NCBI GenBank assembly: GCA_039794845.1
Contig: JAUQVK010000037.1
Location: 1-64,000, forward strand
Direction: 5' to 3'
Source: Thermostichus sp. DRC_bins_24
GTDB lineage: Bacteria; Cyanobacteriota; Cyanobacteriia; Thermostichales; Thermostichaceae
DNA length: 64,000 bases
The notes below the pieces were generated by a model. That model was given only the letters and a program-made list of their open reading frames with translations. It was not told where the DNA came from and ran no database searches. Made by a program: the position numbers and the translations under genes. Position 1 is the first letter of the stretch. Every line of letters begins with the position of its first letter. Positions 1-64,000 of this stretch are shown here, in pieces.

Positions 1-146
1 TCACGCCTAGGGCACACTGGCGCGTTCGCCCATGGCGGCCCATAGGGCACCGCTAGTCACGTATAAAACTGTGGGAGTTAGGATCCGCTCTCTAGAAGGC
101 TGAGGAAGCACAATCCTTGCTGCAGAAAACCCGCGCAAGGGCTGTA
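1..146 (-). mobile_element. MITE family A copy (truncated by window edge), inserted in IS701 remnant
   Basis: Reverse complement begins TACAGCCCTTGCGCGGGTTTTCTGCAGCA, matching 63255 onward. It shares GTGACTAGCGGT and GTGTGCCCT(A/G)GGCGT with the copy at 1782-1941. Confidence 0.8.
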
Positions 147-620
147 CTCTGCTTGGATCCATACTCAATCCAACTTCTCATCCCGTATAGGTTTTCTATC
201 CCCTGATCATCAATCTCCCTTTTCTTGGTCATTCAATAAAATGTCCCTTCCTCTGGCGGCTCTTTGAGGTCTTTTGTCAGCTCCCGGTATCTCTTCCCCA
301 TCCTGTGGCTGAAGATCAGCTCCCGGATGTGTCTCTCCTCTTTGGTCTCATCTGCCAAGATTCCCTCAAAACGTCACCCCTCTCAAGTCTGTTGCAAACG
401 AGGTGCTTGCAAATCAGAAACCAACCAGGGATTGATGGCTTTCTACCCCAACATGGCGAGCAACGGTAGGCAAGCTCTTCCGCTTCATCGGGGAAAGTAA
501 ACCCAAAAGGATAAGCCTAAAAAACTCGAAGCTTCGTACTTCAGGAAAGTGGGGGCGGTAGGCTTCACAGTAGTCATCAATGACTTGAAGGGTGGGTAGT
601 GCCTGACGAGCTAAAGTCAT
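147..620 (-). pseudogene. IS701-family transposase remnant (internally deleted, with stop codons)
   Basis: ORF 414-620 (MTLARQALPTLQVIDDYCEAYRPHFPEVRSF...KRKSLP) resembles the N-terminus of cyanobacterial IS701 transposases. About 150-370 reads ...EERHIRELIF...TFY*MT...NLYGMRSWIEYGSKQS, resembling the C-terminal catalytic segment. The middle is missing. A possible IS end, CTCTTTTGTCAGT, lies at 667-679. Confidence 0.75.
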
Positions 621-760
621 GGCCGGGTAAGGAGTTCAGCTTCTCCCTCAAGCCTAGCCTGCCCATACTGACAAAAGAGGCATAAGAGTAAAACGTCCCC
701 CGAGCCTTGGCTCCAGCGGGAGAAGAGAAAGGGATCCCATGCCCCTCACAACCGGTTGGA

Positions 761-1672
761 TCAGAGCACCTTGCCGTCAGGGGTGATTTTCCCCTTCAAC
801 TTGCTGGCCCGCTCTTCGGCTTCATCCATGATCACCGCCAGCTGCTCCAGAACTTCGCCAGGATGTTTTTCCAAAACCCGCGTGGAGAGTGCCATCCGCC
901 CTTTCGCCTCATCCAGGTCGATCACGACCGCCTTGATCCGTTGGCCAGGCTTAAACAGATCCGGCAGAGAGGCCACAAAACTATGGCTCACCTGTTTGAT
1001 GTGCAAAAGCCCCGTCACCCCCTCCAAATCCACAAACACACCGAAGGGCTTCAGGCCACTCACCTTGCCCTCCACCACCTGACCGATCTCGTAGCGGCCC
1101 AAGTTCTCCGCTTGCGCGGCCACCCGTTGAGAGAGCACCAGCTTATTGGCTTCTGCATTCACTTCGATAAAGCCCGCCGTCAGGGATTGCCCCACCAACT
1201 CCTTGAGCTCGTCCCGATGGTTCAGGTGAGAGCGGGGAATAAACCCACGCAAGCCCTGGACATCCACCAGCACCCCACCCTTGTTGGTGCCAATCACCGG
1301 AACGGTTACCGTCTGGCCGTTGGCTTGCTTCTGGGCCAGTTCCTCCCAGATCAGCTTCAGTTGCAGCCGCCGCACCGAGAGTAGCATCTGCCCATCCCGG
1401 TCTTCTCGGACAATTAAAAACTCCGCTTCGGTTTTCAGGGGGAAAAGCCGGCTCAAATCCTCCACAGGACGGATCCCGGCTTCCCGTAGGGGCAAAAAGG
1501 CCGGAGATTTGCCGCCAATATCCACCAGGGCACCGTCGTTCTGATACTGGAAGATACGACCGCGCACCACCTGCCCCGGTCGAAAGTCGAGGCTCTGCGC
1601 GTCTAAAGCTTGGGCAAAATCTTCCGAGGAAAACGAATCAGCAGCTTGAGAGCGAGGGGATTGGACGGTCAT
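761..1672 (-). CDS. rps1b: 30S ribosomal protein S1 homolog (Rps1b, three S1 domains)
   Basis: S1 repeats: GALVDIGGKSPAFLP, NKGGVLVDVQGLRGFIPRSH, KPFGVFVDLEGVTGLLHI. ATG at 1672 chosen (ORF track extends to 1690). Confidence 0.85.
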   Translation of the reverse strand: MTVQSPRSQAADSFSSEDFAQALDAQSLDFRPGQVVRGRIFQYQNDGALVDIGGKSPAFLPLREAGIRPVEDLSRLFPLKTEAEFLIVREDRDGQMLLSVRRLQLKLIWEELAQKQANGQTVTVPVIGTNKGGVLVDVQGLRGFIPRSHLNHRDELKELVGQSLTAGFIEVNAEANKLVLSQRVAAQAENLGRYEIGQVVEGKVSGLKPFGVFVDLEGVTGLLHIKQVSHSFVASLPDLFKPGQRIKAVVIDLDEAKGRMALSTRVLEKHPGEVLEQLAVIMDEAEERASKLKGKITPDGKVL

Positions 1673-1781
1673 GGAAATGGAGTCAGTCAAAAAAACAATG
1701 CGCTTCAGGATAACCCAAAACCTGCCAGGGATCCCAGCCCTTCCTGAACAGTCCTGGGCTAGACAGGTTTAGATTCAGGTT

Positions 1782-1941
1782 TACAGCTCTTGCGCAGGTC
1801 TTCCAGGACAGGGCTTGTGCTTCCTGCTCCCGCTTTCGCGGGGCCCGGAGGGCTAGCCCTCCAAAGTTTAGATCTCAACTTCCGTGGTTGTTACATGTGA
1901 CTAGCGGTCACGCCGGTGTGCCCTGGGCGTAAAGGGCTGTA
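1782..1941 (+). mobile_element. MITE family A copy (about 160 bp)
   Basis: Terminal inverted repeats TACAGCTCTT...AAGGGCTGTA. Interior is similar to the copies at 63255-63440 and 1-146. Confidence 0.8.
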
Positions 1942-1944
1942 GAT

Positions 1945-2385
1945 TCAGATGTAGTACATCAGATTGGCCCGTTGTTGTTGGGCCTGTTGATCGCAGAGGT
2001 CTTGAAGGGTGGTCTTTTGCAGAATCGCCACCGCCGCTGCTTGTGCCTTGTGCCAAGCCTTGAGGAGCACTTCCCGTTCTGGGGTAAGATCTACCGTGGA
2101 CAACTCGCGGGCCCGGCTGAGATCTTCCCCTTCAATCGCTTGAATCACATCCAACAGGGAGATCATCCAGGGGGCCTTGGCCAAAGAATATCCCCCTTTG
2201 GCCCCCCGCTGGCTGCGCACCAAACCTTGCCGACGCAGGGTGGCGAGCAATTGCTCCAGGTAACGATCGGGGATGGACTGATGGGCGGCGATCTCCTTGA
2301 TCTGCAACACCTGGCCGTCATCGTAGTGTTGGGCCAGCTCCAAGAGGGCGAGTAGGGCGTATTCACTTTTACAGGAAAGTTCCAA
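1945..2385 (-). CDS. Rrf2-family transcriptional regulator (CymR/IscR-like, without the IscR Cys triad)
   Basis: Motifs EYALLALLELA, IPDRYLEQLL and VRSQRGAKGGYSLAK; C-terminus MYYI. Confidence 0.9.
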   Translation of the reverse strand: MELSCKSEYALLALLELAQHYDDGQVLQIKEIAAHQSIPDRYLEQLLATLRRQGLVRSQRGAKGGYSLAKAPWMISLLDVIQAIEGEDLSRARELSTVDLTPEREVLLKAWHKAQAAAVAILQKTTLQDLCDQQAQQQRANLMYYI

Positions 2386-2515
2386 GATTCAAATCCTTTG
2401 CCATGGCCGCAAATCTATCATACTCCGGTCTCTCAGTGGGGATTAGAGGGATCCCATGCCAGTGCACCGGATGGGTCCGCCCTGTATGGTGGAATAGGCC
2501 CTTCTGGTATGGTTT

Positions 2516-3517
2516 ATGGCTGCTGTCCCCACTCTATCTGCTTCGGGATCCCGGCGGATCCCGGCGGAGACCCTGCAAACCTTGCATCAGCAGATTGGCC
2601 GACTCAACGCCAACATCGAGTCGGTGTTTCAAGGCAAGCCACAGGTGGTTCGGGCTGTGGTGACGGCACTGGTGGCGGAGGGGCATGTGTTGTTGGAGGA
2701 TGTGCCGGGTGTTGGCAAAACCACCTTGGCTCGGGCCATCGCCCGCAGTTTGGGGGCAGCGTTTCAACGGATTCAATTCACCAGCGACCTGCTGCCCACC
2801 GATATTCTCGGCCTCACCCTCTTCAACAAAGACAAAGGGGATTTTGAATTTCGCCCCGGCCCCATTTTTGCCAACGTGATCTTGGCGGATGAGATCAACC
2901 GCACCTCTCCCCGCACCCAAAGTGCCTTGCTCGAAGCCATGGCAGAAAAGCAGGTCTCGGTGGACGATCGCACCTATCCCTTGCCGGCTCCCTTCATCGT
3001 ATTGGCCACCCAAAACCCCCTGGAGTACCACGGCACCTACCCCTTGCCGGAGAGCCAACTGGATCGCTTTTTGGTGCGCCTGTCGGTTGGTTACCCCAGT
3101 GCCGAGGTGGAGAAAATCTTACTTTTGCAACGACAGCAGGCGGAGCCGGTCGATGCTCTAGAGCCGGTTCTCTCCCTAACGGAGTTAAGGCGCATTCAGG
3201 CAGCGGTGGATCAAGTCCACCTAGAAGAATCCCTAGCAGATTACCTCTTGCAGGTGGTGCAAGCCACCCGCACCTCAAACCTGTTGCGGGCAGGGGTGTC
3301 TACACGGGGGGCTTTGGCGTTGGCGCGAGCGGCACGGGCACAGGCGTTGGTATGTGGGCGTAGTTTTTGCTTGCCGGAGGATCTACAAGCCTTGTTCGTG
3401 TCGGTGTTGGCGCATCGAATCTCTTTGCTTGGCTCCGCTGAAACAGGGGGTAACCGGCGGCAGGAGGCAGAGGCGGTGATTCGAGACATTGTTTCGACCG
3501 TAGAGCCCCCCGTCTAA
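2516..3517 (+). CDS. moxR: MoxR-family AAA+ ATPase
   Basis: GHVLLEDVPGVGKT, RIQFTSDLLPTD, LADEINRTSPRTQSALLEAM, ATQNP, YPLPESQLDRF. Confidence 0.92.
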   Translation: MAAVPTLSASGSRRIPAETLQTLHQQIGRLNANIESVFQGKPQVVRAVVTALVAEGHVLLEDVPGVGKTTLARAIARSLGAAFQRIQFTSDLLPTDILGLTLFNKDKGDFEFRPGPIFANVILADEINRTSPRTQSALLEAMAEKQVSVDDRTYPLPAPFIVLATQNPLEYHGTYPLPESQLDRFLVRLSVGYPSAEVEKILLLQRQQAEPVDALEPVLSLTELRRIQAAVDQVHLEESLADYLLQVVQATRTSNLLRAGVSTRGALALARAARAQALVCGRSFCLPEDLQALFVSVLAHRISLLGSAETGGNRRQEAEAVIRDIVSTVEPPV

Positions 3518-3594
3518 GTTCACTCTTTGCTCCCTGACGCTCCGTCCTTACATCACATCCTTTCCACGGGTTTTCCCCAGTTAAGACTTGTTAA

Positions 3595-3655
3595 GACTTG
3601 CGCTTTCTGTTCCCGCTCCCGCTAGCGAGGTGCGGAGCACCACGAGCAGAGACTC
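3595..3655 (+). repeat. Internal fragment related to MITE family A
   Basis: GACTTGCGCTTTCTGTTCCCGCTCC...GCGAGGTGCGGAGCACC resembles 63288-63327 (TTGCGATTCCTGTTCTCGCTCCGCGAGGTGCGGAGCACC). Confidence 0.6.
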
Positions 3656-3980
3656 TACGCTTCTCCACGCTCCGTAGCACAGCTTCCACGAGCTACACCA
3701 CTCTCACTGCGGGGCTTGCCATGCGCCCAGCTGCTGGGAAGCGATATCCCAAATATGGCCATTGCCGTTAAGGCTGAAATGGCCCCCTTGTCCCTGGCTC
3801 CTCTCCCAAAACAGGAGAGGGAAGTCAATAAGGTGTATCGCTGCTTATCTAGAGTGACCATAACCCCGTATCCAAAGCGTAGGGGCTGTGGGGGCTTGTG
3901 TCGCACTCATCGCACTCCCCGATTTTCCAGGCAGTGAGCTGCCTAGGGAGCTTCGCTTAACTCCGCCCTTGGCCTGGAGT

Positions 3981-4072
3981 TACAGCTATTCCAGATCAGA
4001 AGGAGACAGAAAGAGATATTCAGGCCCCTCTCCCCCTTTGGGAAGGGGGCTGGAGTGGGAGCAAGTGCTGCA
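3981..4072 (+). repeat. Short dispersed repeat / MITE family B copy
   Basis: TACAGCTATTCCAGATCAGAAGGAGAC...GCCCCTCTCCCCCTTTGGGAAGGGG matches the reverse complement of 20590-20649. The right boundary is uncertain. Confidence 0.65.
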
Positions 4073-4108
4073 AACCCAACTCAAAGGACTGTGAAGAGTT
4101 TCGTCGCC

Positions 4109-4261
4109 TCAGAGCAAGCCCAGCCAAGAGGCAACCCCCTGGCCGGTAACAGCTTCAATCACAATGGCCAAAACAAAACCAATCATGGCAGCCCGGCCAT
4201 TGAGGCGCTCGGCGTATTCGTTAAAGCCAAACTTGGGTTCGGACAAATTGGGGTTAGACAT
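4109..4261 (-). CDS. hli: High-light-inducible protein (Hli/SCP), 50 aa; missing from the ORF track
   Basis: Translated by hand: MSNPNLSEPKFGFNEYAERLNGRAAMIGFVLAIVIEAVTGQGVASWLGLL, with the ExxNGRxAM chlorophyll-binding motif. Confidence 0.95.
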   Translation of the reverse strand: MSNPNLSEPKFGFNEYAERLNGRAAMIGFVLAIVIEAVTGQGVASWLGLL

Positions 4262-4339
4262 GAGAGCCTCCGACGTAAATTGGAGCAATGGTGAGTGAGG
4301 ACCTGTGAAGAACTAAGACAAGAACAATATCTAGACCTC

Positions 4340-4369
4340 AGTATAGTTTGCATTTCTTCACAGTTGCAA
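4340..4369 (-). promoter_or_regulatory. Putative hli promoter with imperfect HLR1 (RpaB-type) direct repeat
   Basis: Minus strand TTGCAA-N18-TATACT. Between the boxes the plus strand reads TTTGCATT-TC-TTCACAGT (4347-4364), resembling (G/T)TTACA(T/A)(T/A)-N2 repeats. Confidence 0.4.
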
Positions 4370-4387
4370 TGGTTGCAAGGAACGCAG

Positions 4388-5305
4388 TTATCCCATCGCA
4401 ATTGCTGCAATGATCTGCCGGGCCAAGGGAATGGCGGCCTCGTAGGCTTTGCCTTGATGCAGATGCACTACCAACGTCCAAGCGGGATCCGGTAGGGGCC
4501 AAAAGGCCAGCAACCAAGCTTGAAAATCTTCTGCCCACAAGATTCGCTGCCTCTCCCGCTGCGGATTCAGGATCGTCCCAGACTTAGCGGCCACCGGGAT
4601 CCCTTCTGGAGCAATGCCCCGACAGGTGCCTGAGGTAGCGGCCAAAGCCATACCAGCATGTAAGGCATCCCAGATCGAGTTCGGCAAAGCAAGGGCCGGG
4701 ATCGATACCTCTCCCTCCAAAGGCACTCCACGGCGGGCGATCACCCCCCCATAAGCCAAAAGCTCCCAGGGATCCACCCGCCAACCCAGACCTGTGGCCA
4801 ACCAAGGCGCAGGCACCGCATCCCCATCCCTCCCTAAGGAGCTACCCAAGCCAAAGTGCCGCAGCCACTCCACCAGGGTATTGGTCCCCAACTCCCAGCC
4901 CAACTGGTAAAAATGCACATTGCACGACTTTGCCAAGGCTTGACTCAAGCTCAGGGATCCATGGCCTCGCGGATCCCAGCAGGGCAGACGACCCAACCCC
5001 AGCTGCGGCGGCGGATCCCACCAACCGGGGCAGTGAATCACCCGTTCACCAGAACTGATCCCGGTTTGCAGGGCAGCAGCCACGACAGCGCACTTCACTG
5101 TCGAACCGGGACTGGCCGCAACCCGGAAAGCTTGCTCCGGTTGCCAAACGCCTGCCAAACGGCCTGACTTTAGGTTGAGTACGGCAGCAAAATCTCGAGG
5201 ATGAGGCAATCGCAGTTGGCGCTGGGCCAACCCTTCGGATGTTCTTGCCAGACCCCAAGCCAAAGCAGAGCCCCATAGCCAGGCTCCACAGGTGCGCCGT
5301 TTCAT
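4388..5305 (-). CDS. Stand-alone penicillin-binding transpeptidase-domain protein
   Basis: SxxK (PGSTVK), SCN (KSCNVHFYQLG) and KSGT motifs; N-terminal signal-like sequence MKRR... Confidence 0.8.
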   Translation of the reverse strand: MKRRTCGAWLWGSALAWGLARTSEGLAQRQLRLPHPRDFAAVLNLKSGRLAGVWQPEQAFRVAASPGSTVKCAVVAAALQTGISSGERVIHCPGWWDPPPQLGLGRLPCWDPRGHGSLSLSQALAKSCNVHFYQLGWELGTNTLVEWLRHFGLGSSLGRDGDAVPAPWLATGLGWRVDPWELLAYGGVIARRGVPLEGEVSIPALALPNSIWDALHAGMALAATSGTCRGIAPEGIPVAAKSGTILNPQRERQRILWAEDFQAWLLAFWPLPDPAWTLVVHLHQGKAYEAAIPLARQIIAAIAMG

Positions 5306-5424
5306 CCACTCTCAACCCAGAAGAAACAGAAAAATAGAGACGGATCCCTGTCACAAAAATTCAGAAATCGAAGCCTCTTCACTGACTAAGGTAATCTGAG
5401 TTCAGATCAATGGAGGTAACCCTC

Positions 5425-5652
5425 ATGGCGATTCAGCGTGGTGCCAAAGTGCGTGTGCTGCGGAAGGAATCCTACTGGTATCGGGATGTGGGAACCGTCG
5501 CAGCGGTGGATACCAGCGGCATTCTCTATCCGGTGATTGTCCGTTTCGACAAAATTAACTACTACAACATCAACACCAACAACTTCCGCGAAGATGAGTT
5601 GGAAGTGTTGGAAGCGCCCAAGGCCAAGGGCAAAGCCGCTCCTGCGGCCTAG
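5425..5652 (+). CDS. psaE: Photosystem I subunit IV
   Basis: [19 protein letters not shown]...[22 protein letters not shown] ribosome-binding site upstream. Confidence 0.97.
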
Positions 5653-5704
5653 GCCGAGGGGGGTTCTCTTCACCGGGAGTTGTGTCGCTTGAGCTTGTTG
5701 TTCT

Positions 5705-6544
5705 GTGCCAGAACTGCCGGAAGTTGAAACCGTTAGGCAAGATTTACAACGCCTGACTTTGGGATCCCGGGTGATTGCGGTGGAGGTGCTTTTGCCCCGC
5801 ACCATTGCCTATCCGGCAGTAGAAGCTTTTGGGCAGGGCTTAGTCGGCAGCCGTTTCACCCGGTGGCAGCGGCGGGGAAAGTATCTGCTGGGATCCCTGG
5901 ATTCTGGGGCCAGTTTGGGTGTGCATTTGCGCATGACCGGGCAGCTGCTCTGGCTAGAGGGATCCGTTCCCCTGTCGGCTTATACCCGTGTGCGTTTGGG
6001 CATGGAAGGGGGCCACGATCTGCGTTTTGTGGATCAGCGGACTTTTGGGCAGATGTGGTGGGTTCCCCCTGGGGTGCCACCGGAACAGGTGATACCAACA
6101 CTGCAAACCTTGGGGCCAGAGCCCTTTGCAGAGGCCTTTTCCGACGAGTATCTTCAAGCTGCTCTGCAGCGCAGCCGGCGACCGATCAAATCTGCCCTGC
6201 TGGATCAAAGGCTGGTGGCCGGGGTGGGGAATATCTACGCCGATGAAGCATTGTTTTTAAGCGGCCTTCATCCGCTGACCCCGGCGGCGCGATTGTCTGA
6301 GGAGGCGATTGCCCGTCTGCGGGAGGCCCTCGTGAGGGTGCTACAAGCCGGGCTGGAGCAACGGGGCACCACCCTGCGGGATTACCGGGATCTGCGGGGG
6401 CTGAATGGCAACTATCAGGGGCAAGCCTGGGTGTACAGTCGGGAAGGGGATCCCTGTCGCGTCTGTGGCCGCCCGATTCAGCGGCTCAAACTGGCAGGAC
6501 GCTCAGCCCATTTTTGCCCTCACTGCCAACCGGAACCGAGCTAA
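5705..6544 (+). CDS. mutM: Formamidopyrimidine-DNA glycosylase
   Basis: N-terminal PELPEVE, RRGKYL, HLRMTG, GVGNIYADE, C-terminal zinc finger CRVC...CPHCQ. Confidence 0.97.
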   Translation: MPELPEVETVRQDLQRLTLGSRVIAVEVLLPRTIAYPAVEAFGQGLVGSRFTRWQRRGKYLLGSLDSGASLGVHLRMTGQLLWLEGSVPLSAYTRVRLGMEGGHDLRFVDQRTFGQMWWVPPGVPPEQVIPTLQTLGPEPFAEAFSDEYLQAALQRSRRPIKSALLDQRLVAGVGNIYADEALFLSGLHPLTPAARLSEEAIARLREALVRVLQAGLEQRGTTLRDYRDLRGLNGNYQGQAWVYSREGDPCRVCGRPIQRLKLAGRSAHFCPHCQPEPS

Positions 6545-6672
6545 GTCCTGCCCCAATCCCAATCAAGACCCTAGCGCCAACCCAAGATGTAGGGGATCCC
6601 TGGGGAACTTCTCCAAAGAGGCTACCATCAGGAGTAGAGGCTTCCTAAACCTTCCCGTATGAGGGGATCTCG

Positions 6673-7302
6673 GTGAAAACCATTGGACGGGCGCAGATCC
6701 AGTCCGCAAAGCCCCTAACCAGGGTAAGTTTCCTCTGGATGGGAGTGGTGTTGGCGCTGGGGATCCCGGTCGCTCAGGCTTTTGCGCAGTTAGAGTTGGA
6801 TGCCCAGTTGGGCCGCTCCCAAATCGTCTCCCCCACCAAAGATTGCCCCGCCTGCGACCTGACAGGAGCAGAGCTGCCGGGGGTGGATTTGCAGGGGGCC
6901 AACCTAAAAGAGGTGATCCTCAAACAGGCGAATTTACAAGCCGCCGACCTTTCGCAATCGATCTTGAATTTGGCAGATTTGAGCCAGGCTAACCTGAGCG
7001 GATCCGACCAATCGGGGGCTTTCTTGTGGGAAGCAGATCTGACCCATGCCAACCTCCAGCAGGCGGATCTGACGGGGGCCAACCTGCAAGTGGCGGATTT
7101 GAGCGAAGCAGATTTGCGTCGGGCCAAGTTACACCAGGCGGATTTAACGGGGGCCAAGCTGCACAATGCCGATCTGCGCGGGGCCGACCTACGGGGGGCA
7201 TTTCTGGAAGGGGCAGATCTAACAGGCGCACTGTACAATGCCCAGACCCAATTGGATCCTGAACTCAACCCCAGCGAATGGGGTATGGTTTTCTTGCCGT
7301 GA
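6673..7302 (+). CDS. Secreted/lumenal pentapeptide-repeat protein
   Basis: Signal-like N-terminus, CPAC motif and A(D/N)Lxx repeats. Confidence 0.9.
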   Translation: MKTIGRAQIQSAKPLTRVSFLWMGVVLALGIPVAQAFAQLELDAQLGRSQIVSPTKDCPACDLTGAELPGVDLQGANLKEVILKQANLQAADLSQSILNLADLSQANLSGSDQSGAFLWEADLTHANLQQADLTGANLQVADLSEADLRRAKLHQADLTGAKLHNADLRGADLRGAFLEGADLTGALYNAQTQLDPELNPSEWGMVFLP

Positions 7303-7322
7303 AGATGCCGGAAAATTATCCA

Positions 7323-7736
7323 TCATTTCTGCAGAGCATGTTGAAGCGCCCGCCACCACACCAAAGCCAGATCCAGCTGGGTAAAGGGGATGCGGATCCC
7401 TTGGGGCTGAAACTCCAGCTCTATGTGGCGGGGTTGTTGGGCCTGGGTGGATTTTTCATCCCAATCGTCTAAGCGATCCTCATCCAGCAGCAGCCAAACG
7501 GACTGTACATCCTCCAGATTCAGGGTTTTGAGGTCACGGGGGCCGAAGGGAGAAGGCTTGCCCCAGGTGAGCGTACTGCCCGTCCAGCCCACCACCGCGT
7601 AGAGGTCGTATTTGCTGCGCTTGAAGGTCTTGGCCCAAGTCCGGTAGGTTTCCACCTTGCGATACTCCCACCAACCCAAGGCAGCGAGACCCAAAAAACC
7701 GGTCAACAAAGGTAACCAGAGCAATCCTCGTTCCAT
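7323..7736 (-). CDS. Conserved cyanobacterial hypothetical membrane-anchored protein
   Basis: Starts [11 protein letters not shown], followed by a TM helix and WEYRKVE...KYDLYAV. Start set at ATG 7736. Confidence 0.7.
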
Positions 7737-7923
7737 GGGCGACTTCAATTCCCGTTGGCAAAGAATCGTGAATGGGTTCCTTTTCACCCTAGCCAGTTTT
7801 CTCCCCGTGAGAGGGGTTTTGGCGGAAGACCCAGGCCGGCTCTCAATTCTTGTCAACGACCTTTTCGGCAGAAGGGCCTACAGAACTGATAGAGTTTTGG
7901 CACCCGTGCCTCACCACTGCCCC

Positions 7924-8847
7924 ATGACCAAGCCCAAAGCTGGGATCCTCTACAACGATGCCAAACCCGCCGCCAAGCGCAGCAGCGAAACTTTATCCCA
8001 CTGGTTTCAAGAGCAGGGCTGGGAGGTCTGTGCTGCCCCCAACTGGGGAGGGATCCTCGGCTACGCCAAGCCCGACAGCCCCATTTGCCTGACTAAGGTG
8101 GATAGCTTAGCCCCTGCTGGGTTTGATCAAAACATGCAGTTTGCGGTGGTGTTGGGGGGAGATGGCACCGTATTGGCGGCGGCTCGGCAACTGGCCCCGA
8201 AAGGGATCCCTTTGTTGGCGGTGAATACGGGCCACCTGGGCTTTCTGACGGAAACCTATCTCTCTCATTTGGAAGAGGCGGCGGGTGCAGCCATTGCCGG
8301 AGACTACACCTTGGATCGACGCAGCATGTTGCTGGTGCAGGTGTATCGAGACCACCACTTGCGCTGGGAGGTCTTGAGCTTAAACGAGATGGTCTTGCAC
8401 CGGGAGCCCCTCACCAGCATGTGCCATTTCGAGGTGACCATTGGGCAGCATTCTCCTCTGGATGTCGCTGCAGATGGAGTCATTTTGGCTACCCCTACCG
8501 GCTCCACCGCCTATGCCCTCTCAGCCGGGGGGCCGGTACTCACACCGGGGGTGCCGGTCTTGCAGTTGATCCCGATTTGTCCCCATTCCATGGCCTCCCG
8601 CGCCTTGGTTTTTGAAGATTCTGAGGAGGTGTGGATCAGCCCGGTAACGCCCCAGCCACTGGTGTTGGTGGTGGATGGCAACACCGGCTGTTACATCATG
8701 CCGGAAGACCAAATTCGGGTGGTGCGTGCCCCCTACTGGACGGATTTGATGCGCCTGAAACGGCCAGAATTTTTCCGCATCATGCGAGAGAAGCTGGGGT
8801 GGGGATTGCCCCACGCCTCGAAACCGACTTCGGTGGAGTTGCCCTAA
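7924..8847 (+). CDS. nadK: NAD(+) kinase
   Basis: [35 protein letters not shown]. Start set at ATG 7924. Confidence 0.95.
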
Positions 8848-10144
8848 AGGATGGTGTACTCATCGTAAAGGGATCCTTCGAGCAGCGCACCACTCAGGTT
8901 TGCCCCCCGCAGGTTGGTGCCCTGCAGATCCGTTTGGCTGAGGTTGGCCTCCTGCAAGTCCGCTTCTCGCAGATCCGCCCCCCGCAGATCCGCCCTAGCG
9001 AGGTTGGCTTGCCGCAGCCAAGCACGACGCAAATAAGCATCGGCAAGATGGGTTTGGGCCAATGGCCAAAGGGTACGCGGTTGGTTGAGGATCCGCCACA
9101 CCAGCTTCCATTTGGCATCCAGTTGGGTTTGGGCATCCAGGTGTGTGCCCCGCAAAATGGCTTGACCGAGATCCGCCCCCCGCAAATCCGCTCCGGTTAG
9201 TTGGGCACCCCCTAGGTGGCTTCCCCGCAGGTTGGCCCCCCGCAGATCGGCCCCCACCAGATGAGCACCGCGCAGATCGGATCCCTCTAAATCCGCTTGC
9301 ACCAGGTGGGCTTGCCGCAGGTCTGCCCCTTGCAAAGAAGCCCTGTGGAGAATCGCCCCACTTAAGTCCGTTTGGCTTAAAACCGCTCGATCCAGGTGGG
9401 CGGAGTGGAGGTTTTTTGCTTGAAATTGGGTGAGCGCTTGCGACGCGCTCGATCCAGGTGGGCGGAGTGGAGGTAGGCTGCGTGCAGGTTGGCCCCCGCC
9501 AGATCCCGTTCCACCAGGTGCTGCGCTTCTCGATCTTGGGAGACAATTTGCCACACCTGGCGCCACTTTTCGGCCATTTGGGTTTCGGGGGTGAGGTGAG
9601 CGCCTCGCAACTGGGATCCCCGTAAATCCGCTCCCGTAAGATCCGCCCGATGCAGATCGGCACGGGTCAGGCGGGCATAGCTGAGGTTGGCCCCCGTCAG
9701 GGTGGCCTCCCGCAAATTGGCTTCCTCCAAATCGGCATGGCTGAGGTTGGCCTGGCTCAAGTCTACTCCCTGCAGATGGGATCCCTCGAGGCGGCTGTAG
9801 CTGAGATCGGCATGGCACAGAATGGCCCCACTCAAGCGGGCGCTGCTTAAATCGCTACGGCTTAAGTTGGCTCGCCACAGGTTGGCCTGGCGTAGGTTAG
9901 CCCGACAGAGATTGGCCTGTTCTAGGTTGGCCTGGCGCAGGTTGGCATCCCAAAAGACAGTTCCCACCAAAATTGCCCGGTACAACACCACCTCACACAG
10001 ACGCACCCCCGAGAGATCCGCCCCGCTTAGGTTGATGTCGTGCAGATCCGCCTGGAGCAACCCAGGAACGCTCAAATCCAGCCGTTTGAAATCCCGCTCT
10101 CCTTGGGCGTAGCGGTGCAGCAATTGCTGAGCGGGCGTGAGCAT
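8844..10144 (-). pseudogene. Pentapeptide-repeat protein (412 aa if repaired), frameshifted by a 62-bp insertion
   Basis: The N-half MLTPAQQLLHRYAQGERDF... (ORF 9377-10369) and the C-half (ORF 8844-9818) are in different frames. Removing 9413-9474 fuses them in register: AYLHS AHLDR AVLSQ TDLSG. Confidence 0.85.
9384..9474. repeat. Exact 29-bp direct repeat flanking a unique 33-bp insert
   Basis: CGCTCGATCCAGGTGGGCGGAGTGGAGGT at 9384-9412 and 9446-9474; insert TTTTTGCTTGAAATTGGGTGAGCGCTTGCGACG at 9413-9445. Confidence 0.95.
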
Positions 10145-10146
10145 GG

Positions 10147-10566
10147 TCAGGGGGTGGCCAGAGGATCCTGACAGCGAGCGCAAACAGGATAGGTGGATTG
10201 ATACAGGGTGTCGCGGCGACCAAACCACTCGTAGCGGTGATCGCGGATGTGTTCGTAGCCCCGATCCCCCAACGGCTTCAGGCCGGGGATCCCGCGGTAC
10301 AGGGCCAACCACAGCCGGCCACCGGGCAACAGGTCTGCAATTTTCTCCGCCGCCGCGGATCCCTGCCAACGCTGCTCCGGGCGCTGCATATCAACCAGGA
10401 TCATGCCCAGTTCACACTGGTCTGGAGCAATATCCCACCGGGCCAAGGTGGGGGCATCCTGCATGGGGGCGTAACAAAAACGCTGTCCCCGATCCAAGCG
10501 TTCCAAAAGCTGTACCCCATTCGAGCAGAGATTGCACAGCCCATCGTAAATCACCAAGTAGAGCAT
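10147..10566 (-). CDS. DCC-family thiol-disulfide oxidoreductase (DUF393)
   Basis: N-terminal YDGLCNLC (DxxCxxC); C-terminal YEHIRDHRYEWFGRR. Confidence 0.9.
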   Translation of the reverse strand: MLYLVIYDGLCNLCSNGVQLLERLDRGQRFCYAPMQDAPTLARWDIAPDQCELGMILVDMQRPEQRWQGSAAAEKIADLLPGGRLWLALYRGIPGLKPLGDRGYEHIRDHRYEWFGRRDTLYQSTYPVCARCQDPLATP

Positions 10567-10576
10567 GGGGGTCTCC

Positions 10577-11116
10577 TCAAACGGCGGTTGCAGGCCGGCC
10601 CACGATTTGGGACTGGTAGTCCGCTTCGGAGAGCAACTGTTGCGGCTGCCGATCCAAAAAAACCCGTCCCAACAAATGGTCGTATTCGTGTTGAAAAATA
10701 CGGGCTGGAAAATCCCTCCAGCTCACGTACTTCTGGGATCCCTGCGGGGTGCAGTACCCCACTTCTACCGCTTGGGAACGGGCCACCAATCCCCGCCGAT
10801 CCGGCACACTCAAACAGCCCTCCCACCCCAACACCTGCTCAGGGCTGGCCGCCAACAGCCGCGGATTGAGCATCACCAGAGGCTCCATGTGCGGGGCATC
10901 GGGGTAGCGCAAAGTTGGGCGGGAGGCGACGATGATCACCTGCAGCCGGAATCCCACCTGGGGGGCCGCCAAGCCCACGCCATTGGATTCTTTCAAAATG
11001 CGCAACATCCCCTCGATCAGCTGTTGCAAAGCAGGATCCCCGAACTCGGTTACCGGCCCTGCCACCTCGGTCAAGATGGGATCCCCAATTTGGCGCAGGC
11101 TAAAGGTCATGCTCAT
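10577..11116 (-). CDS. def: Peptide deformylase
   Basis: GVGLAAPQVG, EGCLS, FQHEYDHL. Confidence 0.97.
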   Translation of the reverse strand: MSMTFSLRQIGDPILTEVAGPVTEFGDPALQQLIEGMLRILKESNGVGLAAPQVGFRLQVIIVASRPTLRYPDAPHMEPLVMLNPRLLAASPEQVLGWEGCLSVPDRRGLVARSQAVEVGYCTPQGSQKYVSWRDFPARIFQHEYDHLLGRVFLDRQPQQLLSEADYQSQIVGRPATAV

Positions 11117-11185
11117 CCAACGTGAGACTCTCTTTTGGATTTTAGATTTGGACTCCCTTCTATCAGTGTACCGAGGATCCCCAGC

Positions 11186-12772
11186 CTAACGGTCTTTGCC
11201 AATTGTGGCCAACTCCAGCACCAGCTTGGAGCGCTTCAGCCCTTCCGGGATCGGGATGGGGTAGTTGCCGGTAAAACAAGCCGAACAAAAAGACTGGGGA
11301 TCCTGACCGGTTGCCGCCAACATCCCTTCCCAACTTAGGTAGGCCAAAGAATCCACCCCAATCCGCTCGGCAATTTCTGCAACCGAGTGGTGGGCGGCGA
11401 TCAGCTGATCTTGGGTATCGGTATCGATGCCGTAAAAACAAGGATGGGTCACCGGCGGGCTGGAAATGCGCATATGCACCTCGGTTGCCCCCGCTTGCCG
11501 CAAGGCTTTGACGATCTTCTGGCTGGTGGTGCCCCGCACAATCGAGTCATCCACAATCACCACCCGTTTGCCTTGCAAAACATCGTCTAGGGGGTTGAGT
11601 TTCATGCGAATGCCCCGCTCCCGCATCGACTGGGTGGGCTGAATGAAGGTGCGCCCCACATAGCGGTTTTTGATCAGCCCTTCGGTGTAAGGGATCCCCA
11701 GCTGGCGGGCATAGCCAATCGCTGCCGGCGTGCCGGAATCGGGAACCGACATCACCCAATCCACTTCTGCAGGAGCTTCTCTGGCCAGTTGCTCTCCTAG
11801 GCGCACCCGGTAGGAATAGAGGCTTTCCCCCTGCATCCAGCTATCGGGGCGGGCAAAATAGATCATCTCAAAAATACAGAGCTTGGGAGTGGCTTCTGCC
11901 CAGCGCACCGATTGCAACCCTTGGCGGCTGATCCACACCAATTCCCCCGGTTCCACCTGCCGCAAATAATCGGCCCCGATGATGTCGAGGGCGCAAGTCT
12001 CGGAAGCCAGCACATAATGTAGAGGTTCTGCTTCGGGGTGGCTGAGGGTGCCATCACTACAGATGATCTCCCGTTGCAGCAGATCGTCGAGGGCGGGGTT
12101 GGTGCTCAACAGGCCCAACACCAACGGACGCACCCCATGGGGATCCCGAGCTCCCATCAACCCTTCCGGCGTGCCGATCACCAGACTAAAGGCTCCGCGA
12201 CAGCGCTGCAAAGCTTGGCGAGTCGCCCCGATCCAGTCTTGTCCTTGGTTCACCGCTTGGGCAATCGCATGGGCAATACATTCCGAGTCGGTGGTGCTTA
12301 CCAGATGGCGATCGGCAGCCTCCAGTTCTTGCCGCAGCTGCTCGGTATTGACCAAATTGCCATTGTGGGCCAAAGCCAACGGCCCCAAACGGGTCTCGAC
12401 AATCACGGGCTGAGCATTGGCCACACGGCTGGATCCGGTGGTGGAATAGCGGGTGTGGCCCACCACCAGCTCTCCCGTTAGCTTGGCCAGGTCGACTTCA
12501 TCAAACACCTGGGAAACCAAGCCCATGTCCTTGTGAACCCGGCAAAACTCCCCCTCAAAGGTGGCGATGCCGGCAGATTCTTGGCCGCGATGCTGTAGGG
12601 CAAACAAACCAAAATAGGCCAGCTTGGCCACATCTTCCCCAGGGGCGAGGGTACCAAAGACCCCACAGGCCTCTTTCGGCCCTTCCGGCTGATCCCAGAG
12701 TTTGACAGGCTGCTCTACACCTCCCCCAGATCGCCCTTTGGGAGACTGTTCTTCACCTGCCCGTGCCGCCAT
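11186..12772 (-). CDS. purF: Amidophosphoribosyltransferase
   Basis: Propeptide then CGVFG; LQHRGQESAG, GHTRYST, HNGNL, PRPP motif VIVDDSIVRGTTS; Fe-S Cys residues (CIFE, PCFYG, CSAC). Confidence 0.97.
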   Translation of the reverse strand: MAARAGEEQSPKGRSGGGVEQPVKLWDQPEGPKEACGVFGTLAPGEDVAKLAYFGLFALQHRGQESAGIATFEGEFCRVHKDMGLVSQVFDEVDLAKLTGELVVGHTRYSTTGSSRVANAQPVIVETRLGPLALAHNGNLVNTEQLRQELEAADRHLVSTTDSECIAHAIAQAVNQGQDWIGATRQALQRCRGAFSLVIGTPEGLMGARDPHGVRPLVLGLLSTNPALDDLLQREIICSDGTLSHPEAEPLHYVLASETCALDIIGADYLRQVEPGELVWISRQGLQSVRWAEATPKLCIFEMIYFARPDSWMQGESLYSYRVRLGEQLAREAPAEVDWVMSVPDSGTPAAIGYARQLGIPYTEGLIKNRYVGRTFIQPTQSMRERGIRMKLNPLDDVLQGKRVVIVDDSIVRGTTSQKIVKALRQAGATEVHMRISSPPVTHPCFYGIDTDTQDQLIAAHHSVAEIAERIGVDSLAYLSWEGMLAATGQDPQSFCSACFTGNYPIPIPEGLKRSKLVLELATIGKDR

Positions 12773-13065
12773 GGATCCCCTCTTGGTGTAGCAACCATCA
12801 GTCTAGCCTGGCCCAGGGTCTTCCCATCACCCGGGATCCCATCCCGGCGACCTACCCCGAAGAAAAGCTCCCTAGATGGGGTAACCGCCACCCCTGGAGT
12901 TTGCAAAAAATTGAGGCCCTATCTATAGTGTTAGCAGCAAAAGAAATCCACCTGCTTTTCCGGTTGACGAAGCAGGCTTGCTGGGTATTCGAGTTGAACG
13001 CAGCCGAGAGTCAGTTTTCCTAAGCCCACAAAACCCCAAACCCAAATTGTGAGGAGCCAGAGCCC

Positions 13066-13809
13066 ATGAAGCACCAGCCCTGTGGATCTCGTCGGAGTCG
13101 GGCGCTAGTAGTCTCTTTGATTAAAGTCAGTGTAGCCGCCCTTCTGCCGTTGTCACTCCTTGCCTGTCAAGAAGAGGCCCACGAACAACCCACCGTCACC
13201 ATTACGCCCATACCGGTAGTGGCCCCCACGCCCACTCCGGTGCTTACCCCCAATCCTCTCCCCACCCCTACCGTAGTGCCGACACCAGTACCGACACCGT
13301 TTCCCACCCTCAGCCCCTCTCCGAGTCCATCCCCCCCGTCTACCGGATCGGCAGAGGCTCCTTCAATTGCCATCGTCGCCCTGACGGATGCTCGACAGAC
13401 AGTGCCCTTTAATGTGTTGGTTGCCGTCACCACCCCCGCAGGACTAGGTACAGGCATCAGCTTCCGGGTCGAGGTGAGGCAAAGTCCTCTTACCCTGACG
13501 TTTGATTTCACCGCATCTGCTGTTGGATGCGCGGCCAACAGCAAAACCTGCATCGGCACCATCCCCATTACCATTCCCACTTCTGTTCCCACCGGAGCCT
13601 ACGAGGTGACCGCCATGGTGGCCGATACCCAAGGCAGGATCGGCTCCGCCAAAGCCCCCTTGATGGTGCTCCCTGCCCCCGGCGCTTCTCCTTCGCCAAC
13701 ACCAACCGGTACTGGCACCCCCAATCCTTTCCCTACGGTGTCTCCCTCCCCTAGCCCCAGTCCCGGCCCCACTGCTTCCCCCAGTCCTTCCCCTAGCCCT
13801 TCACCCTAG
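13066..13809 (+). CDS. Pro/Thr/Ser-rich lipoprotein with a central beta-rich domain
   Basis: Lipobox LLAC; PT and SP low-complexity arms flank about 105 aa of beta-strand-like sequence. Confidence 0.75.
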   Translation: MKHQPCGSRRSRALVVSLIKVSVAALLPLSLLACQEEAHEQPTVTITPIPVVAPTPTPVLTPNPLPTPTVVPTPVPTPFPTLSPSPSPSPPSTGSAEAPSIAIVALTDARQTVPFNVLVAVTTPAGLGTGISFRVEVRQSPLTLTFDFTASAVGCAANSKTCIGTIPITIPTSVPTGAYEVTAMVADTQGRIGSAKAPLMVLPAPGASPSPTPTGTGTPNPFPTVSPSPSPSPGPTASPSPSPSPSP

Positions 13810-13824
13810 AGCTAGAGGCAGAGG

Positions 13825-15171
13825 TTAAGGCAGCCCTTGGAGAACCTCCGCCAGGGTATGGGTGAGGTGGTGGATGTGTTCCTCTTCGAGGATCAGCGGT
13901 GGCGAGAGGGCGATGATATCTCCGGTGGTGCGGATCAGCAGGCCCCGCTCGTAACAGCGTAAGAACGCTTCAAAGGCACGGGCCGTCGGTCGGCCAGGGA
14001 TCCCTGCCAATTCAATCGCCCCCACCAAGCCGAGATTGCGCACATCAATCACATGGGGAAGCCCTTCTAGCCCATGCACGGCTTCTTCCCAAAGGGGAGC
14101 CAAACGGGCGGCCCGCTCGAATAAGCCTTCTTCTTTGTAAAGCTTAAGAGTGGCCAACCCTGCGGCACAGGCAACCGGATGGCCGGAATAGGTATAACCG
14201 TGGAAAAGCTCAATGGCGCTATCGGCAGTCTCCATAAAGGTGTTGTAAATCTCTTGCTTGACGATCACCGCCCCCATCGGGATCGTGCCGTTGGTAAGGC
14301 CCTTGGCACAGCAGATCAGATCCGGCACCACACCGAAGTAATTGGCCGCAAAAGGGGATCCGAGGCGACCAAACCCGGTGATTACCTCGTCGAAAATGAG
14401 CAAGATGCCGTATTTGTCACAGATGGCCCGCAGTTTTTCCAAATAGCCCACCGGAGGGAGCAACACCCCCGTCGAACCGGCAACCGGCTCGACGATCACC
14501 GCTGCAATCGTGCTGGCATCGTGGAGGGCAACGATCCGCTCCAACTCGTCTGCCAAATGGGCTCCCCACCGGGGTAGGCCACGGCTGAAGGCATTGTGCT
14601 CCAGATTGTGGGTGTGGGGCAGGTGATCCACCCCCGGGATGAGGCTGCCGAAATACTTGCGGTTGCTGGAGATGCCCCCAACCGAGATGCCCCCAAACCC
14701 GACGCCGTGGTAGCCCCGTTCTCGGCCAATCAACCGTTGACGGGATCCCTGGCCACGCACCCGATGGTAGGCAATGGCGATTTTCAGAGCCGTATCCACC
14801 GCTTCAGAGCCAGAGTTGGCAAAAAAGACGTGATCCAGACCGGGGGGAGTCAGTTGGGTGAGCTGATCCGCCAGCTCAAAGGCTTTGGGATGGCCCATTT
14901 GAAAAGCCGGGGCATAGTCCAGTTGAGCCACCTGTTGTTGGATGGCTTCCACAATCGGAGGGCGACAGTGGCCGGCATTGACGCACCAAAGTCCGGCGGT
15001 TCCATCCAAGATTTGTCGTCCGTCATGGCTGGTGTAGTACATGCCTTGAGCGGCCACCAGCAGGCGGGGGTTGGCCTTAAATTGCCGGTTGGCCGTAAAG
15101 GGCATCCAGAAGGGCTCTAGATTAAGCTCAGTTTGCAGCGCTCTGGCTGCTTTTTCTAGGGTTTCTTGCAT
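13825..15171 (-). CDS. Class III PLP aminotransferase, omega-amino acid (beta-alanine):pyruvate type
   Basis: FWMPFTANRQFK, DGTAGLWCVNAGH, GYHGVGFGG, FDEVITGFGR, AKGLT, HGYTYSGHP. Start set at ATG 15171. Confidence 0.9.
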   Translation of the reverse strand: MQETLEKAARALQTELNLEPFWMPFTANRQFKANPRLLVAAQGMYYTSHDGRQILDGTAGLWCVNAGHCRPPIVEAIQQQVAQLDYAPAFQMGHPKAFELADQLTQLTPPGLDHVFFANSGSEAVDTALKIAIAYHRVRGQGSRQRLIGRERGYHGVGFGGISVGGISSNRKYFGSLIPGVDHLPHTHNLEHNAFSRGLPRWGAHLADELERIVALHDASTIAAVIVEPVAGSTGVLLPPVGYLEKLRAICDKYGILLIFDEVITGFGRLGSPFAANYFGVVPDLICCAKGLTNGTIPMGAVIVKQEIYNTFMETADSAIELFHGYTYSGHPVACAAGLATLKLYKEEGLFERAARLAPLWEEAVHGLEGLPHVIDVRNLGLVGAIELAGIPGRPTARAFEAFLRCYERGLLIRTTGDIIALSPPLILEEEHIHHLTHTLAEVLQGLP

Positions 15172-15440
15172 GGTTAGCCCTCCGGCAACAAACGAGATGT
15201 TTAAACTTGTAAAATAATGCGAATATCTAGCATCGATAAGACTTCGTCCCACCTTGTAGATTATTAGGCAGGGCTCCCATCTCTAGGGCAATCCTAACAT
15301 AGAAGAATCCCTGACCTTGAGAAAAAATATCGGTCAATCATGTTTGGATTTCTCAAAGCAATCCTCCTATCCATCTCTTTTTGAGTCAACTTTTGTCAAA
15401 CACAAATCATCTTATTTGAAACAGGAAACCGTCTAGAAAC

Positions 15441-17156
15441 TTAGTATTTTCGTTCCTGAGGGGCAAAGCGGGTGATCACCACCGGGCGATAGCTAATCTG
15501 CGGGGATCCGTCTCGGAAGGCGGCCAATGTGTGTTGCAGAAACTGCTGGTCATCCCGTTGGGGATAATCTTCCCGGGCATGGGATCCGCGACTTTCTCGC
15601 CGATGCAGGGCACTGTTGATGATCAAAGACCCCACTGTGATTAAGTTATCCAGTTCCAGAGCCTCGATCAGTTCCGTATTCCACACTTTGCTCTGATCAT
15701 CCAAACGCAGGTGGTGATCGTACCGCTGACGAATCTGCTGCAACTGTTGGATCCCTGCTTGTAATGTCGCTTCGGTTCGATAAACTCCACAGTGCTCGGT
15801 CATGCAATTCTGAAACTGCCTCCGCACCGCATCAATACGGCTATCTCCCGACTTTTCCAGGAGCTGGCTGATGCGCTCGGTTGCCTGCCGGAGTAGGGAT
15901 CCCTCATCCACCTTTGGGAAGGCTTGATCTTTGACCGCTTCTACCATGGCTGCCCCCGCCCGTCGCCCGTACACGATGCACTCCAACAGGGAGTTGCTCC
16001 CCAGCCGATTGGCCCCATGCACGGAAACACAGGCGGTTTCTCCGGCAGCAAAAAGCCCTTCTACGGGGGTTTGGGCCTCTCGCAACACCTGACAATCGAC
16101 CGTCACCGGGATCCCGCCCATGCAGTAGTGCACCGTGGGTCGCACCGGGATCGGATCCACAACCGCATCAATGCCCAAGTGGCGATGGGCTTCTTCCCAG
16201 CAAAAGGGAACCCGAGTGTGAATTTTCTCCGCCCCGAGATGGCGCAAATCCAGGTACACGAAATCTTTGCCGTTAATGCCACGTCCGGCTCGCACCTCCG
16301 TGACAATCGCCCGTGAGGTGATATCCCGTGGGGCCAACTCCATCCGGCTGGGGGCATAAGCGGCCATGAAGCGCTCCCCCTTGTTGTTGATCAGATAGGC
16401 CCCTTCTCCACGCACCGCCTCTGAGATCAGCACCCCCACCGGATACAAGCCCGTTGGATGAAACTGCACAAACTCCATATCCTGCAAAGGCAATCCCGCC
16501 CGTGCCACCATCGCCATGCCATCACCTGTGGATGCGAAGTCGTTGGAGGTGGAGTTGTAAATGCGCCCATAGCCGCCCGTGGCCAGCATCACCGCCTTGG
16601 CCCGCACCACCTCTAGCCGCCCGGTGGCTTGCTCCAACATCACCACCCCTTTGGCCTGGTTCTCTTCCAAGATCAGCTCCAGCACGTACCATTCGCTGTA
16701 GAGCTTGACCCCAACCCGTTTCAGATTGTTCACCAATTCGTGCAAAATGGCGTGCCCGGTTTTATCGGCGGCATAACAGGTGCGGTTGTGGCTGTGTCCC
16801 CCGAAGGCTCGCTGGGCAATTCGACCATCCGGCAAGCGGGAAAACAACACCCCTAAGTGCTCCAGATCGATGATCACTTCGGGCGCTTCCCGAGTCAGGA
16901 TCTCCACCGCATCTTGATCGGCTAGGTAATCGGATCCCTTGACGGTATCGAAGGCATGGGCCTCCCAAGAATCGTTCGGGTCAACATTTTGTAAAGCTGC
17001 GGCAATTCCCCCTTGGGCTGCCACCGAATGGCTGCGAATCGGGTGAGTCTTAGCCACCAAGGCCAGGTTGAGGCTGGGATCCCGCCGCAATGCCTCCAAA
17101 GCCGCCCGACAACCGGACAATCCCCCACCGATGATGACAATGTCGTGTTCCAGCAT
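15441..17156 (-). CDS. sdhA: Succinate dehydrogenase/fumarate reductase flavoprotein subunit
   Basis: IIGGGLSG, RSHSVAAQGG (FAD-binding His), QFHPTG, HYCMGG, HGANRLGSNSL. Confidence 0.96.
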   Translation of the reverse strand: MLEHDIVIIGGGLSGCRAALEALRRDPSLNLALVAKTHPIRSHSVAAQGGIAAALQNVDPNDSWEAHAFDTVKGSDYLADQDAVEILTREAPEVIIDLEHLGVLFSRLPDGRIAQRAFGGHSHNRTCYAADKTGHAILHELVNNLKRVGVKLYSEWYVLELILEENQAKGVVMLEQATGRLEVVRAKAVMLATGGYGRIYNSTSNDFASTGDGMAMVARAGLPLQDMEFVQFHPTGLYPVGVLISEAVRGEGAYLINNKGERFMAAYAPSRMELAPRDITSRAIVTEVRAGRGINGKDFVYLDLRHLGAEKIHTRVPFCWEEAHRHLGIDAVVDPIPVRPTVHYCMGGIPVTVDCQVLREAQTPVEGLFAAGETACVSVHGANRLGSNSLLECIVYGRRAGAAMVEAVKDQAFPKVDEGSLLRQATERISQLLEKSGDSRIDAVRRQFQNCMTEHCGVYRTEATLQAGIQQLQQIRQRYDHHLRLDDQSKVWNTELIEALELDNLITVGSLIINSALHRRESRGSHAREDYPQRDDQQFLQHTLAAFRDGSPQISYRPVVITRFAPQERKY

Positions 17157-17245
17157 GGATGCAAACTCAAAAAAGCCCCCTTGCGGGTTTTCCAATTATG
17201 GCCGCCCCCCGGAGCCCTCTCAAGCAGCCTAAACAGGGTCATGGT

Positions 17246-17353
17246 TCATCCATTAGGATCTTCCTCATCCAACACCTGCCCAAACCGCAGACGATTGCCA
17301 TCGGGATCGCGCAAATGGATTTCCCGCACCCCCCAGGGTTGGGTGCTGAAGTT
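17246..17353 (-). pseudogene. 3' fragment of a VOC/glyoxalase-bleomycin-resistance family gene
   Basis: Frame reads *NFSTQPWGVREIHLRDPDGNRLRFGQVLDEEDPNG*. PWG.R....DPDGN is the VOC C-terminal signature. There is no N-half. Confidence 0.7.
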
Positions 17354-17361
17354 CTACAGTT

Positions 17362-19098
17362 CTACTCTTGAATATAGAGCTGATCCAAATTCCACAATGG
17401 CCCCAGAATCGGGCGCGGATCCACCCCTTCAACGCGGTTACGCACCGCCGAGAGCACAAGGGGGTTAAAGGTGCCAATTTGGGGCAGTTGTTCTTGGATG
17501 ATGATCTGAAACCGGTCGTAAAGCGCCTTGCGCCTTTCAAACTCCAGCTCGCGTACGCCCTCAATAAAAATACGGTCGATCTCCCGTTCCCAATCGGAAA
17601 CCTGGACGCCTTCGGCAGGATTGTTGGGCAAATCCCCCAGGTTAAACAGGTGCAGACGACCGTCGCTGCGCCAAATGTTGGAGCCATTGTTCGGCTCGGT
17701 GCCTCCACCGCCAAAGCCCAGCAACAGGGTTTCCCAATCCCGGGCATCGGTGCGTTGCACCAGGGTATTGAAGGCAATCGGGCTGAAGTCTACGGTGATG
17801 CCAATGCGCTCCAGATCCGCTTTGATCAGGGATCCTGTTGCCTCTCGCTGGTTGTTGCCGGCATTGGTGATCAGGTTAAAGCGCACCCGGTTGCCCTCGG
17901 GATCCCGGAGGTTGCCTACCTCGTCGTAGGTATAGCCCGCATCCAACAGCAGTTGCCGGGCTTTGTCGGGGTCGTAATCGTAGGTGGGCAGGCCTTCTTC
18001 TGGGCTGAGATAAAAGGGGTTGGCCGGAGAGAGCACCGAATGCTGGATTTCCCCCAACCCCTGCAACACGCTGTCTACGTAAGATTGCCGGTTCATGGCA
18101 TGGGCGACGGCTTTGCGAAAGCTGAGGTCGTTAAACCAGCGACTTTTCACCGGATCCACAAAGGGCCGCCCGGTTTGGGGGTTACGGGCCTGGCTCAGGT
18201 TAAAGGCGAAGAAATTGTTGTTCAGGGTGGGGCCAAGATCGTAAATGGTGAACTGATCCCGTTCTTCTTCTCGCTTCAGGAGCTGAAAATCCCCACCCCG
18301 CACCGCCACCCAATCGGTCTCGCGGGAGCGAAACTGCAACAGGGCCGTATCCTCGGAATCGACAATGCGCAGGATCACCCGTTCAATGCGCGGGATCCCT
18401 TCCCCTTTCCAGTAGTAGGGATTGGGTCGATACACCAGCCGTTGCCCAGGGGTATATTCCTGCAACCTGTAGGGTCCAGCCCCTACGAGTTCTTCTACCG
18501 GCGTATTGATGCCCCAGGTTTGCAAAAAGAGCGGGTTACCCTGGCCATCCACCTGCTCGACGGTCGGCTCCAAAATGTGCTTGGGCAAAATGGTGGATCC
18601 CGCTTGAATCAAAAAAGGGGCAAACGGCTCTGGCAGCACAAACTCGATCCGCCGCTCATCCAAAGCCCGCACCTGTGGCAGCGCCCCTGACTCGCCAATC
18701 CGCTTCACATCCCGTGACGAGGTCGGGATCCGCTCATCGAAAATGATGCGGTTGAAGGTAAAATCCACATCGGCTGCCGTCAGAGGCTCCCCATCCGACC
18801 AGCGCAAGCCCTCGCGCAGGGTGAAGACATAGCGCAGGCCGTCGTCGAACACTTCCCAGCTTTCCGCCAGCTCGGGTTTGGGCAAGAGGGTATCTTCATC
18901 GAGGGTGACCAATCCGGCTTCTAGGTAGGTGATGGCATCACGGCTGGAGCTTTCGGCAGCCAGGTAGGTATTGAAGGTTCTGGGATCGGAAGTGACCGTG
19001 CCGATCAGGTGGGGACGGGTGGGAACCGCACAGCCACTTATCCCAAAGCCAAGGATTCCAGCCCAAAGAAGCACCACCCAGACAATCGCCCCTCGCAT
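17362..19098 (-). CDS. Peptide/nickel ABC transporter substrate-binding lipoprotein (family 5)
   Basis: Lipobox ISGC; DPRTFN, LAESWEV, LREGLRWSDGEPLTAADVDFT. Start uncertain (19098-19173). Confidence 0.9.
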   Translation of the reverse strand: MRGAIVWVVLLWAGILGFGISGCAVPTRPHLIGTVTSDPRTFNTYLAAESSSRDAITYLEAGLVTLDEDTLLPKPELAESWEVFDDGLRYVFTLREGLRWSDGEPLTAADVDFTFNRIIFDERIPTSSRDVKRIGESGALPQVRALDERRIEFVLPEPFAPFLIQAGSTILPKHILEPTVEQVDGQGNPLFLQTWGINTPVEELVGAGPYRLQEYTPGQRLVYRPNPYYWKGEGIPRIERVILRIVDSEDTALLQFRSRETDWVAVRGGDFQLLKREEERDQFTIYDLGPTLNNNFFAFNLSQARNPQTGRPFVDPVKSRWFNDLSFRKAVAHAMNRQSYVDSVLQGLGEIQHSVLSPANPFYLSPEEGLPTYDYDPDKARQLLLDAGYTYDEVGNLRDPEGNRVRFNLITNAGNNQREATGSLIKADLERIGITVDFSPIAFNTLVQRTDARDWETLLLGFGGGGTEPNNGSNIWRSDGRLHLFNLGDLPNNPAEGVQVSDWEREIDRIFIEGVRELEFERRKALYDRFQIIIQEQLPQIGTFNPLVLSAVRNRVEGVDPRPILGPLWNLDQLYIQE

Positions 19099-19176
19099 GT
19101 GTTTGGTTCTGGATTGCGCAACCGCCATTCTTTTGTCTCCAACCCTGTGCTGGGCCTCTAGTTTGGCATTCACCCC

Positions 19177-19653
19177 CTACTCGGTGGCCAGTAACAGGGC
19201 CACGGCAAAGGCTGCAATTGCCTCTCCTTTCCCTACAGGGCCGAGTTTTTCGTTGGTGGTTGCCTTAACCCCCACTTGCCGGGGTGAGATCTGCATCGCT
19301 TTGGCCAAACGGGCCTGCATGTCGGGGATGTGGGGTTTGAGTTTGGGTCGTTCCGCCACCACCACCGTGTCGATATTGCCGATTTGCCAGCCCTCTTGGC
19401 TCACCAGTTGCACCACCTGCTGCAACAGCAGAATGCTATCCGCCCCTTTCCACTGCTCATCTTCGGGGGGAAAGTAGTAGCCGATATCCCGCAGGGCCGC
19501 CGCCCCGAGCAGGGCATCCATGATCGCGTGGGTGAGCACATCGGCGTCGCTATGGCCCAACAGCCCCTTTTCGTAAGGAACCGGGATCCCTCCCAGAATC
19601 AGGGGGCGCCCGGGCACCAGCCGGTGAATGTCATATCCCTGGCCAATCCGCAC
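19177..19653 (-). CDS. ispF: 2-C-methyl-D-erythritol 2,4-cyclodiphosphate synthase
   Basis: [29 protein letters not shown]. Confidence 0.97.
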
Positions 19654-19978
19654 GGCTTTCTGGCTCCTCTGTGAGGGTGCTTGGGGTGTTATTGGTGTCG
19701 CTGTCCTTCGGCCCGCAGGGGATCCCGTCTTCTAAGGGTGTTAAGGGTGTCCAGCCCGCCTGCCAGAGGGCCCGATTTTTCAAGGTGGAGGCATTCACCC
19801 AAATGCGCACCTGGGGGTCACAGACTGCCCGCAGCTCCGCAAACACCAAACCACCGCCCCCCTGTTGTCGTTCTTTGACCTGAAAATGTCGCCAACCCAT
19901 GACGGGGCGTACCGATGTCCATTTGGAGCCGAGGAGGTGAGGGAACCGCTGTTTGTGGCGGGGTTTGCTGCGAGCCAT
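19631..19978 (-). CDS. TIGR02450-type Trp-rich protein
   Basis: LLGSKWT...GWRHFQV...[11 protein letters not shown] pattern. Confidence 0.8.
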
Positions 19979-20130
19979 AGAGTTGGGTTCGGTAAGGCAA
20001 GGGGCGGTGAGCCTTCCACTATGATCGTGCTACACACGACCCCGAGGGTCATTGTGCTACACACAACCTAGCTAGCGGGTCCTTGAGGGGATCCTCCTGT
20101 ATCTCAGCCTATCCAACTATGGAGCAACAC

Positions 20131-20517
20131 ATGCAACGGCTTTGGGCGTCTTTCTGTCAAGGGTTCATGAAAGGGGGCCTTGTGCTTCTGCTCCTGGCTT
20201 GCCTGATCTTAGGAACAGAACTGCCCCTGCTGGCGGCCACCGGCCCAACCTTATCGGGCAAACTCACGGGGCCAGAGTGGCTACAGGCGGATCCCGAGGC
20301 CAAACAGGCCTTTTGTCGCAAAGCTTTTCAAACCTTTCGGGCCTCTCCTTCCCAGAGCTACATCATCAGTTCCAATGTGCAGTCTTTAACGCCAGAGGGG
20401 TTGTGTCAGCGGTTGGATCAGTTTTATCAGTATCCCATCAACGACGAGATCCCCATCAACCAAGCGGCCAATATTGCCCCACTGCTGTTTTCAGATTTGC
20501 CTCTGGAGCAACCGTAG
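20131..20517 (+). CDS. Hypothetical exported protein
   Basis: GGAG RBS before ATG 20131, hydrophobic signal, paired Cys (FCRK/LCQR). Confidence 0.6.
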   Translation: MQRLWASFCQGFMKGGLVLLLLACLILGTELPLLAATGPTLSGKLTGPEWLQADPEAKQAFCRKAFQTFRASPSQSYIISSNVQSLTPEGLCQRLDQFYQYPINDEIPINQAANIAPLLFSDLPLEQP

Positions 20518-20589
20518 GCGGGCAGGGGCATTGCAGCCGAAGCTGAAGCCGTTCCCTCACCTCCTTCGCGCAGCGTGGCACCGGCCGTA

Positions 20590-20649
20590 ACCCTCTCCCA
20601 AAGCGGGGTAGAGGGGCTTAAAGTCTCCTTCTGAGCTGGAATAGCTATA
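20590..20649 (-). repeat. Short dispersed repeat / MITE family B copy
   Basis: Reverse complement TATAGCTATTCCAGCTCAGAAGGAGAC..AGCCCCTCTACCCCGCTTTGGGAGAGGG matches 3981-4050. It overlaps the GH38 stop codon. Confidence 0.65.
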
Positions 20650-23329
20650 GGAAAGCCAAGCAGAGGATTTGAGCCGGTTCGAGGTGGAGCTCCACGGTGG
20701 CCGGTGCCCCCTTCGGTTCCGATTCAGGTTCACCTTTTGCTTCAGCGGGTAGCTCCCCCTCCGGCAGGGGATCCTCATTCAGATCACACCGATAGGCAGC
20801 GGTGATCGGGCGATGAATCTGCAGCCGGGCCCGCTGAGGGGTGGTGCTGCGGTTAAACAGTCTCAGAATCAGGCGACCGGCTTCGTCTTGCTTGAGGGCA
20901 GAAAGGGCGATCTTGGGGTTATCCAGCTGAATCAACCGGACTGGGATCCCTTGAGTGTGGGGTTGCTCGTAGTCGCCCAGCCACACCTGTTCCGCCCACA
21001 GAGGGGTAACCCAGGCATCGGCAAGGGTGGCGGCCTGTTCTGGCTCTGTGGCTCCCTCCACCCAGCGCCAAGCGTACTCAAAGCGATGCTCTCCCTGGCA
21101 TTGCCCTTCTGGGGTGGGTAAACTCGGCCCCGCCTGAACCCGGCGAATCGCTCCACCGGAGCGAGACAATAGGCCCACCGCCCGCAATAGGGTTAGGGCA
21201 CAGCGGGTGTCTGGCTCCTGACCCACTAGCTCGTATTCATGTAACCCACGATGGGCGATGACAATGCCGTGGCCCTGGGAGGGGGTGTAAATCATGTCTT
21301 GGCTGAACTGAGTTGGGTAAAGCCCTTCCCCCGGATAGCCCTGAAAACAGTGGGCCTCCGGCCCGCTGACGCGAACGGGAGCTTGATTTTGCCGATTCAC
21401 ACGGGGCCGCAGCTGTACCTGAAAATGCCCGCTCACGTAAGCTCGGTCAACCGCCCTGCCGCAAGGCAACAACACCCGCAGCCGATGATTGCGCAACCTG
21501 TTGTGGAAGTGGGTGGTGAACTGGATCCATTCCTGTTGTAAATGAATGTCGGTGACCAGATGCAAAGGATTTGAGGGATCCCAGGGAAGGCTCACCACCT
21601 GCAGGTGCTGGGCAGCAAGGCGGGTCACCGTCGATTGGGAAAACACAACCGGGGAGCCGTGCAAGCTGCAACTGTACAGATCCCCCTCATCCTGCTGATC
21701 TTCAAACCGCAGCAACTCGGAAAACACCTGCCCAGAGGGTTTATGCAGCAGCGTCAGTTGGCCCGTTGCGTTGGCGGTGATTTTGTAAATGGCATTCTCG
21801 ATCTCTGGCTCGATCTCTGGCTCAATCTTTGGGGAGACGTGCTGAGGAGCGGAAGCTTCGGGAGCCGGAGAGTGAGAACCGGCAGCCGTCAAGCGCAAAA
21901 AACGCAGCCCCGTGGCCGGCATTGTTACTTCAAAACGGATCTTGAGTCGGGATCCCTGTCGGAAATCCAGATGGCGGGCTTGAAAGTCGGCGGTCTCCTC
22001 GAGTTCCACCTCCACCGGAATTTCTTGACCCGCCTCATCCCGGAGAGCATAACCCTTCACGGAGGGATCCCCGCGCCAAAGCAGAGAACACTCCACCTGC
22101 TGAGGGATGGGGTAAGGATGGGGGTTGAAGACGGCCACCAGCTCGGTGGAGGGCTCTTGGCCAAACCCTGTCTGTAATGCCAACTGAGAGAGGGCCTCGG
22201 CGACAACACTGCGGGCGATGGTTTCCGCCTGACGGAAATGAAAGATATTGTCTTGATGCACAGGGTCAAGGCTACAGCCGCAAATGTCGTCGTGGGGATG
22301 GCATAACAGCACCTGTCGCCAAGCTTCTTCTAGGTGGGCCACCAACGGGATCCCGTCTTGGCCCAGAGCGGCCACCAATGGCTCCGCATAGCGTTCCAGA
22401 AGCGATTGCACCCGTTGATTGCGCTGTTTCAACCCAACCCGAGCCGACCACACATTGCTAAGGATGGGGTGATGGGCATTGCCGAGCAATTCGCCACTGT
22501 AGGTTGCCAAGTCCGGCTGACGGTCGAGCATCGCCTGGATCAGTTCCGGGTAGCTGCCGTGGCTGAGGGGAATATCCGGGCAAGCCTGTTGCGCTTTTTC
22601 GATAAGGTCCGGCAGTTCCGGCTGGGGGGGCATGTGGTCGCCGCCATTGCAGAGGGGGATCACCCCGGTGCGGCTGTGGGGAAGCAGTTGCTCTAGGCAC
22701 GCCTGCAGCTGTTGTACCGCCAGGTGGGGATCCGGCACTCGGCCCCGAAACTGCCCGAACCGATGGGGATGCCCCCAGGCGGAGAGATTGTCGTAGCCCC
22801 CGCGCAGGTTCACCGCCAACACCCGACTGCCATCTGGGGCTTGCCAATAAAATTCCGTCCCTGTGCGGTCAAACAGCTCCGCCGACATTCCCCGCATAAA
22901 CACAAAAGAGCGCAAACCAAAGCCCCGTAATATCTGCGGCATCTGGGCAATGTGGCCAAAAGAATCGGGCATGTACCCCTCCCTCGGGATCCCACCCCAG
23001 GCCCGTACCGAGCGGATCCCCCGTTGCAAATTGCGGATCAACGCTTCTCCACTCACCAAGAATTCGTCCGGCAATACGAAAAAAGGCCCTACCTGCAGCC
23101 GCCCTGACCGGATCCACTGCTCGATTTGGGGCCAGCGTTGGGGGCGAATGTGTCGGTAGTCTTCCAACACCACCGTTTGTCCATCCAAGGTGAAGCAGCG
23201 GTAGTCCGGTTGACTCTCGAAAATATCCAGCACCTGGTCGATCAGGCGAACCAACTGCAGCCGATACGCTTCAAACGGAAGGTACCAGGCCCGATCCCAA
23301 TGGGTGTGAGAGATGATGATGGCGTGCAT
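20645..23329 (-). CDS. Glycoside hydrolase family 38 (alpha-mannosidase / MngB-like)
   Basis: ISHTHWDRAWY, FTLDGQ, PDEFLVSGEALIRNL, YMPDSFGH, NGGDH, HPHDDICGCS. Confidence 0.92.
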   Translation of the reverse strand: MHAIIISHTHWDRAWYLPFEAYRLQLVRLIDQVLDIFESQPDYRCFTLDGQTVVLEDYRHIRPQRWPQIEQWIRSGRLQVGPFFVLPDEFLVSGEALIRNLQRGIRSVRAWGGIPREGYMPDSFGHIAQMPQILRGFGLRSFVFMRGMSAELFDRTGTEFYWQAPDGSRVLAVNLRGGYDNLSAWGHPHRFGQFRGRVPDPHLAVQQLQACLEQLLPHSRTGVIPLCNGGDHMPPQPELPDLIEKAQQACPDIPLSHGSYPELIQAMLDRQPDLATYSGELLGNAHHPILSNVWSARVGLKQRNQRVQSLLERYAEPLVAALGQDGIPLVAHLEEAWRQVLLCHPHDDICGCSLDPVHQDNIFHFRQAETIARSVVAEALSQLALQTGFGQEPSTELVAVFNPHPYPIPQQVECSLLWRGDPSVKGYALRDEAGQEIPVEVELEETADFQARHLDFRQGSRLKIRFEVTMPATGLRFLRLTAAGSHSPAPEASAPQHVSPKIEPEIEPEIENAIYKITANATGQLTLLHKPSGQVFSELLRFEDQQDEGDLYSCSLHGSPVVFSQSTVTRLAAQHLQVVSLPWDPSNPLHLVTDIHLQQEWIQFTTHFHNRLRNHRLRVLLPCGRAVDRAYVSGHFQVQLRPRVNRQNQAPVRVSGPEAHCFQGYPGEGLYPTQFSQDMIYTPSQGHGIVIAHRGLHEYELVGQEPDTRCALTLLRAVGLLSRSGGAIRRVQAGPSLPTPEGQCQGEHRFEYAWRWVEGATEPEQAATLADAWVTPLWAEQVWLGDYEQPHTQGIPVRLIQLDNPKIALSALKQDEAGRLILRLFNRSTTPQRARLQIHRPITAAYRCDLNEDPLPEGELPAEAKGEPESEPKGAPATVELHLEPAQILCLAFL

Positions 23330-23422
23330 CTCCCCAATTTAGCCGCTTGGGCCAATGGCAAGGATCCAGGATCCCTTCTCCACCGTCAGTCCGTTCCATG
23401 GATACAGGGGATCCCGGGGTCG

Positions 23423-24208
23423 TTACGGTAACCCCCAAGCTCTGGCCCGCTCCGCCAACCAACCAGAAGCGCGTAAATCCTCCAGTTCTTGGCGCACCTG
23501 CAGCCGCAATTGCGCTTGATCCAGCCCTTTTGGCAGGGCAATGCCCAACCCCACGGTCGCCAAGGGGGATCCCAAAAACCGAAACTGCGGATGCTCCGCC
23601 AGCCAGCCCGCCAAAACCGAGCGATCCGCCGCCCAAGCCTGGACTTCTCCTGCCAGGAGCAACTCGGATCCCTGCTGATAAGACTCGACGGCCACCAACT
23701 CTACCCCTGTCAAATGGCGGTTCAGGTGAGGGATGGCGCTGGATCCCTGCAATACCGCAACCCGACTGCCGCGTAGATCTGACCAGCTTTGCCACTCGGT
23801 GGAACGAGCCACAACCAAGCTGGGGCCATCCTGATAGTAGGCCGAGGTGAAGTCCACCTGGCGAGCACGATCCGGTGTAATGCCGATCTGGGCAATGGCC
23901 AGATCCACCCGGCCCGCAACCACCGCCTCCAACCGCTCCACATTGGAGACCGGGAGCAACTCCACCGCCTCCGGGGAACCCAACAGCCGGGATCCGATTT
24001 CTTGGGCCAGCTCAATCTCAAAGCCCTGCAAGTTCCCTTCGGGATCCCGAAACCCCAGCGGCCTCAGGTTATCCTTCACCCCAATGCGCAGCCGCCCCGA
24101 ATCCACGATCTCCAACCACGGACGGGCTTCTACCGGGATCCCCCACCTCAAGCAGACCAAAGCCGCCCCCAAAACCAGAGAGCGGACTAAAACAGACCGG
24201 GATCCCAT
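23423..24208 (-). CDS. Polar amino-acid ABC transporter substrate-binding protein (family 3)
   Basis: GRLRIGVKDNLRPLGF...GFEIELA, ITPDRARQVDFT. Start set at ATG 24208. Confidence 0.88.
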   Translation of the reverse strand: MGSRSVLVRSLVLGAALVCLRWGIPVEARPWLEIVDSGRLRIGVKDNLRPLGFRDPEGNLQGFEIELAQEIGSRLLGSPEAVELLPVSNVERLEAVVAGRVDLAIAQIGITPDRARQVDFTSAYYQDGPSLVVARSTEWQSWSDLRGSRVAVLQGSSAIPHLNRHLTGVELVAVESYQQGSELLLAGEVQAWAADRSVLAGWLAEHPQFRFLGSPLATVGLGIALPKGLDQAQLRLQVRQELEDLRASGWLAERARAWGLP

Positions 24209-24213
24209 TGTGG

Positions 24214-24570
24214 CTAAGAGGCCCGAGACTGGCGTGCCTCGGCGATCACCTGAGTGAAGGCATCGGGATCCAACATGGCCAGGCGAGCCAACATTTTGCG
24301 ATTCAGTTGGATGTCTGACTTTTTCAAGCCATCGATAAACTCGTTGTAGCGCAAGCCCTGGGCACGGGTGGCCGCATTGATGCGGGCAATCCACAGTTGA
24401 CGAAAATCCCGCTTCTTACGGCGGCGATCCCGATAAGCACTGCGCAGCGCCTTCATCACCTGCTGATTGGCGGTGCGGAATAGCTTGGAACCAGCACCCC
24501 GAAACCCTTTGGCCAGTTTCAGGATCTTCTTGCGGCGTTTGCGGGCGACATTGCCCCGTTTTACTCTCAT
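24214..24570 (-). CDS. rplT: 50S ribosomal protein L20
   Basis: [25 protein letters not shown]...LWIARINAA. Confidence 0.98.
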
Positions 24571-24648
24571 GGTCTTGACTCAAAGACAACTCAAATCCAA
24601 ACTTCCTTCAAGATTGGCAAACCAGTCGGGATCCCCAAGCCGGAAATC

Positions 24649-24849
24649 TTAGTGGGTGTTGGGCAACATCAGGCGCACATTGCCTGCATCCCGTTCATCC
24701 ACCAGAGCCACCCCTGCCAATTTGCGTTTGCGGTTGGTGGTTTTGTGCTCGAACAGGTGATTGTGTCCGGCCTTGCGACGCATAAACTTGCCGCTGCCGG
24801 TGAGGCGAAAGCGCTTAGCTGCTCCCTTGCGGGTTTTGATTTTGGGCAT
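24649..24849 (-). CDS. rpmI: 50S ribosomal protein L35
   Basis: [21 protein letters not shown]; lies upstream of rplT. Confidence 0.98.
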
Positions 24850-24978
24850 GATGATAACCGCAGAATACTAACGGCTGGAGCGAAAGGTCACAGCTTTCTA
24901 GCATAAGACATAAGAGCCAACGAGAGCAAACCCCCCACAGACCTTCTCTATTCTAATGATCCAATGAGTCCAATACGG

Positions 24979-26241
24979 TTAGTCTTGGGGTTGTAGCAGC
25001 AGCACTTGCCAGCGCAGCAGTTGTTGCAGTTGCTCAACGCTCAGGGGCGAGTCGATCCGGCCTTGAATGTCTTTGACGGTGCGGATCCCGTCAACTTGTT
25101 GCAGAAAGGCAAAAGCCTCCTCGCTCAGGGAAATGGCCTCGTAGGCGTAGTTAAAAAGGCTTCGTCCAGGCCACAAGCCCAGACAAGGGCTGAGGTGAGC
25201 AACGGCAGATTCTAGGGTTTCCAGAGTGTGCCACTCCCGCTGGGGCAAAGGGGGCCTTCCCAAAAACAGCTCATAGTGGGCCACCACCGGATCCAACAGC
25301 TCGATCAGGCGGTAGCGCTCTTGTTCCGGCAGTTGTGAGGCTTGGGCCAGCAAAGATTCATCCTTGCCCAACACCCGTTGCAGTTGCCAAAACTCCGGGT
25401 TGGAAAAGCGCAAAAACTGCAGACCTGAGGCTTGAATCAAATCAAAAAGGGTTTCGATGGTGTAGTCAATTTCCTGGGGGTGCAGGTACATATCGGCAAA
25501 ACATTCATCATCCACATTTTCGGTGGCCCAGCGGCTGCGTTCTTGTTGTTGGATGCGATTGGTTTCCGGCAATATCTGAAATAGGCTGCGCCCTATTTGT
25601 AGGCCCTTTTGTAACTGCTCCACGGAGGTCAGAGGTTGATGTTCAGACCCGTTCACCAGTAGGCGGATGGCTTTTTGCATCAGGCGAATTTCGTGGCGGC
25701 CCAGCTCCCCATAGACAAACAAATGCAGGATCCCACCTGGAGCCAATTTGCTGGCCAGAGCTTGGATCCCGGCCACCGGATCCGGCAGGTGGTGAATCAT
25801 GCCCACACAATTGATGAAATCGAACTGCCCCGGAAGTTGGTCGATATCGTAAACATTCAGCTCTCGAAACTGCACGGGCGGGGCTTGAGAAGCCTGACAG
25901 CGAGCTTGGGCAATCTGTAGGGCTTGGCTGCTCAGATCAAAAGCCCAAATCTCTGCCTCAGGATTTTGATGGGCAATGTATTCCGTCCCCACCCCCGAGC
26001 CACAGCCCGCATCGAGAATGCGAACCGGACGCTTGCCAGGATGGGATCCCGTACAAAAGGCATAGGCTTGGGGCCAGCTCCAACGCCAGTTCCACCCCGG
26101 CGGGGGAAGGGTGCCAATCGGCTGCGGCGGGAAAGGATAGTGGTTGTAGAGTTGCCGCACTTGGCTGAGGATTTGCTCTGCACTGCGAGGGTCAGGCTGC
26201 ATAGGGGCGCTGGCTCTATCGGTGGCAGGTGCTGCCTTCAT
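24979..26241 (-). CDS. Class I SAM-dependent methyltransferase (conserved cyanobacterial)
   Basis: ILDAGCGSG motif I, FDFINCVGMIHHLPDP, LAPGG. Confidence 0.88.
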   Translation of the reverse strand: MKAAPATDRASAPMQPDPRSAEQILSQVRQLYNHYPFPPQPIGTLPPPGWNWRWSWPQAYAFCTGSHPGKRPVRILDAGCGSGVGTEYIAHQNPEAEIWAFDLSSQALQIAQARCQASQAPPVQFRELNVYDIDQLPGQFDFINCVGMIHHLPDPVAGIQALASKLAPGGILHLFVYGELGRHEIRLMQKAIRLLVNGSEHQPLTSVEQLQKGLQIGRSLFQILPETNRIQQQERSRWATENVDDECFADMYLHPQEIDYTIETLFDLIQASGLQFLRFSNPEFWQLQRVLGKDESLLAQASQLPEQERYRLIELLDPVVAHYELFLGRPPLPQREWHTLETLESAVAHLSPCLGLWPGRSLFNYAYEAISLSEEAFAFLQQVDGIRTVKDIQGRIDSPLSVEQLQQLLRWQVLLLQPQD

Positions 26242-26340
26242 TCAGCGAACATATCATCTTTCCCCGCTTCTTCCCGGCAAGACTATCAAGAAGACTATCA
26301 AGACTATAGTGAGCTTAGGCTCCTCCCAACTATTTTGCCC

Positions 26341-27831
26341 ATGACTGTTCAGGCTCCCCCTTCTCTGCAAACGGGTCTTACCTTCGACTGGCTCAAGCTG
26401 ATCGCCGAACTGAAGAAAGTATTGGATCCAGAACGGGTGATCAGCAAGCCGGAAGAACTGCTGGTGTACGAATGTGATGGACTGGTCAGCTATCGTCAAA
26501 GGCCAGCGCTGGTGGTGTTGCCCCGTACCACTGAAGAAATCTCACAGGTGATTAAACTGTGTGGGCGTTATCAGGTGCCGTTTGTGGCGCGCGGATCGGG
26601 CACGGGGCTGTCGGGGGGGGCTTTACCTGTCGAACATTGCGTGGTCATCGCCACCACCCTGATGAAGCGGATCCTGGAGATCGATCTGGAAAATCGGTAC
26701 ATGGTGGTTCAGCCGGGGGTGATCAACACTTGGATTACCCAGGCGGTCGCCCCACAAGGGTATTTCTACGCGCCGGATCCCTCTAGCCAATCGGTTTGCT
26801 CCATTGGGGGCAATGTGGCAGAGAACTCCGGCGGTGTGCACTGCCTGAAATATGGGGTGACGGCTAACCACATTCTGGGCTTAACGGTGGTGCTGCCGGA
26901 TGGGGAAGTGATGCAACTGGGGGGCAAAATCCCCGAAATGCCTGGGTATGACTGGGTGGGGCTGTTCGTGGGATCCGAAGGCACCCTCGGCATGGCTACG
27001 GAGATCACCCTGCGTTTGGTGAAAACCCCGGAACACATCCAAGTCTTGCTGGCGGATTTTGACAGTGTTGAAGCCGCGGGATCCACCGTATCGGACATCA
27101 TTGCTGCCGGTATTATTCCCGCCGGTATGGAGATCATGGATAACTTCAGCATCAATGCTGTCGAGGATGTGGTGAATTTGGGCTACTACCCTCGGGATGC
27201 GGCGGCGATTTTGCTGGTGGAAGTGGATGGACTCAAGCTGGAGGTGGAGGAAGCCAGCGCACAGGTAGAGGCGCTGTGTTTCCAAAATGGAGCCCGCCAG
27301 GTGCAAACCGCCACCGATGCGGAAGAACGCTTACGGGTGTGGAAAGGGCGCAAGGCTGCTTTTGCCGCCATGGGTAAACTCAGCCCCAACTACTATGTGC
27401 AGGATGGGGTGATTCCTCGCAGTCAGCTTTCTTTTATCTTGGCGGAGATTGAGCGTCTTAGCCGCGAGTATGGCTATCCGGTGGCCAATGTCTTTCATGC
27501 CGGAGATGGGAATTTACACCCTCTCATCCTCTACGACGAGTCTGTGCCGGGATCCCTGGAGCAAGTGGAAAAATTGGGGGGGGAAATTCTCAAGCTCTGT
27601 GTGAAGTTGGGGGGCAGCATTTCCGGTGAACACGGCATTGGGGCCGACAAACGCTGTTATATGCCCGAAATGTTTACTGCCACCGATTTGGAAACCATGC
27701 AATGGGTACGACAGGTTTTTGACCCTGAGCATATTGCCAATCCTGGCAAGATCTTCCCCACCCCTCGCACCTGTGGCGAGGCGGCCCATGCCCATACCCA
27801 ACCAGAATGGCAAGGGATCCCGGCTTTTTGA
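26341..27831 (+). CDS. glcD: Glycolate oxidase/dehydrogenase FAD subunit
   Basis: RGSGTGLSGGA, YAPDPSSQ, ENSGGVHCLKYG, HAGDGNLHP, GEHGIG. Start set at ATG 26341. Confidence 0.93.
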   Translation: MTVQAPPSLQTGLTFDWLKLIAELKKVLDPERVISKPEELLVYECDGLVSYRQRPALVVLPRTTEEISQVIKLCGRYQVPFVARGSGTGLSGGALPVEHCVVIATTLMKRILEIDLENRYMVVQPGVINTWITQAVAPQGYFYAPDPSSQSVCSIGGNVAENSGGVHCLKYGVTANHILGLTVVLPDGEVMQLGGKIPEMPGYDWVGLFVGSEGTLGMATEITLRLVKTPEHIQVLLADFDSVEAAGSTVSDIIAAGIIPAGMEIMDNFSINAVEDVVNLGYYPRDAAAILLVEVDGLKLEVEEASAQVEALCFQNGARQVQTATDAEERLRVWKGRKAAFAAMGKLSPNYYVQDGVIPRSQLSFILAEIERLSREYGYPVANVFHAGDGNLHPLILYDESVPGSLEQVEKLGGEILKLCVKLGGSISGEHGIGADKRCYMPEMFTATDLETMQWVRQVFDPEHIANPGKIFPTPRTCGEAAHAHTQPEWQGIPAF

Positions 27832-28017
27832 GGTTGTATCTGGGGAGGAAATGGACAGGTAATCCCCATTTTCTAGGGGGAGCAGAGCGCTTTCGGGGGA
27901 GTGGGGAGGCGCACCATCGCCTGAGAGAAGGAAGACCTGTTTCTAGCCTATCAAGTTGGCTCCGGTGCAATTCGGGATCCGCGTCAGCAAAATGGTTTAA
28001 TGAGAATTTAGCGATCA

Positions 28018-28998
28018 ATGACTTCTATGGCTGAAACTCTCCTGTTCAATGCGCTGCGTGCCGCTCTAGACGAAGAAATGGCACGGGATCCCAGTGTGTT
28101 TGTCTTGGGGGAGGATGTCGGCCATTACGGTGGATCCTACAAAGTCACCAAAGACCTTTACAAGAAGTATGGTGAGCTGCGCCTGCTGGATACCCCCATT
28201 TGCGAAAACAGCTTTACGGGCATGGCGATTGGCGCCGCGATGACGGGGTTGCGCCCGGTGATCGAAGGCATGAACATGGGCTTTTTGCTCCTTGCCTTCA
28301 ACCAAATTGCCAACAATGCGGGCATGTTGCGCTATACCTCTGGCGGCAACTTCAAGATCCCAGTGGTGATTCGAGGGCCGGGTGGGGTGGGCCGTCAGTT
28401 GGGGGCGGAACACTCACAGCGGCTAGAAGCTTACTTTCAAGCGGTTCCTGGGCTCAAGATCGTGGCCTGCTCCACCCCCTACAATGCCAAGGGCTTGCTC
28501 AAATCCGCCATTCGCGATGACAACCCGGTTCTCTTTTTCGAGCATGTGCTGCTCTACAACCTCAAAGAAGACCTGCCAGAAGAAGAATACCTCCTGCCTC
28601 TGGATAAAGCAGAAGTTGTCAGAGCTGGAGCTGACATCACCATCCTCACCTACTCACGTATGCGCTATCACGTCTTGAAGGCGGTGGATAGCCTGGTTCA
28701 GGCGGAGATCGACCCCGAGGTGATCGATTTGATCTCCCTCAAACCCCTCGATATGGAGACCATTGCCGCCTCGGTGCGTAAGACCCATCGGGTGCTGATC
28801 GTCGAGGAAGACATGAAATCCGGCGGCATCGGAGCGGAACTGACGGCCCGCATCACCGAAGAACTGTTTGACGAGCTAGATGCACCCGTGGTGCGTCTGG
28901 CCTCACAGGATATTCCTACCCCCTACAACGGAACGATGGAAGCCGCCACCATCGTCCAACCGGCAGATATTGTTGCGGCGGTGGAGCAAATGCTCTAG
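28018..28998 (+). CDS. pdhB: Pyruvate dehydrogenase E1 beta subunit
   Basis: [32 protein letters not shown]. Confidence 0.97.
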
Positions 28999-29069
28999 TC
29001 CTTCAACCCAGCTCTGCAAAATCCCTAGAGGAACCTTGCTAAGATTTGCATGGCGAGGCTCCCCGGCTG

Positions 29070-30443
29070 ATGCAAGGCGTACTGCTGATCGTCTACATGT
29101 TATTTGTCAGTGGCCTGATTGCCGTCGTGGGGGATCGGGTAGGTTACCGCATTGGCAAAAAGCGTCTTACCTGGTTCAATCTGCGACCGCGCCACACCGC
29201 CGTTTTGGTGGCCGTGGTGACGGGGGTCACCATCTCAGGCCTCACCCTGGGCACCCTGTTGCTCCTGAACCGCTCCCTCAGCGAAGCCCTGTTCAGCTAC
29301 ACCAGTCAAATTGCCCAGGCGGAGCAAGAGCTGCGCTCCCTCAACCGCGAAAAAGCCCGGCTGGAAGCAGAGAACGCCACCCTTAATGCCGAGCGCGACC
29401 GCCTCAAAATCGATCTCGACCAATTCCGGAACCAGCAGTCGGCAGCGCAAACCCGCCTAAGCGAAGTGCGGGATCAATTGACCGTGGCCCTACAGGAGCG
29501 GCAAGAGGTGGAGGCCAAACTGGCGGCGGTTAATGAGCAGCTGGCCAATGTGCAGCCCAGCCTGGATCAGGCCAATGCCGAATTGAGCAGGGTCAAGGCA
29601 GAGGTAGAATCGGCCAGAGAGCAGATCGCCACCCTGGAAGCCCAAAAACAGGCCCTACAACTGGATCGGGATCAGCTGGAGCGATCCTTGGACGTAGTGC
29701 AGGCGGCTCTGACCAATTTGGAAGAACAGAAAAATCAACTGGAACGCGAGATCGAGCAGTTCAACCGGTTGGCGGTGAGCTTGCGACGGGGAGAATTGGC
29801 CATCTTGGCGGGAGAAGTCTTGGCCACAGGGGTTGTCAATGCTCCAGAAGGGGCAGCACCAGAAGCGATCCGGCAGCAGTTTGAGCAACTGTTGGCCCAG
29901 GCGGAACAACAGGCTCTCACCCTTGGATCCCAGCCCGCGCCACCGATGGAAAATGCGGTCATGATTCGCCGAGAAGATGTGGATCAAGCCCTAGAAAAGC
30001 TGGAAGAACCGGGCAGCTGGGCGGTGCGCATTCTCTCCCTCACCAATCGACTCAAGGGTGAACCTGTGCCTGTGCTCGTGCAGATCTACCCCAATCAGCG
30101 GATCTTCCCCAAGGGATCCGTGCTGGCCAGTGGGGTGATTCAGCCGGGTTTGGACGAAAATCAGATCCAACAACACCTGCTGGGGCTACTGAACCAGGCC
30201 AATCAGCGCTCACAGGAGGAGGGTCTTCTTTCCAACCCGATCACCGGTACCGTTGGGGAATTCTCGCAGGTGAAATTTCTAGAAATTGTGCAGCAACTGC
30301 GCCAGAGCACCACCCCCCTGAATGTGAAGCTGGTAACCGATACGGATATTTACACTGCAGGGCCACTGCGGGTGAGCTTCCTGATGGTTGAACCCTCTGC
30401 CCAGGCAAACCCTCAAACGCGTCAGCGAGCGGAGCTGCCCTGA
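29070..30443 (+). CDS. DUF3084-type membrane-anchored coiled-coil protein
   Basis: GDRVGYRIGKKRLTWFNLRPRHTAVL, two TM helices and a long coiled coil. Confidence 0.85.
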   Translation: MQGVLLIVYMLFVSGLIAVVGDRVGYRIGKKRLTWFNLRPRHTAVLVAVVTGVTISGLTLGTLLLLNRSLSEALFSYTSQIAQAEQELRSLNREKARLEAENATLNAERDRLKIDLDQFRNQQSAAQTRLSEVRDQLTVALQERQEVEAKLAAVNEQLANVQPSLDQANAELSRVKAEVESAREQIATLEAQKQALQLDRDQLERSLDVVQAALTNLEEQKNQLEREIEQFNRLAVSLRRGELAILAGEVLATGVVNAPEGAAPEAIRQQFEQLLAQAEQQALTLGSQPAPPMENAVMIRREDVDQALEKLEEPGSWAVRILSLTNRLKGEPVPVLVQIYPNQRIFPKGSVLASGVIQPGLDENQIQQHLLGLLNQANQRSQEEGLLSNPITGTVGEFSQVKFLEIVQQLRQSTTPLNVKLVTDTDIYTAGPLRVSFLMVEPSAQANPQTRQRAELP

Positions 30444-30446
30444 GTG

Positions 30447-30896
30447 ATGACCCCTTCACCTCATTCATCGGATCCCAAGCAGGGCCGAGTGTTGATTGGC
30501 TTTGATCCGGGGCGAGACAAGTGCGGCATTGCGGTTGTGCAAGTTGAGCCCGGGTTTGCAATTCTACATCGACAGGTGGTGGCCGCTCCCGAAGCCCTAG
30601 CGCAGCTCAAAGCCCTCTGGCAACACTTTCAGGCAGAGCAGGTAATCCTGGGCAATCAAACCACAGCTCAGGAGTGGCAACGCCAACTACAGGCGGTGAT
30701 CCCGCCGGAACAGGTGGCCTTGGTGGATGAGCGCTACAGTTCACAAGAAGCCCGTCAACGCTACTGGGAGTTTTACCCGCCCCAGGGGTGGGAGCGGCTA
30801 TTGCCCCAGGGAATGCGCGTACCGGCCAACGCTTACGATGATTTGGTGGCTTTGATCCTGGTGGAGCGGTATTGTCGTGGGCGAGATGCGGGTTAG
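30447..30896 (+). CDS. YqgF/RuvX-like RNase H-fold nuclease
   Basis: IGFDPGRDKCGIAV, VDERYSSQEAR, YDDLVA. Confidence 0.85.
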   Translation: MTPSPHSSDPKQGRVLIGFDPGRDKCGIAVVQVEPGFAILHRQVVAAPEALAQLKALWQHFQAEQVILGNQTTAQEWQRQLQAVIPPEQVALVDERYSSQEARQRYWEFYPPQGWERLLPQGMRVPANAYDDLVALILVERYCRGRDAG

Positions 30897-32004
30897 TCGG
30901 CGACGGCTGTTACAAGGGATCCTCTTCGGACTGGCACTGGCGGGGTGCGGGGGGCCGGATCCAAACCTGCCCCTCATCTTGGCCCTCAAACAGGGGATCC
31001 CGGGCAGCCTGCTTAACGAGTTTCGCCGCAACACCCAAGCCCGGTTTCGGTTGCAATTGTTGGATGAGCGGGCCCAATTGCTGGCCTATCTCAGGCAACG
31101 TTTCCAGCCGGCTGATCCCGCCTGGTGGGATCCGTTGGGGTGGTTTCGACCCCGAGTGCCGCTGGCGGCCCTGACCTTGTTGGGAGCAGATGGGTTGGAT
31201 CGGGCCATCGCCTCCGGGTGGGTGGATCCTGTACCAGGAGAGCTCTTGGGGGAAAAGTGGGCAAATTTGGATCCCCGCTGGCAAGAGGCGGTGCAACGCG
31301 AGGGGCAAATTTGGGGTGTGCCCTGGCGCTGGGGGGTAACGGCGATTGCCTACCGTCGGGATCGGGTGACAACCCCGATTCAGAATTGGGGGGATCTTTG
31401 GAGAGCGGATCTCACGGGTAAAATAACGCTTCCCGATCATCCCCGCGAAGTGATTGGGTTGACGCTCAAAAAAATGGGCCGTTCCTACAACGATTCGATC
31501 AATCCAGAGGAGGCCGAGCTGCGCCAGGAATTGGGATCCCTACACCGTCAAGTTTTGGCCTACACCTCCTCCGATTACCTCTCCATATTGCGCATTGCCG
31601 ATAGCTGGGTAGCAGTGGGTTGGTCTCAGGATCTCTACAAAACCCAGGCCAGTTATCCCGAATTGGAGGTGGTGATCCCCGCTTCAGGGTCTGCTGTTTG
31701 GTGGGATCTCTGGGTGCGCCCCCACGCAGATGCTGCAGAATCGACACAGCCGGAGGTGGGATCCCTTTTGGCAAACTGGTTTGATTTTCTCTTGAATCCT
31801 GAGTTGGCCCCTCGCTGGGTGAATTTAAGTGGGATCCCTTCTGTTTTGTCCATAGAGCCCGGCCAACTTGCCCCGCGCCTGCGACAAAGACAAGATTTTC
31901 AGCCCTCCACATGGGAACGCTCCGAAATTTGGCAACCCCTTTCTGTGGATCAGGCCAAATCTTATCTGGATCTCTGGGATCAAATGCGGCTGGGGGTTTT
32001 ATAG
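30886..32004 (+). CDS. PotD-like extracellular solute-binding lipoprotein
   Basis: Twin-arginine SRRRLL plus lipobox LAGC; GVPWRWGVTAIAYR, WGDLW, AVGWS. Confidence 0.85.
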   Translation: MRVSRRRLLQGILFGLALAGCGGPDPNLPLILALKQGIPGSLLNEFRRNTQARFRLQLLDERAQLLAYLRQRFQPADPAWWDPLGWFRPRVPLAALTLLGADGLDRAIASGWVDPVPGELLGEKWANLDPRWQEAVQREGQIWGVPWRWGVTAIAYRRDRVTTPIQNWGDLWRADLTGKITLPDHPREVIGLTLKKMGRSYNDSINPEEAELRQELGSLHRQVLAYTSSDYLSILRIADSWVAVGWSQDLYKTQASYPELEVVIPASGSAVWWDLWVRPHADAAESTQPEVGSLLANWFDFLLNPELAPRWVNLSGIPSVLSIEPGQLAPRLRQRQDFQPSTWERSEIWQPLSVDQAKSYLDLWDQMRLGVL

Positions 32005-32189
32005 CCAGACCTTCTGATTTTCCGGTGGAATTGTTAGGAAAATAGAGAAAAATGCTCCCAATATCAACCCCTGCAGGGTGAAGCTCCTAAGGGTAGGCAA
32101 GGGGACGCCTTCATACGTTTTCAGGAAAGCAGAGGGCTGTATTGCCTAGAATAAAGGTAAAGCTGAGAGTAGATCAGGAGGATCTAAAC

Positions 32190-32783
32190 ATGAAGGCAAT
32201 TCTCGCAGCAACCCTAGTTGGCCTAGCCGGGATCCCTCTACTCGCCCCTATGCCCACTGTGGCTCAGCAACTTTTTGAGCTGGGTACCTATCGTTTACAG
32301 CAAGGAACAGTTATTCCAGTGGGTAGTCTCAGTAGCGAGGCTCCGCAGTACTTTTACCCCGATACGGTTTACCCGTTAGAGCTGGCCGTAACCCAGGGTA
32401 TTTACGATGCTCAAGGCCGATTGGTCATTCCGGCGGGTAGTCGCATCTATGGCCAAATGGAGCCGGCACCGGGGGGATCCCGCTTTGTGGGCACTTCCAT
32501 TGTCATCGGTGGCCGCACCTACAGTTTGCGAGCTTCTTCAAACATCATTCATGACGAGAAGGATCCCCGTCAGTACTCGGGTGAGGCGATTGTTGGGGAT
32601 GCTGCCATCGGTGCTGCTGCTGGGGCGGTGCTGGGGGCACTGACCGGAGGGGTATCGGTGGGGAATGTGCTCGGTGGTGCTGCCGCCGGGGTGGTGATTG
32701 GCAATGTCACGGCTCCGCAGGTGGTGGTGCTGCGCCCGGGCCAATCCTTGAACCTGACTCTGGAAGCTCCGCTAAACCTGTAG
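32190..32783 (+). CDS. Secreted hypothetical protein with glycine-zipper motif
   Basis: AGGAGG RBS, signal peptide, GAAAGAVLGALTGG...GGAAAG. Confidence 0.75.
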   Translation: MKAILAATLVGLAGIPLLAPMPTVAQQLFELGTYRLQQGTVIPVGSLSSEAPQYFYPDTVYPLELAVTQGIYDAQGRLVIPAGSRIYGQMEPAPGGSRFVGTSIVIGGRTYSLRASSNIIHDEKDPRQYSGEAIVGDAAIGAAAGAVLGALTGGVSVGNVLGGAAAGVVIGNVTAPQVVVLRPGQSLNLTLEAPLNL

Positions 32784-32875
32784 AACGGGATCCCTATGCG
32801 GTAACTCTCGTTTAGAGGCTACAAAACCAGCTGCCTGTGATTCACTAAGGATCACGTTGCTGGTGCTTTGCTCCC

Positions 32876-34408
32876 ATGGCTGCAGAACCCAAGTCCACTC
32901 CTCCGATCCACTCCACAGAACACACGTTTCAGGCTAAGGGTGAGCCCTTCACCTACCAAGCGCTGGCGGGATGGCAAACCCTCTTTGAGCGGGAAAAGCC
33001 CGTGGCAGAGATTTTTCATGTGGCCTACTTGAAGCAAGACTCCGACCCGGGCTCCCATTCGCAGCATCGTCCCCTCACGTTTGTGTTCAATGGTGGGCCT
33101 GGGGCCGCCTCTGCCTATTTGCACATGGGGGCCCTGGGGCCGAAACGGATTCAATTTGGGCCGAACGGTAGTTTGCCGGCTTCCCCGGTGCGCTTGGTGG
33201 ACAATGCCGAAAGTTGGTTGCCGTTCTCCGACCTGGTGTTTATCGATCCTGTGGGGACAGGCTTTAGTCGCGCCTTGCCGAAAGACAAAGACAAAGAGAC
33301 TGCTGACCTCAGTAAGGCTGGGGAGGCCCCTAAATCAACAGGTTCAGAACCCGGCGGCAAGCCGGAGGATCCCCCCAAAGAAGCCCCCTTTTGGGATGTG
33401 GAGCGAGATTTGAAATCTTTGGGGGAGTTCATCCAGGGGTTTCTCTCGCGGCACAAACGCTGGCTATCGCCGGTTTTTATTGCCGGAGAAAGTTATGGGG
33501 GGTTTCGGGTAGCGCGATTGGCCAAAGAGCTGCAGTCGAAGTTTGGGGTGGGGTTATCGGGGGCCATCCTGATTTCCCCGGCCATTGAATTCAGCCTGTT
33601 AGAGACCAGCGACTACAATCTCACCACCTGGACGACGCTGTTTCCCTCCTATGTGGCCTCGGCAGCACATCATGGCCTCTCTACCTGGGGCGAGGACTTA
33701 TCCACCTTGCTCCCCAAAGCAGAAGCCTTTGCCCGACAGCGACTGTTGCCCCTGTTGGCGATGGGTGAGGCAATGCCAGAAGCCGAACGCCAGGCTGTGT
33801 ATCAAGAGATGGCCGCAGGGATCGGCTTATCGGTGGAGTATGTCGCCCAAAAAGGTGGGCGGATCGATATCAGTGCCTTTGCGCGGGAATTGTTGCGCCC
33901 TCAGCGACAGGTGGTGGGGCTGTACGATGCTTCTGTGACGGCGGTGGATCCCTTCCCCGATCGACCCACTTTTGAGGGATCCGACCCGACCCTGGATGGA
34001 TTGGATCGCTTGTTTACCGCCGCCATTAATAGCCACTTGCGGGATACTCTGCAGGTGGAAACGGAGCTCACTTACCACTTGCTGAATTTTGAGGTGTTCA
34101 AAGCCTGGCAATTTACCCAGAAAGGTGAGTTCAAACAGGGGTTTATCGGGGCGATGGACGAGTTGCGCACCAGCATGGCCCTCAATCCTCACATGCGGGT
34201 AAACATTCACCACGGCTTCTACGATTTGGTCACCCCCTATTTTGCCTCCAACCACTTGGTGGATTTGATGAAGTTGGATCCTCGCCTGAAGGCCAATCTT
34301 ACCCTACGTCATTATCGCGGAGGGCACATGTTTTACACCTGGGATCCCTCGCGGTTGGAGTGGTTTTCGGAAATGCAAAAACTCTATCGAGAAGCTGTTC
34401 CAAATTGA
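32876..34408 (+). CDS. Serine carboxypeptidase, family S10
   Basis: FNGGPGAAS, FIDPVGTGFS, GESYGG (catalytic Ser), GGHMFY (catalytic His). Confidence 0.93.
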   Translation: MAAEPKSTPPIHSTEHTFQAKGEPFTYQALAGWQTLFEREKPVAEIFHVAYLKQDSDPGSHSQHRPLTFVFNGGPGAASAYLHMGALGPKRIQFGPNGSLPASPVRLVDNAESWLPFSDLVFIDPVGTGFSRALPKDKDKETADLSKAGEAPKSTGSEPGGKPEDPPKEAPFWDVERDLKSLGEFIQGFLSRHKRWLSPVFIAGESYGGFRVARLAKELQSKFGVGLSGAILISPAIEFSLLETSDYNLTTWTTLFPSYVASAAHHGLSTWGEDLSTLLPKAEAFARQRLLPLLAMGEAMPEAERQAVYQEMAAGIGLSVEYVAQKGGRIDISAFARELLRPQRQVVGLYDASVTAVDPFPDRPTFEGSDPTLDGLDRLFTAAINSHLRDTLQVETELTYHLLNFEVFKAWQFTQKGEFKQGFIGAMDELRTSMALNPHMRVNIHHGFYDLVTPYFASNHLVDLMKLDPRLKANLTLRHYRGGHMFYTWDPSRLEWFSEMQKLYREAVPN

Positions 34409-34507
34409 GGGCATGAAATCCTGTTTTGGATAATAAGATCCCCAACGGAGCAATCCAGTCCCCACAGGTTTGCATCTTTATCAATTCACAATACAATTCC
34501 CAATACC

Positions 34508-34536
34508 TTGACACCCAGAATCGATCTTGATACGAT
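34508..34536 (+). promoter_or_regulatory. Sigma70-type promoter of the riboswitch/ABC operon
   Basis: TTGACA (34508-34513), N17, TACGAT (34531-34536), immediately before the riboswitch. Confidence 0.75.
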
Positions 34537-34544
34537 TCGGCTGT

Positions 34545-34680
34545 GTCGGCCAGCCTAATCCTGTTTGTTCTGCGAACCAGAGCGGGGGAACCATTTCGGG
34601 GGCCTACTCTGTGCGACTGCCAGAGGGAGCATCTCTTAGCTCTAGCCCGTCAGCTAACTCCGTCGGCATTAAGAGGTGGC
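34545..34680 (+). ncRNA. Cyclic di-AMP (ydaO/yuaA) riboswitch
   Basis: Conserved blocks in order: GCCTAATCC, GCGGGGGAACC, GGGGG, ATCTCT, GCCCGTCAGCTAACTCCGTCGGC, AAGAG. Located in the 5' leader of a transporter operon. Confidence 0.85.
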
Positions 34681-34839
34681 TATGAAGGTGTGGGTTTGTC
34701 TTCGCCGGACTTGACTTACCTTGACTAGATACCCAAGGGGCTGAGCACCATATCTGAGCACCATATCAGGGATCCACTGGCTTCCGTCAGAGATCCCTGG
34801 TTTCGCATAGTCACGTCTCTTCACCCCTCAGACCCAATT

Positions 34840-35679
34840 ATGCAACATAATCCTCAGCTTGCGGCCCAGGGGCGCGGGTTCAATCGTTGGATCCAAACGT
34901 ATCTTTTGCGAGAGAAAACCATCTTGCCTGTGGTAGGGTTTGCCATTTTGTTAGCCATTTGGTGGGTGATCGCTCTCTTTCGCAGTGAGTTGATGCCCAC
35001 TCCTCCCGAGGCCTTGGTTGCCAATCTGGATTATATTCTCAACCCCTTTTACCGACGGGGGCCTGGGGATCTGGGCATTGGCTGGCTGTTGTTGGCCAGC
35101 TTGCGGCGAGTGTTGACCGGCTTTTTGTTGGGGGCAATCGTTGCGATCCCGATGGGGTTTTGGATTGGAATGTCACCCTCGGCGATGGCAATGTTTAATC
35201 CAATCATCCAGATTTTGAGGCCGGTTTCCCCGCTGGCGTGGCTACCCATTGCTTTGTCGATTTTTAATTTGGCGAATCCTTCCGCCATTTTTGTGATTTT
35301 TATTACCTCGCTTTGGCCGACCATCATCAATACCGCTTTGGGGGTGGCTAGCGTGCCCAAAGACTACATCGATGTGGCGCTGGTACTGGAGATGCCCCGC
35401 TGGCGGCGGATCCTCAAGATCATGTGGCCGGCGGCCTTGCCGTATGTGTTTACGGGCTTGCGGATCAGTTTGGGCATTGCTTGGTTGGTGATTGTGGCCG
35501 TAGAAATGTTGACCGGCGGCATTGGTATTGGCTTTTTTGTTTGGGATGAGTGGAACCGGCTGAATCTCAGCGCGGTGTTTTTGTCGGTGCTAGTGATTGG
35601 GGCAACAGGTCTGGTGTTGGATGTTGCCTTGGGACGGATCCAAGCCTGGGCAACCCACCGACCGGCCACTCAAAATTAG
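34840..35679 (+). CDS. NrtB/CmpB/CynB-family ABC permease
   Basis: SLRRV, LRPVSPLAWLP, WPTIINTALG, GLRISLGIAWLVIVAVEMLTGG.GIGFFVWDEWN. Confidence 0.92.
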   Translation: MQHNPQLAAQGRGFNRWIQTYLLREKTILPVVGFAILLAIWWVIALFRSELMPTPPEALVANLDYILNPFYRRGPGDLGIGWLLLASLRRVLTGFLLGAIVAIPMGFWIGMSPSAMAMFNPIIQILRPVSPLAWLPIALSIFNLANPSAIFVIFITSLWPTIINTALGVASVPKDYIDVALVLEMPRWRRILKIMWPAALPYVFTGLRISLGIAWLVIVAVEMLTGGIGIGFFVWDEWNRLNLSAVFLSVLVIGATGLVLDVALGRIQAWATHRPATQN

Positions 35680-35796
35680 AGCGTTTTCAATTCCATCGAC
35701 AAGACAATTTGTTGGCAATCAGAGGGATGTCCTGGGTGACAGTTCCCCAGATGTCCAGATCCAAACTGGCCCCACGTTATCTATCGAGGTTTCACC

Positions 35797-37215
35797 ATGA
35801 CTGTCCTGGCCCACGGAGCAGATCGGGCAAGTGTAGCCTGTCTGTTGATTTCACAACCCTATTCCCGCCGCAAGGTCTTGCAGGGCTTGGGGGCGGTGGG
35901 GGCTGGGATCCTGACCGCCAAAGGTTACGGAGCTGTACAGGCTGCCGATATCGAGCCGGTGGTGGATCCGGGATCCCTGGAAAAGCCCAATTTGACGGTG
36001 GGCTATGTGCCGGTCAACGATTGTGCCCCCTTTGCGGTGGCGCATGAGAAAGGCTTTTTTCGCAAATATGGGCTGAATGTGCGCCTTAGCCGGGAGGCCA
36101 GTTGGGCCAATTCTCGGGATGGGGTGATCTTTGGCCGCTTGGATGCTTCACCCGTGGTGGCGGGGGCGGTGACCAATGCTCGCCTGGGGGCAGAAGGGGC
36201 GCGGCGGGCCCCCATGTGCGCGGCCATGACCATCCATCGCCACGGCAATGCCATGACCATGAACCCGGCCATGTGGGATTACGGTTTGCGGCCTTGGTTT
36301 GAGTATGGGGGGGATTTAGACGCCTTTGGGGGAGACTTTCGGGGGTATTTCGAGGGGTTGCCTAGTCAGCGGCGGTTGTGGGCCACGGTACTCAGCTCGG
36401 CTATCTATGAGTATTTCATCCGCTACCTGGCGGGAGCCGCCGGGATCGATCCGATGGCGGAGTTCCGCATCATCATCATTCCCCCTCCTCAGATGGTGAC
36501 CAACATCCGCATTGGGGCCATGCAAGCCTATATGGTGGCGGAGCCCTGGAATACGCGGGCCATCTCGGGCAATGAGGGGGTAGGGTTCACCTTTGCCCAT
36601 GGCAAAGAGATCTGGCGGGGGCATCCCGACCGGGTGCTGGCAGTGATGGAGCGTTTTATTGAAGAGAATCCTCGCACCTATCGCTCGCTGGTGATGGCCA
36701 TGATCGAGGCCTGCCGCTATTGCGATGAACACCGGGAGGAGGTGGCGGAGTTGATCTCAGCCCGAGCCTATACCGGGGCTCCCTCTCGCTATACCAGACC
36801 CGCCCTTGTGGGCCACTACAACTACGGCGGCTTTGATGGACAAGACCGCACCCGCCAGATGCCAGACAGCACCTTGTTTTTCAACCTGCCTGAGGATTTG
36901 CCTCACCCCGAGCAGGATCACTCCACCTTTTTGTGGCAATCGCAAGGGATCTGGCTGGTGACCCAGGCGGCTCGTTGGAACCAGATCCCGGAGATCCCCG
37001 CCGATGTGGAGGAGCGCATCCGCAGGGCTTGGCGCACCGATCTCTACCGAGATATCGCTGCCGAAATGGGGATCCCCTGCCCTGCCGAGGATTTCAAACT
37101 GGAGCCAGAGGAGGTTTTTATCGATGGCAAGGCCTTTGACGCCAGCGATCCGGTGGGGTATCTCAACAGCTTTGAGATCCGAGCCCATCGCCCGTTAGCC
37201 TTCTATTTCTCGTGA
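35797..37215 (+). CDS. NrtA/CmpA-family ABC substrate-binding protein (divergent)
   Basis: SRRKVL Tat-like signal; LEKPNLTVGYVP..DCAP...EKGFFRKYGL, PPPQMV, EPWN, IW.GHP, FIDGKAFD. Confidence 0.9.
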   Translation: MTVLAHGADRASVACLLISQPYSRRKVLQGLGAVGAGILTAKGYGAVQAADIEPVVDPGSLEKPNLTVGYVPVNDCAPFAVAHEKGFFRKYGLNVRLSREASWANSRDGVIFGRLDASPVVAGAVTNARLGAEGARRAPMCAAMTIHRHGNAMTMNPAMWDYGLRPWFEYGGDLDAFGGDFRGYFEGLPSQRRLWATVLSSAIYEYFIRYLAGAAGIDPMAEFRIIIIPPPQMVTNIRIGAMQAYMVAEPWNTRAISGNEGVGFTFAHGKEIWRGHPDRVLAVMERFIEENPRTYRSLVMAMIEACRYCDEHREEVAELISARAYTGAPSRYTRPALVGHYNYGGFDGQDRTRQMPDSTLFFNLPEDLPHPEQDHSTFLWQSQGIWLVTQAARWNQIPEIPADVEERIRRAWRTDLYRDIAAEMGIPCPAEDFKLEPEEVFIDGKAFDASDPVGYLNSFEIRAHRPLAFYFS

Positions 37216-37324
37216 GTTCAAGGCATGACCTGAAAGCACCTTCTCGCCGGTTCAATCCAACGCCAAAATCACCCCTCTCACCGCCCCAAGCTGACGCGAA
37301 CACTCTTCACCGGAGATTTATCCC

Positions 37325-37882
37325 ATGAAAAGCACTCACCCACCCACTTTTTTGCGCCCGATTTTGCAACGGCTCCAAGATGGATTAGAGCATCCTGCTT
37401 TACATCCGCCTATGCTGGTTTCGGGATCCCAGATCCATGCCCCTCAAGAGCATCTCAAGCTGGCGGTTGCCTACAACGGATCCCCGCGCAGCCATGCTGC
37501 GTTGGATTTGGCCCTGTGGATCGCCCACCAAACCCGCGTGGCCACCCCACAACTCGTCACGGTTCATGTGGTGTTTGTCGGCTATCCCGGTTTGACAGCC
37601 AATGCACTGGCCCAGGCGGATGAGATTTTGCACCAAGCTCGGTCACTGGCAGATGAATGGCGGGGACATCTGTATACCCATCTGCGCTTTGGGGATCCCG
37701 CCGCTGAGCTCAAAACGGTCGTCGCCCAAGAAGGGATCCATTTGTTGATGGTGGGGTGTGAATCGGCTCGGCATCCCTTGGTGAAAGGTTTAGCAGATTG
37801 CCCCTGTGCGGTGCTGGGGATCCCGTTAGTGTTTTCCGATTCCGGCGAGACCCTAAAGCCCATGCCAATGGTTGTCGGGTAA
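37325..37882 (+). CDS. Universal stress protein (single USP domain)
   Basis: LAVAYNGSPRSHAALDLA, VHV, GDPAAEL, LLMVG, CPCAVL. Confidence 0.85.
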   Translation: MKSTHPPTFLRPILQRLQDGLEHPALHPPMLVSGSQIHAPQEHLKLAVAYNGSPRSHAALDLALWIAHQTRVATPQLVTVHVVFVGYPGLTANALAQADEILHQARSLADEWRGHLYTHLRFGDPAAELKTVVAQEGIHLLMVGCESARHPLVKGLADCPCAVLGIPLVFSDSGETLKPMPMVVG

Positions 37883-37938
37883 GAAACGGGCCTGTATCCG
37901 CCAAAGATCATCTGTCATCCAATTGGGAGAGGTTTTCA

Positions 37939-38772
37939 ATGAGTTATCCGGCTTCCTTTGCGCAAGGATTGAATATCCAAGCTCCATCTGGCGGCTTTTT
38001 GGAAATCCGAGGCCTCGTTAAGGCCTATCGGGATCCCCAGGGTCGGGAACTGGTGGTGCTCAATGGCATTGATCTGACTGTGGGTGAAACTGAATATGTT
38101 TCGATGATTGGGCATTCGGGTTGCGGTAAATCCACCCTCTTAAAACTGGTGGCAGGACTGGAGCAACCCACCGAGGGATCCCTGACCCTAGAGGGCAAGC
38201 CCATTCGCAAGCCAGGGGCCGAACGGATGATGGTGTTTCAGCACTATTCCTTGTTGCCGTGGCTGACGGTGCGAGAAAACATTCAGCTGGCGGTGGATGA
38301 AGTGCTGAAAACGAAGTCGGCTCAAGAGCGGCGACAAATCACAGAAGAACATATTGGCTTAGTCCATCTGGAAGCGGCTGCCCATAAATATCCCGACCAA
38401 ATTTCTGGAGGCATGAAACAGCGGGTAGGGATCGCCCGTGCCCTGGCCATTCGACCGAAATTGTTGTTGATGGATGAGCCTTTTGGAGCCTTGGATGCCC
38501 TTACCCGACGCCGACTCCAGGAAGAGGTTTTGGGCATTTGGGAAACCCATCGACAGGCTGCAATCATGATTACCCACGATGTGGATGAAGCGGTCTATAT
38601 GTCTGACAAAATCATCTTGATGAGCAATGGCCCTAAGGCCCGGATTGGGGAGATTTTGAACGTGGATCTACCGCGTCCGCGCCCCAGTCGGCATGATTTG
38701 CGCGAGATGAAAGCCTACCATGACCTACGCAATCATGCCTTGGATTTTTTGGAACGATCCTATCAAGGATAG
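37939..38772 (+). CDS. NrtD/CmpD-type ABC ATP-binding protein
   Basis: GHSGCGKST, ISGGMKQRVGIARAL, LLMDEPFGALD, ITHDVDEA. Start set at ATG 37939. Confidence 0.93.
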   Translation: MSYPASFAQGLNIQAPSGGFLEIRGLVKAYRDPQGRELVVLNGIDLTVGETEYVSMIGHSGCGKSTLLKLVAGLEQPTEGSLTLEGKPIRKPGAERMMVFQHYSLLPWLTVRENIQLAVDEVLKTKSAQERRQITEEHIGLVHLEAAAHKYPDQISGGMKQRVGIARALAIRPKLLLMDEPFGALDALTRRRLQEEVLGIWETHRQAAIMITHDVDEAVYMSDKIILMSNGPKARIGEILNVDLPRPRPSRHDLREMKAYHDLRNHALDFLERSYQG

Positions 38773-38773
38773 A

Positions 38774-38855
38774 ACGATAAAACCTGCCCTGGGAGAGGAG
38801 TCTGGGGATATGGGCTGTGCTCAAATTGAACCGGTGACTCCCACCATCTTCAAGG
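38774..38855 (-). repeat. Degenerate duplicate of tRNA-Val 3' half plus downstream flank (att-like scar)
   Basis: ACGATAAAACC..CTGGGAG..TATGGGCTGTGCTCAAATTGAACCGGTGACTCCCACCATCTTCAAGG aligns with 43327-43407. Confidence 0.8.
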
Positions 38856-39019
38856 ATCCGCTACCAGGGGCATCCACCTTTTGCCGAGGAGGGGGATCCC
38901 TGACTGGCTAGCCCGCAGCTCCACCGGGAGGGATCCAAGCCCAAAGGGATCCCACTTCCACTTCCCGACCTGGAAGAAGCCCGCGCTCTATCGCCTGGGA
39001 TGGTGCTCCCCACCCCGCG

Positions 39020-39874
39020 TCACGGGGTGAGCGTCGGGTCCTTCACAGGAGCGGCTCCCTGACGAGGACGACCCAACAACGTGGTTCCCATGACAACCAC
39101 CAGGGTGACCAGAAGGATCAGTGTCGAAAGTGCGTTGATTTCAGGCGTAACGCCGCGCCGCACCGTACTGTAAATCAGGATCGGCAAGGTCAGACTCTCT
39201 GGTCCGCTGGTAAAGAAAGAAATGACAAAATCATCAATCGAAAGGGTAAAAGCCAACAGCGCCCCCGCTAGGATCCCCGGCATGGCCAACGGCAGGGTTA
39301 CATGGCGTAGCTTCTGCCAGGTATTGGCGTAAAGATCATGAGCGGCTTCTTCTAGGGTGGGATCCAACAGTTGCAATCGGCTCCGCACCACAATGGCCAC
39401 AAAAGACACCTGGAAGGTGATGTGGGAGACAATCATCGTCCATAGGCCCAGCTCGAACAGCCCCGTGTAGTAGCGCAAAAACTGGTAGAACAGCAGCAAG
39501 GTGATCGCCATGACAATATCCGGGATGATCACCGGCAAGAGCATCAACCCCTGGAAGGCATTTTTGCCCGGGAACCGATAGCGATACAGCCCGTAACCCA
39601 ACAGGGATCCCAAGAAGGTGCTGATCAGGGTGCTGACCAGGGCCAGGATCAAGGTATTTTGGGTGGCTCGCCAAGCCATCTGATTCTGGAACAGCAAGAG
39701 ATACCAGTTGAAGGTGAAACCCGTCCACACCAAGCCAAAACGGGCACGGTTAAAGGAGTAAATGACGATCAACAGGATCGGCAGATAGAGGAAGCCATAG
39801 ATGGCATAGCTAACTCCCCGCAACCAACCCGGAATCTGAACAGGCATGGGCAAAACCGGCCCTTTACGCATCAC
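39020..39874 (-). CDS. potC: Spermidine/putrescine ABC permease PotC-like
   Basis: FLYLPILLIVIYSFN, LEEAAHDL, FTLSIDDFVISFF, GVTPEINALST. Confidence 0.88.
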   Translation of the reverse strand: MMRKGPVLPMPVQIPGWLRGVSYAIYGFLYLPILLIVIYSFNRARFGLVWTGFTFNWYLLLFQNQMAWRATQNTLILALVSTLISTFLGSLLGYGLYRYRFPGKNAFQGLMLLPVIIPDIVMAITLLLFYQFLRYYTGLFELGLWTMIVSHITFQVSFVAIVVRSRLQLLDPTLEEAAHDLYANTWQKLRHVTLPLAMPGILAGALLAFTLSIDDFVISFFTSGPESLTLPILIYSTVRRGVTPEINALSTLILLVTLVVVMGTTLLGRPRQGAAPVKDPTLTP

Positions 39875-39934
39875 TGCCCATGATTTTATTTTTGGTTCAG
39901 AAGCTCGGGAATAGGGGTTGAACCCTCTAGGGTC

Positions 39935-40852
39935 TTAACAGGTTGCCGTCTGCTCACCGGCTGCATCCAACAGGGGCAATTCCACCCGTTCCACCGGGGG
40001 CCGAAAGCCCAACCAAGGGGTGGCCAACTGGGCAAATCGCTCCGGATCCCCGCTGACACAAAAGCGATGCCCATCCCCCTGAAAAACCGGGACATGAGAA
40101 CTGCCCCGACGATTCCCCGGGGGATGACGCAGCCCCCACAGTCCCAGCTCTTGAGCCAGGGATCCCACCAGAGCCACCCCCGGATCCACCCGTCGGACTG
40201 AGCGGGGCAAGAGAGGCCGCAAAATCGGATCCAGCACCGGGTAATGGGTACAGCCGTAAACCAGAGTATCGATCCCGTGTTGCAACAGAGGCTGCAAATA
40301 CCGTTCCGCCGCTTGACGTAGGGCAGGGCTATCCGACTCTCCCGCCTCGATCAGGGGCACAAACTCTGGGCAAGCCTGTTCCCAGCACCGGACCGGGTGA
40401 GGGAATCGTTTGGGATTGAGGGCGCTGTACTCCCGAATGGCCTTGGAATAAGCGCCACTATTCACCGTAGCCGTTGTGGCAATCACCCCAATTCGGGATC
40501 CCTGGGCCAGCGCCGCCTGAGCACCGGGTAAAATCAGACCGAAAATCGGCAGCGCATATTCCTGCCGCACCTGCTCCAGGGCCAAAGCCGAACTGGTATT
40601 GCAGGCCATCACCACCAGCTTGACCGGCTGAGCCTGCATCCAAGCCAAAATCTGGCGCACAAATGCCAAAATCTCTTCTGGGGAGCGCCCCCCATAGGGT
40701 ACTCGTGCCGTGTCGCCAAAGTAGAGCAGCCGCTCTTGGGGCAGTTGCCTGCGCAGGGTTCGCCACACCGTCAGCCCCCCCAAGCCACTGTCAAACACCC
40801 CGATTGGCCAACAGGGATCCGGCTCTGATCCTGCGCCCCACTCAAACTTCAT
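39935..40852 (-). CDS. murI: Glutamate racemase
   Basis: IGVFDSGLGGLTV, GDTARVPYG, ACNTSS, GCTHYP. Confidence 0.97.
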   Translation of the reverse strand: MKFEWGAGSEPDPCWPIGVFDSGLGGLTVWRTLRRQLPQERLLYFGDTARVPYGGRSPEEILAFVRQILAWMQAQPVKLVVMACNTSSALALEQVRQEYALPIFGLILPGAQAALAQGSRIGVIATTATVNSGAYSKAIREYSALNPKRFPHPVRCWEQACPEFVPLIEAGESDSPALRQAAERYLQPLLQHGIDTLVYGCTHYPVLDPILRPLLPRSVRRVDPGVALVGSLAQELGLWGLRHPPGNRRGSSHVPVFQGDGHRFCVSGDPERFAQLATPWLGFRPPVERVELPLLDAAGEQTATC

Positions 40853-40948
40853 ACCCCATTCTCCTCAACACCCTCACACCCACCGGTGGGTTGCTGTATC
40901 CTATCGCCCTTTCTTGAGTCTCGGCGACAGCCCTTCCCTTGTGCAAGC

Positions 40949-42841
40949 TCAACGGTTGCGCAAAAAGGCTTCGATCCCATCGACGATGGCTCGGGATAGG
41001 ATGGCCTGATATTCTGCCGTGGCAAGTTTTCGCCCTTCGGTTGGATTGGTCAGATAGCCCAGCTCCAGCAGCACAGAAGGCATTCCGGTGGGGGTCTCCC
41101 GCACCATAAAGAATCGTGCCCGTCTCACCCCCCGATCCGCCGCCCCTGTGGCTCTCACCAAGCTGCGGTGCAAAGTGGTGGCCAATTCGGCGCTATCGGG
41201 CCGTAGATAATAGGTTTCGATCCCATGGATGGCAGAACGATCTAGAGCATTGGCATGAATGCTCACCAGCAGGGTAGCGTTGGCCTCTACCGCGATATCC
41301 ACCCGCGGTTGCAGGAGAATTTCCCGGTCATCGGTGCGGGTCATCACCACACCATAGCCCCGTTCTTGCAGCAGTTGTTGCACCTGCTTAGAGATGGACA
41401 GAGTAATGTGCTTCTCCTGGATCCCATCCACACCAATAGCGCCGGGATCCCGGCCTCCATGTCCGGCATCGATGGCGATGATCGGCCGTCCCACCGGTTG
41501 AGGGGGTTGCGGCTGGACGGGGAATTGCGGCTGAGCCATGGGCAAAGGAGCAGTTAGGGGCTGCAGCTGCAGCGTAATGCGTCGGGATCCCTGGCCAGGA
41601 TTGGGCTCGAAAACATTAAATTCTTCAGAGGGCTGCACCAGAATATTGACGGTACGAGCATCCTCCTGCACGAAGCGAATCCGCTCCACCGGGCCATTGG
41701 CAGGCAACCCCGGATCCGGCAGCGATTGCGGCAGGCGAGCCGGTGCCACACTGATGCGATAGCCGCCACTGGCAGGATCCCATCCGGCCCGATAAAACAT
41801 GAAGCCATCGGCGCTGATGATCAGTTGGTTGCCCTGGAGTTGCACCGATTGCAGCGTGGCCAACGGTCCACTGGCCCCCGAACCATTGGCATCCGGCAAA
41901 AGGCTGGCCTGCATTCCCCCCCCGGCGGGCTGAATCCAGATGCCACCCCGTTGCGCGTCATAACGGGCCTCCCAATCCCCACTCGAGGGATCCACCTCCA
42001 ACACCACCCGCGCCACCGTCGGCTCAAATTGCCCGATCCTGAGGCGGGAAACCCCCAGTCGGTTGATCGGGTAAGCCCGCTGGGTGAGAGCCGGGCTGAG
42101 GGACGTTTGCAGAAAGTCCACCACCACCCGATCCGGGTCGAGAATCCGCCGCACCGTGGTGGAGGGGCTGCCCTGGGTACGAATGAAAAACCCTTCCGAT
42201 TGTGGGGATACCTCTAAGATTTGGTTGCCAGAACGAGAGACTGGGGGGAGAAGAGGCGAATGGGGGGATTGGCTCCGAGGGGGTGGGGTGAGCAGAGGGG
42301 GAGGTAACGATGAGCCACCGGAGGAGGGGAACAGAGGGGCCAAAGAGAGGTTGCCGGCATGGGTAAATTGAACAGCCCAACGGGAGGGGTTGGCTGTGAG
42401 CAGTTGCACTTGGTTAAGGCTGAGGGGTTGATCCGGCTGCAGGTGCAACACGAAGCGGGTGATGGTATCGGTCAGTTGGCTGATCTGCAGGGATCCGACA
42501 CGGCCCGAAAAGGTTTGGGTTTGGGGATCCCGTCCCAAGCGGGTATTCGGGAAATCCAAAACCACCCTAGGCGGATCCTGCAGGATAAACAGGAAAGGCC
42601 GCACCTCCCCTTGGGTATTCACCTCCAGGCGCCCCTGCTGAGGGTTGTACTGCCAGTTGTCGATCCGAGATAAGCCGGTTGTCGCCGTTTGAGCTTGTAC
42701 AGGTGGGGGAGAAAACAGCCCTGCCCCAGCCAAACCCAACAGCAGCAGCGACCCCCACACACTGGAAAGCCGGCCCTGATTTGTCTGTGGCCTCATTGCA
42801 CCGGGATCCCGTCTTGCCCCTAGCTTGTCCAATTCAGGCAT
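40949..42841 (-). CDS. amiC: N-acetylmuramoyl-L-alanine amidase with AMIN domains
   Basis: Two AMIN-like repeats (DPPRVVLDF, DPDRVVVDF); Amidase_3 motifs IDAGHGGRDPGA, SIHAN, LLELGY. Start uncertain. Confidence 0.93.
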   Translation of the reverse strand: MPELDKLGARRDPGAMRPQTNQGRLSSVWGSLLLLGLAGAGLFSPPPVQAQTATTGLSRIDNWQYNPQQGRLEVNTQGEVRPFLFILQDPPRVVLDFPNTRLGRDPQTQTFSGRVGSLQISQLTDTITRFVLHLQPDQPLSLNQVQLLTANPSRWAVQFTHAGNLSLAPLFPSSGGSSLPPPLLTPPPRSQSPHSPLLPPVSRSGNQILEVSPQSEGFFIRTQGSPSTTVRRILDPDRVVVDFLQTSLSPALTQRAYPINRLGVSRLRIGQFEPTVARVVLEVDPSSGDWEARYDAQRGGIWIQPAGGGMQASLLPDANGSGASGPLATLQSVQLQGNQLIISADGFMFYRAGWDPASGGYRISVAPARLPQSLPDPGLPANGPVERIRFVQEDARTVNILVQPSEEFNVFEPNPGQGSRRITLQLQPLTAPLPMAQPQFPVQPQPPQPVGRPIIAIDAGHGGRDPGAIGVDGIQEKHITLSISKQVQQLLQERGYGVVMTRTDDREILLQPRVDIAVEANATLLVSIHANALDRSAIHGIETYYLRPDSAELATTLHRSLVRATGAADRGVRRARFFMVRETPTGMPSVLLELGYLTNPTEGRKLATAEYQAILSRAIVDGIEAFLRNR

Positions 42842-43363
42842 GACACCCCACAAACTCCAGCACACCCGCTGCCCTCAACTATACCAACCTCCTCTCGGAG
42901 CGGCCTGAGGAGGAGCGCAATTCCACCCTTGTTTAGCTTAATTCGCGCAAGCCCCACGCTCTACCCGTTAGGGTGTTCGCGTAGCAAATAGAGGGTTCGC
43001 ACATCATGCCCGGTTTGGGCTACCGCCAAAGCCCTGCCGATGGTATTGCTCGGATCCCGGCAGATCGACTCTTTCCCCGAGAAGGGATCCCATCTCGGCG
43101 GTCATGTTGATGACTCGGGCCTTGCTGTTTTGGTGGACTTGCAAAGCAAAGATCCGTCAGCCTGTTCGCCCCAGATCCCTTGCCAGATCTCTTGGATGTG
43201 AATCACCCAACCCTCAAAGTCCACGTGCCTCCATTGCAAAGCCAAAGCCTCAGAAGTCCGACACTCTGTTGGCAATTGGCAATCTGTATGGCAAAAGGAA
43301 CCTCTCCGGTGAGGGATCCCCTAGAGACGATAAAACCCACTCTGGGAGCGGGTTCTGTGGGTA

Positions 43364-43435
43364 TGGGCTGTGCTGGAATTGAACCAGCGACTCCCACCGT
43401 GTCAAGGTGGTACTCTACCTCTGAGTTAACAGCCC
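43364..43435 (-). tRNA. trnV: tRNA-Val(GAC)
   Basis: GGGCTGTTAACTCAGAGGTAGAGTACCACCTTGACACGGTGGGAGTCGCTGGTTCAATTCCAGCACAGCCCA folds as a cloverleaf with anticodon GAC; CCA is not encoded. Confidence 0.96.
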
Positions 43436-43572
43436 CCATTGGGGATCCGGCTGGGCATCGGCCCCGAAGCTGGAAATCGATGATATCACATCTACACCTG
43501 TCTCACCGGGAGCACCGCCCTTTCACCGGGCACTGACAACTTCTACACAGGCTGTAGCCTCTCAATCAAGCC

Positions 43573-43884
43573 TCACGGGGATCCCGTCAGCAATTGATAG
43601 TGCAACACCTGTGGTGGCTGGGCAAAATAGGGGCCGATCAGGGCTCTCCACCGGACAAAGTTTTCCGATTGGCGGAAGTTCACCAGATGAGCCTCCAGGG
43701 ATCCCCACTGAATCAACAGCAGGTAGTGCTGAGGGTGCTCTAGACAGCGTTGCAGTTGGTGCTGTCGGTAGCCATCGGTTTGCTGCAGATACCCAAAGGC
43801 CTGAGCGATTGCGGCTTCAAAGGCAGCTTCAGAACCCGGGGTAATTTCAAGCCGAGCCACCTCAAGAACAGGGGAAGTGCTCAT
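43573..43884 (-). CDS. Antibiotic biosynthesis monooxygenase (ABM) family protein
   Basis: MSTSPVLEVARLEITPGSEAAFEAA...YLLLIQWGSLEAHLVNFRQS; its start overlaps the cysH stop (ATGA). Confidence 0.88.
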   Translation of the reverse strand: MSTSPVLEVARLEITPGSEAAFEAAIAQAFGYLQQTDGYRQHQLQRCLEHPQHYLLLIQWGSLEAHLVNFRQSENFVRWRALIGPYFAQPPQVLHYQLLTGSP

Positions 43885-44627
43885 GTATGCAGGCCACATT
43901 CGGTTTTGGCTTTGCCCTGCCAGCGACCAGAACGGGGATCCGCACCGGGGGCAACAGGGGCGGTGCAGTGAATACAGCCGATGCTGGGATAGTTGCGGTC
44001 GTGCAGGGAGTTGTAAGGGATCCCGTGGGTGCGGATGTAGTCCCACACTTGGGTTTCTGTCCAGTCGGCCAGAGGGTTGAGCTTGAGGCGGTTGCGTTTG
44101 CCATCCCATTGCACTTTGCCAATATCAGCGCGGGTGGGGGATTGTTCCCGACGCATCCCCGTAATCCAGGTGGTACAGCTGACCAAGGCGCGATTCAAGG
44201 GCTCCACTTTGCGAATGCTACAGCAAAGGTCGGGGTTAGAACGATACAGTTCCGGCTCGTATTGGGCCGCCTGCTCTTCTGGGGTGAGCAAGGGTTTCAA
44301 GCTCTCCAGCTGCAGATGGGGGTAGCGCGCCAAAATCTGTTCCCGCAGCTCTAGGGTTTCGGGAAAGTGAAAATCTGTATCCAGGAAAAAAGCACGGGTC
44401 TGGGGGCGAATGGCGGTGAGCAGGTCGATCAACACCAGATCTTCCGGGCCAAAGCTACAGGCCAGCAACAACCCATCCCCAAACTCTCGCTCCGCCCAGG
44501 TGAGCAAGTCGTTTGCAGGCAAAGACTCGAACTGTTCGCTCAAAAACACAACCTGGGACTGATACTGCTCCTGCAGCGCTTGGGCCGCCAGTTCCCAACG
44601 ACTCAGGGAAGAACGTGTTGCCGTCAT
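43881..44627 (-). CDS. cysH: APS/PAPS reductase
   Basis: SFG, LDTDFHFPET, CCSIRKVEPL, YPSIGCIHCT, RSGRW, ECGLH. Confidence 0.95.
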   Translation of the reverse strand: MTATRSSLSRWELAAQALQEQYQSQVVFLSEQFESLPANDLLTWAEREFGDGLLLACSFGPEDLVLIDLLTAIRPQTRAFFLDTDFHFPETLELREQILARYPHLQLESLKPLLTPEEQAAQYEPELYRSNPDLCCSIRKVEPLNRALVSCTTWITGMRREQSPTRADIGKVQWDGKRNRLKLNPLADWTETQVWDYIRTHGIPYNSLHDRNYPSIGCIHCTAPVAPGADPRSGRWQGKAKTECGLHT

Positions 44628-44700
44628 AGGGTGAAGACACCGAGTTACCGTTATTTTCTTAATCTACATTAATTCGGTCAGGTTTTAGGAGTTTCTAGGG

Positions 44701-45630
44701 CTATCGTGCTGCTGCAGGCAGGGGTAGCCATTGGGATCCCCTGACCCGGAGGGGAATTTGCCCCCAACGATCCCGCCGGATCCCCATCACCAAGCCATGC
44801 CAAAGGGGGCTGGGATCCAGCTCTAGCAAGTTCACCCACTGGTAGCGCAACACCCCTCGCCGTGGATTCACGTCCAACTCAAAGATCCGCAGAGCGGAAA
44901 TGGGCCCAACCAAAGGGGGGGCGGTCATGTAGGGGATCCCGTCTCGCACGTAGACCTTCGGCACGTGCAAATGCCCACTCAACACCGCCACCACGCGGCC
45001 ATGGCTGGCCAAGATGCTATGCAGGGTGAGGGCTTGTTCGGTGAGGAGCCGATACTTGCGGAACAACAGCGAGTCCATTTGGGTAGAAGAGGTGAAGGGA
45101 GGCTGATGAATCAGCAGGATCAGCCATTCCTCCGGCAGGGTTTGCAGGTGCTGGGCGAGCCACTGCAGTTGGGCTGGGCGCAAGACACCCTGGGGCAACG
45201 GGAAACGGCCTAAGCTGGCATCCAAGGCGATCAATCGGATCCCGGGCAGAGGGGAAAGGCTGTAATCCACGTAACCGGTCGGGGCCGGCGACAGCGGAAA
45301 CTGGTCTTGGCACCAACGGACGAATTGCTCTCGGTTGAAACGCCCCTTTCTCCCCAAGGTGTCGATGTCGTGGTTGCCGAGGCTGAGGTAGTAGGGCACT
45401 CGCAGCCGAGCGAGAATCTCTTGAAAACACTGAAAACTGGCGGGATCCGCTTGATCCACCAAATCTCCGGTAAAAACCACAAAGCGCAGATCCGGCACTT
45501 GGTTGAGGTGGGCGATGGCTGATTCCAACTGGCGACGGGGAGAGTCCGACATCCACCAACAGCGGCACCCTGTCTCCGGCATCAGGTGAGTATCCGAGAC
45601 TTGTGCAAAACGAATGCGTTCGGTTGCCAT
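44701..45630 (-). CDS. Calcineurin-like metallophosphoesterase (CpdA/Icc-like)
   Basis: SDTH, TGDLVD, GNHD, IHQPP, SGHLH. Confidence 0.9.
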   Translation of the reverse strand: MATERIRFAQVSDTHLMPETGCRCWWMSDSPRRQLESAIAHLNQVPDLRFVVFTGDLVDQADPASFQCFQEILARLRVPYYLSLGNHDIDTLGRKGRFNREQFVRWCQDQFPLSPAPTGYVDYSLSPLPGIRLIALDASLGRFPLPQGVLRPAQLQWLAQHLQTLPEEWLILLIHQPPFTSSTQMDSLLFRKYRLLTEQALTLHSILASHGRVVAVLSGHLHVPKVYVRDGIPYMTAPPLVGPISALRIFELDVNPRRGVLRYQWVNLLELDPSPLWHGLVMGIRRDRWGQIPLRVRGSQWLPLPAAAR

Positions 45631-45773
45631 CAGCTTGATACTTATTCACACCTCACGCCCGGATCATAGTCAATAACTGCCCTCAGGGCTATGGGCTTCT
45701 CTTAACCTCAAGGGATCCCACTCCAAAACTCCTGCCCCACCGTCATCCCATCCGGGTTTGGGTCGAACTCAAC

Positions 45774-47366
45774 TTAAGAATGCTCCAACAGTTGTCGTTT
45801 CGGCTCCCCAAAAGGTTCTGAAGGGAATCTGACCTTGCCCGTTTCGATGCGGATTTGGGGTAGGGATTCTGGGTAATGGGTCTGTACAAAATTCAACATT
45901 TGCTCGCGCACATCACATCGCAAATCCCAGGCTTTCGGCGAATCGACGGCACTGACCAAGACCCGTAACTCTACCGTGCGCTCTCTTAACTCAGTCACCT
46001 GTAAGGCGTAAACTCGCCCATCCCAGAGAGGGTGCCGACGTACGATCTCCTCGAACTTTTCCCGCAACACTTGCACGGGAATCGTGTAGTCCACGTACAT
46101 AAAGATGGTGCCGATGATCGAGGCGGAGGTACGTGTCCAGTTTTGGAAGGGCCGCTCGATAAAGTAGCTAATCGGCAATACCAACCGCCGCCAATCCCAA
46201 ATTTTCACCACCACATAGGTAAGGGTAATTTCTTCGATCCAACCCCATTCGTTTTCCACGATCACCACATCACCCAGGCGGATCGGTTGGGTAAAGGCAA
46301 TTTGAATCCCGGCAAACAGGTTACCCAGGGCCTTCTGCATGGCAAAGCCGATGATGATCCCGGCCACACCGGCCGAGGCGATGATCGCCTGACCAAACTG
46401 TCTGACGGCGGGGAAAAACAACAGCACAGCGGCAACCGTCAACAACCCCAGCACAAACAGGCCAATGCGTTGAATCACATGCACTTGGGTGTAGATGGTG
46501 CGTGCCCTCAGGTTGTCGGCAGCAGAAATATCGAACTTACGCAGGATGATGTCATCCAGATTCAGGAAAAACTGAGCCAGCACCCAAGCTAGGCTGAGAA
46601 TGCTCATTACCCACGACAAAGCCGTGATCCCCTCTTGAAAGGCGGCGGGCACCGGCACCAACTGAAAAAACACCAACACCGCCAACAACGGGGCGATCAC
46701 CTCCAGACAGCGAACCGTCGTCGGGATCCAAATGGCATGGAGAAAAGAAGCCTGTTTGGCTTTGCGGGCCGCGGCTTTGGCGCGATTGCGCACCTGTTCC
46801 AACACCAGCAGGGTGAACCAGACCCCACCCACCACCGAAGAGCCGACGATCAGGTAGTACAAAACCCTGAACATTTGCCGCCCAGAAATGCGGTCGTAGC
46901 CCTCCAGGTAGCTGAGCAGAGGAGCCATGGCCAAAAAGCCCCCATACACCCAAATTTGGAAGCTGAGGGGACGAATTAAGCTAATTAGCAGGGTGCGGGA
47001 GAGAAAGTGACGGATCCGTCGGCGCCGTTGGGGATGCAGTTCTCGGCGAATGAAGCGGCGCACCCCCACCACCAAGCTGCCGATGAGGGCCATCAGCACC
47101 CCTGTGGCCACCAGACTCTGCACGCCCAACGGGATCCCACTCGGATCGGATCCCACCAATTGCACCAGCCTCTGCAACCCTTCCAGACTCAACCGGGTGG
47201 TGAAATCGGCCACTTGGTTGAGAAATTCCCCCGTGAAACGGGCCGGCAAAGATTCGGTGGCCCCCTCAGCGTTCGGGATCCCATCCGGAAGGGTTTCGCC
47301 GGCCCCTTGAGCCGGCAACATCCCCAGTGGCCCTTGAGTTAGGAACTCCAGCATCCGCAACAGCAT
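45774..47366 (-). CDS. mscS: MscS-family mechanosensitive channel with N-terminal TM extension
   Basis: ASAGVAGIIIGFAMQKALGNLFAGIQI, PIRLGDVV, GWIEEITLTY, FQNWT. Confidence 0.9.
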   Translation of the reverse strand: MLLRMLEFLTQGPLGMLPAQGAGETLPDGIPNAEGATESLPARFTGEFLNQVADFTTRLSLEGLQRLVQLVGSDPSGIPLGVQSLVATGVLMALIGSLVVGVRRFIRRELHPQRRRRIRHFLSRTLLISLIRPLSFQIWVYGGFLAMAPLLSYLEGYDRISGRQMFRVLYYLIVGSSVVGGVWFTLLVLEQVRNRAKAAARKAKQASFLHAIWIPTTVRCLEVIAPLLAVLVFFQLVPVPAAFQEGITALSWVMSILSLAWVLAQFFLNLDDIILRKFDISAADNLRARTIYTQVHVIQRIGLFVLGLLTVAAVLLFFPAVRQFGQAIIASAGVAGIIIGFAMQKALGNLFAGIQIAFTQPIRLGDVVIVENEWGWIEEITLTYVVVKIWDWRRLVLPISYFIERPFQNWTRTSASIIGTIFMYVDYTIPVQVLREKFEEIVRRHPLWDGRVYALQVTELRERTVELRVLVSAVDSPKAWDLRCDVREQMLNFVQTHYPESLPQIRIETGKVRFPSEPFGEPKRQLLEHS

Positions 47367-47423
47367 CGGTCAAAATCGCCCCCACCTTAGCAAGGGATCC
47401 GTTGCCATCCAACCCGGGCTCGA

Positions 47424-48404
47424 CTAACTGGGCAAAGTTGGGTCCGTTTCCGCCAAGAAGTTGAGCGCCACCGACAAAAAGGCCGACGGCGCTTCGATGT
47501 GGGGGAAAGCCGCCCCGGGCAGGCGGTAAATCGGCACTTCAGGGCGCAGGGCACGATACCGATCCGCTTGTTCTGGAGCCGTGAGACGATTGCACTCCCC
47601 CCAAACCAGGGCCATGGGTTTGGCCACCACCCGAAAATCTTCCTGAATCGGCAAATTCAGCTTGCCCGTTAAGAAGGAGCGTGGGGCAAAGTTGGCCCCC
47701 GCCTGGTGAGCGGCCCGGTAGTAGTAGTCCACCACAGCTTCCTCCAGAGCATAGTCCGGCGAGAACAGGCTTTGTTCCGTAAACAGACGCACACTCCAAG
47801 GGGCGGTAATGCCGTTGTAGAGGGCCAGGCCCACCACAGGCAGGCTGAGCAACCCATAGGCCAACTGGGCCAGCGGGATCCCGACGTTGTCGGGCACCAG
47901 GCTGTTGTCCCCCAGAGGGGCAATCAGAAGGAGTTTACGCCAGTGTTGAGGGGACAGGCGGGCTGAGCGCAGGACAAACCCTGCCGAGAGGGAATTGGCG
48001 ATGACGTGGCAGGGCTGCCGGATCACCTGCGCAACAAAGTCCTCGATCATCTGGGCGTAGAGGTCACCGGTGTATTCCAGATCGGGGCGTTCGGAGTTGC
48101 CCCAGCCCAACAAATCTAGGGCATAAACCTGATAGCGCTGGCCCAGCTCGGCCAGGACGGCACGAAATTCGTAGCTGGAGGAGCCTGCCCCGATTCCGTG
48201 CAGCAACAGCAACGGCTGTCCGGATCCCGTGACTTTGTAAAACAAACGATGACCGCGCCAGAAACAAACTCTTTCTTCTCCCGGCAACAGGCTCTGCAGG
48301 GGCTGCGTCTGGGCGGAGATCCAGGCATTGAGGATGGCCAAGATACCGACGCCCGCAGCCGTGGCCCATAGACCGGTTTTGAGAACTTGGCTCAGCTCTT
48401 TCAT
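47424..48404 (-). CDS. Alpha/beta-fold hydrolase
   Basis: LLLLHGIGAG, DLLGWGNS, nucleophile elbow ANSLS, C-terminal PH. Confidence 0.85.
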   Translation of the reverse strand: MKELSQVLKTGLWATAAGVGILAILNAWISAQTQPLQSLLPGEERVCFWRGHRLFYKVTGSGQPLLLLHGIGAGSSSYEFRAVLAELGQRYQVYALDLLGWGNSERPDLEYTGDLYAQMIEDFVAQVIRQPCHVIANSLSAGFVLRSARLSPQHWRKLLLIAPLGDNSLVPDNVGIPLAQLAYGLLSLPVVGLALYNGITAPWSVRLFTEQSLFSPDYALEEAVVDYYYRAAHQAGANFAPRSFLTGKLNLPIQEDFRVVAKPMALVWGECNRLTAPEQADRYRALRPEVPIYRLPGAAFPHIEAPSAFLSVALNFLAETDPTLPS

Positions 48405-48438
48405 GCTAAGCGGCCCCAGAACAGAGCGGGAGAACTCC

Positions 48439-48663
48439 TCATTTTTTCTTGAGGCGGTAGGTGATGCGCCCTTTGTTCAAATCGTAGGGGCTCAGCTCCA
48501 CCTTGACCCGATCACCGGGCAGGATTTTGATGTAGTTGCGGCGAATTTTGCCGGAGATGTGGGCAAGTACGTTAAAGCCGTTGTCCAGATCAACTCGGAA
48601 CATGGCGTTGGGCAGCGATTCTGTGACCACCCCTTCCATCTCAATGGCATCTTCTTTAGACAA
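48439..48663 (-). CDS. infA: Translation initiation factor IF-1
   Basis: [10 protein letters not shown]...[28 protein letters not shown]. Confidence 0.98.
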
Positions 48664-48743
48664 TGAACCCTCCTAAAAACGACACAACAACACCCTTCAT
48701 CAGACCACTTGACCTCTCCATCCTAGCTTTTGCAGCAAATCCC

Positions 48744-49517
48744 TCAGGATTGGAAGGGGGTACGATCCGTCAAGATTTCTGCCCCAGACTCGGTGACCAA
48801 AACGGTATGTTCAAACTGGGCCGACCAAGCACCATCCACCGTCACCACCGTCCACTGATCCCCCAACACTCGGGTTGCCTCTCCCCCGGCATTCACCATC
48901 GGCTCGATGGCTACGGTCATGCCAGAGCGCAATTTGGGGTTGGGCAGATCGCGGGTGCGGTAGTTGGGGAACTGCGGCTCTTCGTGTAGGTTGCGCCCCA
49001 CCCCATGGCCGACATACTGCTTAACCACCGAGTAGCCCCGCCCCTCGATGTAGTCTTCGATGGCTGCCGAGACATCCTGAAGCAAGATGCCATGGCGCAC
49101 GTGGTCAATACCCGTCTGCAGTGCTTTGGCGGCAGTATCAATCAGATCGCGGGAGGCGTCGCTCAGGGGCTCCAGACCGATGGTGAGACAAGAATCCGCG
49201 TGCCACCCCTCGACAATGGCGCCGAAATCCACCTTGACCACGTCCCCGGCTTGAACCAGCTTGTGGCGGCTTGGGATCCCGTGCACCACTTCGTGGTTAA
49301 CGCTGACACAGACACAGGCGGGAAAGCCGTAGTAGCCCTTAAAGCTAGGTAAGGCGTTCAGTTCCGCCACCCGTTTTTCGGCATAGGCATCGATGTCTGC
49401 AGTGGTCCAGCCCGGTTGCAAACGCTCCGAAATCTCCTGCAGCACCTGCGCCACCACCCGGCCTGCCCGTCGCATTTTCTCTACTTCCCGTCGAGACTTG
49501 ATTTCGATGAGCTGCAT
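48744..49517 (-). CDS. map: Methionine aminopeptidase type I
   Basis: CVSVNHEVVHGIP, VDFG...HADS, GHGVG..LHEEP, AIEPM, SAQFEHT. Start set at ATG 49517. Confidence 0.97.
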   Translation of the reverse strand: MQLIEIKSRREVEKMRRAGRVVAQVLQEISERLQPGWTTADIDAYAEKRVAELNALPSFKGYYGFPACVCVSVNHEVVHGIPSRHKLVQAGDVVKVDFGAIVEGWHADSCLTIGLEPLSDASRDLIDTAAKALQTGIDHVRHGILLQDVSAAIEDYIEGRGYSVVKQYVGHGVGRNLHEEPQFPNYRTRDLPNPKLRSGMTVAIEPMVNAGGEATRVLGDQWTVVTVDGAWSAQFEHTVLVTESGAEILTDRTPFQS

Positions 49518-49567
49518 GCCACGCCGCTGGGATCCCATTTGGGAGGGGTTGCCGGCTCCTGTCCTAA

Positions 49568-50149
49568 TCACGCTATCCTCCCGCAGCCTTGTAGCAGGGC
49601 CTGGAGATGTTCCTGAACCGACTCCATCGATTGGTCGCCGTTTACCCGTTGCAAACGGCCCTTGGCTGCATAAAAGTCGATCAGAGGGGCAGTTTGTTGG
49701 CGGTACACCTGCAACCGCTTCAGGATCACTGCTTCGTTGGCATCGTCGCTGCGCCCCTGCTCCCGTCCACGAGCCAGCAGCCGCGCCACCAACACCTCAT
49801 CCGGCACATCCAGGTTGAGAACGTGATCGTAATCTTGTCCAAGTTCTTTCAGCAGAGCTTCTAGGGCTTCCGCCTGGGGCAGGGTGCGGGGAAAGCCATC
49901 CAAGATCCAACCTTGCTCTGGCGAATGCTGCAGTTGTCCCCTTACCATCTCCACCAGCACCGCATCCGGCACCAGTTCTCCCGCATCCATGTAGACTTTG
50001 GCCTGGGATCCCAGGGGAGTTTGGGCCTTCACCTCCGCTCGCAACAAATCTCCCGTTGAGATTTTGGGCATGTGAAAGGCAGCCGCCAACCGTTCTGCCT
50101 GCGTACCCTTTCCCGCTCCGGGCGGCCCCAAAAAAATTAACCGTGGCAC
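49568..50149 (-). CDS. adk: Adenylate kinase (short, LID-less type)
   Basis: [28 protein letters not shown]. Confidence 0.97.
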
Positions 50150-51447
50150 TATTGCTTCACCATCCCTTCGTAGCGTTGCGAGATCACATAGGTTTGGATC
50201 TGCTTGGAGGTCTCAATCGCCACCCCCACCAAGATCAAGAGGGAAGTGGCCCCCAATCCTTGAAAGGTGGTAATGCCGGTTGCCCGTTCCACTGCCGTGG
50301 GAATGATGGCCACAGCACACAGAAACAGCGCCCCCAACAGGGTGAGTCGATTCAGGATTCCTTCGATGTACTCCGCCGTCGCTTTACCAGGACGTACCCC
50401 CGGAATGCTGGCTCCCATCTTCTTCAGATTCTGGGAGAGATCCACCGGGTTGATAATCAAGGAGGTGTAGAAATAGCTGAAGAGGAGGATGAGGACAAAG
50501 TAGACCGGAATATAAAACCAAGAGGTGGGGGCCAAAAGATTCGCCACCTGCACCAAGGTCAAGTTCTGGGTGTACTGGGCCAAGGCCAAGGGCAAAGACA
50601 TCACCGAGTAGGCGAAGATGATCGGCATCACGCCCCCCTGATTTAGCCGTAGGGGCAGGTAGCTTTTCTGCTCACGGAACAACTTGTTGCCCACCTGGCG
50701 TTTGGCGTAGACGATGGGGATCTTGCGGCTGCCCTCTTGGACGAAGACGATACCGACAATGGTGACCAGGAAGATGGCAGTCAAGAGAAGAATGCCACCG
50801 ATGCTGCTGCTATCGGTACGGGCCAAGCTAATGGTTTGCCCTAGAGCTCGAGGCAGGCTGGCGACGATGTTCACAAAGATCAACAGTGAAGGGCCGCTCC
50901 CCACGCCTTTCTCGGTGATCAGTTCCCCCAGCCACATTATGAACATGGATCCCGCTGCCAGGGCCAACGTGGTGGAGGCCATGAAGGCCAATTCGTTGGT
51001 GGTACTGGCAAACTCCCGTACCCAGAAGGAGATGCCAATCCCCTGGATGATGGCCCAGCCCAAGGTAACGTAGCGCGTGTACTGAGAAATCTGTCGCCGT
51101 CCCTGTTCTCCTTCGTTTTTCTGCAGGTTCTCCAAAGCCGGAATGGCCGGGGTGAGCAGCTGCATGATGATCGAAGCGTTGATGAAGGGCAAGATGCCCA
51201 AGGCAAAGATGCCCAGCGCCGAAATCCCTCCGCCCGAGAACACGTCCAACAGCCCAAACACAGGACTGTTGGCGGCTTCGGCGGCAAAACGAGCCCGATC
51301 GATGCCGGGGATCGGAATGTAAATGCCCAGTCGCACCAGCAGCAACAGACCCAGCGTCAGAAACAGCCGACCCCGTAGGCCGGCGGCTTGGGCCATCTGC
51401 ATGAAGGTTTCTTGAGCGGAGGGGGTAGAGCCTCGTGAGTCAACCAT
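50149..51447 (-). CDS. secY: Preprotein translocase SecY
   Basis: [49 protein letters not shown]. Start set at ATG 51447. Confidence 0.98.
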
Positions 51448-51554
51448 AGGGAGGGGAACCTCGCGGGAACAGAAGGGCAAGGTGAGCTACTTACCACTCT
51501 ACGCCTCGGGTAGGGCAGTCGGCAAAAGCAAGCGGTCAGTGCCAGGCAGAAAAG

Positions 51555-52007
51555 TTAGGATCCCAGGATTTGCACCTGACCGCCTGCCGCCTCGATCTTG
51601 GCCCGGGCGGCGGAGGTGATGGCAGCAGCGCTGATCGTCAGGGGCACACTCACCTCCCCGTGGCCCAAGATTTTCAGGGGGCCATCGTTGGTGGTGACGA
51701 TCCCCCATTCCATCAGACTTTCCAGAGTCACTTGGCTACCGGAGGGCAGTTCTGCCAAAGCGCGCAGGTTGATCAGGGTGTAAACCGGGCGCGGCGTGTA
51801 GCAAGGGAAATGTTTGAGCTTAGGCACCCGCCGATAAAGGGGGGTTTGACCGCCTTCAAAACCGGGCCGGGTACTGCCCCCTTTGCGGGCCTTTTGCCCA
51901 CGCATCCCCTTGCCGCAGGAGGCTCCCTGGCCGGCAGAGATGCCACGACCCAGCCGCCGCCGTCGCCGAGTTGATCCCGCTTGGGGTTGAATGTCCTTCA
52001 GTCGCAT
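51555..52007 (-). CDS. rplO: 50S ribosomal protein L15
   Basis: [39 protein letters not shown]. Confidence 0.97.
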
Positions 52008-52032
52008 GGTCACCTTGGGTTCACTTGCTGGT

Positions 52033-52569
52033 TCACTTGCTAAATAGGCGGCGCACATCGATATCGCGATCCTGGGCCACCTGTTCAAAGGTTCGCATCC
52101 GCCGCAGCGCATCGACGGTAGCACGGGCGTTGTTGAGGGGGTTGCTGGATCCCAGTTGCTTGGCCAGGCTGTTGCGTACTCCCGCCAATTCCAGAACCGT
52201 ACGCACAGCTCCCCCCGCGATCACCCCCGTACCGGGGGCGGCAGGCATGACCAATACAGCAGCACCTCCACCGCGCCCGCGCATGGGATGGGGAACCGAC
52301 AGGCCATTGGTGAGGGGCACATCGATGAGATGCTTCTTGCCATCCACCCCTCCCTTGCGCACCGCCCCGATTACATCATTGGCCTTGCCCACGCCAACCC
52401 CGACTTGGCCGCGCTCGTTGCCGACCACCACCACAGCTCGGAAGCTCAGCTTTTTGCCACCCTTGACCACCTTGGTAACACGACGGATCTGGATAACCCG
52501 TTCTTGCCACTCGTTCGATTGCTCTTCGCGGTTTTTCTTGCTTCTGCGACGTTCTCTCTGCTCAGCCAT
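52033..52569 (-). CDS. rpsE: 30S ribosomal protein S5
   Basis: [23 protein letters not shown]. Confidence 0.98.
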
Positions 52570-52676
52570 GTGTATCTGTCCTCAGTGACGGTTGGGATCC
52601 CTACCTTGAATTTGGATGTCTGTGCCAGCTGTTTGCCCCATGGGATCCCCAGGGATCCCGTGGCTCCACTCAACCC

Positions 52677-53045
52677 TTAAAACTGCAAACCTGCCTCTCG
52701 GGCGGCTTCGGCGAGGGCGCGGATGCGTCCGTGATAGAGTTTGCCCCCCCGGTCAAAGACCACCTGCGAAATGCCTACCCGCAAAGCCCGTTCGGCAACC
52801 GAGCGACCAACCAGAGTGGCGGCCTCCTGGGTGGCAGCCCTGATCTCCCCCAACTCCTGCCGCAGTTCGGTGTCAAGGGTAGAGGCCGAAGCCAAGGTAT
52901 GCTGAGCCACATCGTCGATGACCTGGGCATAGATATGTTGGTGGGAGCGAAACACGGCCAAGCGAGGCCGCTCCGCGGTGCCAAAAACTTTGCGACGAAT
53001 CCGCCGGTGGCGACGTTGGGTGGTGGTTTTGCGGTTGGTTTTCAT
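52677..53045 (-). CDS. rplR: 50S ribosomal protein L18
   Basis: [29 protein letters not shown]. Confidence 0.98.
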
Positions 53046-53047
53046 GG

Positions 53048-53593
53048 CTATTTCTTCGCTTTCCCAGATTTACCTGCCTTGCGGCGCACTTGTTCCCCTT
53101 GATAACGGATCCCTTTGCCCTTGTAGGGTTCCGGTGGGCGGGTGGCCCGGATCCGTGCGGCGGTGTTCCCCACCAGCTCCTTGTCAATGCCCGAGACCAC
53201 AACCGTGGTGTTGCCCTCGACGGCAATTTGAATCCCGGGGGGGAAGGGGATCTCCACCGGGTTACTGTAACCGACGTTCAAGATCAGCTTGGTGCCCTGG
53301 GTGGAAGCGCGGTAGCCCACACCCACCAGTTCCAGCCTACGTTCAAACCCCTTGGATACCCCATCCACCATGTTGGCGACCAAGGTGCGGCAGAGGCCGT
53401 GCAGTTGGCGGGCAGGCCGAGACTCGTTGACCCGGCTGACCGTGAGCACCTGAGCCTCTCGATCTACAGAAACCAGGGGGGGCAGGCTGCGAGACAGTTG
53501 TCCCTTGGGTCCCTTGACCGAGATCTGCCGGCCTTCGATCTGGATCTCCACCTTGGCAGGAAGGGGAATGGGGCGTCTACCGATACGGGACAT
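53048..53593 (-). CDS. rplF: 50S ribosomal protein L6
   Basis: [21 protein letters not shown]. Confidence 0.98.
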
Positions 53594-53645
53594 GGGAAAA
53601 CTCCTGACAAGAGTACAATTCAACTCAAGAGATCAATCAAATAGA

Positions 53646-54050
53646 TCAATAGACAAAGCAGAGCACTTCACCGCCGATGCCCTGCTTGCGAGCATCCCGG
53701 TCGGTCATGATGCCACTGGAGGTGGAGATGATGGCGATGCCAATGCCTCCGAGCACACGGGGCAGCTCCTTGTGATTGCGATACACCCGCAGCCCCGGCC
53801 GACTCACCCGCTTCAGGCCGTTGATGATCGGCTTACGACCTTTGCCCTTGTACTTCAGCCGCAAGGTGAGCTGAGCCTGGATCCCTTCTCCCTCTTCTTT
53901 CCACTCGCTCACAAAACCTTCCTCGTAAAGGACGCGAGCGATGCTGCGAGTCATGCGAGTTGCTGGGATCGCCACCGACTCGTGCCGAGCCATCGTGGCG
54001 TTGCGAATGCGGGTGAGCATATCGGCGATCGTGTCGTTGGTGTGGGCCAT
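53646..54050 (-). CDS. rpsH: 30S ribosomal protein S8
   Basis: [27 protein letters not shown]. Confidence 0.98.
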
Positions 54051-54136
54051 GGGTGGGTCGGTACTCCTCAGGAGATCGATTCAGGTCAGTAGAGGCGGTG
54101 CACAAGCACACCAGGAGGGGACAAGAAGGCAAAACT

Positions 54137-54679
54137 CTAAGAGGTAAAGGGCATGCCGAACTCCTTGAGCAGGGCACGTCCCTCCTCATCGGATTTGGCA
54201 GTGGTCACGATCGAGATATCCATGCCCCGCAGCTGATCCACAGAGTCGTAGCTGATTTCCGGAAAAATCAGTTGCTCACGGATACCGAGGGTGTAGTTCC
54301 CCCGCCCATCGAAAGCTTTGGGGCTAACGCCTCGAAAGTCGCGGATACGGGGGAGAGCAACATTGATCAAGCGGTCAAGAAAGGCATACATGCGTTCCCG
54401 CCGCAGGGTCACCATCAAACACCCCCGCATGCCCTTACGGATTTTGAAGCTGGCAATCGCCTTTTTGGCGCGGGTAATCACCGGACGCTGGCCTGTGATG
54501 GTACTGATCTCAGCAATGGAGGACTCCAAAGCCTTGGCGTTTTGAGAGGCATCTCCAAGGCCACGGTTGACCACGATCTTCTCAAGGCGGGGCACCTGAT
54601 GAATGTTGGTGTACCCCAGCTCCTTTTGGAGTTTGGGAAGAATAACTTGGGTGTAGTGGGTTTGTAGGCGTTGAGGCAT
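54137..54679 (-). CDS. rplE: 50S ribosomal protein L5
   Basis: [30 protein letters not shown]. Confidence 0.98.
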
Positions 54680-54741
54680 GGGAGGGTTCTCCTTACGGCT
54701 CTGGGCTGGGTCAGAGCCAAACCAATAAAAAGGAATCTTGC

Positions 54742-55140
54742 TTAGTCGAGGATCTCGCCGGTTTTCTTGAGAACACGGACTTTACGGCCATCGGCAGTGA
54801 TTTGGTAGCCAATGCGGCTGGCCACTTCCTGCTTTTTGGAATAGGCCATCACCTTGCAGACAGGAATGGGAGCTTCTTTGGTTTCGATCCTGCCGCTTTC
54901 CCCCTCCCGCTGTGGTTTGCGGTGGTAGGTAACGATGTTCACCCCCTCCACCAAGACCATGTTGCGTTCAGGGAAGGCCCGCAGCACCTCGCCAATTTTG
55001 CCTTTGTCATCCCCAGAGATCACCTGTACCGTATCGCCCTGTTTGATGCGCATCTTGTAGCGCAACCCGTTGCGGTGCTTGCGAATGCCAGAGCGTTCGG
55101 TCAATCGCCGAATCTGGCTGGGTTTGAGAGGACGAGCCAT
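54742..55140 (-). CDS. rplX: 50S ribosomal protein L24
   Basis: KOW motif [20 protein letters not shown]. Confidence 0.96.
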
Positions 55141-55508
55141 TACAGTACCTCCGGGGCAAGCGAGACGATCTTGGTGTAGTTTTTCTCGCGCAGTTCACGG
55201 GCTACTGGGCCAAAGACCCGTGTTCCGCGTGGATTGCCTTCGTTGTTGATGATTACGGCGGCGTTGTCGTCGAAGCGGATGCACATACCATCAGGGCGAC
55301 GTACCGTATCGACGGTGCGGATGACGACGGCCTTGACGACATCCGATTTCTTCACAGGCATATTGGGCAGGGCATCCTTGACGACCCCGATGATCACATC
55401 CCCCAAGCTGGCGTAGCGACGGCCACTGCTACCCAGGACGCGGATGCACATCATCTTGCGTGCCCCGGTGTTGTCGGCCACCGTCAACATGGTTTGCTGC
55501 TGAATCAT
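55140..55508 (-). CDS. rplN: 50S ribosomal protein L14
   Basis: [31 protein letters not shown]. Confidence 0.98.
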
Positions 55509-55756
55509 AGTTTCTTCACCTCCCGCAGAATCTCAGCCACCTGCCAACGCTTGGTTCGACTAAGGGGACGGGTTTCGGTGATCCGCACGAGATCCCCCTC
55601 TTGACAGCGGTCTTCTTCGTCATGGGCTTTGAATCGCTTGGTTTTGACGACGATTTTGCCGTACTTGCTGTGGGCAACCCGATCTTCAACGGCAACGACC
55701 ACTGTTTTTTGCATCTTGTTGCTGACGACAATGCCAATCTTTTCTCGAACAGCCAT
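55505..55756 (-). CDS. rpsQ: 30S ribosomal protein S17
   Basis: [25 protein letters not shown]. Confidence 0.98.
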
Positions 55757-55977
55757 CAGTTCTTCTCCTCTGGGCGCTCGCCCCGCTTGCGTTCCCCTTC
55801 AACCGTCAACAACTGGGCCAGTTTGTGTTTGCGCAAGCGAATCAAATGGGGTTGATTCAACTGTCGTGTGGCCAGCTGTAGGCGCAGCTCAAACAACTCT
55901 TTCTTAACTGTGTAGATCTCGTTGCTCAACTCTTCGTCAGACAGGGCACGGGCATCGGCAATTTTGGGCATCGGCAT
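55756..55977 (-). CDS. rpmC: 50S ribosomal protein L29
   Basis: [17 protein letters not shown]; operon position. Confidence 0.96.
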
Positions 55978-55982
55978 AACAG

Positions 55983-56456
55983 TTACTCTCCTTGGGCAGT
56001 AGCAGCGAGTTCTGCAGCAGCGTCTTTACCGGAGGCTTCTTCCGCAAAATCAGCCTTGGTGACGAACTTTACTTTGATCGGCAGCTTCTGGGCGGCAAGG
56101 CGCATCGCTTCGCGAGCAATCGGTTCTGCCACTCCCCCCATCTCGAAGAGGATACGGCCCGGCTTGACGACACAGACCCAAAACTCGGGGTTGCCCTTAC
56201 CGGATCCCATCCGTGTTTCGGCGGCCCGCTGGGTGACGGGCTTGTCGGGGAAGATGCGAATCCAGATCTGACCACCACGGCGGACGTAGCGGGTCATGGC
56301 ACGACGGCTGGCCTCAATTTGCCGGGCGGTGATCCAGCAGGGTTCGGTGGCCACCAGGGCGTACTCCCCAAAGTTAATGCGGTTACCTCGGGTGGCTTTG
56401 CCTTTCATGCGCCCGCGCTGTTGCTTGCGGTATTTGGTCCGTTTGGGGCTTAACAT
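55983..56456 (-). CDS. rplP: 50S ribosomal protein L16
   Basis: [23 protein letters not shown]. Confidence 0.98.
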
Positions 56457-56500
56457 GGCCGTTCCTCAACTGTGAACCGATATCCCTAGGAGTGAAATCC

Positions 56501-57247
56501 TCAAGCATCTGCTGCCGAGCGGTCTTCAAAGGTGGGGCGCCGCCGTTGTTGCCGCCGCTTGGGCTGTTGCAGCGGGGCTTTTTGCTCCGGTCGCTCTTGG
56601 CCGGGAAGCACTTCGCCTTTGAAGATCCAAACCTTGACCCCGATGATGCCGAAGGTGGTGCGGGCAACATGCTCGGCATAGTCGATATCCGCCCGCAAGG
56701 TATGCAGAGGGATCCGCCCTTCTCGAGTCCACTCGCTGCGAGCAATTTCGGCCCCGTTGAGTCGCCCGGCAATTTGGATTTTGATCCCTTGCACACCCGC
56801 CCGCTGAGCCCGTTGAATCACCTGACGCACAATGCGACGAAAGGCAATCCGCCGTTCCAACTGTTGAGCGATGTTTTCCGCCAGCAGGGCCGCTTCCGCA
56901 TCAGCGCGCGCTACCTCCACCACATTGATGCGGATCGTCCGCTCGGTGCCGCCCTGTAGGCCAAGTTCCTTTTGCAGACCTTGGCGCAGTGCCTCCAGGC
57001 CGGTTCCTCCTCGACCCACCACCACTCCCGGACGAGAGGCCCGAACTTCTAGGTCAATTTGATCCGCTTTACGCTCAATTTGAATATCCGCCAAACCGGC
57101 ACTGCTCAGCTGCTTGGTTAGGTAGGTGCGAATGTGCTCGTCCTCCCGCAGCAAAGCTGGGTAGTGAGCCGGATCGGCAAACCAGCGGCTGCGATGGTCT
57201 TTAATCACGCCGAGGCGAAAACCGTTGGGGTGGATCTTCTGTCCCAT
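56501..57247 (-). CDS. rpsC: 30S ribosomal protein S3
   Basis: [34 protein letters not shown]. Confidence 0.98.
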
Positions 57248-57288
57248 GGTGGTGTCGGTTGAAGGGTAAAGGTCTGAGAAGGAGGAGT

Positions 57289-57660
57289 TTAGGAGGCCGT
57301 TGCCGCTTCAGCTTCCATGGGCCGGACGGCAATGGTGATGTGACAGGTGCGCTTGCGAATTGGGTAGGCCCGACCCTGGGCACGGGGGCGAAACCGCTTC
57401 AACACGGGCCCCTGATCGGCATAGGCTTGGCTGATGACCAGATCCCGTGGATCCAGGCCGTTGTTGTGTTCTGCATTGGCTACGGCCGAGCGCAGCACCT
57501 TACGGATCGGCTCACAGGCGGCATAGGGCATGAACTCCAATAGGATCAAGGCGTCGGCATAGGTACGCCCACGGATCTGATCCAGCACCCGACGCACCTT
57601 AAAGGGGGACATGCGGATGTAGCGGGCTACCGCTTTGATGTCAGATGACGAATCAGCCAT
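57289..57660 (-). CDS. rplV: 50S ribosomal protein L22
   Basis: [24 protein letters not shown]. Confidence 0.97.
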
Positions 57661-57702
57661 AACGCTCTCCTGTTGGATCACTCTCCCAATCGGTTGCTCT
57701 GT

Positions 57703-57984
57703 TCAACGACGAGATGCCTTCTTGTCGCTACCCGCGTGGCCGCGGAAGGTTCTTGTGGGAACGAATTCCCCCAGTTTGTGGCCCACCATCTGATCGGTAA
57801 TGAACAAGGGCACATGTTGCTTGCCGTTGTGAACCGCGATGGTATGGCCGATCATCACAGGCAGAATGGTGCTGGCCCGCGACCAAGTCTTCAACATCTG
57901 CTTCTCATTGCGCTCGTTCATCTTCTCCACCTTGAGAAGCAGTTTGGCATCGACAAAAGGGCCTTTTTTCAGTGAACGTCCCAT
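57703..57984 (-). CDS. rpsS: 30S ribosomal protein S19
   Basis: [28 protein letters not shown]. Confidence 0.98.
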
Positions 57985-58033
57985 GAGAACCTCGAAAGTC
58001 AAAGCAAGCAAAAACAACAGTAGAAGAAGGGTT

Positions 58034-58918
58034 TTACTGGGCAGCCCGTCCGCCCTTGTTGCGGCGACCACCCCGACGCCGTCCCCGCACCACCAGTTTG
58101 TTGCTGGCCTTGTTGCGCTTGCGCGTCTTGTAGCCCAGGGTGGGTTTGCCCCAGGGGGTGACAGGGCCGCTGCGACCGATGGGGGCCCGCCCTTCCCCAC
58201 CGCCATGGGGGTGATCCACCGGGTTCATCACCGAACCGCGAACCTTCGGGCGGCGACCCAACCAACGGCTGCGCCCCGCCTTGCCAAGGCTGAGGTTGCT
58301 GTGATCGACGTTGCCCACTTGGCCGATGGTGGCGTAGCATTCCGCCCGAATCATGCGCACCTCCCCAGAGGGCAGCTTCAGAGAGACATACTTGCCCTCT
58401 TTGGCCACCACTTGGGCTCCGGCCCCTGCAGCCCGCACAATTTGCCCGCCCCGACCGGGATACAGCTCGACATTGTGAACGACGGTTCCCAACGGGATCC
58501 GCTCTAGGGCCATGGCGTTGCCGACCTCGAAAGGTGCATCGGGGCCTGCGATGATGGTGGTGCCAACTTCCAAATAGCGGGGGGCAAGAATGTAGCGCTT
58601 CTCGCCGTCTTCGTACTGCACCAAGGAGATGCGGGCATTGCGATTGGGATCATACTCGACGGTTTTCACTAGAGCAGGGATCCCACGCTTATCCCGGCGA
58701 AAATCGATGAGGCGATAAAGCTGCTTGTGGCCACCGCCGCGCCGCCGACTGGTGATGATGCCGCGGTTGTTACGCCCCTTTTTGCGATGAATGAACTGCA
58801 GCAGAGACTTTTCCGGTCGGTGCCGCTTGCCATTTTCATCCCGAGACAGCTCCTCAAAGTCAGAGACCGTCATCTGGCGGGTGCTGGGGGTGTAAGGTCG
58901 GAAGGTACGAATGCCCAT
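58034..58918 (-). CDS. rplB: 50S ribosomal protein L2
   Basis: [25 protein letters not shown]. Confidence 0.98.
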
Positions 58919-58971
58919 GGTTGGAGTGGAGGTGGGGGACTCAGTTCAAGCAATTGGGGAGAGGAAACGGC

Positions 58972-59271
58972 TTAGCTATCGGGGAAGAGGGTGATGGAAT
59001 CGCCTTCCGCCAAGGTGACGATCGCCCGCTTGGGGCGCGTACGATAGCCGATGAAACGACCGACCCGCCGTTGCTTACGGGCTGGCTGCAAGGTGTTAAC
59101 GGCGGTGACCCGCACCCCAAACATCTCTTCGACCGCAGCCCGGATCAGCGGCTTAGTGGCAGTGGGCATCACCTCGAAGGTGTACTTGCCTTGCTCCATC
59201 AGCACCGTTGCTTTTTCCGTGACGATCGGGCGCAACAACACGTCCGCCAAGATCCGCTTGCTCTCAGTCAT
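58972..59271 (-). CDS. rplW: 50S ribosomal protein L23
   Basis: [15 protein letters not shown]. Confidence 0.97.
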
Positions 59272-59995
59272 CGCCTTGCTCCTCTTCTTCTTCCGCTATG
59301 TCTTCGGCAGAGTTGATGGCCGCTTGAGGAGATGGGGCAGAGGCCGCCTCAGTTGCCACCGGCTCGGATCCCCAACGGGCCTTGAGCTGCTCCAGTGCAG
59401 AGGTGGTAATCAGCACCCAATCCACATTGAGGAGGTCAAACACATTGATCTGATCCAGGCCGATCAACTTGACACGGGCAATGTTGCGCACGGCCCGCTC
59501 CAAGACTTCTGAACGATCAGATACAATTAACAAAGCCGACTGGTCTTCCATAACCCCCCAGCGCAACAAGGCCTGGGCCACCTCGCGGGTCTTGGGAGGG
59601 TTGAGCTGCTCCTGAAAGTCTTGCACCACAATCAGGTCTTCAGCGCGACTTTGCAAAGCGGTACGCAAAGCCAGCTGCCGCTCCTTGCGGTTCATGGCCA
59701 GATTGTATTCGCGCTTGCGGGGGCCGAAGATCACCCCACCTTTGCGCCAGAGCGGGGAGCGAATGGAACCCGCTCGAGCCCGTCCCGTGCCCTTTTGCTT
59801 CCAGGGCTTGCGACCGCCGCCGCGCACCTCGGAACGGGTTTTGGTGTGGGCGTTGCCTTGGCGGGCATTGGTCATCTGCCGACGCACAGCCAAATGAAGG
59901 ATGTGGGCTGCCACCTCGGGGCGAGCCACCTTCAGACTCAGCTCCGCGCTCCCCACGGTTTCCCCTTGCCAATCTTTAACCACACAACTTGCCAT
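59264..59995 (-). CDS. rplD: 50S ribosomal protein L4
   Basis: [31 protein letters not shown]; acidic C-terminal extension. Confidence 0.98.
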
Positions 59996-60053
59996 TGTTC
60001 CCTCGTCTTTGCGGATGCTGGTCGACTGCGGCGTTTGCTTAGGGATCCCTCAA

Positions 60054-60698
60054 CTAGCGCTTGTTGCCCACTTGTTTGGCGGGGGTGATTTCCAAAAGCC
60101 CCCCCTCCACGCCGGGCACACAGCCTTTGATGAGCAGTAGATCCCGCTCCACATCCACCTGCACCAGTTGCAACTTACGGGTGGTAACCCGACTGGCCCC
60201 CAAACGACCCGCCATGCGCAGGCCCGGAAACACCCGACCGGGGGTCGTGCCTGCGCCGATGGATCCCGGCTCGCGATGGTTCTTGGAACCATGAGACATG
60301 GGACCGCGACCAAAGTGGTGGCGCTTTTGGTTACCCGCAAACCCACGCCCGATGGAAGTGCCCGCTACATCCAGCAACTGCCCAGGGGTGAACATGTCTA
60401 CCGTGAGGGTTTGCCCCAACCGGTAACTTTCCGGTTGCTCGACGCGGAACTCCCGCAAATGGCGGAGCCACTGGCCCACACCTGCTTTGCTGAGATGACC
60501 CCGCTGCGCTTGGCTCAGGTGCTTTTCAGCGGTGGGGAGATAACCCACTTGCAGAGCGTTGTAGCCATCTGTGGCTTGGGTCTTGATCTGAGTAATGGTG
60601 CAGGGACCTGCCTGCACAACGGTGACAGGAATGGCCAGACCCTCTGGGGAGAAGATCTGGGTCATGCCGACTTTTCTTCCAAGGATGCCAAGCACCAC
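60054..60698 (-). CDS. rplC: 50S ribosomal protein L3
   Basis: [32 protein letters not shown] start after GGAGG. Confidence 0.97.
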
Positions 60699-61081
60699 AA
60701 GAGCCTCCAACCGAGCCTGTACGACTCGCCTTTGTCAACTTAACAACTGGCCCAACGAGCCGGATCCGTCAGATCTTGCCGGATCTGGGACGCATCGAGA
60801 CATCACCTATTGAGCGGCCCATCCAGGTGGGAGCAGCACGACGGCAATCTGCTCAGCACCAAAACGCAATGGCAGGAGCGATGAAGTTCGAGCGGATGAG
60901 AAGCAACCCAGCCGCTGCTGTGTTCTCTACCTCACTCACCCCGAAATCACACGCCAAACTGCCTTCTTAAACTGCTCAGACTTGCCCGCAGTGGGGCAGT
61001 ATCTGGAGTAGCAGCACGCTAAGGTTGCCGAAAACCCTTGTCAAAGCGGGCGAACCTAATAGGCAACAGTAGTACATCATA
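60699..61081 (-). promoter_or_regulatory. Long structured leader and promoter of the rplC operon
   Basis: -10-like TATGAT at 61076-61081 on the minus strand. Stems GTTGCC...GGCAAC (61024-61067), 60972-61011 and CAGATC...GATCTG (60770-60787). Confidence 0.45.
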
Positions 61082-61143
61082 GTGAAGAAAAGACCTGTTT
61101 GTCCAGATTTTCACAGAAGAAATTCGGTCAGTTGAGGAGGCCA

Positions 61144-63177
61144 ATGACGGTGACGACAGCTCCGGTGGGGAGAAAGGGCCATTTTGAGGGAAAACCAGCG
61201 CCTTTTAAGAGCGTGATTGGCTGGGCAGGCAGCGGGTTGACTCAGGCTTGCGTCGATCACTACTGCGCTTTGCTGGAGGCGGGATCCGAGCCGGGGCGGA
61301 TTCTGTTTTTGGTGCGGAGCCAGCGACAGGCTGATGAAGTTCTGCGGCGTTTGCAGCAAGCCCGTTCCGGTTTGGTGGGGCCCTGGCGGGTCGAGACCTT
61401 TCTGCAACGGGTGGGACAATCCTTGGCAGACCATTGGCCGCAGGTGCGGGCGGGGATCCCGCAATTGCCCCTCAAGTTCGAGCCGGTGCCTCTGGCCAAA
61501 GATTTAACCCAATTTCTCTGTGCGCGGGCCTGTGCCCTTTGTCCCCGCCACGGGGAAGCCTTTGCCAAGATCGGGCTGAAGGAGTTCCAGGTTTGGGATC
61601 AAATCAGCAGTGCGGCCTATATTGCGGGGGCTTCTGGCTTGGCGGCTGAGGCCGTGGGATCTCGATTGGCACAAGCTTGGCCAGAAGATACCGATCCGGC
61701 TCGGGCTGAGGCTTTACAGGCCATGGGCTGTTGTGTGGGGCAACTGTGGGAGGCGGCCCTAGGACTGGGATCCCTGGATTTTGGCCTGCAAATACGGCTG
61801 TTTCGGGAACAGATTTTGCCCTTGGCGGAGTTTTGGGCTCAGTGGGATCACCTGATTGTGGACCAAGCAGAAGACAGTTGTGGGGTAGCGCTGGAGTTTT
61901 ACCGGCTGGGCCAAGCCCACCTAAAAAGTCAATTTTTTAGCTACACGATTGGCGGCGGCGCTTCGTTCACCGGGGTTCCAGAAAGTGTGGCTCGCTTTTT
62001 GATCGAAGAGACCCAATTTCAACCTCTTGAGGGAAGCTACCGTGCCTCAGTAGGAATGATCCAGCTGGGATTGCAGATCACCCAGGTGTTGGATCCGCAG
62101 TTTACCCATCCCTTACCCGAACCGAAATTGGGGCAGTTGCCCGCGGTGAAACTGTTGGAGGGAGAGACCCAGTTTGCAGCGGTGGAGGAGATGGTTGCCC
62201 AGATTAAAACCTTACGGGCAGCAGGGATCCCGGCTTCTCGCATCGCCATTTTGCTGCCCCGTATGGATGCTGGGGTGAGCCTGAGCCTGCAGGAGCAACT
62301 GCCGCAGGAGCCGATTTTGCCGATTACCCCCTTTCCGGCCCTGATTCGCTATCCTCTGGTGCGGGCGGTATTGACGGCAGCGGAACTGGCCCACCCCCAG
62401 TGGGGAGCCTTTCCCACCTTGCCGGAGTGGCGGCTGCTGTTGGGCATGGTGCTGGATTTGGATCCAATCCGGGCGGCGTTGCTGGCCGAAGATACGTTGG
62501 ATCCGGTGGGACGGTCGCTGCGCCCCCAAACCGCGGTACGCCAGCCGGAGCGGGTCGGGTTTGCCAACCTGGAGCGCTATCAGAAGTTGTTCCATTGGCT
62601 GCGAGGTTATCGCTCGGGATCCCCTCTGGCCTATTTTTTTCAACGATTTTTTGCGGATCATTTGGCTCAGGTGATCTCCTCTGCCCAGGATCAAGAGTTG
62701 CTGCGGCTGTTGATCGAGGCAGCCCAACGGTTTCGTCGGGCCTTCCCCTCAGAAGCGGATCCCTCCTTTTTGGCCATGATTCGCTCTGGACAAACCCCCA
62801 GCAGCAGCCGTTTTGAGCCTGACTATTCGCGTCATTTGGTGGTCGCTACGCCCGTGGCCTACATCAATCGGAGCCTAGAGGCTGATTACCAGTTTTGGTT
62901 TGATATCACCAACCCCAGTTGGTCCCGTTCCCTCTGGCACATGCTCTACAACGACCGCGTACTCACCCCGGAATGGGATGGCAGCGTTTTCGATCCAGCC
63001 CGCGATGCACAGGCGCGTCAGCAACTCTTGGCTCGTACCCTATTGAATCTCTGCTGCCGCAATCGGCAAGGGCTGTGGCTGGTGCGCTCGAACTTTAATT
63101 ATCGCGGCGAGGAGAACACCGGCATTTTGGACTATTTGATTTTGAAAGCGATGAGGACGATGGCGACTGCTAGATAG
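61144..63177 (+). CDS. Conserved hypothetical protein with a degenerate UvrD/SF1 helicase-like layout
   Basis: Walker A-like GWAGSGLT (Lys absent), RILFL, LDFGLQ, HLIVDQAED, IAILLP. Start set at ATG 61144. Confidence 0.6.
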   Translation: MTVTTAPVGRKGHFEGKPAPFKSVIGWAGSGLTQACVDHYCALLEAGSEPGRILFLVRSQRQADEVLRRLQQARSGLVGPWRVETFLQRVGQSLADHWPQVRAGIPQLPLKFEPVPLAKDLTQFLCARACALCPRHGEAFAKIGLKEFQVWDQISSAAYIAGASGLAAEAVGSRLAQAWPEDTDPARAEALQAMGCCVGQLWEAALGLGSLDFGLQIRLFREQILPLAEFWAQWDHLIVDQAEDSCGVALEFYRLGQAHLKSQFFSYTIGGGASFTGVPESVARFLIEETQFQPLEGSYRASVGMIQLGLQITQVLDPQFTHPLPEPKLGQLPAVKLLEGETQFAAVEEMVAQIKTLRAAGIPASRIAILLPRMDAGVSLSLQEQLPQEPILPITPFPALIRYPLVRAVLTAAELAHPQWGAFPTLPEWRLLLGMVLDLDPIRAALLAEDTLDPVGRSLRPQTAVRQPERVGFANLERYQKLFHWLRGYRSGSPLAYFFQRFFADHLAQVISSAQDQELLRLLIEAAQRFRRAFPSEADPSFLAMIRSGQTPSSSRFEPDYSRHLVVATPVAYINRSLEADYQFWFDITNPSWSRSLWHMLYNDRVLTPEWDGSVFDPARDAQARQQLLARTLLNLCCRNRQGLWLVRSNFNYRGEENTGILDYLILKAMRTMATAR

Positions 63178-63254
63178 CCTCTTAGATGACCTCTTGACCA
63201 GCCGGGCGGTCTAAGGACTTCGGTTTCAAGGTTGATCTCTATAACCATTGCCAT

Positions 63255-63440
63255 TACAGCCCTTGCGCGGGTTTTCTACAGCAGGTATTGCGATTCCTGT
63301 TCTCGCTCCGCGAGGTGCGGAGCACCCTCCTGCTCTGCGGGGCCCGGAGGGCCATCTCCCTGGGGGGCGGATCGCAACTTCCCCAGTTGTTACACGCGAC
63401 TGGCGGACACGCCGGTGTGCCCTGGGCATAAAGGGCTGTA
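63255..63440 (+). mobile_element. MITE family A copy (186 bp) with perfect 10-bp TIR
   Basis: TACAGCCCTT...AAGGGCTGTA; no transposase; homologous to the copies at 1-146 and 1782-1941. Confidence 0.85.
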
Positions 63441-63547
63441 ACAGGACTTGCGCTTTCTGAGTCAGCTGGAAGGGCTGTATTGATTCACAAGCAGCCTACC
63501 CAGGATAATTTAAAGCCATATTCGCCTCTCAGAACCCCATACGCCCT

Positions 63548-64000
63548 ATGACTGCTGCCTTTGTCCATCCCCCTTTGGCCCAAACCCTGCTGCCTCGTCC
63601 CTCCCGTGTTCGGGATCTGTTGTTGATCCTGGGGGGAAGTTTGTTTGTGGCTGTCCTGGCTCAGCTGCGGATCCCTTTGCCTTTTACCCCGGTACCCATT
63701 ACGGGGCAGACCTTTGGGGTGCTGTTGGTGGGGGCCGGCTTCGGGGCACGGCTGAGCTTTCTGACCCTCTTGCTCTATCTACTGGAAGGTCTCTTGGGGC
63801 TGCCGGTTTTCACAGGCGGGGGATCCGGGTTTAGCCATTTGGTGGGGCCCACAGGGGGCTATTTGCTGGCGTTTCCTCTGGCAGCTGGGCTGATGGGCTG
63901 GTTTGTACAGCAACTGGGGGTGGATCGCAAGGCGTGGAAAATGGCGGCGGCGATGCTGGCCTGTACTGCTCTGATTTATCTGATTGGTGCCACTTGGCTG
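63548..64000 (+). CDS. bioY: Biotin transporter BioY (runs off the window end)
   Basis: Translated by hand: MTAAFVHPP...IPLPFTPVPITGQTFGVLL.G...GLLGLPVFTGG...GPTGGYL. Confidence 0.92.
   Translation, partial: MTAAFVHPPLAQTLLPRPSRVRDLLLILGGSLFVAVLAQLRIPLPFTPVPITGQTFGVLLVGAGFGARLSFLTLLLYLLEGLLGLPVFTGGGSGFSHLVGPTGGYLLAFPLAAGLMGWFVQQLGVDRKAWKMAAAMLACTALIYLIGATWL

Follow-up and report, generated by a model that had tools for sequence, protein, structure and literature searches.

A spacer-sized insert with a repeat-length target duplication in a cyanobacterial pentapeptide-repeat gene: very probably the natural off-target product of a type I-E Cas1-Cas2 integrase

Introduction

Off-target integration by Cas1-Cas2 reportedly creates neo-CRISPR loci in the type I-E system of Escherichia coli, as Nivala, Shipman and Church are said to have described in Nat Microbiol in 2018. 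According to papers that cite this work, the off-target integrations were detected under Cas1-Cas2 over-production (PMC7054753; PMC11788318) and sites near IHF-like motifs were favoured (PMC9456107). For two other species, a citing preprint credits it only with ‘circumstantial evidence’ (bioRxiv 10.1101/148544). Our own literature search, outside which most subscription papers lay, yielded no natural case in which the source, the PAM and the empty allele had all been identified. Off-target type I-E integration is already known from laboratory E. coli, and natural cases with a protospacer, a PAM and an empty allele are apparently scarce.

The locus described here shares several traits with the neo-CRISPR loci of E. 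coli: a spacer-sized insert lies outside any array, the target duplication has the length of a repeat, the setting is type I-E, and such an event can disrupt genes and could in principle seed a new array. The E. coli loci arose in the laboratory under over-expression, whereas this one occurs naturally in a cyanobacterium and its empty allele, protospacer and PAM are identified. Moreover, E. coli sites are reported to have IHF-like motifs nearby, whereas no leader-like motif is found at the insert.

A further reference point is canonical type I-E adaptation at the leader-repeat junction in E. coli. There the duplicon is 28 nt long, the protospacer brings in the 29th base, the PAM-derived base is counted in the spacer, and the second cut is set at a distance of 28 nt independently of sequence (PMC3737337). 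Our locus agrees with the process in E. coli K12 in the 28-nt duplicon, the 33-34-nt spacer, the PAM-derived first base (AAG/CTT) and the 28-nt ruler. It differs in that the target is a protein-coding gene without leader, repeat sequence or hairpin, and the modal spacer is 34 nt in this clade versus 33 nt in E. coli K12 type I-E. There is also a likeness to the target-site duplications of casposons and insertion sequences (IS), in which a target is likewise doubled when the gaps left by staggered strand transfer are repaired. Such duplications measure about 14-15 bp in casposons and 2-14 bp in most IS. In both of these the insert is a whole element with its ends and a transposase, whereas here it is a 34-nt fragment of tnpB between duplications of 28-29 nt.

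Results and Discussion

A duplicated coding segment brackets a unique insert

The window analysed is a stretch of 64,000 nt (C37:1-64000) from genome G000, a scaffolded draft assembly of 115 contigs and 3,495,716 bases. Three Photo_RC genes are present in this genome, which is that of a hot-spring cyanobacterium; among 14 control genomes, Photo_RC matches only Synechococcus elongatus. The features of the locus are as follows.

8844..10144, minus strand: pentapeptide-repeat protein gene, disrupted (ATG at 10144, intact end at 8844; from the ORF list, in-silico removal and orthologs)
9447..9474, minus strand: 28-nt target, copy on the upstream (‘leader-side’) flank of the spacer, identical to 9385-9412 and the gene's own coding sequence
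9413..9446, minus strand: 34-nt spacer with G first (base 9446), unique in the genome, source matches 34/34 and 33/34
9385..9412, minus strand: 28-nt target, copy on the downstream flank of the spacer; the native G (base 9384, minus strand) comes next

Positions 9384-9412 and 9446-9474 form an exact 29-mer match, and the bases bordering the two copies are unequal (c/g before, t/a after). The intervening 33 nt (9413-9445) are found once in the 3.50 Mb genome. None of the 14-mers of this segment matches elsewhere in the genome, where blastn-short gives chance matches of 11-16 nt only, and no homology of the insert to the pentapeptide gene or to the rest of the genome was found. The initial annotation, which had described a 29-bp duplication around a unique 33 bp, is confirmed in its coordinates and in the genome-wide uniqueness of the insert. 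Its division into 29+33 stands as the apparent structure. However, the match to the source of the insert, presented below, spans 9413-9446 and is thus 34 nt long, one more than the apparent gap, and because of this the most coherent geometry is a 28-nt duplication with a 34-nt spacer and one ambiguous base. That base, 9446, is assignable to the spacer or to the target, and together with 9447..9474 it makes up the apparent 29-nt repeat. Read on the minus strand, the order is repeat (28 nt), G plus 33 nt, repeat (28 nt) and native G.

How unusual such a unit is can be gauged from a genome-wide scan, which the initial annotation had proposed, for direct repeats with an identity of at least 26/28, a spacing of 45-80 nt and a unique gap. 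Periods of 61-62 nt returned eight pairs within a CRISPR array on contig C13, the insert site and a singleton on contig C84, and nothing more. Pairs at periods of 69-75 nt are part of other CRISPR arrays, whose repeats measure 37-40 nt. The 22 control periods without CRISPR arrays (45-60 and 63-68 nt) gave ten matches, every one at a multiple of 3 (48, 54, 63, 66), of which eight were short-unit tandem repeats and two were imperfect 54-nt repeats; nothing comparable to the insert site was seen at these periods. Non-array repeat-spacer-repeat units with a period of 45-68 nt in this genome are confined to the insert site and one other. The repeat-insert-repeat structure is more than chance. No Rfam family matched at the insert locus or at the CRISPR arrays.

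These observations bear on Cas-independent repair, by which captured filler DNA, or template switching, would have supplied the insert at a staggered break or during replication slippage. The 15-nt pentapeptide periodicity within the gene favours slippage, and the capture of filler DNA is known in break repair. Yet the two copies stand in perfect register, the insert is without homology to gene or genome, and the control periods offer tandem repeats only. Furthermore, repair would have had to produce an insert length, a first base, a PAM context and a duplication length that all fit type I-E simultaneously, and we regard it as very unlikely.

The insertion is derived and splits a pentapeptide-repeat gene

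The pentapeptide gene is split into two overlapping frames on the minus strand, represented by ORFs 10369..9377 and 9818..8844. Its present product is 255 aa long and ends at a premature TAA (9379-9377), and the insert unit lies in the sense orientation of the gene. When 62 nt are deleted in silico, the ATG at 10144 opens a reading frame of 412 aa that is collinear with the orthologs in three relatives (G004, G008 and G006). The frameshift by 62 bases and the 412-aa ORF regained on removal, both proposed initially, are thus borne out by the ORF list, the in-silico removal and the orthologs. As predicted from the reading frames, the effect of the insertion is most likely a truncated pentapeptide-repeat protein and hence a gene knock-out.

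Comparison with orthologs, also suggested at the outset, reveals an empty site. Our ortholog search covered 31 genomes and found orthologs at 73-80% identity in four members of the same genus (G004, G008, G006 and G010). In all four, the alignment consists of two neighbouring pieces that share one repeat copy, and in a multiple alignment a single clean 62-column gap falls exactly at the site in 4/4 aligned orthologs. The empty form is also found in the environment. In assembled Logan contigs from three hot-spring metagenome runs of one study (X1, X2 and X3), contigs of 3/3 runs join 9383 straight to 9446 and omit the 62 nt. The X1 contig shows 0 differences from the window over 9000-9383 and 9446-9900, and the empty-site flanks in X2 show six. 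Because the flanks of the empty-site contigs match in this way, an identical or near-identical strain exists without the insertion. The two copies of the duplicated target are identical and the empty allele occurs with identical flanks in environmental populations; therefore, the insertion event is recent and polymorphic. Filled junctions are absent from the Logan contigs of X1-X3, which hold the empty allele only; since Logan contigs drop minor variants, they show that the empty allele is present and do not show that the filled allele is absent.

The spacer matches a phage-borne tnpB gene next to AAG

A search with the 33-mer, recommended in the initial annotation, gave no direct database match: there was no exact match in viral, metagenome or genome contigs, and blastn against plasmids found none. 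The tRNA-Lys regions of T5-like phages were considered as its source and rejected, their blastn matches (E=4 only) being judged chance. The source was nevertheless reached by way of a metagenome contig. A separate 584-nt contig of run X2 (depth 4.2) carries a 34/34 match to 9413-9446 in a non-CRISPR context; on the left the match ends precisely where the insert does, and on the right it takes in the ambiguous base. One 30-nt flank of this contig is found in two IMG/VR contigs, L027 and L028, which are 99.998% identical over 52,725 nt and represent one virus. The viral source was reached only through that flank; the second flank has no match in viral or metagenome contigs. The protospacer in both viral contigs is 33/34 identical to the spacer of the insert.

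In the X2 contig and the viral contigs alike, the two bases 5′ of the protospacer are AA, which with the first G of the spacer make AAG. Inspection of the source flank for a PAM, another check suggested initially, thus finds that an AAG-type PAM precedes the protospacer. From the conserved G of this clade's spacers and by analogy with E. coli, AAG would be the PAM of the clade.

The protospacer lies mid-ORF, at about codons 219-230 of a 417-aa TnpB (phrog_506, E 1.4e-93; PF01385 and PF07282, the OrfB_IS605 and Cas12f1-like TNB domains). The tnpB gene adjoins a gene for an IS200-like Y1 TnpA transposase, and the pair constitutes an element of the IS200/IS605 family. The genes surrounding this element encode phage functions, namely DNA polymerase A, RuvC, RadC, an M15 endolysin and minor tail protein L. 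Genome G000 holds only a 68%-identical remnant of the tnpB element, and relatives of the element in congeners reach at most 85% identity, none of them covering the protospacer at high identity. The insert is therefore foreign DNA from a mobile element and stems from within a gene; it is neither an IS end nor a paralog. A paralogous gene or an IS end as the origin, which had been named initially as the finding that would speak against integration, is not the case here: the spacer comes from the middle of a tnpB ORF on a phage contig. The source virus and G000 have no high-identity DNA in common. The 39 type I-E spacers described below, together with tiles of three other arrays, gave zero matches to the source virus, and a separate comparison of the G000 array with that virus gave none either.

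Since the insert comes from a tnpB gene, one might suppose that it is a footprint of the IS200/IS605 element itself, left by TnpA or TnpB activity. However, the 34 nt stem from about codons 219-230 of 417 rather than from an element end, no IS end or hairpin sequence is present at the insert junctions, and the genome has only the 68%-identical remnant of the element. To our knowledge, IS200/IS605 transposition leaves no long target duplication. We consider such a footprint exceedingly improbable.

The same metagenome data must be weighed against an assembly or library artefact, in which a chimeric join in the draft would have put part of a co-occurring element into the gene. All X1-X3 Logan contigs at the locus are of the empty form and none is filled, the assembly is a scaffolded draft of 115 contigs, and the protospacer-bearing element does co-occur in run X2. 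On the other hand, a chimera would not yield an exact 28/29-nt target duplication on both sides of the insert, nor would it trim the foreign piece to 34 nt starting at the G of AAG, nor reproduce the modal 62-nt period of the host array. Moreover, the source flanks and the gene share no sequence able to mislead a de Bruijn graph. An artefact is, in our estimation, highly improbable.

The insert has the dimensions of the host type I-E array

The C13 array (C13:8-759) contains 11 perfect copies of a 28-nt repeat that is type I-E-like and forms a hairpin of 7-bp stem and 4-nt loop (-12.9 kcal/mol). Its nine measurable spacers are 33 nt (3), 34 nt (5) and 36 nt (1) long, G is the first base in 8/9, and the period ranges over 61-64 nt with a mode of 62. 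The array extends past the contig end on its leader side. A nif cluster adjoins this array.

Among the 31 genomes, a type I-E cas1 scores above the model cut-off in six, namely 5/11 congeners and one confamilial genome. Four of these loci adjoin arrays whose repeat is identical to that of G000 or differs from it at 2-3 positions; in G005 a degenerate terminal repeat copy differs at five positions, G004 has one repeat copy only, and the stretch of G008 that was compared has none. Over G000 and four relatives (n=39), spacers measure 33 nt (6), 34 nt (19), 35 nt (7) and 36 nt (7), and 37/39 have G first.

The insert fits these dimensions. The duplication of 28 nt (29 apparent, one base being common with the spacer source) equals the repeat length of host and clade. 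The insert of 34 nt (33 if the common base goes to the target) lies within the clade range of 33-36 nt and equals its mode, seen in 19/39 spacers. Its spacer starts with G on the minus strand, as do 37/39 spacers of the clade, and its period of 62 nt is the modal period of the clade. The comparison of periods that the initial annotation had proposed therefore comes out in favour of integration, the type I-E-like array of the host having a mode of 62 nt, the same as the insert.

Other features of an array are missing from the unit. Identity between the target and the canonical repeat in register is 9-12/28, a level that 5-31% of random genomic 28-mers reach or exceed, so that the likeness is not significant. 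The flank upstream of the insert does not resemble the leader conserved in five relatives, and no leader-like motif was found there. The predicted folding energy of the neo-repeat is -3.8 kcal/mol (z -0.71), no better than shuffles, compared with -12.9 for the canonical repeat, and a hairpin of the Cas6e type is absent from it. Since the repeats of the unit are without this hairpin, no crRNA would be expected, and on the folding predictions the unit is most likely an inert scar and no working array. The proposal that a minimal array had been seeded thus retains the geometry of one repeat-spacer unit; it fails on the features of a functional array, hairpin and leader.

The proposed integrase was not found in the draft

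Two Cas1 matches exist in G000, both off the window contig. The cas1 on C89 adjoins an array with 37-40-nt repeats and the cas1 on C22 adjoins cmr2; the arrays of the genome other than that on C13 have 37-40-nt repeats and 69-75-nt periods. A type I-E cas3 is located on C42 (best model PRK09694, 410 bits), with degenerate repeat remnants directly after it, and cas3 and its upstream gene are conserved between G004 and G000 at 77%. The type I-E cas1 model TIGR03638 gives only a weak 34.5-bit partial match in G000, and this falls within the non-I-E cas1 of C89. The models for cas2e, cas6e and cas7e (PF09707, PF08798 and PF09344) match nothing in G000; these models are insensitive, and the E. coli control was also unmatched. 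Moreover, tblastn and blastn with the operon region of G004 found no counterpart in G000 of the genes from cse1 through cas2. The presence of cas1-cas2 in the host, on which the initial annotation had made its reading depend, is accordingly met with a divided result: two other cas1 genes and a type I-E cas3 are there, but type I-E cas1-cas2 was not found. The type I-E cas1-cas2 and Cascade genes were either lost after the event or missed in the assembly or binning of the draft. Their absence is unproven, because the assembly is a draft and the type I-E array runs off a contig end.

It may be asked instead whether a different integrase acted, be it the non-I-E Cas1-Cas2 module of C89 or C22 or an unknown enzyme. 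These two cas1 genes are the only ones found in the assembly, and the type I-E cas1-cas2 is the pair that was not found. However, the arrays linked to these modules have 37-40-nt repeats and 69-75-nt periods, so that a ruler-type enzyme would duplicate about 37 nt, and a 34-nt spacer that begins with G and is flanked by AAG is the signature of the type I-E arrays. A different integrase seems to us very unlikely.

Taken together, the array geometry, the empty site and the protospacer with its PAM support the neo-CRISPR interpretation put forward in the initial annotation, and the other arrays do not fit. Very probably a type I-E Cas1-Cas2 integrase placed the insert here, in a natural off-target (‘neo-CRISPR’) event. 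Against this reading stand the type I-E cas1-cas2 and Cascade genes missing from the assembly, the metagenome contigs with the empty allele only, the target's lack of significant likeness to the canonical repeat or leader, and the absence of any other spacer match between host and source virus. Which enzyme acted, and in what order the steps took place, we infer; the steps may have been as follows. A 34-bp prespacer would have been captured from the phage-borne IS200/IS605-family tnpB or from a near-identical copy, where it lay next to a 5′-AAG PAM, and the G would have been retained as the first base of the spacer. The integrase would then have bypassed the leader-repeat junction and made two opposite-strand attacks 28 bp apart within the pentapeptide gene. 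Filling of the gaps would have left two copies of the 28-bp target, in the order repeat(28)-spacer(34)-repeat(28), and an insertion of 62 bp. The precise duplication of a target that does not resemble a repeat would be explained because the 28-nt ruler, as known from E. coli type I-E, is independent of sequence.

The case links a product, its source DNA, a PAM, the ancestral allele and a matching host array in one wild population. If off-target type I-E integration is the correct reading, CRISPR adaptation can inactivate genes of its host in the wild and the 28-nt ruler operates on a target without repeat-like sequence. Moreover, single repeat-spacer-repeat units, the postulated seeds of arrays, would arise spontaneously. 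A simple screen suggests itself for genomes with a known array, namely a search for singleton duplications whose period equals that of the array.

A second unit of the same period

The singleton on C84 consists of identical 30-mers (C84:78691-78720 and 78753-78782) around a unique 32-nt segment, with a period of 62 nt, and is intergenic and close to a contig end. Either strand allows the unit to be read as 28+34 with G first, provided that two bases match by chance. Neither its spacer nor its repeat matched anything in viral contigs, genome contigs, phages, the source virus or 11 congeners. The 250 nt around the unit have no counterpart in 12 relatives, and no empty site was found there. A leader-like ‘CACTGAAAT.AGGA’ motif upstream of the unit was dropped; a blast with the leaders of five relatives gave many equal chance matches, and C84 was not among the best 30 matches listed for these leaders genome-wide.

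The unit is a candidate for a second neo-CRISPR birth, and one could then propose that off-target integration is a recurrent natural mutagenic cost in this lineage, with damage to host genes possibly favouring the loss of cse1-cas2. We put this forward tentatively and consider it rather doubtful. The genes from cse1 to cas2 are missing in G000 while cas3 and orphan arrays remain. If the proposal were true, the filled and empty alleles in hot-spring populations would be a natural system in which to measure the cost of the integrase, and the same populations would allow one to watch whether single units grow into arrays.

A second repeat-spacer-repeat unit

A further singleton repeat-spacer-repeat unit, the second such in the assembly of Thermostichus sp. 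DRC_bins_24, was found on contig C84, where an exact 30-nt duplication flanks a unique 32-nt insert.

C84:78691-78782 (locus L029:4692-4783), singleton repeat-spacer-repeat unit

Its period of 62 nt equals that of the window insertion, and the unit may represent a second neo-CRISPR. It is intergenic, with a repeated element 66 nt away at the end of the contig. Searches for its source gave no match in the viral contigs, genome contigs, phages or source virus, and no empty site was found among 12 relatives. Families of tandem repeats with 24-nt and 27-nt units occur at many loci and contig ends of this assembly, with many matches in congeners too; in one case the repeat makes up the 5′ end of an ORF resembling glutamine amidotransferase.

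C84:78512-78600, C88:5193, C10, C28, C45 and others, tandem-repeat sites

Source element and I-E loci

The protospacer of the window insert lies within the tnpB of an IS200/IS605-type element, located between a RuvC gene and a RadC gene in a phage genome represented by two IMG/VR contigs (99.998% identity).

Viral contig L027:4467-6162, IS200/IS605-type element, Y1 tnpA and 417-aa tnpB
C42:1-3067 (L005), region with I-E-type cas3, 910 aa
G004:C1:1484000-1502000 (L025), complete I-E operon
C13:760-11600 (L004), nif cluster: nifV, nifK, nifD, nifH, nifU, nifS, nifB

In the congener G004, cas3 is succeeded by cse1-cse2-cas7-cas5-cas6e-cas1-cas2, whereas directly after the C42 cas3 come 2-3 degenerate remnants of I-E repeats, beyond which the contig ends. 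The C42 locus has the appearance of an I-E operon that underwent deletion. The G004 operon ends in one repeat, without a spacer, just 22 nt past cas2; its cas3 region comprises three overlapping ORFs, which may reflect frameshifts. The nif cluster adjoins the trailer end of the C13 I-E-like array.

Lastly, an Rfam scan of the window identified two RNA features.

34542-34683, + strand, c-di-AMP riboswitch (56.9 bits)
43364-43435, - strand, tRNA gene (68 bits)
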